From the IMG/VR virus record IMGVR_UViG_3300036770_007539, positions 1 through 64,000 of that record: 64,000 nt of DNA; one strand, written 5' to 3'. Made by a program: the position numbers and the translations under genes. The notes under the pieces are model-generated. The model was given only the letters and a program-made list of their open reading frames with translations, had not been told where the DNA came from and searched no databases. Shown here piece after piece: positions 1 through 64,000 of this stretch. Within the stretch, counting starts at the first letter, position 1; every line of letters begins with the position of its first letter.

Positions 1-5
1 TAAAA

Positions 6-992
6 TTGGAATTGAAGTTTAATATGGCACAAAAGATAATTCATGGAACAGTTTTAGATTATTTACTAGCTCTTAGAAATAAAACAGCTAAGTTTGGTAA
101 AGATGTTTTAGCGCCTTATGATGCCACTAAAATGCTATGTTTTGGCTTTCAATGTCCCGATGGGATACATTTAATTGGTGTAAATACAATTAGATATTAT
201 TATAATATTAGCCACGTATTGCCTGATATTCCAGGCGTAATTTGTATGAAAAATAATTCTTCAAATAGGAACGAAAATGGGGTAGATTCCTTTATTAAAA
301 GCTGTAAAGAAGCTATTGACAATGGTTTGTCAGATAGAATTCAATTATTGAATGAGCTACATTGAAGTTTAAATTAAAAGGAAAAAAATATGAAAGAATA
401 TCTTTTTGTTCTCGTTCCAAGCGAGAGTGGCGGTCATTTTGAAGCTATTTTTGAATCTGAAAAAAGCGTAGAAGCTTTTGATTATTTTCGCGATCAAAAA
501 GATAAAAAGAGATATCCAAGATTATATTTAGGATCTTGGTCAGGGGGAATGTTGCCATTAGCTTCTTCTCTTAAATTAATCGAATCTTGAGGAGCAATAA
601 TTAAAACCATGGAAACATTTCAAGCTACTTGGAATCAAAATTATGCCATTGATCGATTTGATCTTGAGGATAATTGCTACCGCTTAATTGGTTGGATTAC
701 CCGAAATAGAATCGATAACAATCCAGAACCAAGCCAAGTTTACATCATGCGAAACGAATTTGGCTATGTTACTCATTACCGCAACGATGGTCATCCAGAA
801 GCTAAATATATTTGGAGAGTTTGGTGGGCTGAGAGAGATGAAAAAGGATATTACAAAGGCGAAAGCTCTTCCGATGAAATTCAATATCTAACCATGGAAG
901 AAGCTAAACAAGCCTTGGAAAAAAGATTTCTCCCTCCAGAAGCTAAAGTTAAAACAGTTTCAGATCCAAGAAACTTTACCAATTACTCTTGA
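6..992 (+). other. Three hypothetical phage ORFs (6-365, 390-590, 609-992)
   Basis: Co-oriented, closely spaced ORFs with SD-like AAGGA/GAGGAG upstream, ending at a terminator; no recognisable motifs. Confidence 0.7.
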
Positions 993-995
993 AAT

Positions 996-1023
996 AAAAC
1001 CGGCAACCTAAATTGCCGGTTTT
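996..1023. terminator. Bidirectional intrinsic terminator
   Basis: AAAACCGGCAA-cctaaa-TTGCCGGTTTT perfect 11-bp stem with A/T tracts, between convergent genes. Confidence 0.85.
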
Positions 1024-1045
1024 CGTTTTAACATTTAGCTCTCTC

Positions 1046-2443
1046 TCATCCAGGACTTAATTGAATGGAATATGTTACCGTCACAATTCCATTCTCAGGC
1101 TGAGGGAATGATAACCCCCTAAATGCCCCCACAATACAATTAACAACTCCAGCATCAGGCAAATCCGAACCGCCATTTCCTGATTGTGCTACTGAGCCAT
1201 CTCTACCAATTACAAATCGAACAGCTACTCTGCCAGCTAAGCTTGGATTAGTTCTTAGTCCAGCCTCATAACATGCGCGATATCGTCCGAAATTTTGTCT
1301 AATAGTGCGCCTGATTATTTCCGGGGGAATTCTTCCAGATGCCACCGTCTCTCCTTGCCTCATCACGATTGACTTAGGTACATGCTTTCCAGGCAAAGGT
1401 CTGCTACTACTAAAACCCTGAAACATATTGTTACCTAGTCCGCCAATATTATTTCCTACTCCAATTCCTTCCCCTGGTCCTCCGCTACCTTCTCCAATTC
1501 CAGACAGCCCTAAACCATTACTTCCGAACCCTTCTCCAATTTCGGGAGCCCACATATTGCCATTGGCACTGGACAAATCATTTCCTAAAGAATCATCCCG
1601 TCCCCAAGGTGCCGTTGGAGAATTAGGATCTCCGCCCGCACCAGAACTAATTAATCCTATCATCCCGAATTCCATGGCATCTCTTAAAGCATTTTGTCTA
1701 GCTATATGAGGATCGAGATTATTTTGCGGACCTGCAACTCCATATCTTTTATTTGCAGTTGAGGAGTAATTACCCATTGTTCCTTCGCTACCTTTGGATT
1801 TAGCTCCTTGTTCTCCTCCAGAAATGGTTGGACTATTTTCCGTTAAAGTGTTTTCTTCTTGTTTGGTTTCTTTTTCTGCTGCGGCAGCTAAGTATTGTCG
1901 CAATAAAAATCTTTGCTCCATTGACATTTCCCCATCTTCAGAAGCACTTAAAGCGGGCATATAAAAGAAAAATGCTGCTAAAAAAAACAAGTGCATCATT
2001 AAAGATAATCCAAAAAAGCCAACAGATTCTTTATTGAGTTTTAATTTGCTTCCGATAACTTTGCCTGAATTTTGTACGAAAACCACAAAAGAAAATTCTA
2101 AAATTTTAATTTCGGTCGATTCGCCCAAAGATAGTTGAACAGGCTCTTGACTTGGTGGTTGGACGGTGATATGTTGTGAGCTTGGAGAAACTAGCTCTAG
2201 CTGCTCCAACCCTAACTGACTGGTTGGAAAATAATAATCACAGCCAAGATTTTCTCCTATAGTAAAAGATTTGTTAGAATTGATTTGAGCTAGATGAATT
2301 AAATTTTTACCCCAAAAGATCTTAACTTGGTAGGATGTGGAGTTAAGATTATCCGTTTCTTCTGGGGGAATGTCAGGAATAGCCTGAACAAAGCTGTAGT
2401 TAAATTCATCATTCTTAGAAACCGAAACATTATTTTGATTCAT
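1046..2443 (-). CDS. AgmX/PglI C-terminal (TonB_C-like) domain membrane protein, GltG-like, myxobacterial type
   Basis: N-terminal beta-rich (FHA-like) region, one TM helix (FFGLSLMMHLFFLAAFFFYM), Gly-rich linker, C-terminal IRRTIRQNFGRYRACYEAGLRTNPSLAGRVAVRFVIGRDG...FPQPENGIVTVTYSI; SD AGGAG. Confidence 0.85.
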   Translation of the reverse strand: MNQNNVSVSKNDEFNYSFVQAIPDIPPEETDNLNSTSYQVKIFWGKNLIHLAQINSNKSFTIGENLGCDYYFPTSQLGLEQLELVSPSSQHITVQPPSQEPVQLSLGESTEIKILEFSFVVFVQNSGKVIGSKLKLNKESVGFFGLSLMMHLFFLAAFFFYMPALSASEDGEMSMEQRFLLRQYLAAAAEKETKQEENTLTENSPTISGGEQGAKSKGSEGTMGNYSSTANKRYGVAGPQNNLDPHIARQNALRDAMEFGMIGLISSGAGGDPNSPTAPWGRDDSLGNDLSSANGNMWAPEIGEGFGSNGLGLSGIGEGSGGPGEGIGVGNNIGGLGNNMFQGFSSSRPLPGKHVPKSIVMRQGETVASGRIPPEIIRRTIRQNFGRYRACYEAGLRTNPSLAGRVAVRFVIGRDGSVAQSGNGGSDLPDAGVVNCIVGAFRGLSFPQPENGIVTVTYSIQLSPG

Positions 2444-2475
2444 TATTTATCTCCTAAGGGTTAAGGGATAAATGG

Positions 2476-2503
2476 ATAGAAACCCGCCGTTTCAAATAGT
2501 TCC
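2476..2503 (-). promoter_or_regulatory. Candidate ECF (sigmaE-type) promoter for the GltG-like gene
   Basis: Minus strand reads GGAACTa-N16-TCTAT, matching the GGAACTT-N16-TCnAA ECF consensus and spacing. Confidence 0.5.
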
Positions 2504-2528
2504 AAAAAAAATAATATTTTTTTGAGGC

Positions 2529-2557
2529 TTGACGGGAACGGTGGGGTGAGCTATGTT
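2529..2557 (+). promoter_or_regulatory. Sigma70-type early promoter
   Basis: TTGACG-N17-TATGTT followed by SD GAGGA and ATG at 2575. Confidence 0.75.
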
Positions 2558-2574
2558 AGGAGGGCGAGGATATT

Positions 2575-5500
2575 ATGGAAACGAAGCATCAATATCAAGT
2601 TGGAATGATTATTCGACCGGCTGACGGTAGCAATTATCGAGGGGAGATTGTTTATGTTTCCAAGGATGAGGATGTAATTCGTCATCGTTGCTTGAAGACT
2701 GGAAAAATTTACGAGAAAAGTTATTTTGGATTTTTCTGTCGATATTGCACTCTGGAAGAATATGATGAGGCTGAAAAGCGAATCAAAGAAGAGAATGACG
2801 GCTATGACTCTCTATCAGGATAAGCAACAAATGGAAACTTGGACTGATTTAGATGATCAGCCTCTTCCAATTAACAAATTAGTAACTCCATTTCTTTCAG
2901 AGGAAATTCAGGAAAAATATCCTTATCCCTGGAAGAATGGAGAGCCCGTTCTTTATTTGGGAGAAGTTGTTGGCATGAAAGGTCATGGAATTTTTGTTGG
3001 CAATGATGGATTAGTTCGATTCGGATATCATTTAGATTCTTTTAAAATCATTCCAGAAGAAGAGCTATGAGTCTAGAAATAAAAGATAAGTTTTTTGATT
3101 ATCTTACTAAAGATGGTTTCTTTGAAGAAGGAAATATTAAAGATTTTATTTTCTTTGCTTACGAAGATACCATTGGTATATTATACAGCAATCCAGCTTT
3201 AAGTTCAGCCCATAATTGCAACCAATGTCAAGATGAAATTTTGGCATTTGCTCTAAGGGGTCCGTCCAAAGATATTCCTCGTTATTTCTCTGTGGGAGTC
3301 GAGGCATCAATCTTTGCTAAGATTAAGTCTGGATGGCGAGACTCTAAAGGATTTAATTTAAAAAAGGTAATATGGCTTTGAAACATGAAACAATTAAAGA
3401 TTTAATAGAAACTGTTCATTCTAAAGTTTTAGAATTAGGCGTTGGTAATTGCAAAGTTATTTCAACGGATAATCCTTATACTTTGCAAGTAGGATTTACA
3501 ATAGCAAGTGATGCAGAGACAGAGGAACATAGCATCAAGCTTACTAAATTAAAACTTGAACCGCTTTGGCATAAACATTTTGACACTCCGATTAATCGTG
3601 GTAAGCTAGCCGAAGTTTTAGAATCTGGAACCATGCCAACCTGTTAAAAGTTTTTAACAATGATCAAATCTCAATCCGAAGAAAATATGCTAGTTAAAAT
3701 TGTTGAAGAAAACGTTGAGTTAAAATCAAAAGTCTCTTCTTTAGAAAAAGAAAACGAACAATTACGGGCTGCTTTGCTTTGGTACGTTGAAAACGACGAG
3801 ACTAATGAAACCGCTTATAACGAGCCTTGGTTAAAAGGTAAGCGAAAAGCAATGAAGCTACTTGGAATTTCAGAAGATGACGAGTAAAGATATTCAAATT
3901 TTAAAAAGCTGGCAACCATTTAAAATTATTCCAGCCAAGCAATTGGAGCCAAGTTTAGCTCCCGATCTTTATTATGTAGTGGCAGAGGCTCCAACTTTTG
4001 ATTCTTATATTGCTTTTGAGGGATATTTGAATCAATGTGAGCTAGCATGTTCTGCTTTAAATAACAGAGTTTCAACTTCGCTTGCTTATCATGTTCAAAA
4101 AAGTTTAACAGAAAGATTATCATGAGCGTATTAAACGGACCTTCCGAGGGAACTTGGTCAGTTATGGCTGGGAAATGGCTTGAAGAACGGGACCAAGCTA
4201 AGCAAGAATTATATGAAGCAAAGCTAGAAATTGATCGATTGAAATCTGTTATTAAAAATCTAGAAGATTCTTTGGCAGTTAGTTCAGGAAAGAATTATTG
4301 AAAATGGAAAACGAATGGACAACTTACGAATGTCGAGGCTGCGGTCGGCATGAAGAAGCTCATTATAGTTCATTGCCTTGCGATTGGTCACGAATCGAAA
4401 GAATTGATGGACCAAACGGCATTTGTCCTGCTTGCGTTCATGACTTACTAGATGATGTTCTTAATCGACTTCGTGAAGATGGTTATGAAAACGCACATGT
4501 TGTACAAGTCTCAGGCTCAAAGTGATAGGATAGAACCATGGAAACCAAGAAGAGTACTTACAAGGTATATATCGGAGACACCATTTCGGGCTCATCCGAT
4601 ATGCGGTACTATAAGACTCTGGCTGCGGCAGAGCGGAGATTTAACGATCTCAGCCGGAGTTTCCGCAGGAACGGTCATAACAACGTAATTATGGCTGAGA
4701 ACAACACGGTCATCCGATTCTCCTAAGTGCAAACTTCAGGTTCAAAGTGATAGTGTAGAATTATGGAAAACGAATGGATTACCAGCGAAACCGGAACCCG
4801 AACTTTCCGCCATGAGGGCTGGGAGCTAACGGTTTTTGCACATTGTTCTCATCAGATTGATATTTCTGCGCCAAATTCAGATGTAGAAATAGATGTAACG
4901 TCAGAAGGTATTAGTTGTTTTGGTGAGGAGTCAAGCTTCTACTCCTTTTCCGGAGTTCGGTTCACTATTCCTTGGAGAATTATTGAAGAAATTTTAAAAT
5001 TTAAGGCAAGCCAAAATGACGCCCGATGACATTGTAGATTTGAAATGTCGAATCAAAGAACTTGAAGAATTAAATAAAATAGAGAAAATTATGAATCGTT
5101 ACATTCTTAAAAAAGAAATTGTTAATCGTAATGGAATTGTTGTAACAACTTATTTTTGGAATGACGGCAGTAGAAGCGTTGATTCTTCTTGTCATTGTTT
5201 TGGAATTTCGTTTAGAACTCATTCAAATGATAACTGCCTTAATCGAAAATGACCTCCTCTAAAAAACTTTCAACCAGATCCGATGGCGAACGAGAAAGAG
5301 CCAAGCATATCATTTCTCGTTTACGAGGCTGTATTGATGGATTAGAAATAGGTTTGAGAGATTACTCTGCTCCTATCGGGCTTGAAGCGGGAGAAGCAAT
5401 CACTCAAACATCTATTGAACTAGATGCTTATATGCGAGCCGAACAAGATCAAAAGCAATTGCTAAAAATTAAACAAGCCTCAAAAGATTTTATAGAAGTT

Positions 5501-5581
5501 TACGAAAGAATTAGCGATGATAATAATTGGGGATCTTTAGGAGACGTTGAAGATCAATTGAAAGAAGAATTGATAAAATAA
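2575..5581 (+). other. Cluster of about 12 small hypothetical early ORFs, including a 59-aa ORF at 4122-4301 missing from the track
   Basis: Abutting or ATGA-overlapping ORFs of 59-114 aa; 4122-4301 translates MSVLNGPSEGTWSVMAGKWLEERDQAKQ... Confidence 0.7.
4502..4770 (+). repeat. Duplicated ~40-bp promoter/start cassette (4502-4545 and 4727-4770)
   Basis: GTACAAgtcTCAGGcTCAAAGTGATAGgaTAGAAccATGGAAA vs GTGCAAactTCAGGtTCAAAGTGATAGtgTAGAAttATGGAAA; extended -10 (TGnTAGgaT / TGnTAGtgT) lies 6 nt before ATG. Confidence 0.75.
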
Positions 5582-5606
5582 ACCATCAATTATCTGACAT
5601 AATTGC

Positions 5607-6368
5607 ATGTCATATATATATAGACTTGTCGCAGGACCAGATCCTATTAATGTTTCAGCAAGATTGCCTGCCGGATTTTCGTATACTGGCTTTTGGAGCA
5701 CCTCAAAAACCGAAACTGAAAATTTAATAAATGCACATTTGGAGTTTGTAAGTGATTATATGGGTGGCGGCGCATACCCGTGGTCTGATGAACTTACAGT
5801 TCTTACTACGGACTTATCAAATGTAGAAACGGTTGATGAATACGAAAAATATCGTACTGGACCATATCAGCCTGATTTTGATTCTTCTGAAATTTTTGTA
5901 ATAAAAATTAAGGATCTATCTAAAATTACAAAAGAGCCTTGGGATTTTTGGAAGTACGGTAGGAAATTTTATTTTCATCGAGATGATGATCCACAGACCG
6001 AAGCTAGATTAAAAACATATGAAAAAATAAAAGAACTTTCTTTAAAAGAAGATCTTTCTGAAAACGATATCAATTCACTGAACTTGTCCCTAAGAGAACT
6101 AAGGGCGCTCGAACAACAAAATCTGGATCTTGCAGTTGCTCATCCAGATAAGAATCAAAAAGAAAAATCTTTATATGTGGCAGAAGATAATAAGGAGAAC
6201 AATGATAGGCTTGAGCAGCTAATTAACAGATTAATACAAAATAAAAACAATATCTCAAAAGCTTTTTTGCATGAAAAATTTCAAAAAACGTTATCAGCTG
6301 AAGATATTGAAAAAAAAGCAATTTATTTTTATTTTCTTTGCAAAACGTCCTTCTTAAAAAGATCATGA
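5607..6368 (+). CDS. Hypothetical protein, leaderless-type start, C-terminal helix motif
   Basis: 253-aa ORF; AATTATCTGACAT-N6-ATG with no SD; ends IEKKAIYFYFLCKTS. Confidence 0.7.
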   Translation: MSYIYRLVAGPDPINVSARLPAGFSYTGFWSTSKTETENLINAHLEFVSDYMGGGAYPWSDELTVLTTDLSNVETVDEYEKYRTGPYQPDFDSSEIFVIKIKDLSKITKEPWDFWKYGRKFYFHRDDDPQTEARLKTYEKIKELSLKEDLSENDINSLNLSLRELRALEQQNLDLAVAHPDKNQKEKSLYVAEDNKENNDRLEQLINRLIQNKNNISKAFLHEKFQKTLSAEDIEKKAIYFYFLCKTSFLKRS

Positions 6369-6909
6369 AATTAAATATTGAAGAATTATCCCGTGATAAA
6401 AACAAATCATTAAGCTCTCAGCCAATAATTAAATCCGGCTCCAACAAAGGCTTTAGACAGATTGAGAAAAATGGAAACTGGATCTATTTAGATGGCTATG
6501 ATTACCATTGCCGTCAACAAGAAAAATCCATTCATTTTAATTACGTTAAAACATTAATTAATTTAGGCTTCCGAATCGGATCTTGTGATTTGGATGGCGT
6601 AAAATCTTTTTATATTTTCAAAAGTAAGGAAACAAATCCATGAGCGATAACGAAAAATATTGGCAAGAACGTCGAGCCGATTTACAATTCTGCCTAGATA
6701 ATAATCTAGTTTTTAAAATTACTCATCAAGACTTAGAACAAGAGAACATCTTTCTCAAAGAAGAAAGGCAAAGATTAATTAAAAAATTAGAAGAAATAGA
6801 AAATCTCTCTAAATATGCCTGGGAACAAGTGGATCGCAACCCAGAAGAAGCAAAAGAACTATTTAAAATGATTTTTACAAAAAGCAAATGAACCCAGGAG
6901 AAAATATAC

Positions 6910-7509
6910 ATGACTTGCATTGCCGCATTAGTTGAAAACAATACAGTTTATATGGGAGGCGATTCTGCTGGAATTGCCGGATTATCTATTACCGTTCGCT
7001 CTGATGAAAAAGTTTTTATTAATGGTCCATTTATCATTGGAATTACTGGATCGTTCAGAATGTCCGATCTCCTGAGGTATAAACTCGACCCACCAAAACA
7101 AACCGTTCATCGAGATGATCGAGCTTATCTTGTTACCGATTTTGTTGATAGTCTGAGAAAATGTTTCTCTGCCAATGGTTTTGGAGATAAAGATGCTACC
7201 GTTGGAGGGACTTTCCTCCTAGGATATAAAGGAACACTGTATTCCGTTCAAAAGGATTATCAAATTGGAATTCCCAGCACCCAATATGATGCCGCTGGTT
7301 GCGGAGCAGATTTAGCTCTAGGTTCTCTTCATTCTACAGCTAAACTTAATCTTAAGCCAGAACAGCGCATTACTATGGCTTTAGAAGCTGCTAGTACCTT
7401 TAGCGCAGGAGTTTCTCCGCCATTCTTGGTTATGAAACAAGAATATAAAGATCCGGAAGCACCAAAGAAAAAATCACAGCCTGCCGCCCCAAAGAAAAAG
7501 AAAAAATAA
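6910..7509 (+). CDS. HslV/proteasome beta-type N-terminal threonine protease, paralog 1, Lys-rich tail
   Basis: M-T(1)CIAA...GGDS...DEK(33)VF...GITGS...AGCGA; tail APKKKSQPAAPKKKKK. Confidence 0.8.
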   Translation: MTCIAALVENNTVYMGGDSAGIAGLSITVRSDEKVFINGPFIIGITGSFRMSDLLRYKLDPPKQTVHRDDRAYLVTDFVDSLRKCFSANGFGDKDATVGGTFLLGYKGTLYSVQKDYQIGIPSTQYDAAGCGADLALGSLHSTAKLNLKPEQRITMALEAASTFSAGVSPPFLVMKQEYKDPEAPKKKSQPAAPKKKKK

Positions 7510-7601
7510 ATAATTAACATAACCGCCAATATACATTGCAATTATTTTGCATATACTTACGGCGCAAGAGGTAAGTCAACAGCAAACCCAAAAGGAGCTT
7601 C

Positions 7602-8273
7602 ATGACTGCTATCTCCGGAGTATCGATAAATAACACAGTGTATATCGGCGGTGATTCCGCTGGAATTTCTGGTCTTTCTGTAACAATTCGATCTGATGAA
7701 AAGGTCTTTACAGTTGGACCATTTTTATTTGGAATCGCTGGCAGCTTTAGAATGGGAAACATTCTTCGTTACAAATTCAAAGCTCCCAAACAAAAACCAA
7801 ATCAAACCGATATGGCTTATTTGGTAACTGACTTCGTAGATTGTTTACGTGCATATTTTGCAGCCAATGGATTTGGAGACAAAGATGCTACCATTGGAGG
7901 AAACTTTTTGCTTGGGTACAAAGGCAATCTTTATAACATTGATGCTGATTTTCAAGTAGGAATTCCCAGCACTCAATACGATGCCATTGGTTGCGGAGCA
8001 GAATTAGCATTGGGATCTTTGCATACCACTTCGCAATTTGATATTACCCCAGAGGAAAGACTTCGTTTATCATTGGATGCGGCAAGCAAATTCAATGCAG
8101 GCGTAGCTCCTCCATTTGTTATTCTTTCTCAAAAATACGATCCTAAAAAAGAAAAACTAGAAGCTAAAGCAAAAGCCAAGGCAAAAAGCAAAGAACCCAA
8201 AGCCAAAGCAAAATCCAAAGCTAAAATTGAAGTAACAATGGAAAAACAAGCTTCGGCAAAAAAGAAAAAATAA
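7602..8273 (+). CDS. HslV/proteasome beta-type threonine protease, paralog 2, Lys/Ala-rich tail
   Basis: M-T(1)AISG...GGDS...DEKVF...GIAGS...IGCGA; highly similar to the preceding ORF; tail KAKAKAKAKSKEPKAKAKSKAK...AKKKK. Confidence 0.8.
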   Translation: MTAISGVSINNTVYIGGDSAGISGLSVTIRSDEKVFTVGPFLFGIAGSFRMGNILRYKFKAPKQKPNQTDMAYLVTDFVDCLRAYFAANGFGDKDATIGGNFLLGYKGNLYNIDADFQVGIPSTQYDAIGCGAELALGSLHTTSQFDITPEERLRLSLDAASKFNAGVAPPFVILSQKYDPKKEKLEAKAKAKAKSKEPKAKAKSKAKIEVTMEKQASAKKKK

Positions 8274-8296
8274 TTCGTTCTTAATTAAAAAGATTC

Positions 8297-8331
8297 AGCC
8301 CCTTGACAGGATTTGTTCGAGGGGCTATTCT
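8297..8331 (+). promoter_or_regulatory. Sigma70 promoter overlapping a terminator-like hairpin
   Basis: TTGACA(8303)-N17-TATTCT inside the AGCCCCT...AGGGGCT inverted repeat. Confidence 0.75.
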
Positions 8332-8547
8332 CTTTGTGGCGGCAGAGGATTGTGCTGCAAGGAGTTAAAAAATGACCTACGAAGATCATCAGAAATTTAA
8401 ATGGCTTTCTATTTATGGGGCATATGTCGCAGTTCAATGCCATCAAAGAATGATAGATGGTCATGGCGGCGATTTGTCAGATGTTATTGAAAGCATTAAA
8501 GCAGATGCAGAAGCTGTTGCCGATTGGGCACTTGAAGGAGAAGCAAA

Positions 8548-8997
8548 ATGACTTGGGTAATTAAAGAAACTTATTCCGATTCTAAAAAGAAAATTTCCAT
8601 TTACTGTTGCAATGTCCATTGTACCAAATGGAGCACGAGTCAATCGGAAGCCTTTAAATTCAAAGGTAAAGATTCTGCTTATAAAGCTTTGAATCGTTTA
8701 AAGAGTCTTGGTTCCAATGCAAAATTGGTTCGCCTCAAGCCAAAGCAAGAATTAGTTCATCCTGAGAATGGTACGGTGTTTCTGGACTTGACAATGCCAA
8801 CTCCAGAACCTAATATCGTGGTGTGCGTCTATGAGGAGCTTGGTGAAGATTTTGGAGAAGAAGCAGGAGATAATGTTTATTATGTCTGTACGGTAAACTC
8901 CATGTCTACCAAAAGCGAAGATATTTTCTGCGAGCTTTCCGAGTATCATCAATTTTTGCGAGAAGGCAAGATTCAAGTAATCTGGGAACCGACATGA
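8548..8997 (+). CDS. Hypothetical protein, MTW-family member 1
   Basis: MTWVIK...SQSEAFKF...; shares N- and C-terminal domains with 8994-9452. Confidence 0.7.
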   Translation: MTWVIKETYSDSKKKISIYCCNVHCTKWSTSQSEAFKFKGKDSAYKALNRLKSLGSNAKLVRLKPKQELVHPENGTVFLDLTMPTPEPNIVVCVYEELGEDFGEEAGDNVYYVCTVNSMSTKSEDIFCELSEYHQFLREGKIQVIWEPT

Positions 8998-9452
8998 CTT
9001 GGATATTAAAAAATAAAAACGGCTATTATTACAAATCAGGAATGGATATTATTCCTTTGAATTTTACCAATGTTAAATCTTCTGCATCACAAAAAGAAGC
9101 ATGTCGTTTCGAGCAAAAAACAAATGCCGAACTGACAAAAAATTGTCTTAATGCCAGCTTTGTTAAAGCAAACGCTGAGGAATACAAAGTTATCAAACTT
9201 AAATCGCCCGAAGATAGCGAGTCTTTGTTGCCGCAAGTAGATACTGTATTTTACGATGATGTTTTTGGAATTCCGCACCTTGTATGTAAGGTTAACAAAG
9301 ATCCTAAAAACTCTTCTGAGTATGAAATTTGGACGGCATGTTCTGCTAACAAAAATTATTATTGGGGCAGTGATAAAGATTGGCGCACCTTTTTAAATAA
9401 AGGCAGAATTAAAATTTTGTGGGAGCGGGATCAAAATGACTTGGATTGTTAA
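8994..9452 (+). CDS. Hypothetical protein, MTW-family member 2
   Basis: MTWILK...SQKEACRF...; ATGA overlap with the previous gene. Confidence 0.7.
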   Translation: MTWILKNKNGYYYKSGMDIIPLNFTNVKSSASQKEACRFEQKTNAELTKNCLNASFVKANAEEYKVIKLKSPEDSESLLPQVDTVFYDDVFGIPHLVCKVNKDPKNSSEYEIWTACSANKNYYWGSDKDWRTFLNKGRIKILWERDQNDLDC

Positions 9453-10137
9453 ATTAAGCGATGGAAGATATTACGTTAGGAAATATCTTGAAGCTCCGGG
9501 ATCTGTTCCTGAAATTAGCTTTACTTACCATCAAGCCGAGGCTTTCAAATTTCCTAGCGCAATAGATGCTCATTCTACTAAAGAATGGCTTGAATCTACT
9601 CATTCAAAAGCTGAAGTTATTAAATTTTCGGATAAAATTATGAACAAAAAAGAATTAAATCGAAAAGCTGCAATTGCCGTAATTAGTGACCTCATTGAAA
9701 AGATTTCTCTCTCATATAGAGATCAAGTCTCTCAAGCATTAGATGTTTTGGGAGCCACTACAGACGAAAGAGTTTCCGTTTTAGGCAAGCTAGATAGCGC
9801 AGTTGAAGGCGCTCACAAATTATTTAGGCGAACAACACATGTTGATTCTCAAACTCTTTTAGCGAAAATTGATAGCTGTCTTTTTGAGGATGACTGGGAC
9901 TTTGATAGCGTGATCATTAATCACGATGATTTCATTGAGTTGTTTGTAAAAAATCTTGACAAAGTTCGTAGCAGGTATAATGAAAACTCATCAGATGATG
10001 AGGTTCTAAAGCATCTAGAACCGATGAAAACTGGTCGTGGCGGAACCTTGAGGAATCGTCATGGAAATGTCAGTAAAACAATTTATTGGAGCTACGAAAT
10101 AGATCGTGGCGAAGTTCTTGGCTGTAAGAAATTTTGA
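9436..10137 (+). CDS. Hypothetical protein, MTW-family member 3 (different C-terminal domain)
   Basis: MTWIVK...HQAEAFKF...; unrelated C-terminal ~165 aa. Confidence 0.7.
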   Translation: MTWIVKLSDGRYYVRKYLEAPGSVPEISFTYHQAEAFKFPSAIDAHSTKEWLESTHSKAEVIKFSDKIMNKKELNRKAAIAVISDLIEKISLSYRDQVSQALDVLGATTDERVSVLGKLDSAVEGAHKLFRRTTHVDSQTLLAKIDSCLFEDDWDFDSVIINHDDFIELFVKNLDKVRSRYNENSSDDEVLKHLEPMKTGRGGTLRNRHGNVSKTIYWSYEIDRGEVLGCKKF

Positions 10138-10140
10138 ATC

Positions 10141-13100
10141 ATGAAGCAAAAACATATCTATATGTGGTTTGATGGCGATGTTAAGCGTCACTACTTTTCC
10201 AGCAAGCTAACTTATAACAAATGGTTAAGGGAGTTTGTTTCTGAATTAATGAGCGATCCAACATTTCCATCTTTCTACGGGAATCTAAAAAACAAATCAA
10301 GGAAAGATGTGATGAGTTATTTTTCTTCAAATCTTTACCTAGAAAAAATTAAATTAGATCAATGACCACCAGCACAAGGCAAGAAAATCATGAAAATCTC
10401 TACAGAAATTAATAAGATTAAAAAGCGAATCAAATCAAGAATTGACGATCATGTTAATTATTTAATGATTGGAATTGAATTCGTTAAAGAATCTAAAGAA
10501 TGGCATGTTACCCCTTGCTTTGAAGGGGGAGGGGATGGTCATACATCATATATCGCTTTGGATGACCCCGGAATTCTGAACCCCGGACCATTTCAAGGAG
10601 TTGGCGAAACGCTACCAAAAGCTATTGCTAATATTAAAAAAGCACTGGATAACGCTGAGCAAAAAGATTATTGTTTTTACCGTTGGTGATTAACCATGAG
10701 TTATTCCTGCAAAAATAGAGGTCCCCGCAGTTACGAATGGATTTGCCTCTGCCCCGACAAAGGCAAATCAGCTAAAGAAACCATTCCAAATCTTTGGAAT
10801 AGTTATGTTCAAAATTTAATCATCTCCCTTCAAAAGAAAGTCGATTCTCTAACCGAGGAACAAGCATTGAAAGAATTGACAAAAATAGAAGACGAAGCAA
10901 ATCTTCGATTCCAACTATGGAGAGATTCATGTTAAAAAGTAAATATGACGCAGAAATTAATGCCAGAGAACGACTTCAGCTTTGGAATTGGATTAACGAA
11001 TATGTTGTGGCTTGCGGAGGAGATCCTTCAGACGCTACAGTTAGCAATCGTCGAATGGAAGCAGTTTCTAGAATTGAAGGAACGATTTTTGAAATCGCCA
11101 ATCGTCATTACAAGGCTTGCCGATCATGATTCCTGGTAATAATAATTGGCTTGCTTCGCCAGGAAATTATAATCAATTAGATGCTATAGTTGGTCGCATG
11201 GTGCAAGATTTGTTTAAATTTGAAAGGCAGCCCTTTACATTTAAAACAAAGATGGCTATGCAAGCTATAGTTGACCGAGCCATATCAGATGCTCGTCAAT
11301 ATGGAATTGACCCTTCTCAAATAATGGAAGTAGCAAACAGAATTACAGTAATAGAAAGATAGTAGAATGATTAAAAACCGTTGCATGTTTGGTAATGGCT
11401 CTTGCCCTAAAGAACAAGAATGGCATTGTCATGTTTGGTTAAAAGATTGGTCAAGCGGCGACAGATCGCTTTGCGAAGAACATGCTGATAGCTATATGAA
11501 AGCCAATATTCGAGCAGGTCATGGAACTTTTGCAGTAAAGGTAAAAAAATGAGCATTGATTCTGAACTACAGCTAATTAAAGAACTATTCGATATTGAAT
11601 TTGGAGTTACCGTCAAAGGGGATGAAATCAAAGGCTATAATAATGGTAAAATCTATCTTGATTCTACCAATTGCATTGAACTATCTGAGGCTTTTCTCAA
11701 GATTTCTAATTTCTTAAAAAGCTCTCATCCTAATTACGATCCAGTAAAAGCTCAAAAGGATGATATGGAACGACTGTTTCCAAATCCAAAAGAGCTAGAA
11801 AGCCTCCTTGCTCCATTTATTCAAGAAAGCGATTATATCAGCGATCCTGCTCATGCGGAGCCCGTTTTTAATTATACAACTTGCATTAAACGAGTAGTTG
11901 CATCTCTCTTAAAACAACAAGAACTAAATCAAGAAATTGCTTGTGGTCATTCTAAAGGCGACCTTTGGACAGAACTTCACGCAAATGCCAAACCATATTG
12001 CACAATCTGTAGGCTCTACGAAGAAATTGAAGGAAATGCAGCTGCCGCAGTAAAATGGAGAGAAATTGTAGAATCAGCTTTAGGAATAGAGCCAGATCCA
12101 GAAAATCACACCCCAGAATGGGCGCATGAAGTTATTTTAAACATTAGGGAAATTGGAAACAAGAAATGAATAATCACGCCGGTTGGAGTCAAGATGGTCG
12201 CTGTGTTTGGTGCTTTTCCAATGATGCATCATCTCCTTGCATTGATCCTACTTCCGATGAGTTTAGAATGAAGGTTATTAATCTAGAGCAAGCCTTGAAA
12301 CAAGCTCAAGATGAATGTAAGTGGTGGCAGAAAAAACATTGGGAAGATGGTCTGACCATGCGTTATATCGGACGCAGAGAAGGTGCCCATGAAATGCAAA
12401 GGAAGATCCGAGATTTAGTTTGGGCGGCTCGGTTTGATGAATTTCTAGATTCTGAAATTGGTGCTATAGAATACAAAGAAGAACATGCAGTGAATTGCAA
12501 ATGGTGGCGAGATTGGCATGATTGCAGTTGCGGAGCTTTTGACAAACAACAAAAGGACTCTGAGAAAATTCAAACCGGATTTGACAAATATCTTGAAGAA
12601 CAACTTGAAGACCCAGAATTTGCAAAAGAATATCAAAAAGCCAAATTGAAAATAAGCCATGAGTGAACATTCTAAATTAGTTAACTCTCCAGAATGGCAA
12701 GAGATGCAAGAAAATGCTGACAAAGCTCAAAAAGCATTTGAAGCAGAATGTGATCGAGCCTGGAACTCTTTAGATCAAGAAACCAAGCTAAAACTATTCT
12801 GTGCTGTTTGTACTCGCCTTTATAAAGGAGAGCTAGAGGACAAGGGTAGTTATCGCCATGTTTTGTATGAGGTCTTTGGATTTGGTCCAGAGGCTTATGG
12901 AACTGCTCAAGCCGCAGGATTTCTGGCGCTTCACAATGCTATTATTGACGAAGATCAAGAACTGGCTACTGCTAAAAAACTAGCAGAGCTTGCCAAAGAA
13001 TATAATATTCCAAAAGAACAACTAGAAGGCTTGCTTGGCTGGAATCTTGTCAATCTTTATCTTTAACTATGACCCAATTTAAAAATATAAATATTTCTTG

Positions 13101-13749
13101 CATTGAAAATCTTATTTCCGAAGAGATAAATATCTCTTACGGAAATATTTCTATTGAATCTTCTGATGGACATTGGGTAATAGAATATGAATCATATTTT
13201 AACCCCCATGCCAAGCCTTACTCTTTAAAAGATAAAAAAGTTTTTGATAATGCATTAGATGCTGCTAAATTTTTCTGTTCTTATATTCAAGAACGTAACC
13301 AGGATTAGATTATGAATTTTAAACAAAACCAACTATCATCTCAAGAAGCGACCGATGGCGAAATTTACAACAGGGGTCGTTCAGAAGGTCATGCTGATAT
13401 TGCAGCTAAACTCAGAGCCATTCTTGATCCCGAAGATCAGCAGCATCTAAATCTTGATGGTATTTTAAAAGAAATCGAATGGCTGGTTAAATATAAAGAA
13501 CAAGCCGCAGAAGTTATTACTTATATCCGAGAAGCCGATGCCTTAAAAGAATTTGCTTATTCTAATGATGATGGTCCTTCTATTGCCGAACTACTGAGGG
13601 AATGTTATTATTTAGGCAAGGGATATAAGAATAACTTATCACTTAGCGATAGAAATGAGAATAGACAACAAAAATTAAAACAACTTGGCTTCGAGGATTT
13701 GACCGAAGACCAAAAAGCTAATATTCAACTTGGTCGCAACTTAACATAA
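10141..13749 (+). other. Cluster of small hypothetical ORFs
   Basis: About 11 abutting co-oriented ORFs; includes a HicB-like motif (10390-10689), an antitoxin-like C-terminal peptide (12166-12666) and a paralog of 15244-15576 (12659-13066). Confidence 0.7.
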
Positions 13750-13767
13750 TGCCTTAAGAGATTTAAA

Positions 13768-14649
13768 ATGAACCACGAAGAAAACGCATACTTAGACTTA
13801 TTGAAAAATATCCTAGATAATGGGACAACCAAACAAGACCGCACTGGAGTTGGTACGATTGGAATTTTTGGCTCCCAGTTAAAATTCTCATTGGAAAATA
13901 ATACTCTTCCCTTACTTACCACTAAGAAAATGTTTCTACGTGGAATTGTGGAAGAGCTATTGTTTTTTATTCGTGGCGAAACGGACACTAAAAAACTAGA
14001 AGCGAAAGGCGTTAATATCTGGAAAGGTAATACCAGTCGAGACTTTCTTGACAAGCGGGGTCTTGGATATTTGCCCGAAGGTGATATGGGTAAAGGATAT
14101 GGCTTTCAATGGCGCAATTTTGGCGGAACAGCCAAGTCTTATGATTATAAGAATCATCCCAGAGATGGTGTAGATCAGTTGTCTAGAGCATTGGAAATGA
14201 TTAGAAACGAACCGAATAGTAGGAGAATTATAGTATCGGCTTGGAATCCAGTACAGTTAGATGAAATGGCTTTGCCTCCCTGTCATTGGAACTTTCAAAT
14301 GCAGGTAGAAAATGGAAAATTGAATTTAATGTGGGTACAAAGAAGCTGGGATATTTTTCTTGCTGGCGGATTCAATATTTGCAGCTATGCAATTTTGACT
14401 ATGCTTTTAGCTAAAGCTGCTAATTTGCAACCAGGAAATCTTATTTGTTCAGTAGGCGATACTCACGTTTACCTCAACCATATTGATCAGGTAAAAGAGC
14501 AAATCACAAGAACTCCCTATCCATTTCCACAGCTATCAATAGATAAGCCAATCAATTCAATTGAAGACATGGAAAATCTTTCGTATGAAGATTTTGAACT
14601 TCACAATTATCAATGTCACCCAGCAATTAAAGCAGAAATGGCGGTTTAA
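13768..14649 (+). CDS. thyA: Thymidylate synthase
   Basis: DRTGVGT, PLLTTKK, EELLFF, YGFQWR, SRRIIVSAWNP, LPPCH, QRS.D, FN, GDTHVY motifs. Confidence 0.95.
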   Translation: MNHEENAYLDLLKNILDNGTTKQDRTGVGTIGIFGSQLKFSLENNTLPLLTTKKMFLRGIVEELLFFIRGETDTKKLEAKGVNIWKGNTSRDFLDKRGLGYLPEGDMGKGYGFQWRNFGGTAKSYDYKNHPRDGVDQLSRALEMIRNEPNSRRIIVSAWNPVQLDEMALPPCHWNFQMQVENGKLNLMWVQRSWDIFLAGGFNICSYAILTMLLAKAANLQPGNLICSVGDTHVYLNHIDQVKEQITRTPYPFPQLSIDKPINSIEDMENLSYEDFELHNYQCHPAIKAEMAV

Positions 14650-14651
14650 TT

Positions 14652-15257
14652 ATGAAACATCCACATATCGCATTTAACGATTGCAAAGTAAATAATATTT
14701 ATATCCTTCATTCTAGGAATTTAAAATTCGGAGTTTTTACTTCATCTGGAACTTTTATCGGCTTACGCACCAAGTTTGATAACGTTTTTCTTGACAAAGA
14801 ATTGCATATTGAACGAGGCGGAACAGCTACTCCAATGTATCGTTTTGGCAGCATACCTGATAACATTCCATTAGTTACTTCACTAGGCACTTATGATGAA
14901 ATGACTGGTAAAATAGTAGAATTTGATAAACCCATTGTGGATGGTGGTAAGGGCTGGTATTTTGCAGATACTGGGGCTTCATCTACTGAAATTAAACCAT
15001 ACAACAAAAACAATACTGCATTATTTGATTATTTAAAGAACCTTGAATTAACGGTTGAAATGATTGAGCAATATTCTAGTTTAACTAATTGGAAGAATGA
15101 TAATCTTGGTTTTGTTCCGGGCACTCTTAGCCCTGTAAGATTGATTGACTTGCCTGATAATCCAACAATTGTAATTGACGAAGAATCTTCCAAAGCAAGA
15201 AAAGCTGCCATTATTGAATGGATGACACGAGGAAACATGGATCATGGAAACAAATAG
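14652..15257 (+). CDS. Hypothetical protein
   Basis: 201-aa ORF in operon with thyA. Confidence 0.65.
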   Translation: MKHPHIAFNDCKVNNIYILHSRNLKFGVFTSSGTFIGLRTKFDNVFLDKELHIERGGTATPMYRFGSIPDNIPLVTSLGTYDEMTGKIVEFDKPIVDGGKGWYFADTGASSTEIKPYNKNNTALFDYLKNLELTVEMIEQYSSLTNWKNDNLGFVPGTLSPVRLIDLPDNPTIVIDEESSKARKAAIIEWMTRGNMDHGNK

Positions 15258-15576
15258 CAATTTAGAGATTGAAAAGAAATCTGAAGAAACTTGGAATTCT
15301 TTAACCCAAGAACAGCAGTTAGATGTTTTTTGCGCTGTTGCTCGAAGGTTATATCAAGGGGAGATAGTCGATAAAGGATCTTTCAGATATATTTTGTATG
15401 ATGTTTTTAAATTTGGTCCCGAAGCCTACACGCCAGCTTATGACGCTGGTTATATGATGATTCATAATGCTATTTGCGATCAACAAGATTATGATGATTT
15501 AATTATTAAAGTTAAAAAGTTTGCTGAAGAAAATAATCTTGACCAGAAAATCATAGAAAGTTATTTTAAATTTTAA
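15244..15576 (+). CDS. Hypothetical protein, paralog of 12659-13066
   Basis: WNSL.QE..L..FCAV..RLY.GE..DKGS.R..LY.VF.FGPEAY..A..AG....HNAI shared. Confidence 0.8.
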   Translation: METNSNLEIEKKSEETWNSLTQEQQLDVFCAVARRLYQGEIVDKGSFRYILYDVFKFGPEAYTPAYDAGYMMIHNAICDQQDYDDLIIKVKKFAEENNLDQKIIESYFKF

Positions 15577-15579
15577 AAA

Positions 15580-16563
15580 TTACCACAAAACTATAACCTT
15601 ACCAACTAACCAATCAAGATATTGCTTAATGTCTTTTTCAACTTCGCCAAATATTTTTACTAATTCTCTTCTTATATTTGGAATGTCTTCATTTCTAGGT
15701 TTTAATGTATAATTAAAACTGTCTTTTTCATATATAGAAAGCTTAGACAAAGCATTATTAGCATACAGAGTAACGCCTTTTAAATTAATATTTTCAAGAG
15801 ATTCCCCAGATTGATTGTACAAAACTAGCAAATCAGAAAGAAAATCAATCAAATTTTCATTTTTTAAATTCATCTCTGACACAGATCCCTTAATTATATT
15901 GCTATTTGCTATTATTGTAGTTAAAATAACAAACGCTGCTCTTTGATAATTATACAAGTAATCATCAAAAGGAACTGTTAAAATTTCTCCAAGATCAGAA
16001 ATTTTCTTTACTTCATAATCATCGTTAATGGCTTTGATAAAATTATCAGCTTTAAATAAATTTTCATATTTATCTAAAATTGCATGACCTAAATCATGAT
16101 CAATTCCTTTAGGTCCCGTTAAATCTGAAGATTCAAATTTGTTTGCAATAATGTTAATTGCATCTGGTTTGAATATATCATTAAAATTTTGTAATAAAAA
16201 TTTACCTTCTTTTACTGTATCTTCTTCAAGTTCTTTCGAGTTTATGATTGATTTAATTTTTTCTTCATACTCTGTAAGAGCGATAGGCTTTCCAGATTTT
16301 AATCCAAATATTTTTTCAGAGTAAATAATTCTATATTTTACGTTTGTATATTGATAATGGCTTTTGAACTCTTCAATTGAAGGAAGGCTCATTATATAAT
16401 CACTTTTTTTTCTACTTCTTCTAGAATCTGTTAATCTAGTTGTATCTGAACCATATTCAGAATAAGGAGTTATAATAACATCATCTAGCGGAGCCGCTCT
16501 TTTGATTAAAAAATCAAAATAATCGACTATACTAGCTATATTTTTAATTTTCTTTGAAGCCAT
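15580..16563 (-). CDS. Hypothetical protein (probable start 16563), N-terminal helix motif, degenerate HDxxH
   Basis: AATATTTTTACAT-N6-ATG; begins MASKKIKNIASIVDYFDFLIKRAA; internal HDLGH. Confidence 0.65.
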   Translation of the reverse strand: MASKKIKNIASIVDYFDFLIKRAAPLDDVIITPYSEYGSDTTRLTDSRRSRKKSDYIMSLPSIEEFKSHYQYTNVKYRIIYSEKIFGLKSGKPIALTEYEEKIKSIINSKELEEDTVKEGKFLLQNFNDIFKPDAINIIANKFESSDLTGPKGIDHDLGHAILDKYENLFKADNFIKAINDDYEVKKISDLGEILTVPFDDYLYNYQRAAFVILTTIIANSNIIKGSVSEMNLKNENLIDFLSDLLVLYNQSGESLENINLKGVTLYANNALSKLSIYEKDSFNYTLKPRNEDIPNIRRELVKIFGEVEKDIKQYLDWLVGKVIVLW

Positions 16564-16607
16564 GCGATTATGTAAAAATATTAGCATCAATATAGAAAGC
16601 AACAATA

Positions 16608-16994
16608 ATGATCAAGTCAAATCAAATAGAAATTAGCTCAAAAGAATTAACCATAGAAGAATTAAAAAAAAGATTAGCCTGGACAGAGGAATGGTACGCC
16701 GTTCGCTTTCAGCATTTCAGAAAGTTATGCGAAGATCATAATCTTTTAACAGAGTTTTGCAATATTGCCGCCAATGGGAGAGAAGATATAACTTCCCCTC
16801 CCACATTTCAAAATTTATTAAATCTAGCTAATCTTGAAAAAGAAAAGGCTATTAAAGCAGCTAAACAAACTGCCAAAAACATGGAAGAGATGGAGCGAGA
16901 TCTCTATCTTAAATTGAACGAAAAAGAAAAGGCAATTGAAGATCTAAAAGATCTATTGGTAGAACTATCAGAGAAAATTCAAAGATTTCTTTAA
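16608..16994 (+). CDS. Hypothetical coiled-coil protein
   Basis: Heptad-rich C-terminus. Confidence 0.6.
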   Translation: MIKSNQIEISSKELTIEELKKRLAWTEEWYAVRFQHFRKLCEDHNLLTEFCNIAANGREDITSPPTFQNLLNLANLEKEKAIKAAKQTAKNMEEMERDLYLKLNEKEKAIEDLKDLLVELSEKIQRFL

Positions 16995-17004
16995 ATCTAT
17001 ATTT

Positions 17005-17841
17005 TCATCTTTCTAAAGTTGACCTGACGACCCAGAAATCCATTGCATATTGAGTGTTTTTAATAAAGTCGTAAGGCATCCAGAAATAACCTTTCTGCCC
17101 CCAGCTTCTGCCCCAAGAGTTTCTAATTTTAAAAGCCCCTGTGGTAATTTCACCATTTCTATTTCTAAGTTTTCTAGAATCTTCATAACCAACCATGGTT
17201 AAAGCATGACCGCCTTCTGCAATATCTTTGGGTCCAGGTAAACCATAAACTGCACTCTTAGATGTTTCAGGGTCCATTAAATGAGTAAAAGCAATAGCTC
17301 CGAAAGCAATTAAATATCCCGTAGCCAAAGCTGCTTTCATAGTAGTAATGTCGCCATTGTTAATTCTATAATAGTCAACAATTTTATGGAGCTTAGCGTT
17401 ATCATAAACATTTTGAGAAGGTTTAACTAAAAATTTAGTTATGTCATAACCCCAAAATGATTCATCAACTGTCCCAAATGAGTTTAATGATTTGATGGCA
17501 TTTCTCATGGTAGCGCCAGAATCTTGATTAATAGTGCCTTCCATTTCACGAGTTACATAATATTGAAATAATCTTGAAAGGTTTTTGTATCCTTTCTTGA
17601 CGCCAAATCGATTATCGTTATATTCTAGAATGGCTGTAGTAACATGAGCGGTACAAGAGCCAATTGAACCTTGGTCGTCAATTGGAGAACAAAATTTGCT
17701 ATTGTCAATCATGACCGGGGCAGCATGTAAAATATCCGTTGGATTAGTTTTTAAAATAAAATCTCTTTCATCGGGCTGATCAACTTTCCAGCTTTTTAGA
17801 TGCACGGATTTATTTGACCCTAATAAAATATGAGTTGACAT
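17005..17841 (-). CDS. Papain-like cysteine peptidase (C1A family)
   Basis: DQGSIGSCTAH (Gln/Cys), GGHALTMVGY (His), IRNSWGRSWGQKGYFWMPY (Asn). Confidence 0.9.
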   Translation of the reverse strand: MSTHILLGSNKSVHLKSWKVDQPDERDFILKTNPTDILHAAPVMIDNSKFCSPIDDQGSIGSCTAHVTTAILEYNDNRFGVKKGYKNLSRLFQYYVTREMEGTINQDSGATMRNAIKSLNSFGTVDESFWGYDITKFLVKPSQNVYDNAKLHKIVDYYRINNGDITTMKAALATGYLIAFGAIAFTHLMDPETSKSAVYGLPGPKDIAEGGHALTMVGYEDSRKLRNRNGEITTGAFKIRNSWGRSWGQKGYFWMPYDFIKNTQYAMDFWVVRSTLER

Positions 17842-17891
17842 AGTTTGCTCCTATCTTAATGCGATATAGTTGATATATTTAAGGAGGTTTT

Positions 17892-19349
17892 ATGAGCCAC
17901 GTTAACATTCAAATTAATCAATTTTTTAAAGAATTAATCAAATATGGTCTAGGAGAAGAGGTTCATTTTTGGGGTGTCAGCAAAGATTTTGACCCTGAAC
18001 AATTAGAAATCCTCATCTCTAACATAGAGGAAATGGATCGAGTCATGTCGGATCTTAGACCTATTGTTATTAATGCATTAAAACAAATTGCCGAAGATTA
18101 CAAGAAAGAAAAATCTAAATAACTGTCAGACCCTAGAAGAATTAGGGGTTGACAGTATAAAATGACGAGCTAAGCTGTGGCTCAATGACTTCGCATGGAT
18201 CTACGGAAGAAAAATAATTTTGATTAGCTCCAAGGAGGAATTATGGATGATGTTAAATTTAGAGATGCACTAGAGGCAGTTCAAACGCTTGCTAAAATGT
18301 ATGTCGCTAAATCAGCTAATTTTTCGAAATATATAAATACATATCTTGATGAGCCAGTACCAGATAAGAAAAAAATCTTATGGTATAAGGTTGGTCACGA
18401 TAATAAAAATCATTTTTATCTAGGAGTAGACCCCAAAGGCAATATCTTTTTACGAACTTATCCTGAAAAAGGATGGGATATGGAAAAGAAAGAGCCTATT
18501 TATGGCAAGGGTAAAACTACCAAAGTTAAAGATAACGAACTAACTGGAGTATATTTCGGCAGCTGGTAAACAACATATAAAGGAGGAGCGATGAGATTAG
18601 ACAAGTGCCTTGTAGTAGAATCTGTATCTGTGGAAGAATTGAAGAATTCATATTCTACTTGCTCAAAAGCTTTTCCTCAATATGCGATTACTATGCAGTT
18701 TCCTTGCGAATTTATGGAAACTGTAGACAATCCAAGACCTATTGGGTTTCGAGATGCTGAAGAATCAAATCTGCAAAAAGCAGATTGCGGATTCTTATTT
18801 GAGCTTAAAAATTGCAACCATCAAAATTTTAATGTCAAGTTAATTCATTTTAATGGTAAAATTTATATTTTTAAAGGTGTTTACCAATACGCCAACTATG
18901 TTGCTGATCAAGTGGCAAACTTCTTGAATAGCTTAAAAAATTTATCTCCAGATCAAGTTTTTGTATCGGAGCCTTATAAATCTTGGTGTGATGAAGAGTT
19001 TAAAAAAGAAAGTTTAGTTCTTCATAATTATAAAGTTGATAAAGAAGATTTAAACAAACTTGGATTATCTGTTTAGGAGTAAGAAATAGTTATGACAACT
19101 TGGAAAGTTTCTTTTAGTCAGCCTGTTAATATTCATGTCGATGTAGATAATGTGGAAAAGTCACCTTCTAAAGAAAGTATTCTTAAAAAGTTAGAAGAGT
19201 CTAATTTGTCAAGGTATGATAAACTTCGTGCCAAAAATTGTCTGCACAGTTTAACTGTACCATGGATTGTTACGGAGAATTCTCCAGTTTATTTTCATTC
19301 CAGTCATCCTGATCTTGGAAATGTTTCCATTACTGTTAAAAAAGCATGA
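17892..19349 (+). other. Hypothetical ORFs 17892-18122, 18243-18569, 18591-19076, 19092-19349
   Basis: Strong SD sites (AAGGAGG, AGGAG). Confidence 0.7.
18122..18176 (+). promoter_or_regulatory. Sigma70 promoter with hairpin over the -35 element
   Basis: ACTGTCAGACCCTA-gaagaat-TAGGGGTTGACAGT stem; TTGACA(18149)-N16-TAAGCT. Confidence 0.65.
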
Positions 19350-19888
19350 TTTATCATCAGAAATCATCAGAGCGTGAAGTAATTATTACAAGAACTTCTG
19401 ACGGCAAGATTAAAAAAGAAGTTTATTGCTTTTCTCCTTATATGTTTGGTAAGTCTTTAAAGCTTAGACTTGCTGCCTTTTCTCATTTTTTGGACTGGAT
19501 CAAAGCCAATCCTGTGCCGGGATTGGTAACAATTTATGATAGCTCTACAAATTTGCCTGAGAACTATTACTCTTATATTATGGAAGAGCTTAAAGAACTC
19601 AATAGAAGCGAGGAGAATCTAGTAGATGATTATTATAAGTATCACAACGGAGATTTACCAAAGAAAGAAGAGCGAGAATATAATTCGCTTATTAAAAGGC
19701 ATTATAAGCTCTATTGTTTCTTAGAAGAAAATTCTGGACTATATGATGACATCCATGGTGGAAATATTGGAATTTCTAAAGATGGAAATTATAAATTCAT
19801 GGATCTGGAAGGATCTTCTTGGGATTTTGATGCCAAACAAGATTCTATTTGGGTAAAATTTAAAAATAAAATTATTTTTCAAGGTTAA
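19346..19888 (+). CDS. Protein-kinase-like (APH/ePK fold) protein
   Basis: YIMEEL hinge, DDIHGGNIG catalytic loop, FMDLE metal-binding motif. Confidence 0.6.
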   Translation: MIYHQKSSEREVIITRTSDGKIKKEVYCFSPYMFGKSLKLRLAAFSHFLDWIKANPVPGLVTIYDSSTNLPENYYSYIMEELKELNRSEENLVDDYYKYHNGDLPKKEEREYNSLIKRHYKLYCFLEENSGLYDDIHGGNIGISKDGNYKFMDLEGSSWDFDAKQDSIWVKFKNKIIFQG

Positions 19889-20084
19889 AATTATGAAAGC
19901 TTCAGTTGGGTTTGATGGCATTTCTTTGTTTACTCTTGAATCAAAGAAAACATTTGTTCATATAGGATTGTTCCATCCTTTTCAAGTTTGGGGTCGAGGA
20001 GAATATTGGCATAATGATTTAGTTTTTGATTTTGGATTGGGTCCATTTTTTAGAATTATTAAATTTGATATTAAGGAGTAGAAT

Positions 20085-20504
20085 ATGAATATTGGAGATA
20101 TTGTTGAAGTTCATTGTGATTTAGAAGGTCAGCCGGTCAATTACCCGCAAAATTATTCTTTTACAGTTAATAGAAAATTCAAAGTCGTTGGAAAATCTAA
20201 CAAAGAAGATCTTTATTTGCTAGATTTGCATTATGCCTCTCCTTTTGGAGTTAAAGCTTCTAGAATGGACTTGAATAATTTTGAACTAATGTCCGGAATT
20301 GATTCCACTAATCTTCCATTGATGAAATTTTTTCCTGTAACTTCCAATGCTTTTCTAAAAAAGGCAGAAGTTAAATCCTCTGGTGGAAATTGCATACATT
20401 GCGGAGAGCATTATCCTTATGCCGAAGTTAAGAGACAGGATAAGAAATTTCTTTGCTATTCTTGTCGAGCCTCGGTAGCAGGAAGATATCCTGAGTTTGC
20501 GTGA
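20085..20504 (+). CDS. Hypothetical protein with C-terminal zinc ribbon
   Basis: CIHC...FLCYSCR. Confidence 0.65.
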   Translation: MNIGDIVEVHCDLEGQPVNYPQNYSFTVNRKFKVVGKSNKEDLYLLDLHYASPFGVKASRMDLNNFELMSGIDSTNLPLMKFFPVTSNAFLKKAEVKSSGGNCIHCGEHYPYAEVKRQDKKFLCYSCRASVAGRYPEFA

Positions 20505-20525
20505 AAACTTTGATCTTTTACTCTC

Positions 20526-20553
20526 TTGACCTGCAATCTTGGATGGCTATGTT
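20526..20553 (+). promoter_or_regulatory. Sigma70-type early promoter
   Basis: TTGACC-N16-TATGTT. Confidence 0.65.
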
Positions 20554-20572
20554 GCTTCATGCCTGAGGAGAG

Positions 20573-20974
20573 GTGTATAACATGGACAAGAAGATTTTTC
20601 AGTATCTGCGTGTTGCGGCGAACATGGCTCGTAAGAAGAAGGACCAGCGAACCTTTTTCTTGGGAGCCGTTGGCATTCGTAAGGATGGCGCATTCGTTCA
20701 AAGTTTTAATGCCCCTTCTTTTCAGCCCGCCCCCTGTGGTCATGCCGAAGCTCGTTTGGCTCGAAAGCTAGACCGAGGAGCCGTAGTTTATGTGGCTCGT
20801 ATTCGGGCGGACGGATCTTTTGGTAGTGCCAAGCCTTGTGCTAATTGCGAGAAGGTTTTGCGCCAGAAGGGAGTGAAGAAGGTTTATTATAGTCTCGCAG
20901 ATGAAGAGTATGGCGTTCTTTGTGTGAATAAGAATTATGAACCTGTTTTGAAGCAAGCTCGTCACGTTCGCTGA
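20573..20974 (+). CDS. Zinc-dependent cytidine/dCMP deaminase-like protein
   Basis: GHAEA and KPCANC motifs, VYVARI, GVKKVYYS. Confidence 0.85.
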   Translation: MYNMDKKIFQYLRVAANMARKKKDQRTFFLGAVGIRKDGAFVQSFNAPSFQPAPCGHAEARLARKLDRGAVVYVARIRADGSFGSAKPCANCEKVLRQKGVKKVYYSLADEEYGVLCVNKNYEPVLKQARHVR

Positions 20975-21525
20975 GAGTAAGATATAGGAGATTACAATGG
21001 CTAAAAGAGCGGAAAAAGACCTTAAAGATTTTAATTATTCGCTGGATGAACTTGGAAATCTAAATTTGTCTTATATTGATTTGCGGGATGGCAATCGCAA
21101 AATGCAATACAAGTTGGCTGTAATTTTGCCTGATGGTATCAGGTTTGGAGCACATTTCTTTCATTGGGCAGAGTGGAACAAAGTTATTGCAGATGTTAAG
21201 AAAGGCAAAGCCAAACTAGAAGAAATTCAAGCTCATAAAGATGCAGTTGCGCTTTCGGTGAAAGTCCTTAATGATAAGGTAGAGGAGAAATGATTATGTC
21301 AGAACCCATGGTAACAATTTTTTTAAAACCCGAAGCTCTTAATGATATTTCTTATGCTTTAGTTAAATATCGAGATGGAGTTTCTCTTAAGCACAATGTT
21401 AATCTTTCAATTGGAGAGGATTGTTTAAAAGTTGAAGTTGAACCAAGTGCTTTGAGTCAGTCTCTTGCAATTGAACTTAATTTCTGCAACGATAGAGGCT
21501 GCTCTGTTTATAAGACGGCAATTTA

Positions 21526-21612
21526 ATGAGTCTTTTAACAACAATTTTTATCGGAACTATTGTTTTTGTTTTTTTATCATTTTATTTAATAAATAAGATG
21601 TTTGAAGATTAA
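21526..21612 (+). CDS. Small 28-aa membrane peptide (not in ORF track)
   Basis: MSLLTTIFIGTIVFVFLSFYLINKMFED*; TAATG coupling upstream and stop 1 nt before the ligase ATG. Confidence 0.5.
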   Translation: MSLLTTIFIGTIVFVFLSFYLINKMFED

Positions 21613-21613
21613 T

Positions 21614-22648
21614 ATGCAAGATTTGGCAAATATAAAACAAATATCTCAAATTATACCGCACCCTAACGCTGACGCTTTAGAAATTGCCATTATTGAAGGC
21701 TGGCAATGTGTAGTTAAAAAAGAGCAATTTAAGACCAATGATTTGGTAGTTTATATTGCTATTGATACGTTGCTTAATAGCAAACCTTCTTGGGCTAGCT
21801 TTCTTGAGCAACGCAATTGGAGAGTTAGACTAATTAAGTTGAGAGGCGAATTGTCTTATGGACTAATTTTGCCTCTTTCTGTTTTGCCAGAAAACACACC
21901 AATTGAATTAGACTCTGACGTTTCTAATCTACTAGGAGTAGTTAAATATCAGAAACCGGAATCAAATGCTGGCAAACATTCTCCAGGAAAAACTAAGCTT
22001 AATTCGTTTCCATCTTTTACTGGAATGCATGTTACTGATGAGGTTAATCTTCAGTCAAAGCTAAGAATGTTAAATGAGTTGCTTGGCAAGCCATATTATA
22101 TAACTACAAAGTGGGATGGAAGCAGCATGACAGCAATTTATACTGCTACCCCATCAAATCCTGATGGAGAATTTGTACTTGCCTCTAGAAATCGTTGGTT
22201 GGAATTTTCTGACGAAGCCACTGATAATTGGAGCAAAGCAGCTAAAAAATATAATCTTCCAGAGATTTTAAAGAATTCTAATTATGGATTTCAATGTGAG
22301 TTAGTAGCTCCTGGAATTCAATCAAACCGTGCAGGGCTATCAGAGGTAGAAATTAGAATTTTCAATTTATTTGATAAGACTACTAGAAAATATGCAAGCC
22401 TAAAAGAGTTGCAAGATTTTTGCAGTTCTACTGGATTGCCCATAGTAACTTTACTAGAATCTGGTGAGAGTTTTAATTACAGTTTAGAACAATTGCTACA
22501 ATTAGCCAAAACAGTTAAATATCCAAACAATTTTCCAGCAGAGGGCATTGTGTTGCGTCCTCAGGTTGGATTTTATAGTGAAACTTTAAAAGATAAATGG
22601 TCTTGTAAAGTTTTGAACAGTGATTATCTTTTAAAGTTTGAAGAGTGA
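21614..22648 (+). CDS. ATP-dependent RNA ligase (DRB0094/Rnl2-like with N-terminal OB domain)
   Basis: PHPNADALE N-domain; motif I TKWDGSS, III QCEL, IV AEGIVLR, V SCKVLNSDYL. Confidence 0.9.
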   Translation: MQDLANIKQISQIIPHPNADALEIAIIEGWQCVVKKEQFKTNDLVVYIAIDTLLNSKPSWASFLEQRNWRVRLIKLRGELSYGLILPLSVLPENTPIELDSDVSNLLGVVKYQKPESNAGKHSPGKTKLNSFPSFTGMHVTDEVNLQSKLRMLNELLGKPYYITTKWDGSSMTAIYTATPSNPDGEFVLASRNRWLEFSDEATDNWSKAAKKYNLPEILKNSNYGFQCELVAPGIQSNRAGLSEVEIRIFNLFDKTTRKYASLKELQDFCSSTGLPIVTLLESGESFNYSLEQLLQLAKTVKYPNNFPAEGIVLRPQVGFYSETLKDKWSCKVLNSDYLLKFEE

Positions 22649-22781
22649 CATTTTTGTTAAAAATTTAATGCTAATTAAAATTCAAACAATTAAATTGCAT
22701 ATAATTGATGATTAAAACGATTATATTATTTAGTATTTTGAATTTAGTCAGAGAGTGGGTAATTTATCAAGAAAATCGAGA

Positions 22782-22810
22782 TTGACAAGTAAAAGATCTT
22801 GCACTATGCT
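22782..22810 (+). promoter_or_regulatory. Sigma70-type early promoter
   Basis: TTGACA-N17-TATGCT. Confidence 0.8.
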
Positions 22811-22872
22811 AGTTGTGTAAGGGCTAGAAGCCCCATTAACTATTATTAACAACATTATTATTGGAGGAAGTT

Positions 22873-23187
22873 ATGAGCCACGTTAGAATCAAGTATGTTC
22901 GTGATATGAAGCGTAATCCCGTTGGTTGCATTGCATATATAGTTTCAGATAATCAAATTTCTATTGGAGTTGCTTCGTGCAATCCATGCGATCCTTTCAA
23001 GAAGGAAATTTCACGATCTCTGGCAATTGGTCGACTGGTAGCCTCGCCAGAAAAGGGAACGGCTCCAAATGAGCGCTCAGTCCGAGCACTTACCCGAGCA
23101 GTTCTAGAAATGGCAGCTTCTAGCGATCATGCTTCTAGCCGGGTTGTTCGACTAGCGAACCGAGAAGTTAAATCAACACAGGCATAA
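22873..23187 (+). CDS. Hypothetical phage protein (probable start 22873)
   Basis: GGAGG SD; GVASCNPCDPFKKEISRSLAIGR pattern typical of small phage proteins. Confidence 0.7.
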   Translation: MSHVRIKYVRDMKRNPVGCIAYIVSDNQISIGVASCNPCDPFKKEISRSLAIGRLVASPEKGTAPNERSVRALTRAVLEMAASSDHASSRVVRLANREVKSTQA

Positions 23188-23390
23188 TCTATGCATAAAA
23201 TCGATAAAGTATATGTTGTTTTTGATGAATTAGATGAACCATGCATGGTGGCTAATACTAAATCATCGGCACAATCTTATATTAATTGGTTTTTAGATAA
23301 AAGTAAAAAATATTATATTGATTATTTTTTAGTGGACACATTAAAAATGAATCAAGAAGAAATAACAAGAATGTTAAAGGAGTTTTCGCC

Positions 23391-23729
23391 ATGAAGCGTT
23401 ATATTATACTTTGTTTTTTAGCAGCCTGTTCAGATTCTGAACAACCATTGCCATCATGTCAACCTCATACTTGTGCCGAATTTCACCATGAAACGGTTCC
23501 AGTTTGTGGAAAAGTTTATGATGGCTGTGGAAAAGATCTAGATTGTGGACCTTGTGATACCTCTGATTTAGGGGGTGGAGGAGCCGAAGGAAATAGCTGT
23601 GTAGTATCTACATCTTCTGTATCTTCAAGTTCTTCTGCATCATCAAGTTCTACCACAGTTTCATCTGGATCTGGAGATCAAGGCGAAGGCGGAGCCAATA
23701 TGTGCGAAGACTTAACGTTTGATAAGTGA
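23391..23729 (+). CDS. Cys-rich lipoprotein of myxobacterial style
   Basis: Lipobox LAAC; CQPHTC...CGKVYDGCGKDLDCGPC module; Gly/Ser-rich linker. Confidence 0.7.
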   Translation: MKRYIILCFLAACSDSEQPLPSCQPHTCAEFHHETVPVCGKVYDGCGKDLDCGPCDTSDLGGGGAEGNSCVVSTSSVSSSSSASSSSTTVSSGSGDQGEGGANMCEDLTFDK

Positions 23730-23750
23730 AAATTAAATATTGATTATTTT

Positions 23751-23782
23751 AATGGCTGCACTATTACTTTAGTGCAGCCATT
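23751..23782. other. Perfect 13-bp hairpin immediately upstream of the SD of a 50-aa ORF (23791-23943)
   Basis: AATGGCTGCACTA-ttactt-TAGTGCAGCCATT then GGAG-ATG. Confidence 0.7.
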
Positions 23783-24669
23783 GGAGTTTTATGGATAATA
23801 AATTCATTCTTCTAGAAGAAAAATTAAAAGATTTAAAAAAATACAGAAAAGATAAAATTAAAGAAATAGAAATTTTAGATACAGAAATTAATTGGATTAA
23901 AATTCAATTAGAAAAATTAGCAGAGAAAAATATTAATTATTAATTATATATTCATGGTTCCCTTTTTGTTGGTTTTAATTGAATCCGACAAAATTTTCTA
24001 TTCTGCTATTAGATGTTATTTAAAACTTGACATTAAAGGCTATGATTATCATATGCGATTATATCGTTGTTTTTTAAATGCCTGCGGCTACACCGAGCGT
24101 GAGTTTGATTCTAAATTGTTAGAATGGGTAGACGAGCAGTGGCATATTATCGCATATAGTAGCCATGGACAAAATAGAATTTCATATTGGAATTGATTGT
24201 CCATTTTGCTTTCAACAAACCCATAATACCTTAATGGGTTCTAAAAATTTTTCATACAATCATATTTATTGCACTCACTGTAGATTAACAGATATTGACA
24301 GCGAATTATTTGATTCAAAATTTGAAATGTGGTTTTTGGATGAAAAACTAATTTCAGTTATTATTTCTGATAATATAGGAGATAAATATTATCATTCTGA
24401 ATTTTCTCCAATTCAACAAGAAGTCAATTTGTTTCAGGATGATGATGGCAGCAGACACGATGTTTCATTAAAAAAATGGAACTTAAGAGATCATATTGAT
24501 ATTCTTTATTCTCATATTGATTTTACGTCGCTGCCTATGAAGCCTGGAATTTCTTTAAAAATTAAAGAAATTTTAGATAATCCATATGTTGATTCAAATT
24601 TAAAATTTAAAATATTTAAAACTAATATTTAGAAATAATATTTAGAAATAATAAAAGCTAAAGGTCATT

Positions 24670-25152
24670 ATGGAAATAGTTCAACCTACTTATGAGGCAG
24701 CATATAAGTTTTTTGATAAATATAAAAAATATAGAAATGAGTATAAAAATTCTTTTTCTTTAGCAGAAAAAAAGAAGTCATTTAATGAACATTATGGACC
24801 TGATTCTATGCCTAGTCCAAAGATGTTTGGATCAAAAGAAACAATAGCTGAAGCTGAAAATTCTATTGATAATGAAAAAAAGCATTTTACAGAATTGTTA
24901 GACTACACTGAAAATGAAGCAAAAAACGCTCTTATGGAATCAGAATGGGAATATCTTAATGAGGTGGGAGATGTTCTTGGCGAATTTGTGCTAGATGATC
25001 ATGTAAATTACGTAATATCAGAGTTTAAACAAGAATTATACCAAGATTTAGAACATAGTAGCGCAGACTCATCTTCAACAAAGATAGCAAAATTAACAAA
25101 AATAGTAAATGCATTTCACAAAAGTTGTAAAAAATTAAAAAATAGCCCTTGA
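24670..25152 (+). CDS. Hypothetical acidic protein with C-terminal helix motif
   Basis: Ends LTKIVNAFHKSCKKL. Confidence 0.65.
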   Translation: MEIVQPTYEAAYKFFDKYKKYRNEYKNSFSLAEKKKSFNEHYGPDSMPSPKMFGSKETIAEAENSIDNEKKHFTELLDYTENEAKNALMESEWEYLNEVGDVLGEFVLDDHVNYVISEFKQELYQDLEHSSADSSSTKIAKLTKIVNAFHKSCKKLKNSP

Positions 25153-25176
25153 CATTTAATGTCAGAGCGTTATACT
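25149..25176 (+). promoter_or_regulatory. Sigma70 promoter with palindrome over the -35 element
   Basis: TTGACA-N16-TATACT; TGACATT-t-AATGTCA dyad. Confidence 0.75.
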
Positions 25177-25202
25177 TCTCTCAGGTTGAGAGGAGCGCCT
25201 TC

Positions 25203-25769
25203 ATGACTTTTGATATTGAAAAAGCAAGCCCAACGCTTACTAGTTGGATGTTTAACGTAAAGCCTCATCTCAAGGCTTTATCAACAGAGCAAATTAGAGA
25301 GCATTGTAAGAAAAATAGCAAGCCATATGCTGTCATGATGGCTCAAATTATGGGTGATTTTAATTTTGCCTCTGTAATTCGTTCTGCCAATGCTTTTGGT
25401 GCAGAAAAAGTTTTTTATTTTGGAAAAAAGCGTTTTGACCGTCGAGGAACATGCGGAACACATCTTTATATTGATGTGCAATATCTTTCCACTCAAGAAC
25501 AAATTCAAGAATTGAAACAAGAATATACTTTTGTTGCTCTTGAAAATGTCAATCGCACACACTATCTTAGCGATTTTACTTGGAACACTGACAAAAAGCC
25601 ACTGATCATTATTGGTGAGGAAGGGACTGGTATTCCTTCTGAAGTGTTGTCTTTGTGTGATGTTCAAGTAGAAATTGAGCAATTTGGAAGCGTACCATCG
25701 GTAAATGCAGCAATTGCTGGTTCAATTGCAATGAATGATTTTGTAACTAAATATAAGAAGGGGCTTTGA
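25203..25769 (+). CDS. SpoU/TrmH-family RNA 2'-O-methyltransferase (probable start 25203)
   Basis: NFASVIRSANAFG, IIIGEEGTGI, SVNAAIAGSI SPOUT motifs; SD GAGGAG. Confidence 0.9.
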   Translation: MTFDIEKASPTLTSWMFNVKPHLKALSTEQIREHCKKNSKPYAVMMAQIMGDFNFASVIRSANAFGAEKVFYFGKKRFDRRGTCGTHLYIDVQYLSTQEQIQELKQEYTFVALENVNRTHYLSDFTWNTDKKPLIIIGEEGTGIPSEVLSLCDVQVEIEQFGSVPSVNAAIAGSIAMNDFVTKYKKGL

Positions 25770-26218
25770 TTATGATTCACATTCATACATCGAAATATGA
25801 CATTGATTTTGATAAAATGAGTTTTCTTGGACCTTGTTTTAAATTTCCAGAGCATAAAGTTCATTGGACTAAGCAAGGCTCAATTGCTTCAGAAATTTTA
25901 AAACTGCATGAATCTGGAAAAGATGTTCATGTAATTACTTTATCTGGCTATGTATTTTGGTCAATTATTGAGCAGGGTCTTACAAGAAAAACTTTGCACC
26001 GCAATGATTTGAAGATTCATTATCACCGATCAGAAGATGTGATTAATATATCTGGAATTGGTCCCAATCTAGAGCTATCAGCAGAATTAAATTCTCACTG
26101 GGATGGCGGCGGACATCACATTGCCAATATTCGTAGTATGCTTGGTTTCTATAAAGGAGATCAAGTAAACAAATATACATTTGATGATTTTGTTTCCTTA
26201 AACAAAAATTGTGCATAA
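25766..26218 (+). CDS. Degenerate C-terminal fragment of an ABC/AAA_21-type ATPase (DUF3696-like)
   Basis: FKFPEHKVHWTKQGSIA resembles IEEPExHLHPxxQxxLA; VHVITLSGY resembles the IIETHSDY H-loop; no Walker A. Confidence 0.45.
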   Translation: MIMIHIHTSKYDIDFDKMSFLGPCFKFPEHKVHWTKQGSIASEILKLHESGKDVHVITLSGYVFWSIIEQGLTRKTLHRNDLKIHYHRSEDVINISGIGPNLELSAELNSHWDGGGHHIANIRSMLGFYKGDQVNKYTFDDFVSLNKNCA

Positions 26219-26239
26219 GGTCAGTTTAACCAATAATTT

Positions 26240-27223
26240 ATGGAAGAAATAAATACAGTACTTTCAAATCTAAATCTAGATGCGCAATGCATTGATTATC
26301 AATCAACTAACTCTTCGGAGTTTTATGATATCAAACTTGGCTATAAATGCTCAGTAAAGAAATTTTCAAATTCTCTCAAAGAGCTTGAATTTAGACTAGG
26401 TTCTCATAATTCATTGTTTTTAACTTTACTGCCTAAGAGCGGTTGTGTAAGAATTCAAAATTTGAAAAATAATCTTCAGATTAAATTTGAAGATGTATAT
26501 TCCAAAAAAGAAGGGCTTCTCCCAGTAATCCTAGGCAAGGATTACTATGACAATATTATTTTTTCAGATTTTTCTAATCATCCCCATACTTTAATTTCTG
26601 GAACAACTGGATCTGGAAAAAGTATGGCTCTGCATAACATTATTTGTAATTTATTACTAAAAAATAATACAGAACTATATTTATCTGATTCTAAAGGAGT
26701 AGAATTTATTCCTTATGAACGTTTTTCTAAAATTTCAGAAATAGCTAAAACATATGATGAAAATATATATATGCTTAAAAAAATCCATTATATTATGGAG
26801 AGTAGGTTTGCAATAATGCGCTCTAAAAATCAAAATAATTTCCAAAAATTATTTGGAATCAATCCAATTGCGATTATAATTGATGAACTTTCGGATTTAT
26901 TGATTCAAGATAAAGATTCTGAATTAAAAAATATTTTACTATCCATTGCTCAAAAATCTCGAGCTGCTGGAATTTTTTTAATTGCGGCAACACAGCGTCC
27001 GTCAGTTGATATTCTATCTGGGACCATCAAAGCCAATTTCCCGGCTAGAATAGCCCTTAAAGCAGCCTCCCCAGTTGATTCCAAAGTAATCCTAGACCAG
27101 ACCGGAGCTGAAATGCTGAAAGGATATGGTGATGCAATTATTAACAATGAAAAATATCAATTTCTTAGATTTAAATTTCCACTAATTAATCATCAATCAA
27201 TAATTCAAAAAATTAAAAAATAA
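26240..27223 (+). CDS. FtsK/SpoIIIE-family ATPase domain protein (no TM segment, no gamma domain)
   Basis: HPHTLISGTTGSGKS, IIIDELSDL, AQKSRAAGIFLIAATQRPS, KANFPARIA, GAEMLKGYGD. Confidence 0.9.
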   Translation: MEEINTVLSNLNLDAQCIDYQSTNSSEFYDIKLGYKCSVKKFSNSLKELEFRLGSHNSLFLTLLPKSGCVRIQNLKNNLQIKFEDVYSKKEGLLPVILGKDYYDNIIFSDFSNHPHTLISGTTGSGKSMALHNIICNLLLKNNTELYLSDSKGVEFIPYERFSKISEIAKTYDENIYMLKKIHYIMESRFAIMRSKNQNNFQKLFGINPIAIIIDELSDLLIQDKDSELKNILLSIAQKSRAAGIFLIAATQRPSVDILSGTIKANFPARIALKAASPVDSKVILDQTGAEMLKGYGDAIINNEKYQFLRFKFPLINHQSIIQKIKK

Positions 27224-27227
27224 AAAT

Positions 27228-27851
27228 ATGATTTTTCACGATAGTTTTGTAAATAAAACAAAAAATATTTTAAATTTAAAATGCTCGGGTTCAAAAACTC
27301 TCTTTAAAAGAGAGCTAGTAAAAGAGCTTGGATTTAATATTCTTGATAAAAAAGAATTAAATCTAGGCTTGAATATAGTGTCAAGCATGTTTAGTTTAAA
27401 TTATTTTCCAGAATGGGAAGTAATTACTGGAAAATTTGGCGGAATCAAACATAAATCAAATCTTAAAAAGAAAAATGTTAAAATTTTTCCAAACAATTTC
27501 TTAGAAATACTGTTTCAAGTTTTGAATACTCATTGTAATTCGGTTCCAATTTCCAAAAATAAAATTGTTCAATTATTGAATTTATCACTGCCCAATCAAG
27601 AAGTTAGCAATTTGATTAGTGTTGCTATTCAAAAAAAATATATTATTGGATTTCTTGGAAAGAGAGGCAAAAAAGGAGGAATTGTAAAAGATCCTCTTAT
27701 TACGCCTAGGATTATGATTGAAGGATTAGCCATAGATGGCACAGAAGATTTGCCTTTACCAGCTAGACAAGATAAAAAAGAGGCATTATACTGGTCAAGT
27801 GCAGATGACTTAGAGCATCTTAACTATCAAGCAGTTCCTAACCAACTTTAA
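27228..27851 (+). CDS. Putative tandem winged-helix DNA-binding protein
   Basis: Two units, each ending in an Rrf2-like wing (ITGKFGGIK; GKRGKKGGIVK). Confidence 0.45.
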   Translation: MIFHDSFVNKTKNILNLKCSGSKTLFKRELVKELGFNILDKKELNLGLNIVSSMFSLNYFPEWEVITGKFGGIKHKSNLKKKNVKIFPNNFLEILFQVLNTHCNSVPISKNKIVQLLNLSLPNQEVSNLISVAIQKKYIIGFLGKRGKKGGIVKDPLITPRIMIEGLAIDGTEDLPLPARQDKKEALYWSSADDLEHLNYQAVPNQL

Positions 27852-27856
27852 ACGCC

Positions 27857-28306
27857 ATGATATCCAAAGAAGAAAAAAAGATAATCTCTTCTTACTCCAA
27901 GGAGATTAAAAAAGCAATAATCACTTTAGTAGAAGAGAATGATTTTTTATATGACTATATTGATTTGACAGATTATTGCGGAGCTTGTGGAATTGCTTCT
28001 TTAGCTTTATATGAAAAACTAAAGAAAGATAAAGTAAAATGCAATTGGTTTTATGGATATCATCAAATTCAATACCCTCATCTTGGGGAGCGTCATTGCT
28101 GGGTAGAAGTTAATAATCAAATCGTAGATGTTACTTACAAACAAATATCTGAAAAAAGTAAAAACATTTATATCTCTCCAATAAAATATGTCAAACTAAA
28201 AACAAATCCGCCTCATCAAGTCTTTAATAGATATTGGAGATGGCAAAATCCTTTTAAATATCATTACGACTGGTCAAACAACAAACTAGAAATTATTATT
28301 AAATAA
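27857..28306 (+). CDS. Transglutaminase/papain-like fold protein
   Basis: GACGIAS (Cys), HCWVEV (His), IVDVT (Asp) triad pattern. Confidence 0.6.
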   Translation: MISKEEKKIISSYSKEIKKAIITLVEENDFLYDYIDLTDYCGACGIASLALYEKLKKDKVKCNWFYGYHQIQYPHLGERHCWVEVNNQIVDVTYKQISEKSKNIYISPIKYVKLKTNPPHQVFNRYWRWQNPFKYHYDWSNNKLEIIIK

Positions 28307-28536
28307 AGAAAAATATATGGAAGTTCAACCTGAAATTTTATTGTGCTCTTGTCAATCTCTAGAAGAAGCTCAATGGGTCCGAGGAGAGCTAATCTCTTTC
28401 AACCCCAGAGATTATTGGTTTTATGTATTTAATGACTTTACTATTAAAGTTGCTAATGATTTCGGAGGGAAGATCTCTCAAGATAAATTTGATAAGGTTA
28501 AAGTCAAATCAGAGGAATTAATTAAAACTTTTCGTT

Positions 28537-28941
28537 CTAAAAAGAAATAGCACTCTTGGCTTTTAGTTTCTTGATATTATCATAATAATCTTTCATAGCT
28601 TTAACGCACTTTCTGCATCTGCACTTATACTTTTTGTAGCGCCAGATGGTTCCATGCGATGAAAGTTTACCGTATTCTCTTTTTTCTAAAGTTTTTTCAT
28701 GATGACATGCTTTACATAGCAACTGACATTTATTAACTTCATCTAGTAAATTAACATCGGCTCGGTCAATAAACTTAGAAATAATAAATTTTTTTTGTTT
28801 TGGCTTCAAGTGATCAAATTCTAGATTTTTAGTCGAACCACAGCGCTCGCATTTTCCACCTAATAATTCTATCAGGCGCAATTTACGAGACTTTCTACGT
28901 TCTTTACGAGCAAGTGATTTTTCTGGAGTCCAAACTGACAT
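28537..28941 (-). CDS. HNH endonuclease
   Basis: GGKCERCG...LEFDH...CQLLCKACH; C-terminal HGT..Y...CRCRKC. Confidence 0.85.
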   Translation of the reverse strand: MSVWTPEKSLARKERRKSRKLRLIELLGGKCERCGSTKNLEFDHLKPKQKKFIISKFIDRADVNLLDEVNKCQLLCKACHHEKTLEKREYGKLSSHGTIWRYKKYKCRCRKCVKAMKDYYDNIKKLKAKSAISF

Positions 28942-30018
28942 AGCATATAAATATGAAATTATCCAATGATGACGAGTTAATTTCTAACATCTTTTTAACT
29001 ATCTTATTTTTTCTTGGAACTATAATCCTGTTAAAAATAGGTTTTATTTATTGGATTATTTGTTGTTCTATTGTTTATTTTTTCATAGTTTCTGACAATA
29101 AATTTATAAATTTCATCTCCCCTGCAGAAGAATTTCAAGATAATAGTTATTACATTTTGCTTTGGTTTTTGGCATTATTAATGCCAATTGCATTGTTTTT
29201 AATGTATATTTCTGCTCGAGCCAGTGGTTATAGTAAAGATAACCATGATTAATTTGCCAGAAGTAGGGGAAAAAATCGTAGTCAATAATATTAGATATGC
29301 AACCGCCATGGTTTCCGATGTCGTTTGGGATGAAAAACAATTTGATTTTGTAATTAATTTACAATGGACAAATACTAATGGCGAATATATAGGTACATCT
29401 AGAGTCTACTATCGAGATCAAAATAAATCTTGGTTCAGATTCTCCAACAACAATTAACAAATAATTAGGTGAAATATGAGCGAATCTTGTGTCAAAAAAG
29501 TAAAAAATGCATGGCATCGAGCTAGGAACTTTAATAAAAAGAAAAGTGCAGATGGCGTAGTAACAAAATCAAATAGCCCAGGAATGACTTTGAAAAAATG
29601 GGCAAAGCACCAGGTTGAGACCGGCAGCTCTTTAGCAGAAGAATGTAGCCAATGGCTAAAGAATAAAAAAACACTAGCTCAAAAGTCACGAACTAAGAAA
29701 TGAATTATATTTTAATATTGTTAGTCCTTATTTTTTTACTAGCATTTATGCTTTTGAAAATGATTAGGTCTGAACAATTTGTTAAATCTTATTGCTTGAA
29801 TATTTTTCAACAAAGGCAGAAAGTATTTTTACAAGAATTTAAGTCTCATTATAAAATATATGGCTCTGAAAATTCTAACAAAAAACAAGCCATGATTGAA
29901 GTTTTACAAGATTATCTGTGGTCTAAGTCCCAAGATTTGGACCGCAATATCTCCAATAAAGTTTTTAACTTAGATTTAATTCTTGATATTGCCCATATTG
30001 TTTGGTTAATTTATTTTA

Positions 30019-30387
30019 TTGAAAAAAACAATGATGTTAGTTGATGTAAAAAAATTAAAAGAAATTATCAATCCAATCGAGAATCCTCCATGGAAAGAAA
30101 TAAATTCAAAAATTTCTTACGAAGAAATATTAAACTCTAAAGAAATAGAAATCTCTAAAGAATATGACGCACTAAATCCAATAACAAGAGAACAGCACAT
30201 TGCAAAAATAGCGCATTTTGTAAAAAATGGATGGAATGATGAACCAATTACAATTGTCTTTAACAAGGATTTATACCCCATATACGATGGCAATCATAGA
30301 TTTTGTGCTGCCATTCTTCGTAATGATGATTACGTTTTTGCAAACGTAGAAGGAAGTCGAGAGATGATCAAAAAAATATCATATTAA
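30019..30387 (+). CDS. ParB/Srx-like domain protein
   Basis: GW.DEPITI...IYDGNHRFCAA. Confidence 0.7.
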   Translation: MKKTMMLVDVKKLKEIINPIENPPWKEINSKISYEEILNSKEIEISKEYDALNPITREQHIAKIAHFVKNGWNDEPITIVFNKDLYPIYDGNHRFCAAILRNDDYVFANVEGSREMIKKISY

Positions 30388-30412
30388 TTGATATAGTTAA
30401 TGTGATATTCGT

Positions 30413-30485
30413 TGGGGAGTCGCCTAGTGGTTATGGCAGCGGACTTTGAATCCGCCATTCGTGAGTTCGAATCTCACCTCCCCTG
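30413..30485 (+). tRNA. tRNA-Gln (anticodon TTG)
   Basis: Cloverleaf: anticodon arm GCGGA-CTTTGAA-TCCGC, T arm GTGAG-TTCGAAT-CTCAC; U1:U72 mismatch; CCA not encoded. Confidence 0.9.
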
Positions 30486-30507
30486 CTAACTTTCTGCAAT
30501 TAAAGCG

Positions 30508-30535
30508 TTGACACCTATAAGATCGTAGCTATGTT
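30508..30535 (+). promoter_or_regulatory. Sigma70 promoter for the sigma-factor gene
   Basis: TTGACA-N16-TATGTT; GCTATGTTGCTTCA is also found in the 20526 promoter. Confidence 0.7.
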
Positions 30536-30580
30536 GCTTCACATGCGGCGGGTAGTCCTGCCCAACAGAGAGGTAATATA

Positions 30581-31378
30581 ATGTCTACGTATCTTGATAA
30601 GATCAAAAACTGCGAGATTCTTTCCAATGATAAGCTTGTTGCTCTGTTTGCCCAATATTCTTTGACGGGTGACATTCAAGCTCGAAATAAAATCATCAAC
30701 TCTACGCTTAGGCTCGTTGTAAAAATTGCAAGCCAGTATAAGCATTATGGAAAGTTTGACGATCTCATCCAAGAAGGTAACTGTGGTCTTTTGAAGGCTA
30801 TTGACAAGTTTGATTTTACCCTTGGAGTTCCCTGGAGTAACTATTCTGCTCAGTGGATTCGAGCTTATATTCTTCGCTTCACATTTAACAATCAAACCAT
30901 GGTAAAGCGAGGAACCTCTCCCGAGGAGAGAAAGTATTACTGGAAACTTCTTCGACTGCGGTCGAAGCTGGAAGCCCAGGGCAAAGACGCCAATGCCGAG
31001 GCTTTGGCTACCGAAATGAACCTAACCAAAGAACAGGTTGAGTTCATTCTTAGCAGGTCTACGGTCGATTCTAGTCTTCAATCAATCTCCTGCAACAGTT
31101 TCGATGAAGATCCTTCTGAGGAAATTCTAGACCCCATCTCTTCAAACGCAGAAGATAATATTGTCGATGCTATGTCTAATTCTCTAATCGAAGAAAAAAT
31201 GAATCTATTTGCTGATAGCCTTACCCCTCAGAAGAGGCTAGTATTTATGAATCGCTTTATGTCTGATGAATACCAAACTTTTGCTCAGCTAGGCGAGCAA
31301 CTAGGAGTCACACGTCAGCGTGTCCAGCAAATTGAATCAGAGCTTAAGAAGCAATTTATTTCTAAAATCAAAATTTGA
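30581..31378 (+). CDS. RpoH/sigma32-like sigma factor
   Basis: LRLVVKIA, DDLIQEGNCGLLKAIDKFD, WIRAYILRF, degenerate RpoH box (GTSPEERKYYWKL), region 4.2 LGEQLGVTRQRVQQIE. Confidence 0.9.
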   Translation: MSTYLDKIKNCEILSNDKLVALFAQYSLTGDIQARNKIINSTLRLVVKIASQYKHYGKFDDLIQEGNCGLLKAIDKFDFTLGVPWSNYSAQWIRAYILRFTFNNQTMVKRGTSPEERKYYWKLLRLRSKLEAQGKDANAEALATEMNLTKEQVEFILSRSTVDSSLQSISCNSFDEDPSEEILDPISSNAEDNIVDAMSNSLIEEKMNLFADSLTPQKRLVFMNRFMSDEYQTFAQLGEQLGVTRQRVQQIESELKKQFISKIKI

Positions 31379-31567
31379 ACAGGAATGACTTTTAAATTAA
31401 TCTTTAATAAGATTATGAGTCAAGACCAGGCTCAAGTCTAAAAGCAATTAGAATCATAAATTTTATTTAAACACATTTAAATAATTGCCAACCTGCCCTT
31501 GCAGGATTCATCTTACCGCCAACTTGCCAAAACAATTTCAACGAAGATTTCACTTTAACTCCTTATA

Positions 31568-31650
31568 TTACGCGCGTAACGGGTGCGCGGGGGCGGGCGC
31601 GCGATATATATTTATAAATAATATATAATATATTATCCTATTTGGATAAC
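31568..31650. other. GC-rich repeat block next to a pure-AT tract in a long intergenic region; candidate origin or other cis site
   Basis: TTACGCGCGTAA palindrome, three YGCGCG at 31571/31584/31598, ~33-bp A/T-only tract. Confidence 0.4.
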
Positions 31651-31773
31651 TTTATTTCACTAACGTTCATAAAGTTATCGGGAAAATTTTTTTTCAATTT
31701 AAAAAATGTAGGCGACTATGCTACAAAATTAATATTCATTCTGTTTTTTAAACTATTTTTTTTGCATATAGTT

Positions 31774-32091
31774 ATGAAAACATTATCTGTGTTATTTCTC
31801 TTTTTAACCGGATGTATGGAAGTAAATAGCTGGGAGTCTCAAGAAGAGACAGAAGAAGACTCTTCTTTTGAAGAATCTCAATATTATGAAGATTTTGAAT
31901 TTGATGATTCTTATGAAAGAAATAATTGCCCAGTTTATTATCAAAAATTTGAATTTAAAAACAATCAATATGTAATTGAAATTCCTTCAGAATGTCATTT
32001 AAATTATTTTGAAACTGGTCGACCTACACCAGATAAACAATATAATCAAAATATTCTTTTAGAAAATTCAATTATTCATCAGGAATATTGA
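31774..32091 (+). CDS. Acidic lipoprotein (probable start 31774)
   Basis: MKTLSVLFLFLTGC lipobox; ATTTTTTTTGCAT-N6-ATG. Confidence 0.65.
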   Translation: MKTLSVLFLFLTGCMEVNSWESQEETEEDSSFEESQYYEDFEFDDSYERNNCPVYYQKFEFKNNQYVIEIPSECHLNYFETGRPTPDKQYNQNILLENSIIHQEY

Positions 32092-32351
32092 TGAATAATT
32101 CTTGGTTAAATTATGGCTGGATTGATGATGATGAAGACGTAGAGAATATTCAAACCGCCGATACTTTACGACCAGAAGATTTAGAAAGATTATTAAAAGA
32201 AAAATCCAAAGATCCAAAAGAAGATGGAATTAATTGCAAAATTTGCAAAGATTGGTTTCATCTATCTGAACCCAACGAATCTGATGGAACATTTATTTGC
32301 AGAGAATGTCGAATAAGACCTTGGAGAAATTCTCCAATTAATAATGATTAA
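32088..32351 (+). CDS. Small zinc-ribbon protein
   Basis: CKIC...FICRECR, similar to the C-terminus of 20085-20504. Confidence 0.65.
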   Translation: MMNNSWLNYGWIDDDEDVENIQTADTLRPEDLERLLKEKSKDPKEDGINCKICKDWFHLSEPNESDGTFICRECRIRPWRNSPINND

Positions 32352-32371
32352 TTTGATATAGATATTGAAAT

Positions 32372-32459
32372 AGAAGGGTGCCAGAGTGGTCGATCGGGCT
32401 TGATTGGAAATCAAGTGTACGTGAATAGCGTACCGGGGGTTCGAATCCCCCCTCTTCTG
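32372..32459 (+). tRNA. tRNA-Ser (anticodon GGA)
   Basis: CTTGA-TTGGAAA-TCAAG anticodon arm, long variable arm GTACG..CGTAC, GGGGG-TTCGAAT-CCCCC, G73; CCA not encoded. Confidence 0.92.
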
Positions 32460-33287
32460 CTAATTTTTAAGTAAATTATTAATTGTTACTGCATCAACAA
32501 AGAATGACATATTTGGAACTGCCGGTCTAAAAAAAGAACATATTCCAATTAATTTCCCATCTATGTCAAAAGCTCCGCCTCCAGAGTTGCCCATATAAAT
32601 CGGAGCTGTAATATGAACTAATTTTTGTTGATATCCTGTGGGATTTATTTCAGTTCTAAAACCTGAAATAATTCCAGTAAAATATGTAAATTCAACTCTT
32701 GCAGGATGCCCAACAATATGAACTTTTTCACCAATTTTTCCATTAGATCCAGATACTTCAACAAAACTATCTGAGCTGTAATCTAATGTTTTTAAAATCA
32801 TAATATCGTTATTATTGTCAAATTTTATTATTTTTGCTTTTTTAGTTGGTGGATTTTCTAAATTATAAGAATTTGATATTTCACCAAAAGTTTTAAATGA
32901 AACTTCTAACCCAAGCATATCATCAAGGTTAGGAGTGTAACTTAATGCTTTAATTATTTTAATTAAATCTTCTAATGTTTTTTCTTCTTTTTTAATAATT
33001 TCTTCGCTAATTTTAGCATCTTCTGGTTCTGGAATTAAGCTTTCTCCACAGTGCCTTGCGCTAATAATTATTTCTGGAGAAATAAAAACTCCTCCACAAA
33101 AAGTAGAATATTTTTTATTTTCTTCTGACGGGCGTAAAAACGCAACAGAGCTATTCTCTAATTTATAAACTAGATTTGTATTTTGCTGTTGCTCTATAGA
33201 TGCAACTTTTACATGCGACGGAATTGAACAACAACCAAGTAAGAAAAACAAACAAAAAAGAAAAGATATCTTGTTTTTCAAAGCCAC
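32460..33287 (-). CDS. Trypsin-like (S1) serine protease, probable lipoprotein
   Basis: Lipobox LLGC; CGGVFI, SARHC, NDIMIL, GNSGG; start may be TTG at 33281 after AGGAG. Confidence 0.85.
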   Translation of the reverse strand: MALKNKISFLFCLFFLLGCCSIPSHVKVASIEQQQNTNLVYKLENSSVAFLRPSEENKKYSTFCGGVFISPEIIISARHCGESLIPEPEDAKISEEIIKKEEKTLEDLIKIIKALSYTPNLDDMLGLEVSFKTFGEISNSYNLENPPTKKAKIIKFDNNNDIMILKTLDYSSDSFVEVSGSNGKIGEKVHIVGHPARVEFTYFTGIISGFRTEINPTGYQQKLVHITAPIYMGNSGGGAFDIDGKLIGICSFFRPAVPNMSFFVDAVTINNLLKN

Positions 33288-33417
33288 TCCTATGTTCGTC
33301 GCTTACACGCCTAATGATATACGTTATATATGCTTATATTCTTTGTGCAGTATCAAAAATAGTAAAAATATGTAAGTTGATGTATTACAAAAAAAGCATA
33401 TAATTTAGCATATGAAT

Positions 33418-33738
33418 ATGGAGATCGTATATCAAACAGAGTTTGAAACTTTAGCAACAGATATCGCTTCAATTTACAATCTGTTATACGACACTCCTAA
33501 TTATTATAAATCTTCTCATGTTCAAATTTTAATATCTTTATCAGACTATGGAGATGGATTTCATAGATTAATTAGTCGAGCCTGTATCAAAAACCCTCAA
33601 GAAGAAATCTATGACATGGTTGTAGATATTCAAGGTCAACCCATTGACGCGCTAAGAAAAATGCACGAAGATCTATTAAACCTTTTAGAGGAAGAGCTTC
33701 CTGACGAAGCTAAAAGAAGACAGTATCGTTACAATTAA
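33418..33738 (+). CDS. Hypothetical protein, leaderless-type start
   Basis: TATAATTTAGCAT-N6-ATG(33418). Confidence 0.6.
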   Translation: MEIVYQTEFETLATDIASIYNLLYDTPNYYKSSHVQILISLSDYGDGFHRLISRACIKNPQEEIYDMVVDIQGQPIDALRKMHEDLLNLLEEELPDEAKRRQYRYN

Positions 33739-33798
33739 TGATTTTTCAAATTATTATTTTAATAATTCAAATTATTTGTTTAATTAAAGGAAAAGAAT

Positions 33799-34827
33799 AT
33801 GATTAAGACCGATGTAGTTACCGATCTGCTATGGGGAGATAATGGTAAAGGAAAAATTACTCATTCGCTAATGAAAAATAATAAATATGATTATTGTCTG
33901 AAATTAGCAGGTTCTGCTAACGCAGGACATACCATTTATCATAATGGTGATAAATTTGTCACTCATTTGCTTCCAGCTGGAATATTTTTTAATATTCCCT
34001 CGATTATTGGCAGAAACTGCTTGGTTCATCCAGAAACTTTGTTTGCAGAAATTGAACAGCTGCAAAATCAATTTAATAAACATGAAGATCTGAAATCTAT
34101 TGATATTCAATCTTTAGTGAAGATTGATAAAAATACTTGTATTATTACAGACGATCATATTTACGAAGATTCTAAAGATACTATTATTGGATCAACTAAA
34201 CGTGGGGTCGGTCCTGCTGCTCGTGATAAATATGCTAGAACGGCAGTTCAAGTTCAAAATGTTGATTCATTAAAGGGATTCGTTGTAGATTTTCCAGAAA
34301 TAATCTATCAAGAACAAAATGCTTCTATCCTCGGAGAAGGAGCTCAAGGTTTTTATTTGGATGTTAATTTTGGTGATTATCCTTATGTAACTAGCACTCA
34401 CTGCTCTTTAGCAGCTGTTCCGTTGAGCGGAATTCCAATTCGATCAATTGACCGAATTTTTGGAGCAATTAAAATTTATGCTACTTATGTTGGAAAAAAA
34501 TCCTTTCAAGGAGAAGATTCTAGATTCGACATGATTGCTGAGGCAGGGTCTGAGTTTGGTTCTACTACTGGAAGAAAAAGACAAGTCAACTGGTTAGACT
34601 TAGACAAGTTAATTTATGCTATTAAGGCTAATGATGTAACTGATTTGATTATTTCTAAAATTGATATTTTTAGAAAATTAAATATCTTTGTCTTAGTTAA
34701 AGATAATAAAATCATTGAGTTTAATAACGAAAAAAATATGAAAACATACATTCATGATGTCTTGTACGATTCAAGATGTAATTCCATTAAGAATATAGTG
34801 TTTTCAGAATCTCCACATGACATCTGA
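33799..34827 (+). CDS. purA: Adenylosuccinate synthetase (short form)
   Basis: WGDNGKGK, NAGHT, IGSTKRGVGP, GEGAQG, YPYVTS, EFGSTTGRKR, SKID. Confidence 0.9.
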   Translation: MIKTDVVTDLLWGDNGKGKITHSLMKNNKYDYCLKLAGSANAGHTIYHNGDKFVTHLLPAGIFFNIPSIIGRNCLVHPETLFAEIEQLQNQFNKHEDLKSIDIQSLVKIDKNTCIITDDHIYEDSKDTIIGSTKRGVGPAARDKYARTAVQVQNVDSLKGFVVDFPEIIYQEQNASILGEGAQGFYLDVNFGDYPYVTSTHCSLAAVPLSGIPIRSIDRIFGAIKIYATYVGKKSFQGEDSRFDMIAEAGSEFGSTTGRKRQVNWLDLDKLIYAIKANDVTDLIISKIDIFRKLNIFVLVKDNKIIEFNNEKNMKTYIHDVLYDSRCNSIKNIVFSESPHDI

Positions 34828-34841
34828 CAAGGTAACGATCT

Positions 34842-34882
34842 GCAATAACCCTGCTTGACATTGTTTCTTTCGGGGTTATTGT
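34842..34882 (+). promoter_or_regulatory. Sigma70 promoter enclosed in an inverted repeat
   Basis: GCAATAACCCTG...CGGGGTTATTGT stem; TTGACA(34855)-N16-TATTGT. Confidence 0.7.
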
Positions 34883-34928
34883 ATGGGGGATGCCTCTAGG
34901 TGGGGCTAGTTGTTTAGAGAGGAAAAAA

Positions 34929-37106
34929 ATGTCAAAGCTAATTGTTCAAAAAGTTCAGACTCAGACGGACGGATCAATTAAGGATCACCAATATGGGATT
35001 GGTGATGTGGGTCTTGTTTTGGAAATTCTTCGAAATAAGCTTTATAAAGATCCTATTCTCGCTGTAGTTCGTGAGTATATCACCAATGCTCGTGATGCTC
35101 ATGTGGAAGTAGGAAAAGCAGATGTTCCAATTGTGGTTCATTTGCCTTCTTATGAATCCATGTATTTCAAAGTCCAAGATTTCGGTCCTGGTCTTTCACC
35201 TGAGCGAATTGAAAAGATTTTTTGCAATTATGCATCTTCTACTAAGCGCAATTCTGAAGACCAAGTAGGTTATTTCGGAATTGGCAGCAAGAGTGCATTT
35301 GCTTATTCTGACTCTTTTACCATTACATCAGTGGTAGATGGTAAGATTCGAACTTATTCATCTTATATTGATGAGTCTCGGCGTGGCAAGATTTCTTGTC
35401 TTTATGAAGCTGATACCGATCAGCCCAATGGAACAACTATTATTATTCCTGTAAAAAAATACGACCAAGATCGTTTTCTAGACAAGCTTCGATTTATTAC
35501 GGAATTTTGGAGTGTTCGTCCCAGCGTTTTTAAGGATGATTCGGAGTTTAAGATTTCATATGTAAATGAAAAGACGGTTTTTTCTGGCGATAATTGGAAA
35601 CTTGCTCGCAATCCCGATTATGATTTTCGAGGAACCTATGCAATCATGGGCGGAATTCCCTATGCTATTGATATGAATACTCATTTCGAGTCGCATCCTG
35701 CCCGTAATTTCTTCAATTATTCTTGCGTCCGAATTAATTTTAATAATTCTGATCTTAGCCTTGCCGCTTCTAGAGATTCACTTCACTATGATGCTAGAAC
35801 GATCAGGAACATTAATGATAAGCTTGATTCAATCATCAGCGAAATTAACATCAGGATTTCGGAGCAAATCTCACAGGAACCATCTTATAAAGATGCCCTC
35901 ATCAAATACAATGAAGCCTTGGACGCATTTCCTGAACTAAATAGAATCATTGGAAATGTAATCTACGATTCAAAACCAGTTCATAGGAATCCCAAGATTT
36001 CTATGTTTGGGAACAATTCTAGACTTACTTGGTATTCAAAAGTTGTAATGTCCAATGGCTTCAAAGACATTAAAGTCAAAACTGTTAATTATAAAAATCC
36101 AGGCGCAGACGCAGATTTTGCTAATATCTTGTCTAGAAAAGATACGGTAATCATTTTTAATGACCTAGCCGTTACTGACCTGAAAAAGTATGCAACAACA
36201 TTGTTCAATGATTCTAACGCATTGAACAATGTTGTTGTCCTGAGCATCGCAGAAACCAAAGATGATGTATCTAAGCACAAACATCTTTGGTTTGCAGAAG
36301 ATATTTGCTATGCAAAAATCTCAGAAATTACTCCAGGCAAGACGGTTCGACAAAGCAATCGCAGGTCTCTAACTCATAAACAAAATCTATTTCTTTATAG
36401 CTTTGATCCCTCATCTTCCAGGGTAGATTGTGGTCGTCATCTTGTGGAAGTTTCTCCAAATGAAACAATTGCATATTTTCTTTATGACCTAAAGACAAAT
36501 GCGCCTGTTAATCTAAGCAAAAATATTCTATCTTGTATTAAAAGTCTTGAATCCGCTTTGGGAATGAGGGTTTTTGCAGTGGCGACATCAAAGTCTGAAA
36601 AGATTCCATCAAATTGGAAATATATTGATGATGTTGTGACTGAGAAATTCAATTCCATCATGGAGCAATACGGTCTTTCTTCCCTTCAAGATTACTTGAA
36701 TTGCATGGCTATTAGGGAAAAAGTAGAACATTACAATGTTAATATCTTTAAGTCTCTTTTTAAAGACCAAATGAATAATAATAATTTTATTTCCTCATAC
36801 CTGAATAAGGTTCAATTTGCCCAAGACAAGTTCTCTTATGTCTGGGATAATTGCAATCTTAAAACTTTGGCAAAGCATATTAATAAATACCATTACCTTG
36901 AAACGGCTTCTATTCCAGCCTCAGAGGATTATGACTTTAATATTTTTTTCAATTCAGCAATTCAACAATATCCTATGCTTAAATTCTGTCCAGTAAGTTC
37001 ATATACTTCTGAAAAAGACATTAAAAGCGTCAATGATTACATTGAAATGGTCGATCGTCTTAACAAAGACGCGCATGTGTGTATTCATATGCCTTTGTGC
37101 GCTTGA
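34929..37106 (+). CDS. rIIA: rIIA-like protein (GHKL ATPase N-terminus; probable start 34929)
   Basis: LYKDPILAVVREYITNARDAH, VQDFGPGL, ASSTKR, GYFGIGSKSAFAY, GTTIII, SRDSL.Y; followed by rIIB. Confidence 0.9.
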   Translation: MSKLIVQKVQTQTDGSIKDHQYGIGDVGLVLEILRNKLYKDPILAVVREYITNARDAHVEVGKADVPIVVHLPSYESMYFKVQDFGPGLSPERIEKIFCNYASSTKRNSEDQVGYFGIGSKSAFAYSDSFTITSVVDGKIRTYSSYIDESRRGKISCLYEADTDQPNGTTIIIPVKKYDQDRFLDKLRFITEFWSVRPSVFKDDSEFKISYVNEKTVFSGDNWKLARNPDYDFRGTYAIMGGIPYAIDMNTHFESHPARNFFNYSCVRINFNNSDLSLAASRDSLHYDARTIRNINDKLDSIISEINIRISEQISQEPSYKDALIKYNEALDAFPELNRIIGNVIYDSKPVHRNPKISMFGNNSRLTWYSKVVMSNGFKDIKVKTVNYKNPGADADFANILSRKDTVIIFNDLAVTDLKKYATTLFNDSNALNNVVVLSIAETKDDVSKHKHLWFAEDICYAKISEITPGKTVRQSNRRSLTHKQNLFLYSFDPSSSRVDCGRHLVEVSPNETIAYFLYDLKTNAPVNLSKNILSCIKSLESALGMRVFAVATSKSEKIPSNWKYIDDVVTEKFNSIMEQYGLSSLQDYLNCMAIREKVEHYNVNIFKSLFKDQMNNNNFISSYLNKVQFAQDKFSYVWDNCNLKTLAKHINKYHYLETASIPASEDYDFNIFFNSAIQQYPMLKFCPVSSYTSEKDIKSVNDYIEMVDRLNKDAHVCIHMPLCA

Positions 37107-37132
37107 CATGTTATTATTCTGAGTTATATATT
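37103..37132 (+). promoter_or_regulatory. Possible sigma70 promoter for rIIB
   Basis: TTGACA with TATATA/TATATT at N16/N18. Confidence 0.5.
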
Positions 37133-37168
37133 CACTGTTGGGTTCCAAAAAAACAAGGAGTTTACTAT

Positions 37169-38053
37169 ATGAAAATGCCATACACAATTACAAACAATTC
37201 TGTTACACTCGTTCGCAACGGTATGCCAGTTACTGTTTTGCGAGAGCATCCTTCTTTTGATTTTATTCTTGAAGCCATTAAAGCAGATGATTGGAATCAG
37301 GTAATTGATGCACTTGATCGCAAAACAACTGTAAAAGTTATTACAGAAGGAGAAATGGAAGAGAGGAATGGAAGCCTTTTTGTAAAGCTTGATAATGATT
37401 CTTGGTGGCAAGTTCCTGTCGACCTTGGCAAACACATTCTTGATTTTTATTATAAGAAGCTTCCGTATCAGCCCTGGGTAGCTTTTGCCAAAAAGCTTCA
37501 ACAAAATCCATCATATCGATCAGTTCAAGAACTTTTTCGATTCTTGAATGCAAATCAATTTACGCTTTCTGATAATGGCAACTTTATTGCCTATAAAAGG
37601 GTAAAAGAAGACTTTAAAGACATCCATTCTGGAACATTTGATAATTCTGTTGGTACTACAGTTTCAATGTCCAGAAACGAGGTTGATGAAGACTCTGATA
37701 GAACTTGCTCTAATGGATTGCATGTAGCTGCGTTTGATTATGCTTGCAACCATTTTGGAAGCAGCAATAACACTACGGATAAGCTTCTTTATGTGGAAGT
37801 AAATCCCAAAGATGTAGTTGCAGTTCCCAAAGATTATAATAACCAGAAAATGAGGGTATGCGAATACACGGTGCTTGGAGTTTGTGATTATGAATTCAAG
37901 GCTCCACTATATTCTCACTCTGATGGTTTTTATGATCCGTCGGAAAGGTATAATGAGGAATATGAAGATTGGGGATCATATCACAGTGAATGCGAAGAAT
38001 GTGATGGATGCGATGAGTGCGATGATTGTGATGATTGTGACTGTCAGTATTGA
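37169..38053 (+). CDS. rIIB: rIIB-like protein (probable start 37169) with Cys/acidic C-terminal tail
   Basis: NPSYRSVQELFRFL, GNFIAYKRV, TCSNGLHV, VNPKDVVAVPKDYNNQKMRVCEY; SD AAGGAG. Confidence 0.9.
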   Translation: MKMPYTITNNSVTLVRNGMPVTVLREHPSFDFILEAIKADDWNQVIDALDRKTTVKVITEGEMEERNGSLFVKLDNDSWWQVPVDLGKHILDFYYKKLPYQPWVAFAKKLQQNPSYRSVQELFRFLNANQFTLSDNGNFIAYKRVKEDFKDIHSGTFDNSVGTTVSMSRNEVDEDSDRTCSNGLHVAAFDYACNHFGSSNNTTDKLLYVEVNPKDVVAVPKDYNNQKMRVCEYTVLGVCDYEFKAPLYSHSDGFYDPSERYNEEYEDWGSYHSECEECDGCDECDDCDDCDCQY

Positions 38054-38075
38054 TCGAGGGTTTTAAGGTCTAACT

Positions 38076-38522
38076 ATGAAAAAAATTTCAGCCTCTTTAG
38101 CTGTGGCATTTATTGGAATGATGGGATTGTTGCCATCTGTGGAGTCTAAGGAGATTCCATGTCCCGAATGGAGACCGACTGGAGAATTGAAGAAAATTCC
38201 GTTCTATTATGATTGCTCTATGACAAATGGCGATATTGGAGTAGCTAGGAGTGATGGAATTTATTGGTGTAAAGAGGTTGAGGATAGGGTGGAAAGAAAA
38301 TTTCCAGGAGCTTCTCACTTTTATTTTGTACATGAGTATGGTCATTACGTAAAAGGATCGGACGAGGGCGAGACAGATTGCTGGGCTGCCCAACAGTTAG
38401 CAGGAACTTGTTATATTAATATCGCCGTTAATCATCTCATGACTTACGCAGACGAGTATAAGCCCAGGCACGGATATATGCGTGACCGTGCCATTCGCAT
38501 CAGAAAATGCGCAGGACAATAG
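38076..38522 (+). CDS. Secreted HExxH zinc metallopeptidase-like protein
   Basis: Signal peptide; HEYGH...EGETDCWA. Confidence 0.65.
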   Translation: MKKISASLAVAFIGMMGLLPSVESKEIPCPEWRPTGELKKIPFYYDCSMTNGDIGVARSDGIYWCKEVEDRVERKFPGASHFYFVHEYGHYVKGSDEGETDCWAAQQLAGTCYINIAVNHLMTYADEYKPRHGYMRDRAIRIRKCAGQ

Positions 38523-38529
38523 GAAATTT

Positions 38530-38901
38530 ATGTTTAAATGTTTGAACAGATCTGTTGTAAAAAAAATATCAAAATGGTCAAAGCCATGTGAAGCAGTTTT
38601 TGAATTTCTTTCCTTGGAAGATCCAAAATCTCTTGCAAAGATTATCCAAGAAGAACCTTTGGAAGCATCAGATCTAACTTTTGCAGCTGAGCATATGGGC
38701 AATTGTGAAGATACTGCTCTTGTAAAGAAAACATTGATTCCGCTCTTGAATCATAATGAAGCTGTAGTAAGAGAAGGAGCGATCTATGGGCTAGCAAATC
38801 ATTTAGATTCGGTTGTAAAATATAAATTATTTAAGATTTCTAAGATTGACAAATCTACGGCTGTCAGAGAAGCTGCATCTAATATTGTTTTTAGAAAATA
38901 A
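38530..38901 (+). CDS. HEAT-repeat protein
   Basis: LIPLLNHNEAVVREGAIYGL and DKSTAVREAA repeats. Confidence 0.7.
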   Translation: MFKCLNRSVVKKISKWSKPCEAVFEFLSLEDPKSLAKIIQEEPLEASDLTFAAEHMGNCEDTALVKKTLIPLLNHNEAVVREGAIYGLANHLDSVVKYKLFKISKIDKSTAVREAASNIVFRK

Positions 38902-38994
38902 AACAGGTAATAATTAGATATATATTTTACAAAGAAAATTATTTATCCGTTAAAAATTTTTAAATATTCGGGTAAATATAATATTAAAACGATA

Positions 38995-39041
38995 TATCAC
39001 TTGCAAAAAGTAATGTTTTGTGTTACTTTCTGCAAGTGATA
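38995..39041. promoter_or_regulatory. Long inverted repeat containing a sigma70-like promoter upstream of tRNA-Thr
   Basis: TATCACTTGCAaAAAGTAA...TTACTTTcTGCAAGTGATA; TTGCAA-N17-TACTTT with a TG extension. Confidence 0.6.
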
Positions 39042-39052
39042 CATCACTATTT

Positions 39053-39125
39053 GTCGTTTTAGCTCAGCTAGCAGAGCACCTCATTGGTAATGAGGAGGTC
39101 ATGGGTGCAACTCCCATAAACGGCT
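39053..39125 (+). tRNA. tRNA-Thr (anticodon GGT), non-canonical D and T loops
   Basis: GTCGTTT/AAACGGC acceptor stem, CCTCA-TTGGTAA-TGAGG, T loop TGCAACT, D loop AGCTAGCA. Confidence 0.85.
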
Positions 39126-39877
39126 CAAAGTTCTAGTTCTTCTTCTAGTTTCATTAAAACTAGCCTAGACATTCCAAGATTGCTTTTTTCTTTGTCTAGA
39201 ACGACATAGATAAATAGATTATCTTGTTTTAATACGAAGGTAACTATGTGATAGTTGTTATTTAAGTTAATAACAATATCTTCAATTTTATCTTTAATGT
39301 TTAAGTTAGTTAAGAACTTCTTGTGAGATTTAACTACTTCAACCATGTAAGCGCAATATAATTCAAATTCAGAGGATTTATCTGAGTTTTGAATTATAGG
39401 CATTCCAGTTGTTATGTCTACAATGGAAGCGGCTAGTACGCCATCAAGCTCCATAATGGTGTTAAATTTTTCTTTTATGCTTTTAAAATAAGAAGAGCTT
39501 GGTTTTCTTGATGTAGAGCCTGATGAAGATTGTTCAGCTTCTGGCTCTAAGGCATAATTTTTAATTTTTCCCTCATCTAACAAGACGTAATATTCTAGAA
39601 TAAGTTCGGTCCATAATTTGTTAATTGACTCTACTTCTGGTAAAACATTGGGAGAAACTTTAAAAGTTCCATCCTCCCAAGTTAACATTTCATAAAAAGC
39701 ATCAATTCCAAAATTATTGGTAGTGGTAGCGTGAAGAACTCTTCCAGTAGAAACCCAAACTTCACCAGAAAATTTCTTATGAGTTATAGTTATATGAGCA
39801 GATGCTTGACTTAGTATGTAGAATTGAATTATATCTACCAGTGTCTCGGTAGAAATCTCGCCTTGAAATTTATTCAT
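39125..39877 (-). CDS. DUF4388 (PatA_N-like) domain fused to a roadblock/LC7-like domain
   Basis: FQGEI...LVDIIQ...GEVWVSTGRVLHA...AFYEMLTWEDGTF; C-terminal LDGVLAASIVDITTGM...IEDIVI...LFIYVVLDKEKSNLGMSRL. Confidence 0.8.
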   Translation of the reverse strand: MNKFQGEISTETLVDIIQFYILSQASAHITITHKKFSGEVWVSTGRVLHATTTNNFGIDAFYEMLTWEDGTFKVSPNVLPEVESINKLWTELILEYYVLLDEGKIKNYALEPEAEQSSSGSTSRKPSSSYFKSIKEKFNTIMELDGVLAASIVDITTGMPIIQNSDKSSEFELYCAYMVEVVKSHKKFLTNLNIKDKIEDIVINLNNNYHIVTFVLKQDNLFIYVVLDKEKSNLGMSRLVLMKLEEELEL

Positions 39878-40316
39878 TTTAGCCTTGTTAAGAGTGATTT
39901 CCGCAACTTACTCTTACTATAATATGTAATTTTATTCGGAGAAATTTATGAACAATAATTATCAAATCGTTAAAAATGAAGTAGTTAATGCATACTCTGA
40001 TTGCAATGAAATCAGTAATTCTTCAAGAAACTTAGATTTTTTAGCCTCTAGACCTGTTTCGGTAAAAGAAGCTGAGGAAATTATGTCTCTTGCCGTTGAA
40101 GGGGGGTATAATAATTTTTCATCAGAGCTAATTTCCTTGCTCCCTCAAGATGCTAAAGTTTGGATTGCAAGAGAAGGGAGCGTCTGTGTTTACTTAGATA
40201 AACCATTAGATGAAGAAGCTTTAAGCGAATTAGGATGCGATGAATACGATCAGGTATCATCGGACAATGATACCGCTTGTGGAAATTACCGAATCTGGTG
40301 GGATTGAGGAGCAAAT

Positions 40317-41030
40317 ATGACTTTTCCTGTAGACCTATCATCTAGAAATAAATATATTCTAGATTCAATAAAGATTAAACAATATGACGCTGAATGGATT
40401 CCGCTCAGAACTTCCAATGGCAAACACGATGCTACGTTTTATGTTAGCGGTGACGCTATTAAAGTAAAGGGTGTTCGTGTTAATGTATCTGCAGCAATGC
40501 AGCAGCAAATCGCTGATATGTTAGATTGTATGTTGCTAACTCCCAAGTTAGCAGATTTGAGGTTTGCTCAGGCAGATATTCAATTAGAACCATTGCCTAG
40601 GCAAATTACTAGCAGCACTCAAGCAATGGTAGAGCAATCAGAAAAGATAGATAATCTTTTGAAAGGCAAAGATACCAAGGGAAAGATTATTGATTCCGTT
40701 GGAAAACATTGGTGCATAGGTAATAAGCTAAAAAATTCTATCAAGTCTATGAATTACGGTTGGCATTTTAAATCAAAAACAGGATCCTTTAAGGGAATTA
40801 AAGGTTATCTTTCAGATTCTAAAATTACAGAAACTTATGTTATTCAACCCTCTGCGCTAGCCCATGATAAAAATCATACTGATTATTCTCAGGTTTGCGT
40901 CTTAGTTAAACAAGATTGTTTGGTTAATTGTAATAAAATGAGTCTAAAAGATGTTTTGTCAGATCCGGAGTATGCAGATTTAGCTTCACATGAGGGTGTT
41001 GTATCTGTTTTGCGTCAGCCTGGAACTTAA
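40317..41030 (+). CDS. Conserved-looking hypothetical protein (YGWH...IQP...H..DYSQ), possible enzyme
   Basis: QQIADML...TPKL.D, GKHW, NYGWH, VIQP, HDKNHTDYSQ. Confidence 0.55.
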   Translation: MTFPVDLSSRNKYILDSIKIKQYDAEWIPLRTSNGKHDATFYVSGDAIKVKGVRVNVSAAMQQQIADMLDCMLLTPKLADLRFAQADIQLEPLPRQITSSTQAMVEQSEKIDNLLKGKDTKGKIIDSVGKHWCIGNKLKNSIKSMNYGWHFKSKTGSFKGIKGYLSDSKITETYVIQPSALAHDKNHTDYSQVCVLVKQDCLVNCNKMSLKDVLSDPEYADLASHEGVVSVLRQPGT

Positions 41031-41548
41031 ATATGACAGAAGATAAAAAGAAAGAATTTTTGTCACAAGTAAAATCGAAGGCATTGTTAGCAGTTTGGAG
41101 TTTACCAAACAAGCCTACAAAACCAGAGCCACCATCACCATTTCAAGAATTTCACTGTTCATTAGATGAATTAATAAATAAATTCATTGAAGAAAATGAT
41201 TTTGCAGAGATTAAAAATGGAAAATTCCTCCATGCAGAAGAATTCTTCTTATGGTTAAGCAAGCTAGCAGCTTCTGATAAGTTAGTCTTAAGATGTTTTA
41301 ATGATCCAGGTCAAAATCAAGTAGAGGATTGCGACCTTTACATGAATATGGATTCATCTCAATTTGCTTTTCAGCAGACAGAATATGAAAAAAATCTTTT
41401 AAAATACGAAAAAGATTTATCTGAATACGATGAAAAGTGCTTAACAATTATTGATGAAAATATTAATAATTTGCAAAAACATATTAATTCTATGCTTGAG
41501 GCTAAAGAAGCTTTATTAAAAAAATAAAGAATAATTTCACATGATTAT

Positions 41549-42031
41549 GTGATGCTTAAATTCTCTAAAATAAGCCTTGATAAAGGTGAAAGTTCTCACT
41601 ATTCGTCCAAAGTGGCAAATATCTTGCTCTATTGCGAAGATGACGAGACTGTTTTTTTAATCAAAAGGTCTGATAATGTTAGTCATCCTGGTCGATGGTG
41701 TGCTCCGGGCGGGCATGTAGAAAATGATGAGTCTTTTGCAGAGGCTGCTATTCGCGAATCTAATGAAGAAGTAGGTGGGCTTCCAAAGATACAAAAGAAG
41801 TTAGATCAAAATATCATCATTGATGATAATAAGAAAATTGTTACTTATGTTTGCTTGGTACCTTTAAAATATAAAGAAAAATGGACACCAGTTCTAAACG
41901 ATGAATCTGAAGAGTGCAAATGGTTTCATGTTAATGAAATTCCAGAGAAGGCATTTGATACTATTAAAAATATAATTTCCGACTTGCCTTCTTTGCTTAG
42001 GAAAGCAAAATACGCATCTTATCTTAAATAA
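41549..42031 (+). CDS. NUDIX hydrolase
   Basis: Nudix box GGHVENDESFAEAAIRESNEEVG; AATAATTTCACAT-N6-GTG start. Confidence 0.9.
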   Translation: MMLKFSKISLDKGESSHYSSKVANILLYCEDDETVFLIKRSDNVSHPGRWCAPGGHVENDESFAEAAIRESNEEVGGLPKIQKKLDQNIIIDDNKKIVTYVCLVPLKYKEKWTPVLNDESEECKWFHVNEIPEKAFDTIKNIISDLPSLLRKAKYASYLK

Positions 42032-42567
42032 GATAGAACGCTTCTGATTAATCTTACTCTTTCTTGCATAGATTCGCTGTTAATTTGAATGTAGTTCAAA
42101 TTAAATAACTCAAACATGAATTTAATATTGGCATCAATGGCTACCATTTGGTCCCAGTTAACAGATTCTCTGACTCCATCGTTTTTCATTGTGGCTTTGC
42201 TGGGCTTGACTAAGAAGATGACTACATCTTTATCTTTTAAGGATTTAATGTAATTTTGGCACTTCTCATCATTGATTAATTTATGGAGTTGAGTGCCATG
42301 CTGAGCCATGTAAGCTAAATTATCGAAGCTTCTATCTGAAACAAATGATAAATGTTTTGATTCTTCATTAATTTGGCGATAGAAAACTTCTGTTTGATAT
42401 TGGTCAATGGCTTCTAAATTGACTCTTAAGGTTTCTAAGGATATTTCTTTCTCAGCTAAAACAGTTCTAGCTACTTCACTGAGGAATGGAAGATTATATT
42501 CTTTAGAAGTAAGCCTAGCTAAGGTAGATTTTCCTGAAGCGTGGCAACCGGTGAAATAAATTCTCAT
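42019..42567 (-). CDS. P-loop nucleotide kinase-like protein (AAA_28/NadR-type)
   Basis: IYFTGCHASGKST, EVAR, FVSDRS.DNLAY. Confidence 0.75.
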   Translation of the reverse strand: MRIYFTGCHASGKSTLARLTSKEYNLPFLSEVARTVLAEKEISLETLRVNLEAIDQYQTEVFYRQINEESKHLSFVSDRSFDNLAYMAQHGTQLHKLINDEKCQNYIKSLKDKDVVIFLVKPSKATMKNDGVRESVNWDQMVAIDANIKFMFELFNLNYIQINSESMQERVRLIRSVLSYLR

Positions 42568-42615
42568 GTTTCTCCTAATATTTTTTCATATTAATTGAAC
42601 TAGTCTGGCTTAACT

Positions 42616-43365
42616 ATGAAAAAATTAATTATCTTTGATTTGGACGGCACACTTGCCGAATCTAAATCTCCTATAACTAAATCTATGAGCATTGCTCTAA
42701 AGAAATTACTGCAAAATTATTCAGTTGCAATAATTTCAGGTGGAGCATTTCTTCAATTTGAAAAGCAATTTTTAAATAATTTATCTGTACCCGAAGATTT
42801 ATTATATAATTTATACTTGTTTCCCACTTGCGCCACATCATTCTTTAAATTTAAAGACAAACAATGGCAAAAAGTTTATTCTGAAGAGCTTTCAATTGAA
42901 GAAAAAGAAAAAATACTACAATCTTTTAAATTTACTTTTGAAAAAGTAGGTTTTGAAATTCCTAAAAAATTACTTTATGGAAACATTATTGAAGATCGAG
43001 GAACTCAAATTACTTTTTCTGCTCTAGGGCAAGATGCCCCTGTAGATCTTAAAAAGACTTGGGATCCATCGCATTTAAAAAGATTAAAGATGATTGAAAT
43101 ATTACAAGAGTATTTGCCTGATTTTGAAATTAGATCGGGCGGCTCAACTTCTATTGATATTACTAAAAAAGGAATCGATAAAGCTTATGGAATTGCTAAA
43201 ATTCAAGAATATTTAAAATTTTCTATTGACGAGATGCTCTTTATAGGTGATGCTATATTTCCAGGCGGCAATGATTATGCTGTAGTTTCAACGGGGGTGG
43301 AGTGCATTTCAACTCCAAGCCCAGAAGAAACGCAATTCATAATTTTAGAGCTATTAAAGAATTGA
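42616..43365 (+). CDS. HAD-IIB phosphomannomutase-like protein
   Basis: FDLDGTL, ISGG, IEDRGTQITFS, GGSTSIDIT..GIDK, FIGDAIFPGGND. Confidence 0.85.
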   Translation: MKKLIIFDLDGTLAESKSPITKSMSIALKKLLQNYSVAIISGGAFLQFEKQFLNNLSVPEDLLYNLYLFPTCATSFFKFKDKQWQKVYSEELSIEEKEKILQSFKFTFEKVGFEIPKKLLYGNIIEDRGTQITFSALGQDAPVDLKKTWDPSHLKRLKMIEILQEYLPDFEIRSGGSTSIDITKKGIDKAYGIAKIQEYLKFSIDEMLFIGDAIFPGGNDYAVVSTGVECISTPSPEETQFIILELLKN

Positions 43366-43390
43366 CGCCAGCTCTCATCGGGGCTATGCT
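43362..43390 (+). promoter_or_regulatory. Sigma70-type promoter
   Basis: TTGACG-N17-TATGCT inside an imperfect TTGAC...GTCAA inverted repeat. Confidence 0.7.
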
Positions 43391-43421
43391 GTCAACTAAT
43401 GTTCCTACTAACAGGGGATTT

Positions 43422-44876
43422 ATGATTAAAACTTGGTCAAAATATCAATCAGATATTTTTAATTTTATTAAAAATAATTCAGACAATTTAATTGTTGAAG
43501 CTTTGGCAGGCAGTGGAAAAACTTCTACAGCTGTTGAAGCATTAAAATATGTTTCTCCAGGCGAGAAAAGTATTTTCGTAGCATTTAATAAGAAGATTGC
43601 TGACGAATTACGAACTAGGGTTCCTGATTATGTCTCTACAGGAACGCTTCATTCTGTCGGATTAAAACATATTTCTAAGACTTATAAATCTGCTGTCGTG
43701 GCAGATAAGATGACTTTAATTTACAAGAAAGTCCTAGGAGAAGATAAAGAAAAAAACGAATTAATTTATCTTTTAACCAAAGCCGTTTCACTTTGTAAGT
43801 CATCTTTGGTTGATAAATATGAAGATATTGATGATTTGTTAGATCGTTTTGACATTGAACCTCCACACGACGTTGAACGTGCAACTTTTATTAATCATAT
43901 TATTTTCGGGTTAGATGCCTGTTTAAGGAAAACATCGTCTATTGATTTTGATGATATGATTTATTTTCCAGTAAAATTGAATATTCCAATTGATCAATAT
44001 GATAATGTCTTTGTAGATGAGGCGCAGGACTTAAATCCTGCGCAAATTGAATTCGTGCTTAAATTAGTTAAGCAACCAATTCCATCAAAAAGAAAATCTA
44101 AGAAAAATGATGGCAGTAAAGGTCGTTGCGTTGTCTTTATGGACCGCAACCAAGCAATTTATGCCTGGAGAGGAGCTGATTCAAATTCCTATGACAAGTT
44201 CAAGGAAAGACTCAGTGCGAAGGCGCTCCCGCTGTCGATCACATACCGATGCCCCCACAGCGTAGTAAGAGAGGCACAGAAGCTTGTACCCCATTTAGAA
44301 GCTGCTCCAGGAGCATCAGAAGGCTCCGTAGACTGGCAAGAGTATGACAAGCTAATTTCTAACGCTCCAATCGGCTCTTATATTATTTCTAGGACTAATG
44401 CTCCTTTGATTAGGACTGCTTTAAAGTTGATTAGGCAGAAAACTCCTTGCGCAATTCTAGGCAGGGACATTGGTGATAACATTAATAATTTAATTAAGGC
44501 TTCAAAAGCTAAAAAAGTAGATAAGCTACACGCTTATATTGAGAAATGGAAAAATAAAGAGATGTCGAGACTGCTAAGTGTAGGCAAAGATATTAATCAT
44601 ATTTTAGATAAGTATGAATGTCTGGAGGCTTTGATGGAGGGTTGCGACACAGTAGATCAAGTTAAACAAAATATCGCCTCTCTCTTTATAACCAAAGACC
44701 CTAATCGCATTGTTACTCTGGGATCTACCCATCAAATGAAGGGTTTGGAATCAAAAGAAGTGTATATGTTCATTAATACATATAATGAATCTTCTCAGGA
44801 AGAAAAAAATCTTAAATATGTAGCAATTACTAGATCAAAAAACAATTTACATTACGTTAAATATCCTAAAAAATGA
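43422..44876 (+). CDS. UvrD/REP-family SF1 helicase (probable start 43422)
   Basis: ALAGSGKT, AFNKKIA, VDEAQD, DRNQAIY.WRGA, TYRCP, THQMKGLE, YVAITRSK. Confidence 0.9.
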   Translation: MIKTWSKYQSDIFNFIKNNSDNLIVEALAGSGKTSTAVEALKYVSPGEKSIFVAFNKKIADELRTRVPDYVSTGTLHSVGLKHISKTYKSAVVADKMTLIYKKVLGEDKEKNELIYLLTKAVSLCKSSLVDKYEDIDDLLDRFDIEPPHDVERATFINHIIFGLDACLRKTSSIDFDDMIYFPVKLNIPIDQYDNVFVDEAQDLNPAQIEFVLKLVKQPIPSKRKSKKNDGSKGRCVVFMDRNQAIYAWRGADSNSYDKFKERLSAKALPLSITYRCPHSVVREAQKLVPHLEAAPGASEGSVDWQEYDKLISNAPIGSYIISRTNAPLIRTALKLIRQKTPCAILGRDIGDNINNLIKASKAKKVDKLHAYIEKWKNKEMSRLLSVGKDINHILDKYECLEALMEGCDTVDQVKQNIASLFITKDPNRIVTLGSTHQMKGLESKEVYMFINTYNESSQEEKNLKYVAITRSKNNLHYVKYPKK

Positions 44877-45847
44877 ATAAAAAAATACTTATATTGGGCA
44901 ATGGATTTATAGCTTCTGAGTTTTCTAGGAGCTATTCTCCTTATTTATATAATTTCGATCCTGATTCCTTGGTGAAGGCAAGTGATTCTTCTCCTCCTGA
45001 ATATATTGGAGCCCTGATACAGGTTCCTTTATTATCATCAACGGATGATAAAGTGGCTCAGTACTTTGATAAAATTCCAGTAAACCACGATTCTATCATG
45101 GAGATTGTTAGCAGATATCAGCCCAATGTAATTATTAATTGTATTGGTAAAACTGGAAAGCCAAATGTAGACTGGTGTGAAACTCATCAAGATGAAACAG
45201 TTGAAGCTAATTTAATATTTCCTACATTATTAGCTCAGATTTGTAATAAGCAGTCTATTCATTTAGTTCACATTGGTAGCGGCTGTATAAATTACGGAGC
45301 ATCGCCTCGCAGCATTGGATGCATGTATGAGCCTGGATGGAGGGAGACGGATTTTTCAAATCCTAAATCTTTTTATTCAAAAGTTAAATATGCGGCTGAT
45401 TTGGCTTTATCAGGTTATGATAATGTCACCATTTTCAGAATTAGAATGCCAATTTCACCAATGCCCAACCCTAGAAACTTGATTACTAAGTTATTGGGCT
45501 ATAAGAAAATCATTCAAGAGCCTAACTCAATGACTTTTACAGTAGACGTTTTAAGAGCTTGCAAATGGGCAATTGACAATAATAAATTTGGTATTTATAA
45601 TTTGGCTCACAAGAATCCTTTGACGGCTTATAATATTGTAAAAGAATATTGTAAATATAATCCTTCCCATCAATTTGAGTCTTTGAGTTTGTCAGGGCTA
45701 AGTTCTTTGACTACGGCTACAAGATCTAATTGCATCTTAGACCTGTCTAAGATTGAAAATGACGGATTTATATTTTCAGATCTAACCTTGGAATCTTGTA
45801 TACGTCAATATTTTAACAATGAAAACATTCAAAGAGGTAATTCATGA
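44873..45847 (+). CDS. NDP-4-keto-6-deoxyglucose epimerase/reductase (RmlD/NRS-ER-like)
   Basis: ILILGNGFIA, NCIGKTGKPNVDWCE, SGCI, SFYSKVK, RIRMPI, PRNLITKL. Confidence 0.85.
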   Translation: MNKKILILGNGFIASEFSRSYSPYLYNFDPDSLVKASDSSPPEYIGALIQVPLLSSTDDKVAQYFDKIPVNHDSIMEIVSRYQPNVIINCIGKTGKPNVDWCETHQDETVEANLIFPTLLAQICNKQSIHLVHIGSGCINYGASPRSIGCMYEPGWRETDFSNPKSFYSKVKYAADLALSGYDNVTIFRIRMPISPMPNPRNLITKLLGYKKIIQEPNSMTFTVDVLRACKWAIDNNKFGIYNLAHKNPLTAYNIVKEYCKYNPSHQFESLSLSGLSSLTTATRSNCILDLSKIENDGFIFSDLTLESCIRQYFNNENIQRGNS

Positions 45848-46960
45848 CTTACATTCCTAAATATACAGAAGATTTTGTAAAAACCCCATCAAGTCATTTA
45901 CTTAATAAACAAGAAAATCGTATTTTGACCTCGGTAATTGTTTCTACAATTCAAAAGCCTGGAAAAATGGAATCAACTCCATATGCTTTTGATCTTAGTG
46001 TCTTTTCAATGCCTCAAGATATGCAGAAGTGGTGCTTTGTTTTGACATTTGACGAGGATTCAAATATTATTGCTGGTTCATGGTTCTCTGAATATGAAAT
46101 AACAAAAATTTCTCCAATCTCAAATGATTCAAATGAGAAATTCGTTTTTGATAAATGCCTTGAAAGATATGAGACTTTTATGGAAAAATTAAAAATAGAA
46201 TCAGATTACGAGATTTAAAATGAAAGATAGCATCCTTAAAAATATTAAAAAGGGTATCTTTTCAGATTTTAAAGAAGAAAAAAGTAAACCTAAGAAAAAA
46301 CAACTTTCTTTTGATAAAGAAATTAAATTTTTAGATTGGGATGATAGAAATCATATATCTAGAATTATTCTTCTTCAAAAAGAAGTCACTATAGTTACTC
46401 CTCAAAAAGATTTAGCTACTTCAAAAGACGCTAGACATATTGTTTATGTGACAATTGATAATCATAATGCATGGATAGAGGTTGATTTTGGATGTCTAAC
46501 TATGCTAAATGATATTCCATCGCTTCAAGTTTCTGTTTGGAACAAATCAAACTTATCTTATTTGAAGCATTGGTTAAGCAAGGTATTTGATGAAATTTAT
46601 ATTCAGCAAGCTGATAGGATTGTTGTTAGGGCGAGAGGCAACTGGAGATCTAAAATTGAAGAAAAATGATACAAGTAAATATAAGGTTGGAGATTTTTTA
46701 AAAATAAAAACTGCAGTAATAGATAATTTTGAAAGAATAGTTGTTAAAGACTATGAGGAAGAACATCAATTAAAGCTTTTTGAAATTATTGCTGTTTATT
46801 TTGTCCATAAAGAATCTCCTCCTTCTTATATGATTTTAATAGAGCCTAATATGATAGGATGGAATGTAAGCAAATCTCATCAGTTGTATTATGATTTGAA
46901 TGAAGGGTTGCTGGGTCGTAAATTCTATGATGTGACTGATGATTTTATAGTTGAATAAAT

Positions 46961-47761
46961 ATGCAATCTTTAAGTGAAAGACAGGAACATTATAAATCTC
47001 CTTATGATTACGAGATCATGAGGAGATTGCCTATTATCATCAGCATTGATGGTAGAAATTTTTCTAAACTATCAAAGAATTTATCAAAGCCTCATTCTAC
47101 TCATTTAAGCAAAGTGATGTCAGATGCCTTGCTATATACGATTACAGAGGTCCAAGGTGCTGTTTTTGGATTTACTTTTGCAGATGAAGTTTCTATTATT
47201 GTAAGAAACGATCAAAATTTTGAAACTGAGCCATGGTTGAATAATAAAATACAGCAAATAGCATCTTCTGCTTCTTCTATTTTTACGCTGGCTTTTTACA
47301 AACTAGCTTTGTCTTTAGAGCTGGAACTACTGGGAGATTCAATTTTTAAATCTCATGTTTGGGCAGTGCCAACTCTGGTAGAAGCCTCCAATTATATTAT
47401 ATACAGACAGCAAGAATGTTATAAGTCTGCTTTGAGATTAGCTGCTAATCATGAAATATCTAAAAAAATAGGTCCAAAAAAAGCTTTTGATTTAATTCAG
47501 GGAAAGTCTATTGAAGACAAGATTGATTTGTTATTAAAATATGCAGGTATAAATTTTCATGAATACTATCCATCTTATTTTTATAATGGAATTGCGGCTT
47601 ATCGAGCACCCATTTTAATAGAAAGCTCAGAAGAAACTTTTGCCAGGAACAAATGGATAATAAACTCTGAAATACCTTATTTTTTAAATAATAAAGATTT
47701 CTTATTTAATATTCTTTTAAATGGCAAAGATATTATTAGAGTTTCAGGCTCTGATGATTAA
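46961..47761 (+). CDS. tRNA(His) guanylyltransferase Thg1-like protein
   Basis: IIISIDGRNFSKL, FTFADEVSII, W.NNKIQQI.S. Confidence 0.85.
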   Translation: MQSLSERQEHYKSPYDYEIMRRLPIIISIDGRNFSKLSKNLSKPHSTHLSKVMSDALLYTITEVQGAVFGFTFADEVSIIVRNDQNFETEPWLNNKIQQIASSASSIFTLAFYKLALSLELELLGDSIFKSHVWAVPTLVEASNYIIYRQQECYKSALRLAANHEISKKIGPKKAFDLIQGKSIEDKIDLLLKYAGINFHEYYPSYFYNGIAAYRAPILIESSEETFARNKWIINSEIPYFLNNKDFLFNILLNGKDIIRVSGSDD

Positions 47762-47862
47762 ATTATTGTCGATAGATATATCTGTCTGATATAGTTTAAA
47801 CGTGACTTGGGTTATTCAAGTTGCATTTCAGTTAAAATAATTTATTATAAATTGGAGAAAAT

Positions 47863-48342
47863 ATGTCAAATTTTAAAATTGAACTAGACCCTAGAGAAGA
47901 TAAAGATAGCCAGATTTATTATCTGAGTAAAAAATCTGGTCCACTTATTCTAAATTTAAGAAAAGGAGTTGCTTTTTTAATTTTTACCTCAGAAGACGGT
48001 AACGAGGAACTGCAAATTGCCAATTTAGACAATGATAATGGTCATTATTCTACCTTCTACAGGAAAGATGACCGTCTTAAAATTCGTTTAGATAAACGCC
48101 AAGATTCTTATGGTAAAAGCTTTTACGTTGCTAAAATGAAAGCAAATTTTAATATTGACTGTTCAGATGTAAGTTTTTTGGCTTTCCTATCAAAGGACGG
48201 TAAAGAAGAACTTCAAATAGTTGGTAAGCTTGATAATTCTTCTCGCCAAGAAAGAGTTTCTAAAAAAAGAAAAATGGTACCAGTAGCCACAGCTACGGTA
48301 TCGGTTAATTCTGAGTCAGAACCAGTTTCAGCAGCCAGTTGA
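47863..48342 (+). CDS. Hypothetical protein made of two ~55-aa repeats
   Basis: KI.LD.R.D....(Y/F)Y..K...V.FL.F.S.DG.EELQI occurs twice. Confidence 0.75.
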   Translation: MSNFKIELDPREDKDSQIYYLSKKSGPLILNLRKGVAFLIFTSEDGNEELQIANLDNDNGHYSTFYRKDDRLKIRLDKRQDSYGKSFYVAKMKANFNIDCSDVSFLAFLSKDGKEELQIVGKLDNSSRQERVSKKRKMVPVATATVSVNSESEPVSAAS

Positions 48343-48649
48343 TATAAATAATGAAATTTTTTAAGTTTGAAGATTTGTGGAATTATTCTGAAAAAATATC
48401 ATCTAATGATCAAATCTCATTGGATGATTCAGAATCTAAAATTTTAGAATCTTTAAAATCAGGAAAGTATGGAGAGGTATTATATTATCTTTCTAATATT
48501 TCCAGAGACAAAAATATTAATATTTTTGTCGAGTTGCAGAAGGCTGTGACCGATCATTTCGTTGCACAGCAGGAAGACGATTAAGTCAAAATTTTTTGAA
48601 TTGACAAGATCGATGCCAGGTATTACCACCCTATAGGAGGTGAATCGCA

Positions 48650-49210
48650 ATGTGGAATACCTGGTTCTTCTTTTTTTTACTATTCAATCCTGAGCCGCCT
48701 GCTACTTCAATTTTGGATTTAATTAATCCAATCCCTTTAGAGGGGTCTTGTAAAGGGTCTGCCATTATTGAATGGCAAGGAGACTCTAAAAAAGAGTCTA
48801 TTCAAATTGTTAACGAAACATGCAATAATGCAGTTTTAAATTTTAAAAAGTTTTTAGATTATAAAAAAATTTCTTATGATGAAAATTTAAATTTATCAGT
48901 AAATATATCCGTTTTAGATTCTGGATTTAAAAATAAAGCGTTAAACGATCCTAAAAGATTTACAAATGGTATTGTTCCAAGGGATAGTGAAGGATATGTT
49001 TTAATTGCACATGGCTATTATAGCTTAAAATTAAAGCAGATTTTTATATTTAATAAAATATTTATCAATAATAAGTCTAATAAATTTTTTAAAAACGCAT
49101 TATCTCATGAAGTATTTCATGCTTTAATACATCAAAATAATATTAAACTTCCCTCTGAGCAAGAGGAAGTTTTAGCTATTCAATTTTCTAAATTTTTAGG
49201 ATTGTGGTAA
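48650..49210 (+). CDS. HExxH metallopeptidase-like protein with hydrophobic N-terminus
   Basis: GYY...IFI...LSHEVFHAL...EEVLA. Confidence 0.6.
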   Translation: MWNTWFFFFLLFNPEPPATSILDLINPIPLEGSCKGSAIIEWQGDSKKESIQIVNETCNNAVLNFKKFLDYKKISYDENLNLSVNISVLDSGFKNKALNDPKRFTNGIVPRDSEGYVLIAHGYYSLKLKQIFIFNKIFINNKSNKFFKNALSHEVFHALIHQNNIKLPSEQEEVLAIQFSKFLGLW

Positions 49211-49648
49211 AGAGGATTTTAATAAATACAATCTCTCTTCAGAAGAATTTGCCTGCGCTGCAAGCAAATCATCTATACCCAAAGATAATTTATCTTCTTC
49301 ATCCAACACAGTTCTTAACTTTTTAGAAAGTTTTAAGAAAGATTCCTCTGCTCGAACTGCATTTTTAAAACAATTAATTGGAATAGAAGCATCTAATTTG
49401 ACATTTTCTGAGATGTGATTTATAATTTCACATTGCTTTTCAAAGCTTACTAATTTAGTATCAAATACTCCTATAATTTTTTCTGCGGTAGCATCTACGT
49501 CTTCTACTATTCCTTCATACAGTCTTTGAAATAGCAAATGGTCTTGATAAAATGAAAGACCAGCGCATTGCCAATGACAATTCTGATACATCAGATATAG
49601 AAATCTTAGGTGCCCTAAATACCATGGTAATAATTTTTCACTATTCAT
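49196..49648 (-). CDS. Dps/ferritin-like protein
   Basis: HWQCAGLSFYQDHLLFQRLYE...D..AEK; CATAATTGAACAT-N6-ATG. Confidence 0.8.
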   Translation of the reverse strand: MNSEKLLPWYLGHLRFLYLMYQNCHWQCAGLSFYQDHLLFQRLYEGIVEDVDATAEKIIGVFDTKLVSFEKQCEIINHISENVKLDASIPINCFKNAVRAEESFLKLSKKLRTVLDEEDKLSLGIDDLLAAQANSSEERLYLLKSSLPQS

Positions 49649-49664
49649 ACTAAAATGTTCAATT

Positions 49665-50411
49665 ATGGATAAAACGCTAAATATAAAATTAGATCTGGAC
49701 GTTAAATTGTTGTGTGTTAGCGATATACACGAGCATCCAGACCAATTTTTTGAAATTGTTAATAAATTTCCAATCTCAGAAAAAATGAGATTAGTTGTTT
49801 GTGGTGATATTTTTGATAAAGGATATGGCTTTTCTGCAGCAGAAAAAATTATTAATAAATTAAAATATCACATGGATCTAGGTCAAGCCTACTTTATTAA
49901 AGGCAATCATGAGCTAAAAAATATTAAAAAAAGCAGACAGGCTGGTTCACTATCTCCATTAATGAAATGGGTAGATAATCAGCCTATTTCTTTGTCTTTT
50001 ATTTATAATAATTCATCTAGATATACCGTTGTTCATGGGGGAGTTGATGGTTATATGGGATGGGATGATTTAGTTTATGATCTGAGCGTTTGTTATATTC
50101 GATACTTATCTAATAGTCATAAAAAAATGATACCCATTAAAAAAGAGCAAAAAGATGGACTTATTGTCTATACTCCAAAAGATCCGGAAAATTCTTTGTG
50201 GCATGAAGTATATGATGGTAGATTTGGTTATATTATTTCAGGTCATAATAGCAATCCTTCTGGTCCAAATTTTTATAAATATTCTTGTAATATTGATACG
50301 GGAGTATTTGACTCTGGCAAATTAACAGCTGCAATCTTTTCTTCTAAAGGGCGAGAAGAAATTTATCAAGCAATAGGGAAGGCTTATAAAGATGAGCAAG
50401 TTATTACCTGA
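49665..50411 (+). CDS. Calcineurin-like metallophosphoesterase
   Basis: SDIH, GDIFDKG, GNHE, VHGG, SGH, IDTG. Confidence 0.9.
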   Translation: MDKTLNIKLDLDVKLLCVSDIHEHPDQFFEIVNKFPISEKMRLVVCGDIFDKGYGFSAAEKIINKLKYHMDLGQAYFIKGNHELKNIKKSRQAGSLSPLMKWVDNQPISLSFIYNNSSRYTVVHGGVDGYMGWDDLVYDLSVCYIRYLSNSHKKMIPIKKEQKDGLIVYTPKDPENSLWHEVYDGRFGYIISGHNSNPSGPNFYKYSCNIDTGVFDSGKLTAAIFSSKGREEIYQAIGKAYKDEQVIT

Positions 50412-51808
50412 TATTTATTCTTATCTCAAGAATGTAAGAAGAATTGTTGACGTATCAGGATCCGAGGAGTTAGTTTATAGAGTCTCCGCTTATACGGGAA
50501 AAGAATATATAATTTCAAAAGAAATATTAGAAATTACTTTTGAAGAGCTTATTAATACAATGTTAGACGATTACGGTCTTTTATTTAGTTTTGGAATTTT
50601 AGTTATAAATACTGAAACCTCTAAATACACTTGTAAAACTCATTCAAAATTTAAAAGGTTCTATGGATCTAGAAGAAAAAATAAAACTAATACCTGAAAT
50701 GTCTGTACAAGCCTTGGCATCTCACATAGTATTGTATAAATCTCTTGGTTTATTTAGAGATTTTGCAATTAAATGTATGGAAGAGCTGGCTAAGAGAAAA
50801 GCTAATGGAGAAACTTTTGACTATGATTCTTTTATAAAAGAAGAATTGAATAAAATTCCAAAGCTTAAAGAAGGCACGGGGGCGATGGATGCTTTTTCAA
50901 TGATTAAATCTATTTCCAATGACGCTTCTATCTTGGGTAAGAAACAATGAAATTAATTGAAGGATTTTGTGAATATTTCTATGAGACATTTAAACCTGCA
51001 ATGGACGCAGATTTTGAGAGGGGAAAATTTCCAATTGAATATGAAAACTCGAAAGTAATTGAGCATAAAATTTATAGTGCAGAATGGTCATTGCTACTTC
51101 AGCCTATAAAGATAAATGCTTTATTTATTGACCTGTCATATGAAGAGTTAAATTGGATATTGTTATTAGAAAATAATAATTTTTCTTTTTTGTTTAAGTT
51201 TGTTGATGGAGAATATTCTATTTTAGACAAGTCAGGAAAATTAATGCCAGTAGAATATACCGCCTCCTTAGTTTCTAATTTTGAAAAAATGATCAATCTT
51301 GGATTTGGTTGGACCCCTCAAGAAAAATCTAATGAATTAATTAAAATTATTATTAACAATATTTGAAAGGGCAGAAAATGAATTATTTAAACGATTTTAT
51401 GAATGAATGTATTTCTTCTGGTAGATCGTCCGTTCAAGACATTACAGAAGCAGCAAAGCAAAAAATTAAATATATTGAAATTGAAATTGAAAAAATAGAT
51501 TCTTTAAAAAAAGAAGAAAAGGCTCTTAAATCTTTGTTGAAGCAATTGGGAGGTGATACAGATAAAAACTTCGTAGAAAGAATTATCTTGTCTCAAGATT
51601 TTAACTTATTAAATTCTGATATAAAAAATATAAGTCATTCAATTATTGAATTTGTAAGTGAACATAATGATGTTTCTGTTCAGAATATTATTGAAGCAAC
51701 TTCTGGTTTAGAAAATTCTAGACTGGTTTTAACTGCTTTAAAATGGTTAATTGATAATAAAATAATTTCCAGAAATGAAAAATCTAGAAAAATATCTAGG
51801 GGCGAACA

Positions 51809-52177
51809 ATGGGATTTAAAAGAAAAAAAACTCAATCTCATAAATTTAAAAAGTTAAGAACTAAAAAAAAGAAAAAACCAATATATTCTTTCTTAAGAAA
51901 AGAATATACAATTAATCCAGAAATAATTATGAATAATGTTTGGGCAAGGATGGGAAAGTCTTTAGACCAAAGAATGCTTCATGATATTTATAAAATTATA
52001 GATGAATTTTTATTTGAAAAATTAGCATATGAAAAAAAATGCACTGTACAAGGATTCGGGTCTTTACAGCTAGTGGAAGAGCCTTATATTAAGGCTAATG
52101 GCGATCCAGAGATCAGAATTGATTTTATTCCAGATTTAAAATTAAAAGAAAAAATTAAATTATTAAAAAGGAGATAG
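51809..52177 (+). CDS. HU/IHF-like DNA-binding protein
   Basis: Helices followed by VQGFGSL and IDFIPDLKLKEKI; basic N-terminus. Confidence 0.65.
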   Translation: MGFKRKKTQSHKFKKLRTKKKKKPIYSFLRKEYTINPEIIMNNVWARMGKSLDQRMLHDIYKIIDEFLFEKLAYEKKCTVQGFGSLQLVEEPYIKANGDPEIRIDFIPDLKLKEKIKLLKRR

Positions 52178-52696
52178 TTATGTCGCGAGGAAGAAAAGAA
52201 GGATCTGTTTCAGGTAAACGACCTATATTTTGGGTATGTATTTCTAATTCTAGTGAATTAATTGTAGAAAAAATTTATTCTCCATCAGATGCTTCCGATG
52301 AAGATATTAAAAATTTTACAGACGAAATGGCTGCTAAAATATATTTTAATCTTCACGGAGAAGAGCCAGAGCGCATCATTGGTCCATGTTATGATGTTAA
52401 ATCATTGAAAATATCTTCTAACAATGAAGAAAAAGAAGAAGTTTTTAACTTGAAAAAGCTAAAAATATCTTCGACATTGGGTCCCGCGACATATAATGGT
52501 TGGAAGGGAACGGTTTTTGAAATAGCTGGAAAATCGGACGAAGTTTTATTTATAGCCTCTGAAAGAGCGGATTCTAATATGAATAAAATTTTACCAAGTG
52601 CAACTCCTGTTAAAAAAGAATTAATTAAATTTTTAATGTAATAGTTAAATATTAATCAAAGAATAATAATATTAACAAAACTAAGGTATTAGGATT

Positions 52697-53059
52697 ATGA
52701 TGAGTCTTTCAAAAGAAAAGTTAATTAAATTTAAAGAGTTTTTTATGATTGAGCATGAAAAAATTGTAAAGAATTCGGCAGCAAGATCTTTGGACGAAAC
52801 AGACGTTGGAGGAGATGAAGCCGATATAGTTTCTTTAGGTCAAATTAAAAATTTGGCTGAATCTCTTTCTGCAAGAGATAAGGCTGCGCTTAATCGCATT
52901 GAAAACTCTCTAATAAAGATTGCTAAAGGTACTTTTGGTCAATGTGAAGAATGCGAAGAGCTTATTTCGGAAGCAAGATTAAAAGCAATTCCTGATTGTT
53001 CTTTTTGCATTTCTTGTGCAGAGCAATATGAATTAAATGTAAAAAGGGGAATGGCTTGA
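52697..53059 (+). CDS. dksA: DksA/TraR C4 zinc-finger protein
   Basis: GDEADI coiled-coil tip, IENSL.KI..GTFGQCEEC.E.I...RLKAIP....CISC. Confidence 0.85.
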   Translation: MMSLSKEKLIKFKEFFMIEHEKIVKNSAARSLDETDVGGDEADIVSLGQIKNLAESLSARDKAALNRIENSLIKIAKGTFGQCEECEELISEARLKAIPDCSFCISCAEQYELNVKRGMA

Positions 53060-53073
53060 GCTAGGAGCCTGTT

Positions 53074-53670
53074 ATGGACGATGAATTTCAATTGGGACCT
53101 CATAGGTTAGACGCTGAAATATATAAAAATTTATTTGAAAGCCGTTCAATTTTCCTATTAGGAGATATTCACGTTCAATCCGCTGCTAATCTAGCGGCTC
53201 AATTGTTATGGCTCAATGCAATCAAGCAAGATGAGATTACTGTTTATATCAATTCTCAAGGAGGTGATATTGATAGTGGTCTTTTTACAATTTACGATAC
53301 TATTCAATGGATAACCTCTCCAGTATCTACCGTTTGTATTGGAGAGGCTTATTCTAGTGCAGGCTACATATTAGCCTCTGGTTCTAGAGGAAAGAGATAC
53401 GCCTATCCTCATTCTAAAATTATGATTCATGGGGTACAAACTTCTGAGCTATCTGGAACTCAAGAGGAAATTGAGGCTGAAAGCAAAAGAATAAAATTAT
53501 TAAATCAATCTTTAATGGAAGTGATGGCAAGGCATTCAAAGCAATCTTTTTCCAAAGTTAAAAGAGATTTTAAAAAAGATAAATATTTTACAGCAGAAGA
53601 AGCTTTAAAATACGGTCTAATTGATGAAGTTATTGAGCCTACAAAAAAGATTCCACCTCTAAAAAGATAG
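53074..53670 (+). CDS. clpP: ATP-dependent Clp protease proteolytic subunit
   Basis: YINSQGG, CIGEAYSSA (Ser), IMIH (His), KDKYFTAEEALKYGLID (Asp). Confidence 0.9.
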   Translation: MDDEFQLGPHRLDAEIYKNLFESRSIFLLGDIHVQSAANLAAQLLWLNAIKQDEITVYINSQGGDIDSGLFTIYDTIQWITSPVSTVCIGEAYSSAGYILASGSRGKRYAYPHSKIMIHGVQTSELSGTQEEIEAESKRIKLLNQSLMEVMARHSKQSFSKVKRDFKKDKYFTAEEALKYGLIDEVIEPTKKIPPLKR

Positions 53671-53689
53671 AATATTTTGCTATAATGAC

Positions 53690-55339
53690 ATGGATAAATT
53701 AGCCAGAAAAAAATCATCCGATCCAAAGCAAGAAGCTTTGCGTCAAGAAAAACAGGATTGGAATGAGCAAACAAGTGAATTAATTAGCGAGCTTATTTCT
53801 TTAAAGCGTGGATTAAATGGAAAAGGAGACTCTTCAGAGGGGTTGCCTCCTTCTTCTATTAAAGACCCAATTCCGCCTCAAATAGGAGCTTATTTAAATG
53901 AGGTAGCCTCTAGCGCAGCCAAAGTAATAGAAGAGGCTCGCAACATTATTAACAAGCAAGAAAACTACTCTTCTTCTAGAAAAAAAAGAAGCATGTCAAA
54001 GGAAGAAGAGGAAATAATTAAATTGGCGGGATTTATTTCTGAGGCTTCGTGGGCAGGCTCTCGCCTTCTGGCTAGATATTGGACATTGAGAAATTTACCA
54101 GAAAAACAAAAAGCCTTTGTTTTGGATTTAATGTATTCATTAACAGATATTAATGATAAATTAAAAATTTTTGAAGAAAAATTAATAGAGCCCAATCAAA
54201 AAAGCTTAGCAAAAGCTTTTATAGATAGCTTGGCAGTATTATCCTTGTATAGGAATAATATTCTTAACAAAACCAATTATTTTTTAGGTAGACCTGCATT
54301 ACCAAATATTAGTCACAGTGAGAGACCAGAAAAACCAGAAAAACCAGAAAAACCAGAAAAACCAGCTCGGCAGCAAGCACTTACAGATGAATCTAAAAGA
54401 AGTGTAGAAGAAAATCTATCAGCTGCGCAGCAGAAGGAAAAGGATGAGGCAAAACAAACTTTTCTTAAAATGGATGCGGATTTGGGATATGCAGAAAGAT
54501 TAAATAAATTTACAAAAGAAATAAAAGGTAAGACAATACTAGTTTCAAAAAAAGGAACTCCTGATGATTTCAATAAAAAATTGCAAGCAATAATTGCTGA
54601 AAGAGACAAAATTAAATCAAGTATTTCTAGGCGACAACCCATGTATAATATAATTCTTTCTATTGGGTCATTTAAAAACCAATATGAGTCATTAATTAGT
54701 TATTTTATACAAGATTTTTCTATTAATGGAACCGAAGAAGACGCATGGGACTCTTTAGGCAAAGACACATCAAAAACTCCATTTAACGAAATGGAATATG
54801 AAATTGATCCTGTTTTGAATTCAACTACATTTGCTAATATTTATATGAAGCTTCCACTTTCTTCTGATGCGTTTGCTACGATTAACATGGATATTGATGA
54901 AGAAGAAGGTGCGCCAGAAAGTAATGAGTCAAATAAAAATACAGAAGATAGTCGGCAATTGAGTCTTTTCGTTAGCGATGGCTCATCTTTTGTTAAAGAC
55001 GCGGGTTTCTTCAGAAGATTTATTAGAGAAAAAATTTTACAATTTAAAACACCAACAGCAACAGAAATTGAACAAAAAAGAGCACTTCAAGCATCAAAAG
55101 ACTTGAGAGTTTCAATAGATTCTTTTTTAGATTTATTAGAAAATTCAAATACGTCTATAAATTCTATTATAGAAGAATTAAATCAATTAACTAAAAATTT
55201 TAAACTTCTTGGTTCTATTATGAGGAATCTCGGAGAATCATTTAGAATCCTATCTTGGGGAGAAGGTGTTAAAGAAATTTCAAAAGAAGAAATGACCGCC
55301 TATGATAGAGTTTTGAACTCCATACCGGATAAAATTTAA
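53690..55339 (+). CDS. Large helical hypothetical protein, possibly virion-associated
   Basis: AATATTTTGCTAT-N6-ATG; K-x-A motifs (MDKLA, IIKLAG, FVKDAG); PEK repeats. Confidence 0.65.
   Translation: MDKLARKKSSDPKQEALRQEKQDWNEQTSELISELISLKRGLNGKGDSSEGLPPSSIKDPIPPQIGAYLNEVASSAAKVIEEARNIINKQENYSSSRKKRSMSKEEEEIIKLAGFISEASWAGSRLLARYWTLRNLPEKQKAFVLDLMYSLTDINDKLKIFEEKLIEPNQKSLAKAFIDSLAVLSLYRNNILNKTNYFLGRPALPNISHSERPEKPEKPEKPEKPARQQALTDESKRSVEENLSAAQQKEKDEAKQTFLKMDADLGYAERLNKFTKEIKGKTILVSKKGTPDDFNKKLQAIIAERDKIKSSISRRQPMYNIILSIGSFKNQYESLISYFIQDFSINGTEEDAWDSLGKDTSKTPFNEMEYEIDPVLNSTTFANIYMKLPLSSDAFATINMDIDEEEGAPESNESNKNTEDSRQLSLFVSDGSSFVKDAGFFRRFIREKILQFKTPTATEIEQKRALQASKDLRVSIDSFLDLLENSNTSINSIIEELNQLTKNFKLLGSIMRNLGESFRILSWGEGVKEISKEEMTAYDRVLNSIPDKI
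54326..54365 (+). repeat. 9-bp tandem repeat (CCAGAAAAA)x4 encoding PEK
   Basis: Directly visible in the sequence. Confidence 0.9.
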
Positions 55340-55341
55340 TT

Positions 55342-55734
55342 ATGGATTTAATTATTATAGGTAAATATAAGTTCCCAGTGGAGATAGCATTATCTGCCGA
55401 GGAGCAATCTAGGGGATTAATGAATTGTTATGAGCCTAAAATTATGGCTTTTCCAGGAAAGAAATCAATTAAAAGCTTTTGGATGAAGAATACTCCTATG
55501 CCTTTGGACTTGATCTTTGCCTGCGATGGAGCTATAGTAGATCGCAAAAAGGGATCGCCTTTTTCTCTTGGAAATATTTCATCCGATTATGAATCTGACT
55601 TAATAGTAGAGTTTCCAAGAGGAGTATTAGACCATTTTCCAATTAACATTGGCGATGATATTTGCTTAAATTATTCTATAAAAACTATTGCTAAAAAATT
55701 CAATTTTACCCTAAACAAATTAGGAGATTTATGA
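55342..55734 (+). CDS. DUF192-family protein
   Basis: VEIA.S.EEQSRGLM, SFWMKNTPMPLDLIF, IVEFPRG, INIGD. Confidence 0.85.
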   Translation: MDLIIIGKYKFPVEIALSAEEQSRGLMNCYEPKIMAFPGKKSIKSFWMKNTPMPLDLIFACDGAIVDRKKGSPFSLGNISSDYESDLIVEFPRGVLDHFPINIGDDICLNYSIKTIAKKFNFTLNKLGDL

Positions 55735-55737
55735 TTT

Positions 55738-57129
55738 ATGGATGTCATTCAAGAAATTTCTCAAAATGCCGACAATTTATCTGAAAAAGATTTATCTTGG
55801 ATAATTCCCAAAATAAATGATAAATATAATTATGTTATAAAAAATTTCTCTGTTGCCGCCAAACAGAATAATGAGATCTCCAAGGCAGCTTTTCAAGCTG
55901 CCGCACACCAGGCTTTAGAGAAAGCAATTAACACTTTTCTTTTTAAAAAGCAGCACTGGAAGAAAAAATATAATTTACATTATTATCTTATTAAGACTTT
56001 ATCAAATTTAAAATCAGAAAAATTAATTGAAAATTCAGGAACGGAAAATGTTAATCTGCCTATCTGCCCGCTTTGCAAGAGCGAGGGATATAAAGAATTT
56101 TTAGAGAGCAATGATAATTTTTATCATTGTAAAAGATGCTCTAACCTTCTTGAAAATATGGAGCATTCAAATCTTAAATATGAATTAAGAAAAATATTTA
56201 GCAGTCACTCTAAAAAAGGAGTTAGATGCCCGGACTGTAAAGGTTGGGCTCCAGATTCTGCATTTGACGGTGGAATCTTTCCCTGTCTATATAATTGTGG
56301 TTTTATTGGAAATTATAATGAATATTATTCAGGAGCACATCCTGTATCTTTAACTTTTCGAAAAATTAAATCATTGAATGAAAATCTTGACGATGATTTT
56401 TCTTTAGAAAAAGTTTTAAACTCCTCGTCAATTACAGAACAAGAAGAACTAATCTTCAATGAAGATCTTGAAAATCAATATAAGTTAGTCAAAGAAGTAT
56501 TATTTCAACAACAAAAATCTCTTAATAATACCGCTACATCTGCCACTATTATTCAAAAGCAATTAATGTACCAAGCATTCATTAATTGCTTAGAGATGTT
56601 TCCATATGAAATGACTCTCTATTTGGCTCATCAAAAAAATGTTTCTAAAGAACCTCTCCAATGTAAAATATTTCAAGAATATGCAGATTTAATGTTAAAC
56701 TATATGCCATTTAGTATTGTTAAAGGAAAAAATAAATTTGAAATTTTAGATCCTTGCGATCCCAAAGCTTCTTTGTTTCTTGGAATTTCTGAATATTCTT
56801 CTGTGGTTAGCAGAGATGGCTGCATCCCGAATGAGACTAAAGAAAATTATATTGGCGGTAAACAGGTTAAAGATTATGGTCCCTGTTTTCTTGGTAAATT
56901 AATTTCTGTTACGTCAGATGGTATAGATGTTACAGAATCTGTTAAATATTATACTTTTAATGAAATTAAAACTTCCCTACCTGAAAACACGGAAGTTGAA
57001 GTAAAACACTTTAGAATCGCTTCCCATTACGAAATGCACTCTTTGGTCTTTCTTCAAAGAATTCGAAGGTCTGTAGTGGATAAGGTTTATTTTGTCTTAA
57101 ATAAAGAAAAAAGAAAGGTTAGATCATGA
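55738..57129 (+). CDS. Zinc-ribbon protein with sigma70-like region 2 and 3 segments (candidate phage sigma factor)
   Basis: AFQAAAHQALEKAINTF...YYL (region 2-like); CPLC/CKRC/CPDC/CLYNC; IKSLNENLDDDFSLEKVL...EEL (region 3.2-like). Confidence 0.4.
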   Translation: MDVIQEISQNADNLSEKDLSWIIPKINDKYNYVIKNFSVAAKQNNEISKAAFQAAAHQALEKAINTFLFKKQHWKKKYNLHYYLIKTLSNLKSEKLIENSGTENVNLPICPLCKSEGYKEFLESNDNFYHCKRCSNLLENMEHSNLKYELRKIFSSHSKKGVRCPDCKGWAPDSAFDGGIFPCLYNCGFIGNYNEYYSGAHPVSLTFRKIKSLNENLDDDFSLEKVLNSSSITEQEELIFNEDLENQYKLVKEVLFQQQKSLNNTATSATIIQKQLMYQAFINCLEMFPYEMTLYLAHQKNVSKEPLQCKIFQEYADLMLNYMPFSIVKGKNKFEILDPCDPKASLFLGISEYSSVVSRDGCIPNETKENYIGGKQVKDYGPCFLGKLISVTSDGIDVTESVKYYTFNEIKTSLPENTEVEVKHFRIASHYEMHSLVFLQRIRRSVVDKVYFVLNKEKRKVRS

Positions 57130-57559
57130 AAAATTTTGATTTAAATGAATTATTAAGTTCTTCTATGAAGAACATGGCTGCTAATTATAAAACAGAGGCT
57201 CCAACTTGGTTTATGCCAGGTCAGCTTTCTTTTAATGCATCAGAAAGCTTATCTCTTTTTCATTGTTTAGAATCTCAGATGATTCAGTTTGCCATTTTTC
57301 ATGGAAAAACTGTGCATAGATTTTATATTTATTTACCAGAAGATAAATACGAATTATCTAATTTAGATGACGTAGTTAAAGTTATTAATGCTGAAGAAAA
57401 ATCTTTGAAGCTTGTATATAGAGGAGAATCTTGTTTATTGTTCATCTCCCAAGATAATATGTTATTTTTTGATTCAAATCTAGATAAAATTGAAGTAGCT
57501 TCTTTTACTGGTACAAAATTAGCCTCTTTAAAAAACAATTTAAAATCTTTGAGTAAAAA

Positions 57560-58390
57560 ATGAGTAAGTGGAGACCTTCCGACAATTGCATTTATGTCAT
57601 ACCAGACATTCACGGCGCCGTTGATTTGTTAGAAAAGTGTTTAGTTAGAATTTTGCCACTAAGAAATAAGAATGGAAAAAAAGATAAAATAATTTTTTTA
57701 GGAGATTATATAGACCGGCACGAAGATTCTTGCTTGGTTATTGATGTTTTAATTGAATTAAAGAAAAAATACCCAGACCAAGTAATATGTTTAAAGGGAA
57801 ATCATGAACATATGCTATTGATGGGTTTAGAAATGTATCCTAATTATTTACCATTTGAATACTCTTCACAGTGGAAGATGTGGCTGCATAATGGTGGTGA
57901 CGATACTCTTAGAGGATATTTAAAAAATAATAAAAACAATTTAATGTTATCAAGTGTAAATTCTCTGGCAGTTAGAAAATTTAATATTATTCCTGATGAG
58001 CACTTAGAGTTTATGATGAACTGTCTTGATTTTTATGAAACAGAAAACTTTTCTTTTATTCATGGAGGTGGAAATCCGCAACTGCCATGGAGCAAGCACT
58101 CTCCGGAAGTTATTTATTGGGACAGGAAACTTTTTGAATTCGTTAAGCATTCAATGGCGTATAACGAGCCTGTCCCATGGAATAAAACTATAATAACCGG
58201 TCATAATGGACCGGTTCCACTATTTCATGATAAATTTATGATGCTTGATGCGGGAAGCCCTAAAAGACTTTTAATTTTAGAAGCTAATTCAAGGGAAGCA
58301 TTTATAGCAGAAAATGACAAATCAAAATTATTAAAATTTTCTACTTCCAATAGCATTGTAAAAAGAAGCCCTTTTCGCAGAAACTCTTAG
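57560..58390 (+). CDS. Ser/Thr protein phosphatase-like metallophosphoesterase
   Basis: PDIHG, GDYIDR, GNHE, WLHNGG, IHGG, TGH, LDAG. Confidence 0.9.
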   Translation: MSKWRPSDNCIYVIPDIHGAVDLLEKCLVRILPLRNKNGKKDKIIFLGDYIDRHEDSCLVIDVLIELKKKYPDQVICLKGNHEHMLLMGLEMYPNYLPFEYSSQWKMWLHNGGDDTLRGYLKNNKNNLMLSSVNSLAVRKFNIIPDEHLEFMMNCLDFYETENFSFIHGGGNPQLPWSKHSPEVIYWDRKLFEFVKHSMAYNEPVPWNKTIITGHNGPVPLFHDKFMMLDAGSPKRLLILEANSREAFIAENDKSKLLKFSTSNSIVKRSPFRRNS

Positions 58391-58753
58391 GTCTTTTACT
58401 ACTGAGGGATAAAGATCGGCAAGCTCTTCAAATAATTTCCATTGCTTCTTAAGTAAAATATAGCAAGAATAGTAAGAGTTTTGAGCTAAAGCATTGTAAT
58501 ATTTGTCTTCAGCTCCTTTTAGATGCCCAGGCATATAAACTTGGCAAAATAAAATCCAATCTCCCAATGATTGATATAAATGAAAATTATAATTATTTTG
58601 AGCTTCAATATATTTTAAAGTTAAACTATTATTAGAATAATTTTCTAGTTTGTTAGAATTTATTAATAGATTTAATAGATAAGAATTCAACTCATTGCTA
58701 TAAGCAAGTTTGTCGATCGTTGGCTTGAAATATTTCATTAATATTTCATCCAT
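58331..58753 (-). CDS. Hypothetical helical protein
   Basis: YQSLGDWILF...YY...Y...LFEELAD pattern; exact start uncertain. Confidence 0.55.
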   Translation of the reverse strand: MDEILMKYFKPTIDKLAYSNELNSYLLNLLINSNKLENYSNNSLTLKYIEAQNNYNFHLYQSLGDWILFCQVYMPGHLKGAEDKYYNALAQNSYYSCYILLKKQWKLFEELADLYPSVVKDLRVSAKRASFYNAIGSRKF

Positions 58754-58777
58754 ATAATAATATAGGAAAAAATTCAT

Positions 58778-60742
58778 ATGTCCAGCATACTTCTAATTGT
58801 AGAATCTCCAACAAAAGCAAAAACTCTTTCTAAATATTTAGGAAAAGAATATAAAATACTTTCTAGTTTTGGTCACATGTTTGACTTGGATACTAAAAAA
58901 GCAATGTGGGGAATTGATGTTAAAAATAATTTTGAAACTTATTATTCTTTGTTGCAAGACAAGAAGAATCAATTAGAAAATATTAATAAAGCTGCTAAAG
59001 AAGCCGATCTAATATTATTAGCCTCCGACCCTGATCGAGAGGGGGAGGCAATTTCTTGGCACCTGTCAGAAGAATTAAAAAAATTTAAAAAACCAATTAA
59101 AAGAGTCTTATTTAAAGAATATACTAAAAAAGCAATTCTTGAATCTATTAAATCATCTAGAGAGTTGGATGAACAGCTTTACAATGCACAGCAAGCAAGA
59201 AGAGTTATTGATCGAATTGTTGGATTTGGTGTTTCTGGCTATCTTAGAAAAGTTGAAGATTCTAAGACTTCTTTGTCGGCAGGGAGAACTCAATCTGTTG
59301 CCCTTAAATTAATTGTAGAAAGAGAAAAAGAGATAGAAGAATTTAAACCAGAAACTTATTATACGGTCACAGCTTCGGGTACAAAAGATAAAATTGAATT
59401 TGAAATTAAATACTCTGACAAGATTACAAATTCTAAAAAAGCTGAAAAAGTTTTAGAATCTTTAAAATCTGGTGTTAAAGTTTCAAAATTAGACAAATCT
59501 CAAAAAAATAAAAGCCCACTTCCACCTTTTGACACAGCTTCTTTGATGGGTACGTCTTCATCTATGCTTGGCTTTGGCAGTGCCAAGACTATGCAGCTAG
59601 CTCAAGCATTGTATGAAAAGGGTATGATTACTTACATGAGGACTGACTCTTTTAGAGTTTCTTCGGAATCAATCACCCAGGCTAGAGATTATTTGTCTGC
59701 TCAGCATTATGCATTACCTACCAAGCCTAATTTATATGGCGCATCTGCCGAGGCTCAAGATGCACACGAAGCAATTAGACCAACAGATATAAACGCCACT
59801 CCAGATGTATCTAATCTTCCTCAAGATGAAGAAAAATTATATGATTTAATTTGGAAAAGATTTCTAGCTTCCCAATTGAAGCCTGCTATTTATGATGCTA
59901 CCGTTGTAACATTTAAATCTTCAGACGGTACTGAATTTAAATCTCATGGAAGGATATTAACATCCGAAGGATGGCTATCTCTTTTTAAAGACACAGAGGA
60001 TAAATCATCAGATAGTATACTTCCAAGTTTAGAAGTTGGAGACTGCCCAAAACTTAAAAATGAAAAATTTACAGAAAAACAAACCAAACCACCTTCCAGA
60101 TATTCTGAAAAGGCAATTCTAGAAGAACTTAAAAAAAGAGGAATTGGTCGACCCAGTACTTATTCAGCTATAGTTTCTAAAATCCAAGAAAGAAATTATG
60201 TTGAAAATAAAGGAAAGGTTCTAGCTCCAACTTCGCTTGGGTTTGAAGTTTTCAATCATTTAAATTCAAAATTTAGCTTCATGAACTATGATTATACTGC
60301 CAGTATGGAGCAGTCTTTGGATAAAATTGAATCGGGCTCATTATCTTATGTTGATTTTTTAAATAATTTTTATAAAGATTTTTCTATAGAATTAGTTAAA
60401 ACAGAAAAAGAAATTAATAAATCAGCAATAGATAAATGCCCTAAATGCAGCTCTGATAATAAAGAATATATATTTGGCTCAACTCATTATGTATATTGTA
60501 GTACATTTCCAAAATGTGGATATAAATCGAGTTATTCTAAGCAAAATACTGATATAGTAGCTAGTGAAGATAAATTTACTGCGTTTCAAAGTTGCCCAAA
60601 ATGTAGTGGGTATCTGAGAGCGTACCACTCAAACAGTCAGTGGTCACTTTCATGTGTAAGGAAAGAATGTGATGGTAAATTATCTCCAACAGAAAAACAA
60701 GTAAATTTCTATAATAATTTATTAAAATTTAAGAAAGGTTAA
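58778..60742 (+). CDS. topA: DNA topoisomerase I (type IA)
   Basis: IVESPTKAKT, SDPDREGEAI, SAGRTQS, ITYMRTDS, DAHEAIRPT, GIGRPSTY, C-terminal Zn ribbons. Confidence 0.95.
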   Translation: MSSILLIVESPTKAKTLSKYLGKEYKILSSFGHMFDLDTKKAMWGIDVKNNFETYYSLLQDKKNQLENINKAAKEADLILLASDPDREGEAISWHLSEELKKFKKPIKRVLFKEYTKKAILESIKSSRELDEQLYNAQQARRVIDRIVGFGVSGYLRKVEDSKTSLSAGRTQSVALKLIVEREKEIEEFKPETYYTVTASGTKDKIEFEIKYSDKITNSKKAEKVLESLKSGVKVSKLDKSQKNKSPLPPFDTASLMGTSSSMLGFGSAKTMQLAQALYEKGMITYMRTDSFRVSSESITQARDYLSAQHYALPTKPNLYGASAEAQDAHEAIRPTDINATPDVSNLPQDEEKLYDLIWKRFLASQLKPAIYDATVVTFKSSDGTEFKSHGRILTSEGWLSLFKDTEDKSSDSILPSLEVGDCPKLKNEKFTEKQTKPPSRYSEKAILEELKKRGIGRPSTYSAIVSKIQERNYVENKGKVLAPTSLGFEVFNHLNSKFSFMNYDYTASMEQSLDKIESGSLSYVDFLNNFYKDFSIELVKTEKEINKSAIDKCPKCSSDNKEYIFGSTHYVYCSTFPKCGYKSSYSKQNTDIVASEDKFTAFQSCPKCSGYLRAYHSNSQWSLSCVRKECDGKLSPTEKQVNFYNNLLKFKKG

Positions 60743-60752
60743 GGGTACGATT

Positions 60753-61088
60753 ATGGCAGCTCCAGGAGACCTCCTTCATTTTAGAGGATTAGAAGTTAAA
60801 GTTCACGATAATGATTTTGAAGATGCTTTCAGAAAATTTAAATCATTAGTTCAAAAAGAAAAAATCATTTCAGAATATAAAGAAAAACAAAGATATGAAA
60901 AACCTTCTGATAAAAAAAGAAGAAAGCATCGAGAAGCAATACAAAAACTTATGCTAGCTAAATTACGAGAACAGCAAGTTTTAAGTGGAGAGTGGGATAA
61001 AATTCAAGCTAGAAAAGAAGCTCGCAAAAGTAAAAAGATGGAAGAGCGCAAACGAAAAACATCAGATGGCTCCAGCGAGTCCCAATGA
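60753..61088 (+). CDS. rpsU: Ribosomal protein bS21 with C-terminal extension
   Basis: VKVHDNDFEDAFRKFK..V..E.II.EYK....YEKPSDKKRRK. Confidence 0.85.
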   Translation: MAAPGDLLHFRGLEVKVHDNDFEDAFRKFKSLVQKEKIISEYKEKQRYEKPSDKKRRKHREAIQKLMLAKLREQQVLSGEWDKIQARKEARKSKKMEERKRKTSDGSSESQ

Positions 61089-61710
61089 ATAATAAAAAAG
61101 AAGTCTTTATAAGAAATCCAGCCAGACATATTCAAGCGCAAAGCGTTCAAGAAAATTATATTCCCGAATATGTACGTCTTATGGCAGAAGGCAAGCTTAA
61201 AGGTTTACCTCAAGCAGATGAATTGCCAGAGCATCAGGCAAAAATAAGAAATCAAGCTATTAAAGATTTGCAAATGGCTCCTAAAATTACAGTTCCATCT
61301 GTAGGTCAGCAAGATTTGGGTTGGAACAAAAGAGCTTCTTTTTATGATGAGGCATTATCCGATCAGCCTGTATATGATCATAATGTGGTTAGAAATGACT
61401 TAACATCGGAAGAGCTAGAAGCATTGCATGATCAAATTTCTAAAGAAAGAATTGATTTTGCAAATAAAAATGCAAATAAAGAAGCGTATCAATCTTTAAA
61501 AGAAGAAAAAATATACAATCCTCCTAGCTCCTTAGACCAAGTAAGCAACAATGAAATTGTTGTTATTTCTCAGGGAAAAGTAGTCTTTTCTTCCTTAAAA
61601 GAAGAAGAGGTTAAAGAAAAATTGGCTCATTTAATTTTTGAACAAAATATTAACCCTGATGATGTTGTAGTAATTAAACGACTTCCAATATCTATTTCAA
61701 TTAACTTAGG

Positions 61711-62259
61711 TTGAGTATGGAAAGAAAAGCTACAGACATTTTATTAGAATTAGAAGAAAAACTTGAAAAAGTTTTATCCTATGTTGTAAATATGGATAAT
61801 AATTATAAAATAATTATTTCAAGGTTAGATTCTATTAAAAATAATAATTTGCCTGTAGCTAATCTTAGCGTTAATACTTCGGAAAACATAAAATCTATAG
61901 AGAAAAATACATCATTAAATGACACTTTTGTAGAGGTCAATTCTATTGATGAAAAATCTAAGCATGAAAAAGTAAGAGTGAGTCAAGTTGTTAAGTATCC
62001 TAAAAGTAAAAATGTCAAACAAAACAATGTTGTTTTAGCTCTGGTAAAAATATACGATTCAAAAGGCTTAGACGCCGGGACAGTTGTCGCAGAGAACAGA
62101 ACAGATCAAAACGGAAGATGGAAAGTTGATTTATCTCCAGGTCAGTATCATGTTCACATTACAAAGCCAGCTTCTACTCAAAAGCCCCAAATAGATCATT
62201 ATTTTCCCATCTCAGTAGATGGAGAAAAATCTTCTTTAGACTTAGAACCTATTGGATGA
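61711..62259 (+). CDS. Coiled-coil plus carboxypeptidase-regulatory/transthyretin-like beta domain protein
   Basis: ALVKIYD...TDQNGRW..DLSPGQYHV. Confidence 0.55.
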   Translation: MSMERKATDILLELEEKLEKVLSYVVNMDNNYKIIISRLDSIKNNNLPVANLSVNTSENIKSIEKNTSLNDTFVEVNSIDEKSKHEKVRVSQVVKYPKSKNVKQNNVVLALVKIYDSKGLDAGTVVAENRTDQNGRWKVDLSPGQYHVHITKPASTQKPQIDHYFPISVDGEKSSLDLEPIG

Positions 62260-62635
62260 TTGGACATTATGAAGAAGAATACAAAATGGAAATCTTCTAA
62301 AGAAGTTTTAAATAAAAAAAAAGCTCTAAATAAACTCTTAGATGATAAGAAAAAAATAGAATTAGAAATTAAAAAAACATCTTCAACATTAGAAGAGATT
62401 GAAAATAAAAAATTCTCAGAAGATGCAATGAATAAATTACCAATAGAGTCATTGCAAGACTTGTATCATAAAAATGAATCGCCAACTGAGGTCATTGAGA
62501 ATCATTCTAAAGAAAGAAAAAAACAATTAAAGTTTTTTGATGAAATCTCAAGCTTAGAGCATGAAATTTATCAAGCAAAAATTGATTTAACTATTGAAAA
62601 AATTAATAATTTACTAGAAAAAATAAATTAAAATT

Positions 62636-63325
62636 ATGAATAAATATAATATAATTTGTATTGATTGTCCCTGGAGCTTTTCTGATAAGCTAGAGATGTC
62701 AGACGTAGCTCGCAGCTCTGAATCTCAATATCCAGTATTAAATATTGAAGAATTAAAAAAATTAAGAATTAATGACATAGCAGCAGAAGATGCTTTAATA
62801 GTATCATGGACGCCATCTTCTTTATTACAAGAGGGGCTAGACTGCTTAAAAAGTTGGAATTTTAGACAGACCCAAATGGTCGTTTGGAATAAAACAAATA
62901 AAGATCCTTTTAAAAGTATTAAAAATAAGTTGAAGAAAATAGATTTAAACGATAAATCTAATATTGATAAAATTTTTAATGATTTTAATTACAATGATTT
63001 AATGGGATTTGGGATGGGTAGGATGTGGAGGAATTGTCATGAAATTGCTCTAGTAGGCGTTAGAGGTAAAATTTATAAGCACTTAAAAAACAAATCTCAA
63101 AGAACTGTTCATTTTGGAATTAATGAAAAACATTCTAAGAAACCAGAACATATCCAAGATCAATTAGATTTAATGTTTCCAGATCCATCTCTAAAAAAGA
63201 TAGAGGTTTTTGCAAGAAGATTAAAAGAAGGTTGGACATGTATTGGAAATGAAGTATGCTCTGGCAAAGATATACGAGAATCTATAAATGAACTATTATT
63301 TGATAAGGTTTGCGATAGCATATGA
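62636..63325 (+). CDS. MT-A70-family adenine methyltransferase
   Basis: YNIICIDCPW (DPPW-like), GMGRMWRNCHEIAL.G.RG, HSKKP, IEVFARR...GW...GNE. Confidence 0.88.
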   Translation: MNKYNIICIDCPWSFSDKLEMSDVARSSESQYPVLNIEELKKLRINDIAAEDALIVSWTPSSLLQEGLDCLKSWNFRQTQMVVWNKTNKDPFKSIKNKLKKIDLNDKSNIDKIFNDFNYNDLMGFGMGRMWRNCHEIALVGVRGKIYKHLKNKSQRTVHFGINEKHSKKPEHIQDQLDLMFPDPSLKKIEVFARRLKEGWTCIGNEVCSGKDIRESINELLFDKVCDSI

Positions 63326-63822
63326 ATGCTTTGTTGTTAAGTTATTCATATGAGCCAATTTCTTTTATTTCCGAAAGAAAAGCATTAAAAATGCTTTGTT
63401 TGGGAAAAATTGAAATTTTATCTTCATGGGAAGATCAAACTATCATTTCTAATAACAAATTAAATTATCCATCAGTGGTTAGATTGGTTTATAAAAATAG
63501 ATGGATGCCAAAAATTGCAAAATTTAATAGAAAAGCAATCTTAAAAAGAGATTATTATATTTGTCAATATTGTGGATATGCAGGGACTTCAGCTCAATTA
63601 AGCATAGATCACATTGTTCCACGTTCTTGTGGAGGTCCCAACTCTTTTGATAATTGTGTAACTTCTTGTCACCCGTGTAATTCAAGAAAAAAAAATAGAA
63701 CACCAGAGCAAGCAGGAATGAAATTATTAAATAAGCCAGAGGCTCCTAAACGTTTTATTGTAAACGAATATAGGAGCCTCTCTATTGTGCATCCAGATTG
63801 GAAATTTTATTTAGGAGCCTAA
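63322..63822 (+). CDS. HNH endonuclease (McrA-like)
   Basis: RDYYICQYCG, SIDHIVPRSCGG, NCVTSCHPCNSRK. Confidence 0.9.
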   Translation: MNALLLSYSYEPISFISERKALKMLCLGKIEILSSWEDQTIISNNKLNYPSVVRLVYKNRWMPKIAKFNRKAILKRDYYICQYCGYAGTSAQLSIDHIVPRSCGGPNSFDNCVTSCHPCNSRKKNRTPEQAGMKLLNKPEAPKRFIVNEYRSLSIVHPDWKFYLGA

Positions 63823-64000
63823 ATTTCAGATGGCTTCCACCTATATCCTGAAGGCGCAGATGGATAGCCTTCTACCCATTCAGGACCGCCCGATTCACCA
63901 GCGTCAGTAGCAGATTCTCCAGCCCCCGTGTTTCCAGTTCCTGTTAAACTTTCCACCCTTTGTACTTTTTCAGATAGCGATTGTTCTTTCCGGAAATCAT
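63819..64000 (-). CDS. 3' end of a minus-strand CDS running out of the window
   Basis: Open frame ...DFRKEQSLSEKVQRVESLTGTGNTGAGESATDAGESGGPEWVEGYPSAPSGYRWKPSEI*. Confidence 0.5.
   Translation of the reverse strand, partial: DFRKEQSLSEKVQRVESLTGTGNTGAGESATDAGESGGPEWVEGYPSAPSGYRWKPSEI

What the first reader, a model, noticed from the sequence alone, without database searches (positions are those of the whole stretch)
30508..31378. RpoH-like sigma factor resembling myxobacterial developmental sigmas, with an altered RpoH box
Seen: a complete group-3 sigma with WIRAYILRF..N..MVK.GT; the RpoH box is changed from QRKLFFNL to ERKYYWKL; a strong early promoter sits upstream. Established: M. xanthus SigB, SigC and SigE are sigma32-like and act in fruiting-body and spore development, and some Bacillus phages carry sporulation-like sigmas. 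Inference: it may divert development or sporulation, or serve as a middle-gene sigma. Together with the GltG-like, roadblock and DksA genes it would form a toolkit for manipulating social behaviour.
Basis: partly seen in the sequence, partly recalled or inferred. Interest (0 to 1): 0.6.

Follow-up and report, generated by a model that had tools for sequence, protein, structure and literature searches.

The report
Huge-phage sigma factor of RpoH ancestry
This is a real, complete sigma factor gene carried by a very large phage; it descends from the bacterial heat-shock sigma (RpoH) but has rebuilt DNA-reading motifs, so it most likely retargets the host RNA polymerase to phage genes, and nothing ties it to myxobacterial development.

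Summary
Window 30581-31378 (+) encodes a 265-aa sigma-70-family protein with regions 2, 3 and 4. Its RpoH box reads ERKYYWKL instead of QRKLFFNL. A TTGACA-N16-TATGTT promoter lies at 30508-30535.

The window is the first 64 kb of a 301-kb phage record with about 33% GC and rIIA/rIIB genes; no RNA polymerase was detected. The sigma has 16 close relatives (44-79% identity), and the three neighbourhoods read are syntenic phage contigs. In trees it sits in a phage clade (support 100/97), inside the RpoH-type clade (100/100). Its sister is a small group holding a Polyangia sigma-32 paralog (96/97). It does not fall within either group of Myxococcales paralogs.

Within the phage clade the -35-reading helix changed first (RERVRQ to RQRVQQ), and the RpoH box changed later. 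Canonical sigma-32 promoters are not enriched in the phage genome.

Best reading: an early-expressed phage sigma that redirects host RNA polymerase to phage-specific promoters, which I could not identify. The developmental or "social toolkit" reading is not supported: no roadblock domain was found, the whole phage lineage has 28-44% GC, and the gene is a conserved phage core gene. This is a variant of a known kind, of moderate interest.

The parts
30581..31378 (+). Coding sequence of the 265-aa sigma-70-family factor of RpoH ancestry. Sigma2 is about residues 2-105, sigma3 114-160, a disordered 3.2 linker 164-186, and sigma4 190-264.
   Evidence: phrog_351, 6e-39; AlphaFold2 pLDDT 83.4; Foldseek top matches SigA, sigma32 and sigmaS.
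30926..30949 (+). Codons of the altered RpoH box, ERKYYWKL (residues 116-123), at the start of the first sigma3 helix.
   Evidence: Only 3 of 8 residues match QRKLFFNL. The box is invariant or nearly so within the phage family.
31307..31336 (+). Region 4.2 recognition helix, ...VTRQRVQQIE (residues 243-252). It carries Q at the positions equivalent to sigma70 E585 and R588.
   Evidence: Cellular RpoH-type proteins have (S/T)RERVRQ(I/L)E, whereas most of the phage clade has RQRVQQIE.
30508..30535 (+). Sigma-70-type promoter, TTGACA-16 nt-TATGTT, 45 nt upstream of the ATG. It is the only member in the window of an 8-copy promoter family, TTGACA-N7-GATCG-NN-GC.
   Evidence: (GTTGACA invariant in L002, L005 and L006).
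30567..30573 (+). Shine-Dalgarno-like AGAGAGG, 7 nt before the start codon.
   Evidence: Read.
30413..30486 (+). tRNA-Gln (UUG) directly upstream. The order motif-tRNA-promoter-sigma is conserved in the relatives.
30390..30396 (+). GATATAG, a copy of the phage-specific intergenic motif G(A/T)TATAG, 16 nt before tRNA-Gln. Read-through from it could also reach the sigma gene.
   Evidence: (conserved as GATATAGTT or GTTATAGTT in relatives).

Best explanation
This is a phage-encoded alternative sigma factor. Its gene descends from a cellular RpoH-type (sigma-32) gene that an ancestor of a lineage of very large phages captured long ago. That lineage has kept it as a core early gene.

Proposed mechanism:
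1. After infection, the host's primary-sigma holoenzyme transcribes the gene from the TTGACA-N16-TATGTT promoter. This promoter belongs to the same class as a battery of promoters in a GC-rich island of the phage genome.
2. The protein binds host core RNA polymerase through its conserved sigma2 and sigma4 surfaces.
3. It directs the polymerase to phage promoters that neither the host's primary sigma nor its sigma-32 reads, probably a middle class of genes.

Shown: the protein is a full sigma of RpoH ancestry; it sits in a phage clade; the neighbourhoods read are phage contigs that share genes with the window; the promoter is conserved; and the DNA-reading and RpoH-box residues are changed yet conserved. 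Inferred: binding to host core, the timing class, and the new promoter specificity. The target promoters were not identified.
For: - **Phage context.** The record is a 301-kb virus at about 33% GC. It carries rIIA/rIIB and genes for thymidylate synthase, RNA ligase, a helicase and a topoisomerase. No RNAP beta subunit was detected in the 301 kb.
- **Conserved core gene.** There are 16 relatives at 44-79% identity; the three neighbourhoods read are syntenic contigs. Seven of seven inspected members of the wider clade lie on phage-like contigs. Several of these share SpoU, FtsK-like, RNA-ligase, trypsin or dCMP-deaminase neighbours with the window.
- **Phylogeny.** The RpoH-type clade has 100/100 support and the phage clade 100/97. 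Two quick trees with other sampling gave 96-97.
- **Stepwise change.** Basal phage members keep the canonical QRKLF(F/Y)NL box (P0134, P0108, P0020, P0136). P0133 and P0121 are intermediate (ERKIFW..). This family has ERKYYWKL. Region 4.2 changed earlier, from RERVRQ to RQRVQQ.
- **DNA-reading residues.** The residue equivalent to sigma-32 K130, which reads the extended -10 element (PMC10216364), is P114 here and varies within the family. The melting-wedge position (W433 in sigma70, H107 in sigma32) is Q91.
- **Promoters.** Canonical sigma-32 promoters are not enriched in the phage genome (9 observed, 9.7 expected). The early-type promoter is conserved.
- **Literature.** Jumbo phages without their own RNAP typically encode sigma factors thought to retarget host RNAP (PMC7824862; PMC13282480).
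Against: - No promoter class could be assigned to this sigma. The one clear phage-specific motif, G(A/T)TATAG, has no conserved -35 partner. It may belong to the second, smaller sigma-like protein at C1:211196-211837.
- The record is only about 71% complete, so a phage RNA polymerase could lie in the missing part.
- The host is unknown.
Confidence: 0.62

Rival explanations
1. Chaperone hijack. The protein still works as a sigma-32, freed from host feedback control. It switches on the host heat-shock regulon (GroEL/ES, DnaK, proteases) to help fold the virion proteins of a very large phage.
For: - It has RpoH ancestry.
- Region 2.4, WIRAYILRF, is identical to that of Myxococcota RpoH-type proteins, so -10 reading may be retained.
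- The residue equivalent to E. coli A50 is an invariant Arg. From my own recollection of the literature, A50 lies in the region 2.1 segment needed for chaperone- and FtsH-mediated control. The change is compatible with escape from that control.
Against: - Both -35-reading residues that cellular RpoH proteins share with sigma70 (E585 and R588 equivalents) are Gln.
- The equivalent of the extended -10 reader K130 is not conserved.
- The RpoH box itself is rebuilt.
- The protein scores less than half the equivalog cutoff.
Confidence: 0.15
2. The sigma mimics myxobacterial developmental sigmas (SigB, SigC, SigE) and diverts fruiting-body or spore development, as part of a toolkit for manipulating social behaviour.
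For: - The top cellular hits are Myxococcota sigma-32-like proteins.
- The sister group of the phage clade contains a Polyangia paralog flanked by hybrid histidine kinases.
- SigB, SigC and SigE are sigma-32 homologues needed for differentiation, not heat shock (Ueki and Inouye 2001, cited in PMC4320627).
- Bacillus phages carry sporulation-type sigmas (PMC9429907).
- Forced union with Myxococcales paralog group B is not rejected (p-AU 0.091).
Against: - The gene lies within a phage clade on a long branch, so it is an old core gene and not a recent host copy.
- It is in neither Myxococcales paralog group.
- The phage lineage has 28-44% GC, against 64-74% in the Myxococcota loci.
- The promoter-reading residues differ from all cellular relatives.
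- No roadblock domain is present.
- The rest of the window holds ordinary early and DNA-metabolism phage genes.
Confidence: 0.05
3. Competitor or decoy. The protein mainly occupies host core RNA polymerase to shut off host transcription, and has no specific promoters of its own.
For: - It is expressed early.
- The core-binding regions 2.1-2.2 are conserved.
- No target promoter was found.
Against: The recognition helix of region 4.2 and regions 2.3-2.4 are invariant across the family. That conservation is hard to explain without DNA recognition.
Confidence: 0.06

Closest known systems
Proteobacterial RpoH (sigma-32), for example E. coli or Salmonella RpoH (PDB 8HKC)
   Same: - Group 3 architecture: regions 1.2-2, 3 and 4, with no region 1.1 and no non-conserved insert.
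- It is the best NCBIfam model.
- It lies inside the RpoH-type clade at 100/100 support.
- The equivalent of T128 is kept.
   Different: - Identity is 28%, and the score is below half of the equivalog cutoff.
- The RpoH box is ERKYYWKL, not QRKLFFNL.
- The K130 equivalent is Pro, the wedge residue His is Gln, and region 4.2 is RQRVQQ, not AERVRQ.
- It is encoded by a phage.
Myxococcota sigma-32-like paralogs, including the M. xanthus SigB/SigC/SigE type and the Polyangia paralogs L017 and L020
   Same: - They are the highest-scoring cellular relatives, at 34-39% identity.
- Region 2.4, WIRAYILRF, is identical.
- A Polyangia paralog group is sister to the phage clade at 96/97.
   Different: - The cellular proteins keep the canonical box and region 4.2.
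- They carry N-terminal extensions (330-450 aa).
- They lie in GC-rich cellular contexts.
- The phage protein is in neither Myxococcales paralog group.
Sigma factors of jumbo phages that lack their own RNA polymerase ('group 2' of Iyer et al. 2021, PMC7824862); classical examples are SPO1 gp28 and gp33/34 and T4 gp55
   Same: - The sigma is encoded by a large phage with T4-like rIIA/rIIB and no detected RNAP.
- A second, smaller sigma-like protein lies in the same genome.
- The presumed role is to retarget host RNAP in a temporal cascade.
   Different: - The full-length phage sigmas in that survey are described as RpoD-like. This one, and its clade, derive from RpoH-type sigma.
- The clade shows a stepwise rebuild of the RpoH box and of the -35 helix.
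Sporulation-type sigmas (SigF/SigG-like) of Bacillus phages (PMC9429907)
   Same: Both are phage-borne homologues of a host alternative sigma.
   Different: - The two come from different sigma groups. SigF and SigG models score only 77-83 bits.
- Here there is no close host counterpart, and the promoter-reading residues have diverged, so mimicry of a host regulon is unlikely.

Membership tests
Sigma-70 family | Regions 2 and 4 (and 3) are present, with the sigma fold. | tested here: met
   - Pfam r2 7e-11, r4 3e-10, r3 0.004.
- phmmer hits to solved SigA, RpoH and RpoS structures at 1e-24 to 1e-29.
- AlphaFold2 model with pLDDT 83; Foldseek top hits are sigma factors.
RpoH (sigma-32) family | Scores above the curated equivalog cutoff (TIGR02392, 323 bits). 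| tested here: not met
   The score is 155.6 bits. It is the best model but under half the cutoff.
RpoH (sigma-32) family | RpoH box Q(R/K)(K/R)LFFNLR (PMC3441632). | tested here: not met
   The box is ERKYYWKLL, with 3 of the first 8 residues identical. It is conserved in this altered form.
RpoH (sigma-32) family | Phylogenetic placement within the RpoH-type clade, apart from RpoS and group 1. | tested here: met
   The branch has 100/100 support and 100 in a quick tree. Basal members of the phage clade keep the canonical box.
RpoH (sigma-32) family | Reads sigma-32-type promoters (TTGAAA ... CCCCATnT) and controls heat-shock genes. | not testable with these tools
   Indirect evidence only. 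The -35-reading residues are changed, and such promoters are not enriched in the phage genome.
Myxobacterial developmental sigmas (SigB/SigC/SigE) | Groups with the sigma-32-like paralogs of Myxococcales. | tested here: inconclusive
   The free trees place it outside both paralog groups of 11 Myxococcales genomes. The AU test does not reject union with group B (p 0.091). The named M. xanthus proteins could not be obtained.
Myxobacterial developmental sigmas (SigB/SigC/SigE) | Acts in a myxobacterial host during development. | not testable with these tools
   The host is unknown. GC is 33% against 64-74% for the Myxococcota loci.
Phage-encoded sigma factors of RNAP-less jumbo phages | Encoded in a large phage genome that lacks its own RNA polymerase. 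| tested here: met
   The record is a 301-kb virus. No RNAP beta subunit was found. The search for a T7-type RNAP had no working control. The record is about 71% complete, so absence is provisional.
Phage-encoded sigma factors of RNAP-less jumbo phages | Conserved among related phages as part of the phage gene order. | tested here: met

The most novel reading that the evidence does not exclude
A lineage of huge phages (with genomes probably near 430 kb) carries a private branch of the heat-shock sigma family. That branch was rebuilt in steps: first the -35-reading helix, then the RpoH box, which lies next to the sigma-32 residues that contact the spacer and extended -10 element and is reported to take part in RNA polymerase interaction. 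The result would be an orthogonal transcription channel on the host polymerase, possibly also blind to the host's DnaK and FtsH control of sigma-32. If so, the series of natural intermediates would be a ready-made map of how the specificity of a sigma-32 scaffold can be rewired.
Probability: 0.4. Interest if true: 0.5.

Novelty: new variant of a known kind. Interest (0 to 1): 0.33.

Why it matters
Phage-encoded sigma factors that retarget host RNA polymerase are well known. The survey read here describes the full-length ones in jumbo phages as RpoD-like.

This case shows a phage clade descended from the heat-shock sigma. Natural intermediates document the order in which its -35-reading helix and its signature RpoH box were changed. 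That gives a concrete system for asking what the RpoH box does, and for mining sigma/promoter pairs that do not cross-talk with host ones.

It does not open a route to studying phage manipulation of myxobacterial social behaviour, because that link is not supported.

Tried and rejected
- **Sequencing runs.** There are therefore no expression data, no environment data and no read laying.
- **Promoter search for this sigma.**
  - A gapped-dyad count gave only AT-rich noise.
  - Canonical sigma-32 patterns occur at chance level.
  - GTAAGTT is enriched upstream of genes (7 observed, 0.9 expected) and is conserved before one orthologous gene. Its distance to start codons and to -10-like hexamers is inconsistent, so it was not adopted.
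  - TGATATAG is not over-represented in total (4 observed, 3.3 expected in the window). Only its intergenic placement is significant.
- **Host inference.** Homologues of ThyA and of a GC-island phosphatase, and two cluster look-ups, returned only unnamed metagenomic and phage proteins.
- **Pfam searches in the phage's own genome.** The Gp23 and T7-RNAP searches had controls that rang nowhere, so their negative results are uninformative.
- **GC-rich patch after the gene.** It folds no better than shuffled sequence (z 0.33), so a terminator call is not secure.
- **AU test.** The test of phage clade plus Myxococcales group B was inconclusive (p 0.091).
- **Complex prediction.** Complex prediction was not used, because no host partner is known.

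Full report
**1. What is there**

The ORF at window 30581..31378 (+) starts with ATG and encodes 265 aa. AGAGAGG lies 7 nt upstream of the start codon. Pfam finds Sigma70_r2 (7e-11), Sigma70_r4 (3e-10) and a weak r3 (0.004).

Among NCBIfam models the best is rpoH_proteo at 155.6 bits. RpoS models follow at 133 bits and RpoD at 124. All are far below their curated cutoffs; the rpoH cutoff is 323. PHROGs places the protein in 'RNA polymerase sigma factor' phrog_351 (6e-39).

Solved SigA, RpoH and RpoS structures match at 1e-24 to 1e-29. An AlphaFold2 model (pLDDT 83.4) shows three helical domains: sigma2 (residues 2-105), sigma3 (114-160) and sigma4 (190-264). A disordered 3.2 linker joins the last two. 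The best Foldseek matches are full-length sigma factors, including E. coli sigma-32.

**2. The altered RpoH box is real and conserved**

Cellular relatives read QRKLFFNL or close variants. These include Salmonella RpoH and homologues from Myxococcota, Desulfobacterota, Bdellovibrionota and alphaproteobacteria. The window protein reads ERKYYWKL at residues 116-123.

Across 16 homologues of 44-79% identity, E116, R117, K118 and L123 are invariant, and Y119, Y120 and W121 are at least 90% conserved. The changed box is therefore under selection.

The box opens the first sigma3 helix. In E. coli sigma-32, residues T128 and K130 lie just before the box. They contact the promoter spacer and the 'extended -10' element (PMC10216364). 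Here the T128 equivalent is kept (T112), but the K130 equivalent is P114 and varies within the family. The box has also been linked to RNA polymerase interaction (PMC3441632).

**3. Genomic setting**

- The window is the first 64 kb of a 301,007-bp virus record, rated about 71% complete. GC is about 33%.
- Nearby genes are typical of a large lytic phage. They include an FtsK-like ATPase, an HNH endonuclease, a ParB-like protein and a trypsin-like protease. rIIA and rIIB are present, as is adenylosuccinate synthetase. Further genes encode thymidylate synthase, RNA ligase, a UvrD-type helicase and a topoisomerase.
- No RNA polymerase beta subunit is detected in the 301 kb.
- A second, smaller sigma-like protein (213 aa, C1:211196-211837) and a GerE/sigma4-like protein (157 aa, C1:88406-88879) exist elsewhere in the genome.
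- This matches published descriptions of jumbo phages that lack their own polymerase and encode sigma factors to use the host enzyme (PMC7824862; PMC13282480).

**4. Promoter**

TTGACA-16 nt-TATGTT at 30508-30535 is the best sigma-70-type match in the region, 10 of 12. In three diverged relatives the order is the same: a G(A/T)TATAG motif, tRNA-Gln, the promoter, then the sigma gene. GTTGACA is invariant in them, while the -10 hexamer drifts.

The exact pattern TTGACA-N7-GATCG-NN-GC occurs eight times in the genome. One copy is here; seven lie in a GC-rich island at about 270-289 kb. This is the only copy in the window.

The sigma gene therefore belongs to a coherent promoter class with canonical -35 and -10 elements. 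That class is most simply read by the host's primary sigma early in infection. The timing is an inference.

**5. Relatives and phylogeny**

The large protein search found 16 close relatives of 256-271 aa. Below them identity drops to 34-39%, mostly to Myxococcota proteins named sigma-32. The contigs of the close relatives that were read are syntenic phage fragments.

- **Quick tree, 89 rows.** The family falls in a clade of unnamed short sigmas (SH-aLRT 97), inside the RpoH-type group.
- **Quick tree, 79 rows.** This tree adds the sigma-32-like paralogs of 11 Myxococcales genomes. It again gives a phage clade (96). The Myxococcales paralogs form two separate groups (both 99), and the phage clade is in neither.
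- **Careful tree, 56 rows.** The RpoH-type clade has 100/100 support and the phage clade 100/97. The phage clade plus a small group (P0124 and a Polyangia paralog) has 96/97.
- **Sister group.** The Polyangia paralog lies on a GC-rich contig flanked by hybrid histidine kinases, so it is cellular. P0124 sits next to an AcrVA2-like gene and small ORFs, so its setting is less clear.
- **Contexts.** All seven other clade members that were inspected lie on phage-like contigs. Several share SpoU, FtsK-like, RNA-ligase, trypsin or dCMP-deaminase neighbours with the window. Their GC is 28-44%.
- **AU test.** A forced clade of the phage sequences with Myxococcales group B costs 33 log-likelihood units but is not rejected (p-AU 0.091). 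The groups were defined after the tree was seen.

**6. Order of changes within the phage clade**

The cellular sister proteins keep canonical motifs. The most basal phage member, P0134, has QRKLFYNL and TREWVRQVE. P0108, P0020 and P0136 keep the canonical box but have RQRVQQIE in region 4.2. P0133 and P0121 have ERKIFW.. in the box. This family has ERKYYWKL.

The two region 4.2 changes fall on the equivalents of sigma70 E585 and R588. The numbering and their role in reading the TTG of the -35 element are from my own knowledge. Cellular RpoH-type proteins keep both residues.

The position of the promoter-melting wedge (Trp in sigma70, His in sigma-32) is Gln here.

Taken together, these changes point to a new promoter specificity. 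In line with that, canonical sigma-32 promoter patterns occur in the phage genome at chance frequency.

**7. What it probably reads: unresolved**

The clearest phage-specific motif is G(A/T)TATAG. Twenty of its 61 copies lie in the 6.5% of the genome that is intergenic. They sit 15-60 nt before the start codons of many large genes between 100 and 200 kb, and just before tRNA-Gln and tRNA-Ser.

This motif has no conserved -35 partner. The recognition helix in sigma4 of the 265-aa sigma is invariant, which suggests that the protein does read a -35 element. The -10-only motif may therefore belong to the smaller second sigma.

No third promoter class emerged from k-mer, dyad or footprinting attempts.

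**8.

- The DksA/TraR zinc-finger protein is real (window 52697-53059).
- No Roadblock/LC7 domain is found in the 301 kb.
- GltG was not tested.
- The host could not be named.
- The canonical TTGACA/TAnnnT early promoters argue against a Bacteroidota host. This rests on my own knowledge of Bacteroidota promoters.
- The low GC of the whole phage lineage argues against classical GC-rich myxobacteria. It is compatible with, for example, Bdellovibrionota (36-43% GC in loci L015 and L047).
- SigB, SigC and SigE of M. xanthus are indeed sigma-32 homologues used in differentiation (reference 64 of PMC4320627). Nothing here links the phage protein to their regulons.

**9. Verdict**

The gene is a phage core gene of RpoH ancestry with rebuilt promoter-reading parts. 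Its most likely role is to retarget host RNA polymerase to phage promoters (confidence about 0.6). The developmental-hijack reading is unlikely (about 0.05). This is a variant of a known kind and is of moderate interest.

Noticed in passing
G000:C1:270000-289000 (outside the window; loci L114 and L115): A GC-rich island (52-63% GC, against about 33% elsewhere) carries seven near-identical strong promoters, TTGACAAG-N5-GATCGTTGC-TAGTAT, on the + strand. At least one real gene lies there, a calcineurin-like phosphoesterase whose homologues sit on other huge-phage contigs. The sigma gene's promoter is the only other copy of this promoter pattern in the genome.
   Followed up: partly
Whole genome G000:C1; in the window at 30390, 32355, 47788, 17863, 20981 and 42677(-): The motif G(A/T)TATAG is about five times enriched in intergenic DNA (20 of 61 copies in 6.5% of the genome). 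It sits 15-60 nt before the starts of many large genes at 100-200 kb and just before tRNA-Gln and tRNA-Ser. It looks like a -10-only phage promoter class, and which factor reads it is unknown.
   Followed up: partly
window 31568-31609; second copy at G000:C1:145357 (- strand): A perfect 12-bp palindrome, TTACGCGCGTAA, is followed by a GC-rich stretch and then GATATAT, in the intergenic region right after the sigma gene. A similar element occurs once more in the genome, and a GC-rich block at the same place is conserved in relatives L002 and L005. It could be a regulator site or a terminator. As RNA it folds no better than shuffled sequence.
   Followed up: partly
G000:C1:211196-211837 (L011:1327-1965) and G000:C1:88406-88879 (L008:1297-1767): There is a second, divergent sigma-like protein (213 aa; phrog_351 3e-11, weak Pfam region 2) and a 157-aa GerE/LuxR-type, sigma4-like protein. 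The phage probably runs a cascade with more than one sigma.
   Followed up: partly
window 34890-38053: Adjacent rIIA (738 aa) and rIIB (324 aa) homologues. The rIIA gene has its own TTGACA-type promoter, conserved in relative L002.
   Followed up: partly
G000:C1:129870-132510 and G000:C1:296138-296343: A LAGLIDADG homing endonuclease gene (131698-132501) is bracketed by two roughly 45-bp near-identical repeats that end in TGATATAGTCTGA (at 129907 and 132502). A group I intron (Rfam, 59.9 bits) lies near the end of the record.
   Followed up: no
A Roadblock/LC7 domain was not found anywhere in the 301 kb.
   Followed up: partly
window 13768-14649: Homologues of the thymidylate synthase at 59-66% identity lie on many contigs of 420-470 kb. 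Together with the 71% completeness estimate, this suggests that the phage belongs to a lineage with genomes of about 430 kb.
   Followed up: no
window 32372-33287: tRNA-Ser (GGA, + strand) abuts the 3' end of a minus-strand trypsin-like protease gene that has a lipoprotein-like signal. This protease also accompanies the sigma gene in distant members of the phage clade (L111, L159).
   Followed up: no

What the first reader, a model, noticed from the sequence alone, without database searches (positions are those of the whole stretch)
39125..39877. DUF4388-roadblock fusion: possible modulator of MglA/MglB polarity switching
Seen: an N-terminal DUF4388/PatA_N-like domain and a C-terminal roadblock/LC7-like domain, on a reverse cassette with the putative late motif. 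Established: roadblock proteins (MglB, MglC) regulate the MglA GTPase that sets myxobacterial polarity and reversals, and DUF4388 is expanded in Myxococcota. Inference: a second motility or polarity effector.
Basis: partly seen in the sequence, partly recalled or inferred. Interest (0 to 1): 0.65.

Follow-up and report, generated by a model that had tools for sequence, protein, structure and literature searches.

The report
Huge-phage PATAN–roadblock regulator without receiver
A roughly 420-kb uncultured phage carries a conserved 250-residue protein that is the PATAN + roadblock "output half" of a common family of bacterial response regulators without their phospho-receiver domain, so it probably acts on the host's pilus or polarity signalling without any signal; this role is inferred, not shown.

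Summary
The ORF at 39125-39877 (-) is real and encodes 250 aa. Residues 5-103 are a PATAN/DUF4388 domain (Pfam 54 bits, cut-off 25). Residues 109-133 are a disordered linker that evolves neutrally. Residues 130-250 have a roadblock/LC7 fold (Z 15-17 to MglB, Asgard roadblocks and LAMTOR) but give no Pfam Robl_LC7 sequence hit.

The setting is not myxobacterial. The window is the first 64 kb of a 301-kb virus record (about 71% complete, 35% GC) from subsurface and freshwater metagenomes. The gene sits beside rIIA/rIIB as a lone antisense gene, and no late motif was found.

About 20 homologues (36-97% identity), where context could be read, lie on similar phage contigs. Both domains are under purifying selection (dN/dS about 0.1-0.2).

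A whole-library HMMER search links the module full-length to many cellular proteins, mostly REC-PATAN-roadblock response regulators. The phage protein is therefore a receiver-less copy of that output module.

The record holds no Ras-like GTPase, second roadblock, REC or PilB gene, so any partner must be a host protein, and the host is unknown. Published work shows that a PATAN domain alone binds the pilus motor PilB1 and is sufficient for output. Action on MglA is possible but untested. Verdict: new member of a known kind in a new (phage) setting, of moderate interest.

The parts
39125..39877 (-). Complete CDS, 250 aa (P0001): PATAN-linker-roadblock protein
   Evidence: ORF list and translation. 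About 20 phage-clade homologues. dN/dS 0.14-0.23 overall.
39569..39865 (-). PATAN / DUF4388 domain (residues 5-103), compact form without the alpha-helical insertion
   Evidence: Pfam PF14332, 54.3 bits against cut-off 25, profile positions 1-121 covered by 99 residues. Modelled alone at pLDDT 93.5. No solved structure resembles it: best Z 4.3, no Foldseek hit at E<=1e-3.
39479..39553 (-). Disordered Ser/Lys-rich linker (residues 109-133), variable in length among relatives (about 25-100 aa)
   Evidence: pLDDT below 50 for residues 109-133. Length variation and the DFSDL-like motif, present in 13 of 17 relatives but absent here. dN/dS about 0.9-1.5 over residues 104-129.
39128..39490 (-). Roadblock/LC7-fold domain (residues 130-250): a1 130-142, b1 147-154, b2 160-165, a2 168-191, b3 200-205, b4 208-215, b5 218-228, a3 234-247
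   Evidence: Model. Foldseek probability 1.0 and TMt 0.8-0.86 to 7f8m, 7yh1, 6izw_C, 1j3w. VIA-align Z 15-17. Sub-threshold Robl_LC7 or LAMTOR5 hits in 11 cellular family members. Family signature residues are retained.
39878..39947 (.). 70-bp divergent intergenic region holding the gene's upstream and leader sequence, with a conserved AAGAGT-N14-ACTCTT inverted repeat (about 39889-39914) and a weak AAGG ribosome-binding site
   Evidence: Sequence. Conserved in L010 and L004. The fold is not better than shuffles, z -0.38. No promoter-consensus site was called in this region.
39053..39126 (+). tRNA-Thr(GGU), convergent with the gene and overlapping its stop codon by 2 nt
   Evidence: ARAGORN. 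Rfam tRNA 60.8 bits. The same arrangement occurs in relative L010.

Best explanation
Shown. The gene encodes a two-domain cytoplasmic protein: a PATAN domain, a flexible linker and a roadblock-fold domain. It belongs to a clade found, wherever context could be read, in related huge phages. Over its whole length it is homologous to the C-terminal two-thirds of a large family of bacterial proteins, most of which carry an N-terminal receiver (REC) domain and some a Ser/Thr kinase or FHA domain. The phage copy has no receiver. The phage record encodes no receiver, small GTPase, second roadblock or pilus ATPase.

Inferred. The protein is a signal-independent (constitutive) copy of a host response-regulator output module, made during infection from its own antisense transcription unit. 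It probably dimerises through helix a2 and strand b3, as roadblock domains do. It would then bind the host partners of the cellular regulators: most likely the type IV pilus extension motor (PilB/PilC) through PATAN, and/or an MglA-type small GTPase or another polarity factor through the roadblock platform. That would lock or switch off pilus-based motility and polarity. Plausible pay-offs are exclusion of superinfecting pilus-dependent phages or immobilising the infected cell.

In the phage clade the start of helix a2 reads Y-C-A-Y-M, where cellular relatives have the small residues A-A-A-G-N. The roadblock face may therefore be retuned in partner specificity or act as a dominant-negative.
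For: Domains. Phage setting: a 301-kb virus record with rIIA/rIIB, a PurZ-like AdSS, helicase, NUDIX and tRNAs around the gene. The contexts read (three relatives of the main clade, plus the more distant P0023) are phage-like, three of the four with rIIA/rIIB, and in three of the four the gene is antisense to its neighbours. Purifying selection on both domains, neutral linker. Whole-library HMMER: 4679 hits at E<=1e-3. Of 133 non-phage hits, 111 have DUF4388 and 61 have Response_reg. Examples are REC-PATAN-Rbl (P0021, P0022, P0026) and Pkinase-PATAN-Rbl (P0039). Nearly all family-wide conserved residues are kept in the phage protein. No REC, Ras, GPN, Robl_LC7 or T2SSE genes in the record. Cellular context: the closest cellular relative, P0021, lies beside a PAS histidine kinase, a coiled-coil protein and an Arf-family GTPase-domain protein (24.6 bits against cut-off 22.3). 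A stand-alone homologue of the C-domain (P0121) lies in a cluster with a 189-aa GTPase and a roadblock gene. [quoted passage not shown] PATAN genes neighbour mglA/mglB (PMC4316618). An MglB roadblock dimer binds MglA through its two-helix a2 face (PMC3199381). Phages are known to encode PilB inhibitors (Tip, Aqs1, Zip) for superinfection exclusion (PMC11656802).
Against: No partner has been identified and the host is unknown, so it is not known whether the host has type IV pili, PATAN regulators or an MglA-type GTPase. PF14332 rang in only 3 of 14 control genomes (Synechococcus, Thermus, Deinococcus). The phage's strong Shine-Dalgarno sites and its tubulin's only isolate match (Bacillus phage G, 23.5% identity) could point to hosts where PATAN is not known. 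The roadblock domain has no sequence-level Robl_LC7 match. Its a2 start differs from cellular relatives, so the ancestral partner may not be retained. The GTPase association in cellular loci rests on two loci only. No expression data exist: no RNA run holds the stretch.
Confidence: 0.4

Rival explanations
1. Phage-internal cell-biology factor. The roadblock dimer and PATAN act as an adaptor for the phage's own machinery, for example positioning replication or assembly sites together with the phage-encoded tubulin-family GTPase, rather than targeting host motility.
For: The same 301-kb record encodes a tubulin/PhuZ-like protein (PF00091, E 2.6e-18; phrog_4733). Roadblock and longin domains are generic GTPase and motor platforms (PMC3747258, listed). 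The gene lies among replication and nucleotide-metabolism genes.
Against: No roadblock-tubulin interaction was seen in the papers read here. The tubulin gene is about 165 kb away. Co-occurrence could not be tested, because the two related virus records are 21-28% fragments without tubulin. The cellular relatives are signalling proteins carrying REC or kinase domains.
Confidence: 0.12
2. Host-signalling decoy unrelated to motility. The receiver-less module interferes with another pathway run by REC-PATAN-roadblock or GTPase/roadblock systems (development, stress, conservon-like switches, or a defence pathway), or it sequesters a host kinase or partner.
For: The cellular family has diverse input domains: REC, Ser/Thr kinase, FHA, TPR, pentapeptide. 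PatA itself controls heterocyst patterning rather than motility. Roadblock/GTPase pairs also occur in the actinobacterial conservon. The altered a2 surface fits a decoy.
Against: All experimental data on PATAN output so far point to the pilus motor. No PADLOC scan was run, so a defence link is untested.
Confidence: 0.25
3. One reading: an MglB/MglC-like accessory of a myxobacterial MglA polarity switch, encoded by a Myxococcota genome or a myxophage.
For: Roadblock fold similar to M. xanthus MglB and MglC (6izw_C, 6hjm, 7ct3). M. xanthus has more than a dozen PATAN proteins.
Against: GC is 35% and the record is a virus record. There is no mglA-like gene in it. Only 12-15% identity to MglB. The phage clade is separated from the GC-rich cellular relatives by a long branch. 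Samples are subsurface and freshwater metagenomes.
Confidence: 0.05
4. Decaying passenger gene or a chance ORF with no function.
For: No PHROG family, no isolate-phage homologue and no expression data.
Against: The frame is intact in about 20 diverged homologues. dN/dS is about 0.1-0.2 in both domains. Family signature residues are retained. Models are confident.
Confidence: 0.02

Closest known systems
Cellular REC-PATAN-roadblock response regulators (uncharacterised; e.g. P0021, P0022, P0026 found here) and stand-alone PATAN-roadblock proteins (PATAN associated with Roadblock domains: Makarova et al. 2006, recalled from the abstract, paper not held)
   Same: Full-length profile match of both domains in the same order (E 1e-47 to 1e-25). 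Shared signature residues: G6, Q18, H49-A50, D101-E102; D145-G146, V153-D154, G158-M159, E180-V-V, I198-E-D-I, Y209-H210, F222, Y224, N233-L234, R238.
   Different: No receiver or other input domain. AT-rich phage clade on a long separate branch. The start of helix a2 reads Y-C-A-Y-M instead of A-A-A-G-N. Encoded by a huge phage.
PatA-type (PATAN-REC) regulators PixG, PixE, TaxP of Synechocystis and PatA of Anabaena
   Same: PATAN domain (PF14332). In PixE the PATAN domain alone binds PilB1 and gives the output.
   Different: In those proteins REC follows PATAN and there is no roadblock domain. Here roadblock follows PATAN and there is no REC. No partner is known here.
MglB / MglC (roadblock GAP and paralogue for the Ras-like GTPase MglA) and CvnB of the conservon
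   Same: Same fold with the extra C-terminal helix a3 (Z 15.6 to M. xanthus MglB 6hjm_A, 15.0 to T. thermophilus MglB 3t1r_A).
   Different: 12-15% identity, no Pfam Robl_LC7 hit, fused to PATAN, and no cognate GTPase gene nearby or anywhere in the 301-kb record.
Phage-encoded type IV pilus inhibitors Tip/Aqs1/Zip (Pseudomonas phages)
   Same: Proposed role only: a phage protein that disables the pilus motor and so gives superinfection exclusion (PMC11656802).
   Different: Those are small helical peptides of temperate phages. No similarity in sequence or fold is expected, and none was tested. The analogy is functional and unproven.

Membership tests
PATAN / DUF4388 (Pfam PF14332) | Sequence match to the family HMM above the gathering score | tested here: met
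   54.3 bits against cut-off 25, E 1.8e-14, residues 5-103 covering profile positions 1-121. 56.5 bits in the six-frame search.
PATAN / DUF4388 (Pfam PF14332) | Optional alpha-helical ('alpha-clip') insertion described for many PATAN domains (recalled from Makarova et al. 2006) | tested here: not met
   Only 99 residues span the 121 profile positions, and the model shows no inserted helical bundle. The insertion is optional, so membership stands.
Roadblock/LC7 (Pfam PF03259; MglB, LAMTOR, dynein LC7) | Sequence match to the Robl_LC7 HMM | tested here: not met
   No hit even at E<=10 for residues 125-250, and none in the six-frame search of the record. There is only transitive support: sub-threshold Robl_LC7 (4) or LAMTOR5 (7) hits in cellular members of the same family, and a JGI COG-type label on P0010.
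Roadblock/LC7 (Pfam PF03259; MglB, LAMTOR, dynein LC7) | alpha-beta-beta-alpha-beta-beta-beta sandwich fold | tested here: met
   DSSP order a1-b1-b2-a2-b3-b4-b5-a3. The top 13 rows of the Foldseek-independent search are all roadblock-fold proteins or domains at Z 13-17 over 100-123 aligned residues. Foldseek probability 1.0.
Roadblock/LC7 (Pfam PF03259; MglB, LAMTOR, dynein LC7) | Dimerisation through a2 and b3 to form a two-helix platform | not tested
   No homodimer prediction or experiment was made. Inferred from the fold only (PMC3199381).
MglB-type GAP of MglA | Cognate MglA-like Ras-superfamily GTPase encoded beside it or in the same genome | tested here: not met
   No PF00071 (Ras) or PF03029 (GPN/ATP_bind_1) match in the 301-kb record. 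The record is about 71% complete and the host genome is unknown.
MglB-type GAP of MglA | Binds MglA-GTP and stimulates GTP hydrolysis | not testable with these tools
   Needs biochemistry with the host's GTPase, and the host is unknown.
PatA-type response regulators (PATAN-REC) | CheY-like receiver domain in the same polypeptide | tested here: not met
   No Response_reg hit in the protein or anywhere in the record. The open frame leaves room for at most 10 more residues.
Cellular (REC-)PATAN-roadblock module family defined here by profile A1 | One continuous profile match across PATAN, linker and roadblock domain, with the family's conserved residues | tested here: met
   Profile positions about 3-259 match residues about 130 to the end of many 360-450-aa cellular proteins at E 1e-47 to 1e-25. 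Conserved positions are shared. The phage sequences form their own clade.

The most novel reading that the evidence does not exclude
A lineage of huge phages captured the output half of a bacterial PATAN-roadblock response regulator, dropped the receiver and remodelled the roadblock a2 face. The result would be a signal-independent mimic that seizes the host's pilus motor or Ras-like polarity GTPase during infection. That would make it the first viral roadblock-type GTPase or motor regulator, and a natural dominant probe for the still unknown function of the PATAN-roadblock module.
Probability: 0.3. Interest if true: 0.7.

Novelty: new member of a known kind. Interest (0 to 1): 0.42.

Why it matters
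PATAN and bacterial roadblock domains are widespread, but only a handful of cases are understood (PixE/PixG with PilB1; MglB with MglA). The combined PATAN-roadblock module found here in many response regulators has no assigned function. A phage-borne, receiver-less version is a natural 'always-on or always-blocking' allele. Expressing it in a host or surrogate and fishing for its partners could show what the whole module binds. It would also add a new class, a mimic of a host regulator rather than a small peptide, to the ways phages manipulate pili, motility or polarity. In the literature held here, no paper mentions DUF4388 in connection with a phage-encoded protein, and none describes a phage roadblock protein. 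The family is absent from PHROGs and from isolate phage genomes.

Tried and rejected
1. Complex prediction of two copies of the roadblock domain (residues 125-250) with M. xanthus MglA (Swiss-Prot MGLA_MYXXD) returned 'no answer' (score 0.01, mark 0.32).

2. Sequence routes to the C-domain found nothing: Pfam, PHROGs and NCBIfam on the whole protein and Pfam on residues 125-250, and a PDB sequence-profile search with A1 (0 hits at E<=10). Only the fold searches and the whole-library HMMER search resolved it.

3. Isolate phages: megablast of 10 kb and tblastn of the protein found no match.

4. Word-based homologue searches with the protein and with the profile reached only the phage clade. The genome-contig scan gave two MAG proteins matching the PATAN half only.

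5. Host identification failed. There is no psbA and no Terminase_6C hit to anchor the phage. The rIIA, AdSS, topoisomerase and tubulin tblastn hits are distant and scattered over many host phyla.

6. Late motif or promoter. T4-type TATAAATA is absent near the gene and not enriched. The sigma-70 scan is at chance level. K-mer enrichment and a TATAGT survey gave no convincing shared element. The conserved leader inverted repeat folds no better than shuffles. Rfam finds only tRNAs.

7. Fold of the PATAN domain: a confident model but no solved look-alike, so structure adds nothing to function.

8. Tubulin co-occurrence in related virus records was uninformative, because both records are small fragments.

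9. Read laying was not used, since no RNA run holds the stretch.

Full report
**What is there.** The window has 30-38% GC throughout. It is densely packed with short, mostly + strand ORFs. The genome search identifies it as bases 1-64000 of a 301,007-bp IMG/VR virus record that CheckV rates 71% complete, which implies a genome of roughly 420 kb. A near-identical 120.8-kb record is rated 28% complete, which agrees. My ORF call on the whole record gives 370 genes, 291 on the + strand, 93% coding and 35.4% GC.

Around the finding lie:
- a PurZ/adenylosuccinate-synthetase-like gene (33799-34827);
- rIIA (34890-37106) and rIIB (37079-38053);
- a NUDIX hydrolase (41549-42031);
- an AAA_28/thymidylate-kinase-like gene (42019-42567, -);
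- a DNA helicase (43302-44876).

Three tRNAs are present. Public runs holding the stretch are subsurface metagenomes, and weaker partial matches come from freshwater metagenomes. This is a huge uncultured phage, not a Myxococcota genome.

**The gene.** 39125..39877 (-) is an ATG-started ORF of 250 aa (P0001). The frame is open for only 260 codons. It is a single reverse-strand gene between + strand neighbours, as are eight other isolated reverse genes in the window. At its 3' end it converges on tRNA-Thr(GGU) at 39053-39126, overlapping it by 2 nt, and this arrangement is kept in a 68%-identical relative.

Upstream is a 70-bp divergent intergenic region with a conserved inverted repeat (AAGAGT-N14-ACTCTT) and a weak AAGG ribosome-binding site. 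The hairpin is not more stable than shuffled sequence.
- TATAAATA is absent there and not enriched in the window;
- sigma-70-like sites are at chance level;
- the enriched intergenic k-mers of the genome are not near this gene.

**Domains.** Residues 5-103 match Pfam DUF4388/PATAN well above threshold. Modelled alone with a 28-sequence alignment, the domain folds with pLDDT 93.5. It has no solved structural relative: best Z is 4.3 and there is no Foldseek hit at E<=1e-3.

Residues 109-133 are predicted disordered. Among relatives the linker varies from about 25 to about 100 residues. In 13 of 17 relatives, but not in this protein, it carries a DFSDL-like acidic motif.

Residues 130-250 have no family match by sequence. 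They fold as a1-b1-b2-a2-b3-b4-b5-a3.
- Foldseek's top 50 hits are all roadblock-fold proteins: Asgard roadblocks, M. xanthus and T. thermophilus MglB, MglC, LAMTOR/MP1-p14 and dynein LC7. Probability is 1.0 and target TM 0.8-0.86 for the best hits.
- The Foldseek-independent search of 48,161 chains gives Z 15-17 at about 2 A over 115-121 residues for the top seven rows. Unrelated profilin- or GAF-like folds follow from Z about 11.6 down to about 9.

The refutation criterion 'C-terminus is not a roadblock fold' is not met.

**Is it a real, selected gene?** The word-based search found 16 homologues at 41-97% identity, and the profile search added two more. The whole-library search added more distant phage-type members P0020, P0023 and P0128.

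Four contexts could be read (P0008, P0013, P0016, P0023). All lie on phage-like contigs, three of them with rIIA/rIIB. In three of the four the gene is antisense to its neighbours. Against four relatives, dN/dS is 0.09-0.30 in PATAN, 0.10-0.13 in the roadblock domain and about 0.9-1.5 in the linker. Synonymous sites are near saturation.

**What family is it?** I ran the costly HMMER search of 1.84 billion representatives because the word search stalled inside the phage clade, and because the claim of 'no close cellular relative' rests on absence. It gave 4679 hits at E<=1e-3 and 44 at E<=1e-30.

Below the phage clade come many proteins of 360-450 aa in which the whole profile (positions about 3-259) matches residues about 130 to the end. 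Pfam shows the extra N-terminal domain is a response-regulator receiver. One protein has a Ser/Thr kinase instead, and others are multi-PATAN proteins or stand-alone 120-aa homologues of the C-domain.

- Across 133 non-phage hits: DUF4388 in 111, Response_reg in 61, sub-threshold LAMTOR5 in 7 and Robl_LC7 in 4, with single cases of Pkinase, FHA, TPR and pentapeptide.
- In a quick ML tree, the 21 AT-rich stand-alone phage-type sequences are separated from all 94 cellular-type sequences by a long branch (1.43, SH-aLRT 99). Composition bias may exaggerate this.

Nearly all positions conserved across the cellular family are kept in the phage protein, in both domains. There is one notable exception. 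The first five residues of the conserved part of helix a2 are A-A-A-G-N in cells and Y-C-A-Y-M in the phage clade. In MglB, a2 forms both the dimer interface and the GTPase-binding face, and replacing small a2 residues (A68/A72 in T. thermophilus) with Arg weakens MglA binding ten-fold (PMC3199381). I did not make a residue-level structural superposition. The correspondence of these positions to the MglB patch is therefore a lead, not a result.

**Partners.** The 301-kb record has no Ras-family or GPN-type GTPase, no second roadblock, no receiver domain and no PilB-type ATPase beyond P-loop noise. Any partner is therefore a host protein, or lies in the missing approximately 29% of the phage.

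The record does encode a tubulin-family protein about 165 kb away. That supports a minority alternative, a phage-internal positioning role.

Two cellular loci support a GTPase link for this family:
- P0021, the closest cellular relative, on a 71% GC contig, sits beside a PAS histidine kinase, a coiled-coil protein and a 358-aa protein with an Arf-family G domain just over threshold.
- The stand-alone C-domain homologue P0121 sits in a cluster with a 189-aa GTPase and a roadblock gene.

The literature agrees:
- PATAN genes recur near mglA/mglB homologues (PMC4316618).
- In Synechocystis the PATAN domain alone binds the pilus ATPase PilB1, localises to the membrane and suffices to reverse phototaxis (bioRxiv 10.1101/2021.06.11.447907).
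- Phages are already known to encode PilB-binding inhibitors that give superinfection exclusion (PMC11656802).

**Most likely mechanism (inferred, confidence about 0.4).** The protein is a receiver-less, hence signal-independent, copy of a host response-regulator output module. It probably dimerises through the roadblock domain and engages the host's pilus motor and/or a small polarity GTPase, locking pilus-based behaviour during infection.

The rivals, with the tests that would separate them, are listed in the Rival explanations section:
- an adaptor for the phage's own tubulin-based organisation;
- a decoy in a non-motility signalling or defence pathway;

**Comparison and novelty.** PATAN fused or linked to roadblock domains in cellular genomes has been known since the PATAN domain was defined. 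I recall this from the abstract of Makarova et al. 2006, which is not held in the library. It is cited for the mglB neighbourhood in PMC4316618. The architecture is therefore not new.

What appears new is a conserved clade of this module in huge phages, always without an input domain:
- no PHROG family;
- no isolate-phage homologue;
- in the searchable library, no paper mentions DUF4388 in connection with a phage-encoded protein, and none describes a phage roadblock protein.

I file it as a new member of a known kind in an unusual setting and rate interest at 0.42. It is worth a bench test, because it could reveal what the PATAN-roadblock module binds. Nothing here shows an unprecedented mechanism.

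**Limits.**
- The host is unknown. Strong AGGAG-type ribosome-binding sites and TTGACA/TAnnnT promoters upstream of many genes suggest a host that uses Shine-Dalgarno sites, but nothing more specific emerged.
- There are no expression data.
- The single complex prediction gave no verdict and is recorded only under Tried and rejected.

Noticed in passing
window 33799-34827 (+): Adenylosuccinate-synthetase homologue whose best PHROG is the PurZ-type '2-aminooxy adenylosuccinate synthetase' (phrog_1211, E 1e-58; Pfam Adenylsucc_synt E 2e-68). Its best phage tblastn hit is the 735-kb uncultured phage LR756501 at 34% identity. The phage might make 2-aminoadenine (Z) DNA, or it may simply carry a PurA. 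Partner genes (DatZ/MazZ) were not looked for.
   Followed up: partly
G000:C1 about 204691-206010 (+), locus L011:1342-2661; outside the window: The same virus record encodes a 439-aa tubulin-family protein (PF00091, E 2.6e-18; weak PhuZ PHROG). Its only isolate-phage match is Bacillus phage G at 23.5% identity.
   Followed up: partly
window 34890-37106 and 37079-38053 (+): An rIIA/rIIB pair immediately upstream of the finding. The AdSS-rIIA-rIIB-(small ORFs)-PATAN/roadblock order is conserved on related contigs L004 and L005.
   Followed up: yes
window 39053-39126 (+): tRNA-Thr(GGU) converges on the PATAN-roadblock gene and overlaps its stop codon by 2 nt. The same overlap is seen in relative L010 (6746-6819). 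Two more tRNAs lie at 30413-30486 (Gln) and 32372-32460 (Ser).
   Followed up: yes
window about 39889-39914 (-), and L010, L004: A conserved inverted repeat, AAGAGT-N14-ACTCTT, lies in the leader between a TATTAT/TATAGT-like element and the ribosome-binding site of the gene. The predicted hairpin is no more stable than shuffles (z -0.38), so conservation may reflect the divergent promoter region instead.
   Followed up: partly
alignment A1, linker columns (relatives P0005-P0017): 13 of 17 family members carry a short acidic-hydrophobic motif (consensus DFSDL) in the otherwise unconserved linker. The window's protein and its three closest relatives have lost it. It may be a short linear binding motif.
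   Followed up: no
P0001 residues 1-108 (window 39554-39877, -): The PATAN domain gives a very confident model (pLDDT 93.5) but no significant match to any solved structure (best Z 4.3). PATAN apparently has no experimental structure in the PDB copy searched.
   Followed up: yes
G000 intergenic regions (whole 301-kb record): A GC-rich intergenic repeat (core GGGCTCGCTCCCT and its reverse complement) is about 10-fold enriched in intergenic DNA of this AT-rich genome. It may be a terminator stem or a regulatory repeat. It is not near the finding.
   Followed up: no
window 58778-60742, 26240-27223, 21602-22648 (+): Topoisomerase I-like (phrog_13226, annotated topA in matching phages), FtsK/SpoIIIE-like ATPase and RNA ligase genes, which are typical huge-phage cargo.
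   Followed up: partly
L014:1984-3060 (-) and L014:3144-4472 (-), a 71% GC metagenome contig: Beside the closest cellular REC-PATAN-roadblock gene lie a 358-aa protein with an Arf-family G domain (24.6 bits, cut-off 22.3), a 442-aa coiled-coil protein and a PAS histidine kinase. This may be an uncharacterised polarity or GTPase module.
   Followed up: partly

What the first reader, a model, noticed from the sequence alone, without database searches (positions are those of the whole stretch)
55738..57129. Candidate zinc-ribbon-inserted sigma factor lacking region 4
Seen: an N-terminal segment (AAFQAAAHQALEKAINTF...YNLHYYLIKTL) resembles sigma70 region 2 (DLxQExxxGLxKAxxxF...FxxY). A later segment (IKSLNENLDDDFSLEKVL...EEL..E..E....V...L) resembles region 3.2 and the following linker. 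Four CxxC-type pairs (two zinc ribbons) lie between them, and the C-terminus shows no region 4 HTH. Established: T4 gp55 lacks region 4 and reads a single element. Inference: this may be an unusual late sigma factor for the single-element promoter above. It lies near other expression genes (DksA, HU, ClpP, TopA, bS21).
Basis: inference. Interest (0 to 1): 0.75.

Follow-up and report, generated by a model that had tools for sequence, protein, structure and literature searches.

The report
Sigma-like headed zinc-ribbon megaphage protein
A real, strongly conserved gene of a group of giant bacterial viruses encodes a four-part protein whose small N-terminal head looks like the core-binding domain of a sigma factor. 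Its only universally conserved part is a large, completely uncharacterised C-terminal module, so it is probably a new RNA-polymerase- or DNA-associated adaptor rather than a true sigma factor.

Summary
The ORF at 55738-57129 (+, 463 aa) is real. It belongs to a metagenome-only family of about 258 clusters (at 50% identity) found on 260-460 kb phage contigs.

Its parts are:
- a sigma-domain-2-like helical head (residues 1-102);
- two invariant Cys4 zinc ribbons (104-204);
- an acidic, length-variable linker (205-233);
- a 230-aa C-terminal module (helical bundle with an inserted beta barrel and a basic tail) with no known relative.

The sigma2 likeness holds at fold level: at least 27 of the 50 best PDB matches are sigma2 domains, at Z 7-8.8. 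No test reaches family-membership level, and no region 4 is detectable.

The head is the least conserved part and is dispensable. Relatives occur as ribbons + C-module (about 320 aa) or C-module alone (214-217 aa), always in the same syntenic block. In about half of the related loci examined the gene sits directly after a stand-alone FtsK/SpoIIIE-like ATPase gene and is often translationally coupled to it.

The phage also has a canonical sigma70 and a divergent 213-aa sigma. The "single-element" motif TGATATAG reads as an extended -10.

The best reading is a novel adaptor whose sigma2-like head and ribbons were added in one lineage. Function is unproven.

The parts
55738..57129 (+). Whole gene, 463 aa (P0001). 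Member of a metagenome-only megaphage protein family.
   Evidence: ORF list. 96 full-length homologues at 31-75% identity. 258 clusters at 50% identity. AF2 model with pLDDT 90.8.
55738..56043 (+). Residues 1-102: four-helix head with a sigma-domain-2-like fold. Conserved motif T66-F-L-F-K..H73-W74..R78..Y83-L84.
   Evidence: VIA-align: at least 27 of the top 50 PDB matches are sigma2 domains, Z 6.2-8.8. hhalign against a sigma2 profile: P=0.0025 in register, with Y83 aligned to sigma70 Y430. PLM neighbours include viral Sigma70_r2 clusters at score 0.92. Scattered weak sigma hits in NCBIfam and Pfam. Column conservation.
56047..56163 (+). Residues 104-142: zinc ribbon 1 (C110, C113, C131, C134).
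   Evidence: The four Cys are invariant in 66 sequences. Beta-hairpin ribbon in the model. Only sub-significant profile hits to ribbons of Pol IV NRPD1, RpoM/TFS, L37Ae and TFIIE-alpha.
56164..56349 (+). Residues 143-204: connecting helix plus zinc ribbon 2 (C164, C167, C183, C187), ending in the invariant H201-P202.
   Evidence: Invariant columns. Model secondary structure.
56350..56436 (+). Residues 205-233: acidic, poorly conserved flexible linker.
   Evidence: pLDDT 57-73. Length 18-40 aa and median pI 4.6 across the family. Gappy alignment columns.
56437..57126 (+). Residues 234-463: family-defining C-terminal module. Helices 234-322 plus the C-terminal helix 435-455 form a bundle, with a beta barrel (325-430) inserted and a basic tail. 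Invariant residues: P324, G349, S351, N365, T367, E369, G373, G386, F407, H424, H430, Y431.
   Evidence: Alignment A3. Domain model with pLDDT 92.9 and pTM 0.88. No fold relative above noise in PDB, AFDB, BFVD or ESM Atlas except the family member A0A6J5RLU9. The module occurs as a stand-alone protein in L124 and L125. Charge profile.
26240..27223 (+). Stand-alone FtsK/SpoIIIE-like motor ATPase (327 aa). Its orthologue lies directly upstream of the target gene in about half of the related loci examined.
   Evidence: Pfam FtsK_SpoIIIE at 1.6e-27. phrog_1358 at 9e-70. Synteny and overlapping stop/start codons in L012, L023, L024, L062-64, L124 and L125.
30581..31378 (+). Canonical sigma70-family gene of the phage (regions 2, 3 and 4), preceded by a TTGACA-N17-TATGTT promoter-like site.
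   Evidence: Pfam r2 at 7e-11 and r4 at 3e-10. Intergenic sequence.
52697..55734 (+). Conserved upstream block: DksA-like (52697-53059), ClpP (53074-53670), a 549-aa unknown protein (53690-55339) and DUF192 (55342-55734). DUF192 ends 3 nt before the target's start codon.
   Evidence: Pfam hits. Synteny in 18 viral loci.
57126..61088 (+). Downstream block: a 145-aa ORF overlapping the target's stop codon (57126-57563), a NinI-like phosphatase (57560-58390), TopA (58778-60742) and bS21 (60753-61088).
   Evidence: and synteny.
30389..30396 (+). Example of the single-element motif TGATATAG (extended -10-like), 24 nt before tRNA-Gln. Other window copies are at 32354 (before tRNA-Ser), 47787 and 17871.
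   Evidence: 9 of the 16 genomic copies lie in the 4.9% of the genome that is intergenic. tRNA positions.

Best explanation
The gene encodes a modular accessory protein of a megaphage lineage, not a bona fide sigma factor.

**What is shown**
- The functional core is the 230-aa C-terminal module: an acidic helical bundle with an inserted beta barrel and a basic C-terminal helix/tail. It is present in every family member.
- In about half of the related loci examined, the gene follows a stand-alone FtsK/SpoIIIE-like motor ATPase gene and is often translationally coupled to it.
- The four-part anatomy, the fold likeness of the head, the architecture series among relatives and the synteny are all observed.

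**What is inferred**
- The core probably works as a protein-interaction partner or adaptor of that ATPase, or of another component of this conserved DksA-ClpP-...-TopA block.
- In the sub-lineage to which this window belongs, two Cys4 zinc ribbons and then a sigma-domain-2-derived four-helix head were added at the N-terminus, joined to the core by a flexible acidic linker.
- The most likely role of these additions is to dock the core onto host RNA polymerase (the beta' clamp surface that sigma2 uses) and/or onto nucleic acid. That would make the long form a sigma-like, RNA-polymerase-associated adaptor or regulator.
- The partnership with the ATPase and any RNA polymerase docking are untested inference.
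For: **Gene and family**
- Real, full-length-conserved family on contigs up to about 470 kb.

**Domain anatomy**
- Two high-confidence models.

**Sigma2-like head: several independent but individually weak lines**
- At least 27 of the top 50 VIA matches are sigma2 domains, Z up to 8.8, including chain 7d7d_F of the T4 late complex.
- hhalign P=0.0025 in the correct register, against 0.55 for the reversed control.
- PLM neighbours include viral Sigma70_r2 clusters at score 0.92.
- Recurrent sub-threshold sigma models in NCBIfam and Pfam.

**The C-module is the core**
- It is the best conserved part.
- Relatives lack the head (about 320 aa, L062-65), lack head and ribbons (214-217 aa, L124 and L125), or lack the ribbons (P0189).
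- BFVD contains a stand-alone 211-aa member.

**ATPase link**
- The ATPase is directly upstream in 10 of 16 distant viral loci and in all six short-form or C-only loci (L062-65, L124, L125). Start and stop codons overlap or abut in L012, L023, L024, L062-64, L124 and L125.
- The ATPase is also present in our genome at 26 kb and in G008.

**Other support**
- The C-module body is acidic and the tail is basic.
- A DksA-like RNA polymerase secondary-channel factor lies in the same block.
- The sigma role is already covered by two recognisable sigma genes.
Against: - No direct evidence of any interaction. The beta' (1-420) + head/ribbons complex prediction returned "no answer".
- Gene order is conserved across the whole lineage, so adjacency to the ATPase may reflect inherited synteny rather than function.
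- The ATPase is 30-50 kb away in this phage and in G008.
- No fusion proteins link the C-module to the ATPase or to anything else.
- Z scores of 7-9 for a helical bundle are in the range where a common arrangement alone can give matches (note).
- The sigma2 sequence signal is below any accepted threshold.
- The C-module's function is completely unknown.
Confidence: 0.4

Rival explanations
1. First reader's reading. This is an unusual late sigma factor without region 4, like T4 gp55. It binds host core RNA polymerase through its sigma2-like head and directs it to the single-element TGATATAG-type promoters. The ribbons and C-module replace sigma3 and sigma4.
For: - Sigma2-like fold of residues 1-102, including a match to a chain of the T4 late-transcription complex.
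- In-register weak profile alignment, with invariant Y83 at the position of sigma70 Y430.
- PLM neighbours are viral sigma clusters for the whole protein. For the C part they are small viral Sigma70_r4 proteins, score <=0.85, a lead only.
- An acidic flexible linker follows the head and ribbons, as in ECF sigma factors.
- A genuine intergenic single-element motif exists in this genome.
Against: - The head is the least conserved part and is absent in natural relatives that keep the rest.
- The positions equivalent to W433/W434 are not conserved.
- It fails sigma70 r2 and r4 family models and the gp55 profile.
- The phage has a canonical sigma, plus a lineage-wide divergent sigma that matches both sigma2 and sigma4 profiles (prob 93-98%).
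- The motif looks like an extended -10, which is readable by ordinary sigma70-type factors.
- The motif is hardly enriched in relatives that carry the gene.
- The docking prediction gave no answer.
Confidence: 0.12
2. It is a DNA-transaction factor with no RNA polymerase role. The C-module is a regulatory or targeting subunit of the FtsK/SpoIIIE-like double-stranded-DNA translocase, for example for genome internalisation, concatemer resolution or segregation, or host-DNA handling alongside TopA and HU. The ribbons and helical head are nucleic-acid- or protein-binding additions, and their likeness to sigma2 is an exapted or convergent four-helix arrangement.
For: - Tight, often translationally coupled adjacency to the ATPase in the most divergent and minimal architectures.
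- Neighbours are TopA and HU.
- Zinc ribbons are common DNA/RNA-binding modules.
- The sigma2 signal is sub-threshold in all sequence tests.
- Z values lie within the range seen for unrelated helical bundles.
Against: - More than 25 distinct sigma2 structures outrank every other fold for the head.
- Independent weak sequence and PLM signals agree on sigma.
- The C-module body is acidic, so it is not an obvious DNA binder.
- The ATPase is not adjacent in this phage.
- No fusion evidence.
Confidence: 0.3
3. It is a virion (neck or head-to-tail adaptor-like) structural protein, because the beta barrel of the C-module resembles the barrels of phage adaptor and tube proteins.
For: Residues about 346-430 align to neck, adaptor and tube proteins of phages 812, phicrAss001, DT57C and GP4 (Z 6.6-7.7, about 63-69 residues, rmsd about 2 A). 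Atlas and BFVD searches also return adaptor and tube families.
Against: - The matches cover only a small, common barrel. TM is below 0.35 and E values are not significant.
- The gene lies in a non-structural block (DksA, ClpP, TopA, phosphatase, bS21) in every relative.
- Cytoplasmic-type Cys4 ribbons and a sigma2-like head are not features of neck proteins.
Confidence: 0.05

Closest known systems
Sigma70-family domain sigma2 (ECF-type and others: ShbA, SigI6, AlgU, SigW, SigK, RpoS region 2, sigmaE)
   Same: Residues 1-102 have the same four-helix arrangement (Z 7-8.8, rmsd about 3 A). The hydrophobic register of regions 2.1, 2.2 and 2.3 is kept: F52, L60, A63, I64 and F67 align with sigma70 I405, L412, A415, V416 and F419. 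The consensus E54 aligns with E407, and invariant Y83 with Y430.
   Different: - Below all family thresholds.
- An 8-residue conserved insertion (FKxxHWxx) lies between regions 2.2 and 2.3.
- No W433/W434 equivalents.
- No sigma3 or sigma4.
- The head is dispensable within the family.
- It is followed by two zinc ribbons and an unrelated 230-aa module.
Phage T4 gp55 (late sigma, sigma2-only) with gp33 and the gp45 sliding clamp
   Same: Both are phage-encoded sigma2-like domains without region 4. There is a structural match to chain 7d7d_F of the T4 late complex (Z 7.8, 18% identity). That the chain is gp55 is my inference from its length. Both could in principle work with a DNA-tracking ring.
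   Different: - No sequence-profile similarity to the gp55 family (P=0.1, out of register).
- 463 aa against 185 aa.
- It carries zinc ribbons and a large C-module.
- The possible ring partner would be an FtsK-like hexameric motor, not a sliding clamp.
- Nothing here has been tested experimentally.
TFIIE-like and other stand-alone zinc-ribbon proteins of jumbo phages (Iyer et al. 2021, PMC7824862)
   Same: Cys4 ribbons in phages that depend on host RNA polymerase, role unknown. There are weak profile hits of ribbon 1 to TFIIE-alpha, TFS/RpoM and the Pol IV clamp ribbon.
   Different: All hits are sub-significant (E 0.007-0.5). Here two ribbons are embedded between a sigma2-like head and a novel module.
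Uncharacterised protein A0A6J5RLU9 (uncultured Caudovirales phage, 211 aa)
   Same: It has the same C-module fold (TM 0.83-0.91, 31% identity, E 8e-21). It is a family member with the minimal architecture.
   Different: It lacks the head, ribbons and linker, and has no annotation.
FtsK/SpoIIIE translocases with their gamma (sequence-reading) domain
   Same: The phage ATPase is an FtsK-type motor. A separately encoded partner could supply the targeting function that the gamma domain supplies in FtsK (inference).
   Different: The C-module is not a winged helix and shows no similarity to gamma domains. The partnership is inferred from gene order only.

Membership tests
Sigma70-family sigma factor | Region 2 recognised by family profiles (Pfam PF04542, NCBIfam sigma models) at or above the curated cut-off. 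| tested here: not met
   - No hit for P0001.
- 2 of 52 members hit at E=0.03.
- Scattered NCBIfam sigma hits at E 0.005-0.07 in single members.
- hhalign against a 29-sigma profile gives P=0.0025, prob 12%.
Sigma70-family sigma factor | Sigma2 three-dimensional fold. | tested here: met
   At least 27 of the 50 best PDB cluster representatives are sigma2 domains (Z 6.2-8.8, 74-108 residues aligned, rmsd 2.4-3.7 A for most) on a model with pLDDT above 90. Caveat: Z is below the level that excludes a common helical arrangement.
Sigma70-family sigma factor | Conserved -10-melting aromatic residues of region 2.3 (sigma70 Y430, W433, W434). | tested here: inconclusive
   Y83 is invariant and aligns with Y430. 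The positions aligned with W433/W434 are variable (K/T/C/S). The alignment itself is weak.
Sigma70-family sigma factor | Region 4 helix-turn-helix (-35 recognition and beta-flap binding). | tested here: not met
   - No Pfam r4 hit.
- hhalign of the C-terminal helices against a sigma4 profile gives P about 0.5, while the positive control gives 8.8e-13.
- No sigma4 among the fold matches.
- The only support is a PLM lead at score <=0.85.
Sigma70-family sigma factor | Sigma2 is the conserved, indispensable core of the protein family. | tested here: not met
   The head is the least conserved part. It is absent in the roughly 320-aa and 214-217-aa natural forms.
Sigma70-family sigma factor | Binds the RNA polymerase beta' clamp helices and confers promoter-specific initiation. 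| tested here: inconclusive
   Complex prediction with E. coli beta' 1-420 gave a score of 0.01, verdict "no answer". Biochemistry is not testable here.
T4 gp55-type late sigma | Sequence-profile similarity to the gp55 family. | tested here: not met
   hhalign of the head against a 24-sequence gp55 alignment gives P=0.1, out of register. gp55 against the sigma2 profile gives P=8.9e-5.
T4 gp55-type late sigma | Small sigma2-only protein acting with gp33-like and sliding-clamp partners. | not tested
   The architecture differs (463 aa with ribbons and a C-module). Partners were not searched for.
Cys4 zinc-ribbon domains (TFIIE/TFS/L37Ae-like) | Two CxxC-type knuckles on beta hairpins, all four Cys conserved. 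| tested here: met
   There are two such units, with all 8 Cys invariant in 66 sequences and ribbon hairpins in the model. Assignment to a specific ribbon family is inconclusive (E 0.007-0.5).
Megaphage C-module family (unnamed; includes A0A6J5RLU9) | A 230-aa helical bundle with inserted beta barrel, carrying the invariant N-x-T-x-E, H-x-R-x3-H-Y and G-x-S motifs. | tested here: met
   Alignment A3, model with pTM 0.88, BFVD match with TM 0.83-0.91.

The most novel reading that the evidence does not exclude
The protein could be the hub of a new kind of phage late-transcription device, analogous to T4 gp55/gp33/gp45 but built from different parts. The sigma2-like head would bind the RNA polymerase clamp. 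The C-module would bind the hexameric FtsK-like motor, which tracks along phage DNA as a "mobile enhancer". Initiation at single-element (extended -10-like) promoters would then be coupled to DNA translocation. In the short forms, the C-module alone would bridge the motor to a separately encoded sigma.
Probability: 0.08. Interest if true: 0.9.

Novelty: new variant of a known kind. Interest (0 to 1): 0.55.

Why it matters
Megaphages of 300-460 kb rely on host RNA polymerase, and how they reprogram it is almost unknown. This family is conserved across a whole lineage of such phages.

If the head docks on RNA polymerase:
- It would be the first example of a sigma2 domain recruited as a tether for a non-sigma effector.
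- It would link transcription to an FtsK-type DNA motor.

If it does not:
- The family still defines a new, highly conserved partner module of phage FtsK-like ATPases, with a fold that has no characterised relative.

Either result gives a direct experimental handle on giant-phage gene expression or DNA handling.

Tried and rejected
**Family and profile searches on the whole protein**
- Pfam, PHROGs and NCBIfam gave only zinc-ribbon noise.
- tblastn against 50,697 GenBank phages gave no match.
- HMM searches of the whole protein, head, ribbons and C-module against PDB sequences gave nothing significant.

**Fold searches**
- Foldseek of the whole model against PDB and AFDB clusters gave nothing.
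- Fold searches of the C-module against PDB (two aligners), AFDB clusters, ESM Atlas and BFVD returned only a family member, plus weak hits to adaptor barrels and generic bundles.

**Tests of the sigma hypotheses**
- A cryptic sigma4 in helices 271-322 was suggested by the PLM search. I rejected it at profile level.
- Specific kinship to gp55 was rejected.
- Docking on E. coli beta' 1-420 returned "no answer", which is not evidence either way.

**Tests of alternative gene arrangements**
- A split-off head gene upstream of the short form in L065 was rejected.
- The 207-aa ORF after our ATPase is not a paralogue of the C-module.
- The downstream 145-aa ORF is not clearly conserved in distant loci.
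- No Rosetta-stone fusions of the C-module with the ATPase or other domains were found.

**Context**
- Host inference stayed unresolved. The phage sigma gave only two uninformative bacterial loci. Shine-Dalgarno use of 48% argues weakly against a Bacteroidota-type host.
- No RNA sequencing run was listed for the locus.
- The consensus promoter and terminator scan around the gene was not above the shuffled background.
- Gene-motif co-occurrence could only be tested on 10-21 kb flanks and is inconclusive.
Full report
**1. What is there**

The ORF at 55738-57129 (+) encodes 463 aa. The window is the first 64 kb of a 301-kb IMG/VR viral record estimated to be 71% complete. The DNA comes from subsurface metagenomes, and no RNA run is listed.

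The protein has no Pfam, PHROG or NCBIfam family beyond zinc-ribbon noise. It has no match in GenBank phages. It does have 96 full-length homologues at 31-75% identity in metagenomes and 258 clusters at 50% identity. Eighteen IMG/VR loci carry it, many on contigs of 260-459 kb. It is therefore a real, conserved gene of a megaphage lineage.

**2. Anatomy**

A 52-sequence alignment (A1) and an AlphaFold2 model (mean pLDDT 90.8) give four parts:
- Residues 1-102 form a four-helix head.
- Residues 104-204 form two zinc ribbons with eight invariant Cys (C110/113/131/134 and C164/167/183/187), followed by the invariant H201-P202.
- Residues 205-233 form a low-confidence, acidic linker whose length varies from 18 to 40 aa across the family.
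- Residues 234-463 form a compact module (modelled alone: pLDDT 92.9, pTM 0.88). Helices 234-322 and the C-terminal helix 435-455 make a bundle, a beta barrel (325-430) is inserted, and a strongly basic tail follows (net +7).

The C-module is the best-conserved part. Distant members are 38-49% identical to the query in the C-module and 20-36% in the head. It carries many invariant polar residues (S351, N365, T367, E369, H424, H430, Y431).

**3. Is the head sigma2-like?**

*Fold level: yes.* A Foldseek-independent scan of 48,161 PDB cluster representatives returns sigma2 domains as at least 27 of the 50 best matches. These include ShbA, SigB, SigI6, AlgU, SigW, SigK, RpoS region 2, BldN, CnrH, sigmaE, sigma28, pro-sigmaK, WhiG and sigma70. 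Chain 7d7d_F of the T4 late complex also appears; it is probably gp55, which is my inference from its length. Z is 6.2-8.8 and rmsd about 3 A over 74-108 residues. The tool warns that Z below about 13 can arise from common helical arrangements. The dominance of one family over all other folds is still striking.

*Sequence level: only weak, but concordant.* I built a sigma2 profile from 27 sigma genes of one bacterial genome plus two canonical phage sigmas.
- hhalign of the head against this profile gives P=0.0025 (prob 12%) over 67-83 columns.
- The reversed-sequence control gives 0.55.
- The lineage's divergent sigma gives 3.9e-7, and the T4 gp55 family gives 8.9e-5.

The family motif A-F-x-E...L..A.xTF aligns with region 2.2, and invariant Y83 aligns with sigma70 Y430. 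The W433/W434 positions are not conserved, and an 8-residue conserved insertion (FKxxHWxx) is present.

Per-member scans add further weak signals. Sigma70_r2 appears in 2 of 52 members at E=0.03. Seven weak NCBIfam sigma models appear among 46 families hit. A protein-language-model search places the protein next to viral Sigma70_r2 clusters (score 0.92, 15 of 100 hits).

I conclude that the head is probably a remote sigma2 derivative (about 70%). It does not pass any membership threshold, and it is not specifically gp55-like (P=0.1).

**4. Region 4 and the C-module**

No region 4 is detectable:
- no Pfam hit;
- hhalign against a sigma4 profile gives P about 0.5, with a positive control of 8.8e-13;
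- no sigma4 appears among the fold matches.

The language-model search of residues 232-463 lists small viral Sigma70_r4 proteins at score <=0.85, which the tool rates as a lead only.

The C-module has no convincing relative in PDB, AFDB clusters, ESM Atlas or BFVD. The one exception is a 211-aa uncharacterised phage protein, A0A6J5RLU9 (TM 0.83-0.91), which is simply a minimal family member. Its barrel weakly resembles phage adaptor and tube barrels (Z about 7 over about 65 residues). The bundle resembles generic bundles.

**5. The decisive comparative result**

The family occurs in a series of architectures:
- head + 2 ribbons + C-module (460-530 aa);
- divergent head + ribbons + C-module (about 400 aa);
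- ribbons + C-module (305-340 aa, starting a few residues before the first CPxC);
- head + C-module without ribbons (P0189);
- C-module alone (214-217 aa).

The short forms are genuine. In L062-64, L124 and L125 the gene starts within a few nucleotides of the stop codon of the preceding gene, or overlaps it, which leaves no room for a missing N-terminus. The small ORFs upstream of the short form in L065 are not a detached head.

All forms sit in the same syntenic block: HU, x, DksA, ClpP, a 390-690-aa unknown protein, DUF192, [FtsK/SpoIIIE-like ATPase], target..., phosphatase, TopA, bS21. The ATPase is a motor-only protein (327 aa; Pfam 1.6e-27; phrog_1358 9e-70). It lies directly upstream of the target in 10 of 16 distant viral loci and in all the short-form and C-only loci (L062-65, L124, L125). 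In this phage it lies at 26240-27223, and in G008 it is about 50 kb away.

In a sigma factor, sigma2 is the indispensable core. Here it is a dispensable addition to another core.

**6. Other sigma genes and the promoter motif**

The phage has a canonical sigma70-family gene (30581-31378, with r2 and r4 above cut-off). It also has a divergent 213-aa sigma at about 211 kb. Orthologues of the latter occur in all five related megaphage genomes tested, and they match sigma2 and sigma4 profiles with 93-98% probability. No RNA polymerase beta gene was found.

Intergenic DNA shows two promoter-like classes:
- TTGACA-N17-TATGyT, for example upstream of the sigma gene;
- the single-element (T)TGATATAG(T/A)T, of which 9 of 16 copies lie in the 4.9% of the genome that is intergenic, for example just upstream of two tRNA genes.

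The second class reads as an extended -10 (TGnTATAnT). By established knowledge of sigma70 regions 2.4 and 3.0, ordinary sigma70-type factors can use such elements. In the flanks of related loci the motif is only weakly enriched (0.19 against 0.07 per kb). No gene-motif link is therefore shown.

**7. Direct test of docking**

A complex prediction of residues 1-204 with E. coli beta' 1-420 scored 0.01. The verdict was "no answer", which is neither support nor evidence against. The host is unknown. Shine-Dalgarno-like motifs precede 48% of ORFs.

**8. Interpretation**

The best-supported reading (confidence about 0.4) is a modular adaptor. Its universal C-module acts with the FtsK-like ATPase or another member of the conserved block. 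In this sub-lineage it acquired zinc ribbons and a sigma2-derived head that most plausibly docks on RNA polymerase or nucleic acid.

Rival readings:
- a purely DNA-transaction role, with the sigma2 likeness exapted or convergent (0.3);
- a structural protein (0.05).

The most novel reading not excluded (0.08) is a T4-like "mobile enhancer" device in which the FtsK-type ring replaces the sliding clamp.

Literature searches found no description of this family. Iyer et al. 2021 (PMC7824862) note only TFIIE-like zinc-ribbon proteins of unknown role in jumbo phages that use host RNA polymerase.

**9. Verdict**

The functional claim (a late sigma for the single-element promoter) is not supported, and the comparative architecture data argue against it. 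The object is a new, conserved, multi-domain megaphage protein family with an unexplained core module, and it merits experimental follow-up.

Noticed in passing
window 26240-27223 (+): A stand-alone FtsK/SpoIIIE-type motor ATPase (327 aa) with no membrane or gamma domains, which is unusual for a tailed phage with terminase packaging. Its orthologue is the usual upstream neighbour of the target gene in related megaphages.
   Followed up: partly
window approx. 2520, 8300, 18150, 20525, 22800, 30520, 34850, 48600 (+): A class of two-element promoter-like sites (TTGACA-N17-TATGyT/TATTnT) in intergenic regions. One lies upstream of the phage's canonical sigma gene. They are probably early promoters read by the host.
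   Followed up: partly
window 30389-30396, 32354-32361, 47787-47794, 17871-17877 (+): The single-element motif (T)TGATATAG(T/A)T is extended -10-like. Genome-wide, 9 of 16 copies are intergenic. Two copies sit 18-24 nt upstream of the tRNA-Gln and tRNA-Ser genes.
   Followed up: partly
genome G000 approx. 211.2-211.8 kb (outside the window): A divergent 213-aa sigma-like gene with a weak region 2 and a clear region 4 by profile-profile comparison. It is conserved in all five related megaphage genomes tested, and is a more parsimonious candidate for a phage-specific (middle or late) sigma.
   Followed up: partly
window 53690-55339 (+): A 549-aa ORF with a PEKPEKPEKPEKP repeat and no family. It is syntenic between ClpP and DUF192 in all relatives. 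In L124 the gene at this position carries an AAA domain, so it may be a ClpX-like unfoldase partner of the phage ClpP.
   Followed up: no
window 49665-50411 and 57560-58390 (+): Two calcineurin-like (Metallophos) phosphoesterases. The second is NinI-like (phrog_246, E=5e-38) and is conserved near the target gene in many relatives.
   Followed up: no
window 60753-61088 (+): A phage-encoded ribosomal protein bS21 directly after TopA, with a long basic C-terminal extension. bS21 phages in the literature (PMC9723584) are mostly predicted to infect Bacteroidota. This genome uses Shine-Dalgarno-like sites before about 48% of its ORFs.
   Followed up: partly
window 62636-63822 and 25149-25769 (+): An MT-A70-type methyltransferase followed by an HNH endonuclease, and a SpoU-type RNA methylase next to the ATPase region.
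   Followed up: no
L125 (ENA contig_12386), whole locus: TopA, DUF192 and the ATPase are split or truncated in this assembly, which suggests frameshift errors. The C-module-only architecture is better supported by L124, where the neighbouring genes are intact.
   Followed up: yes
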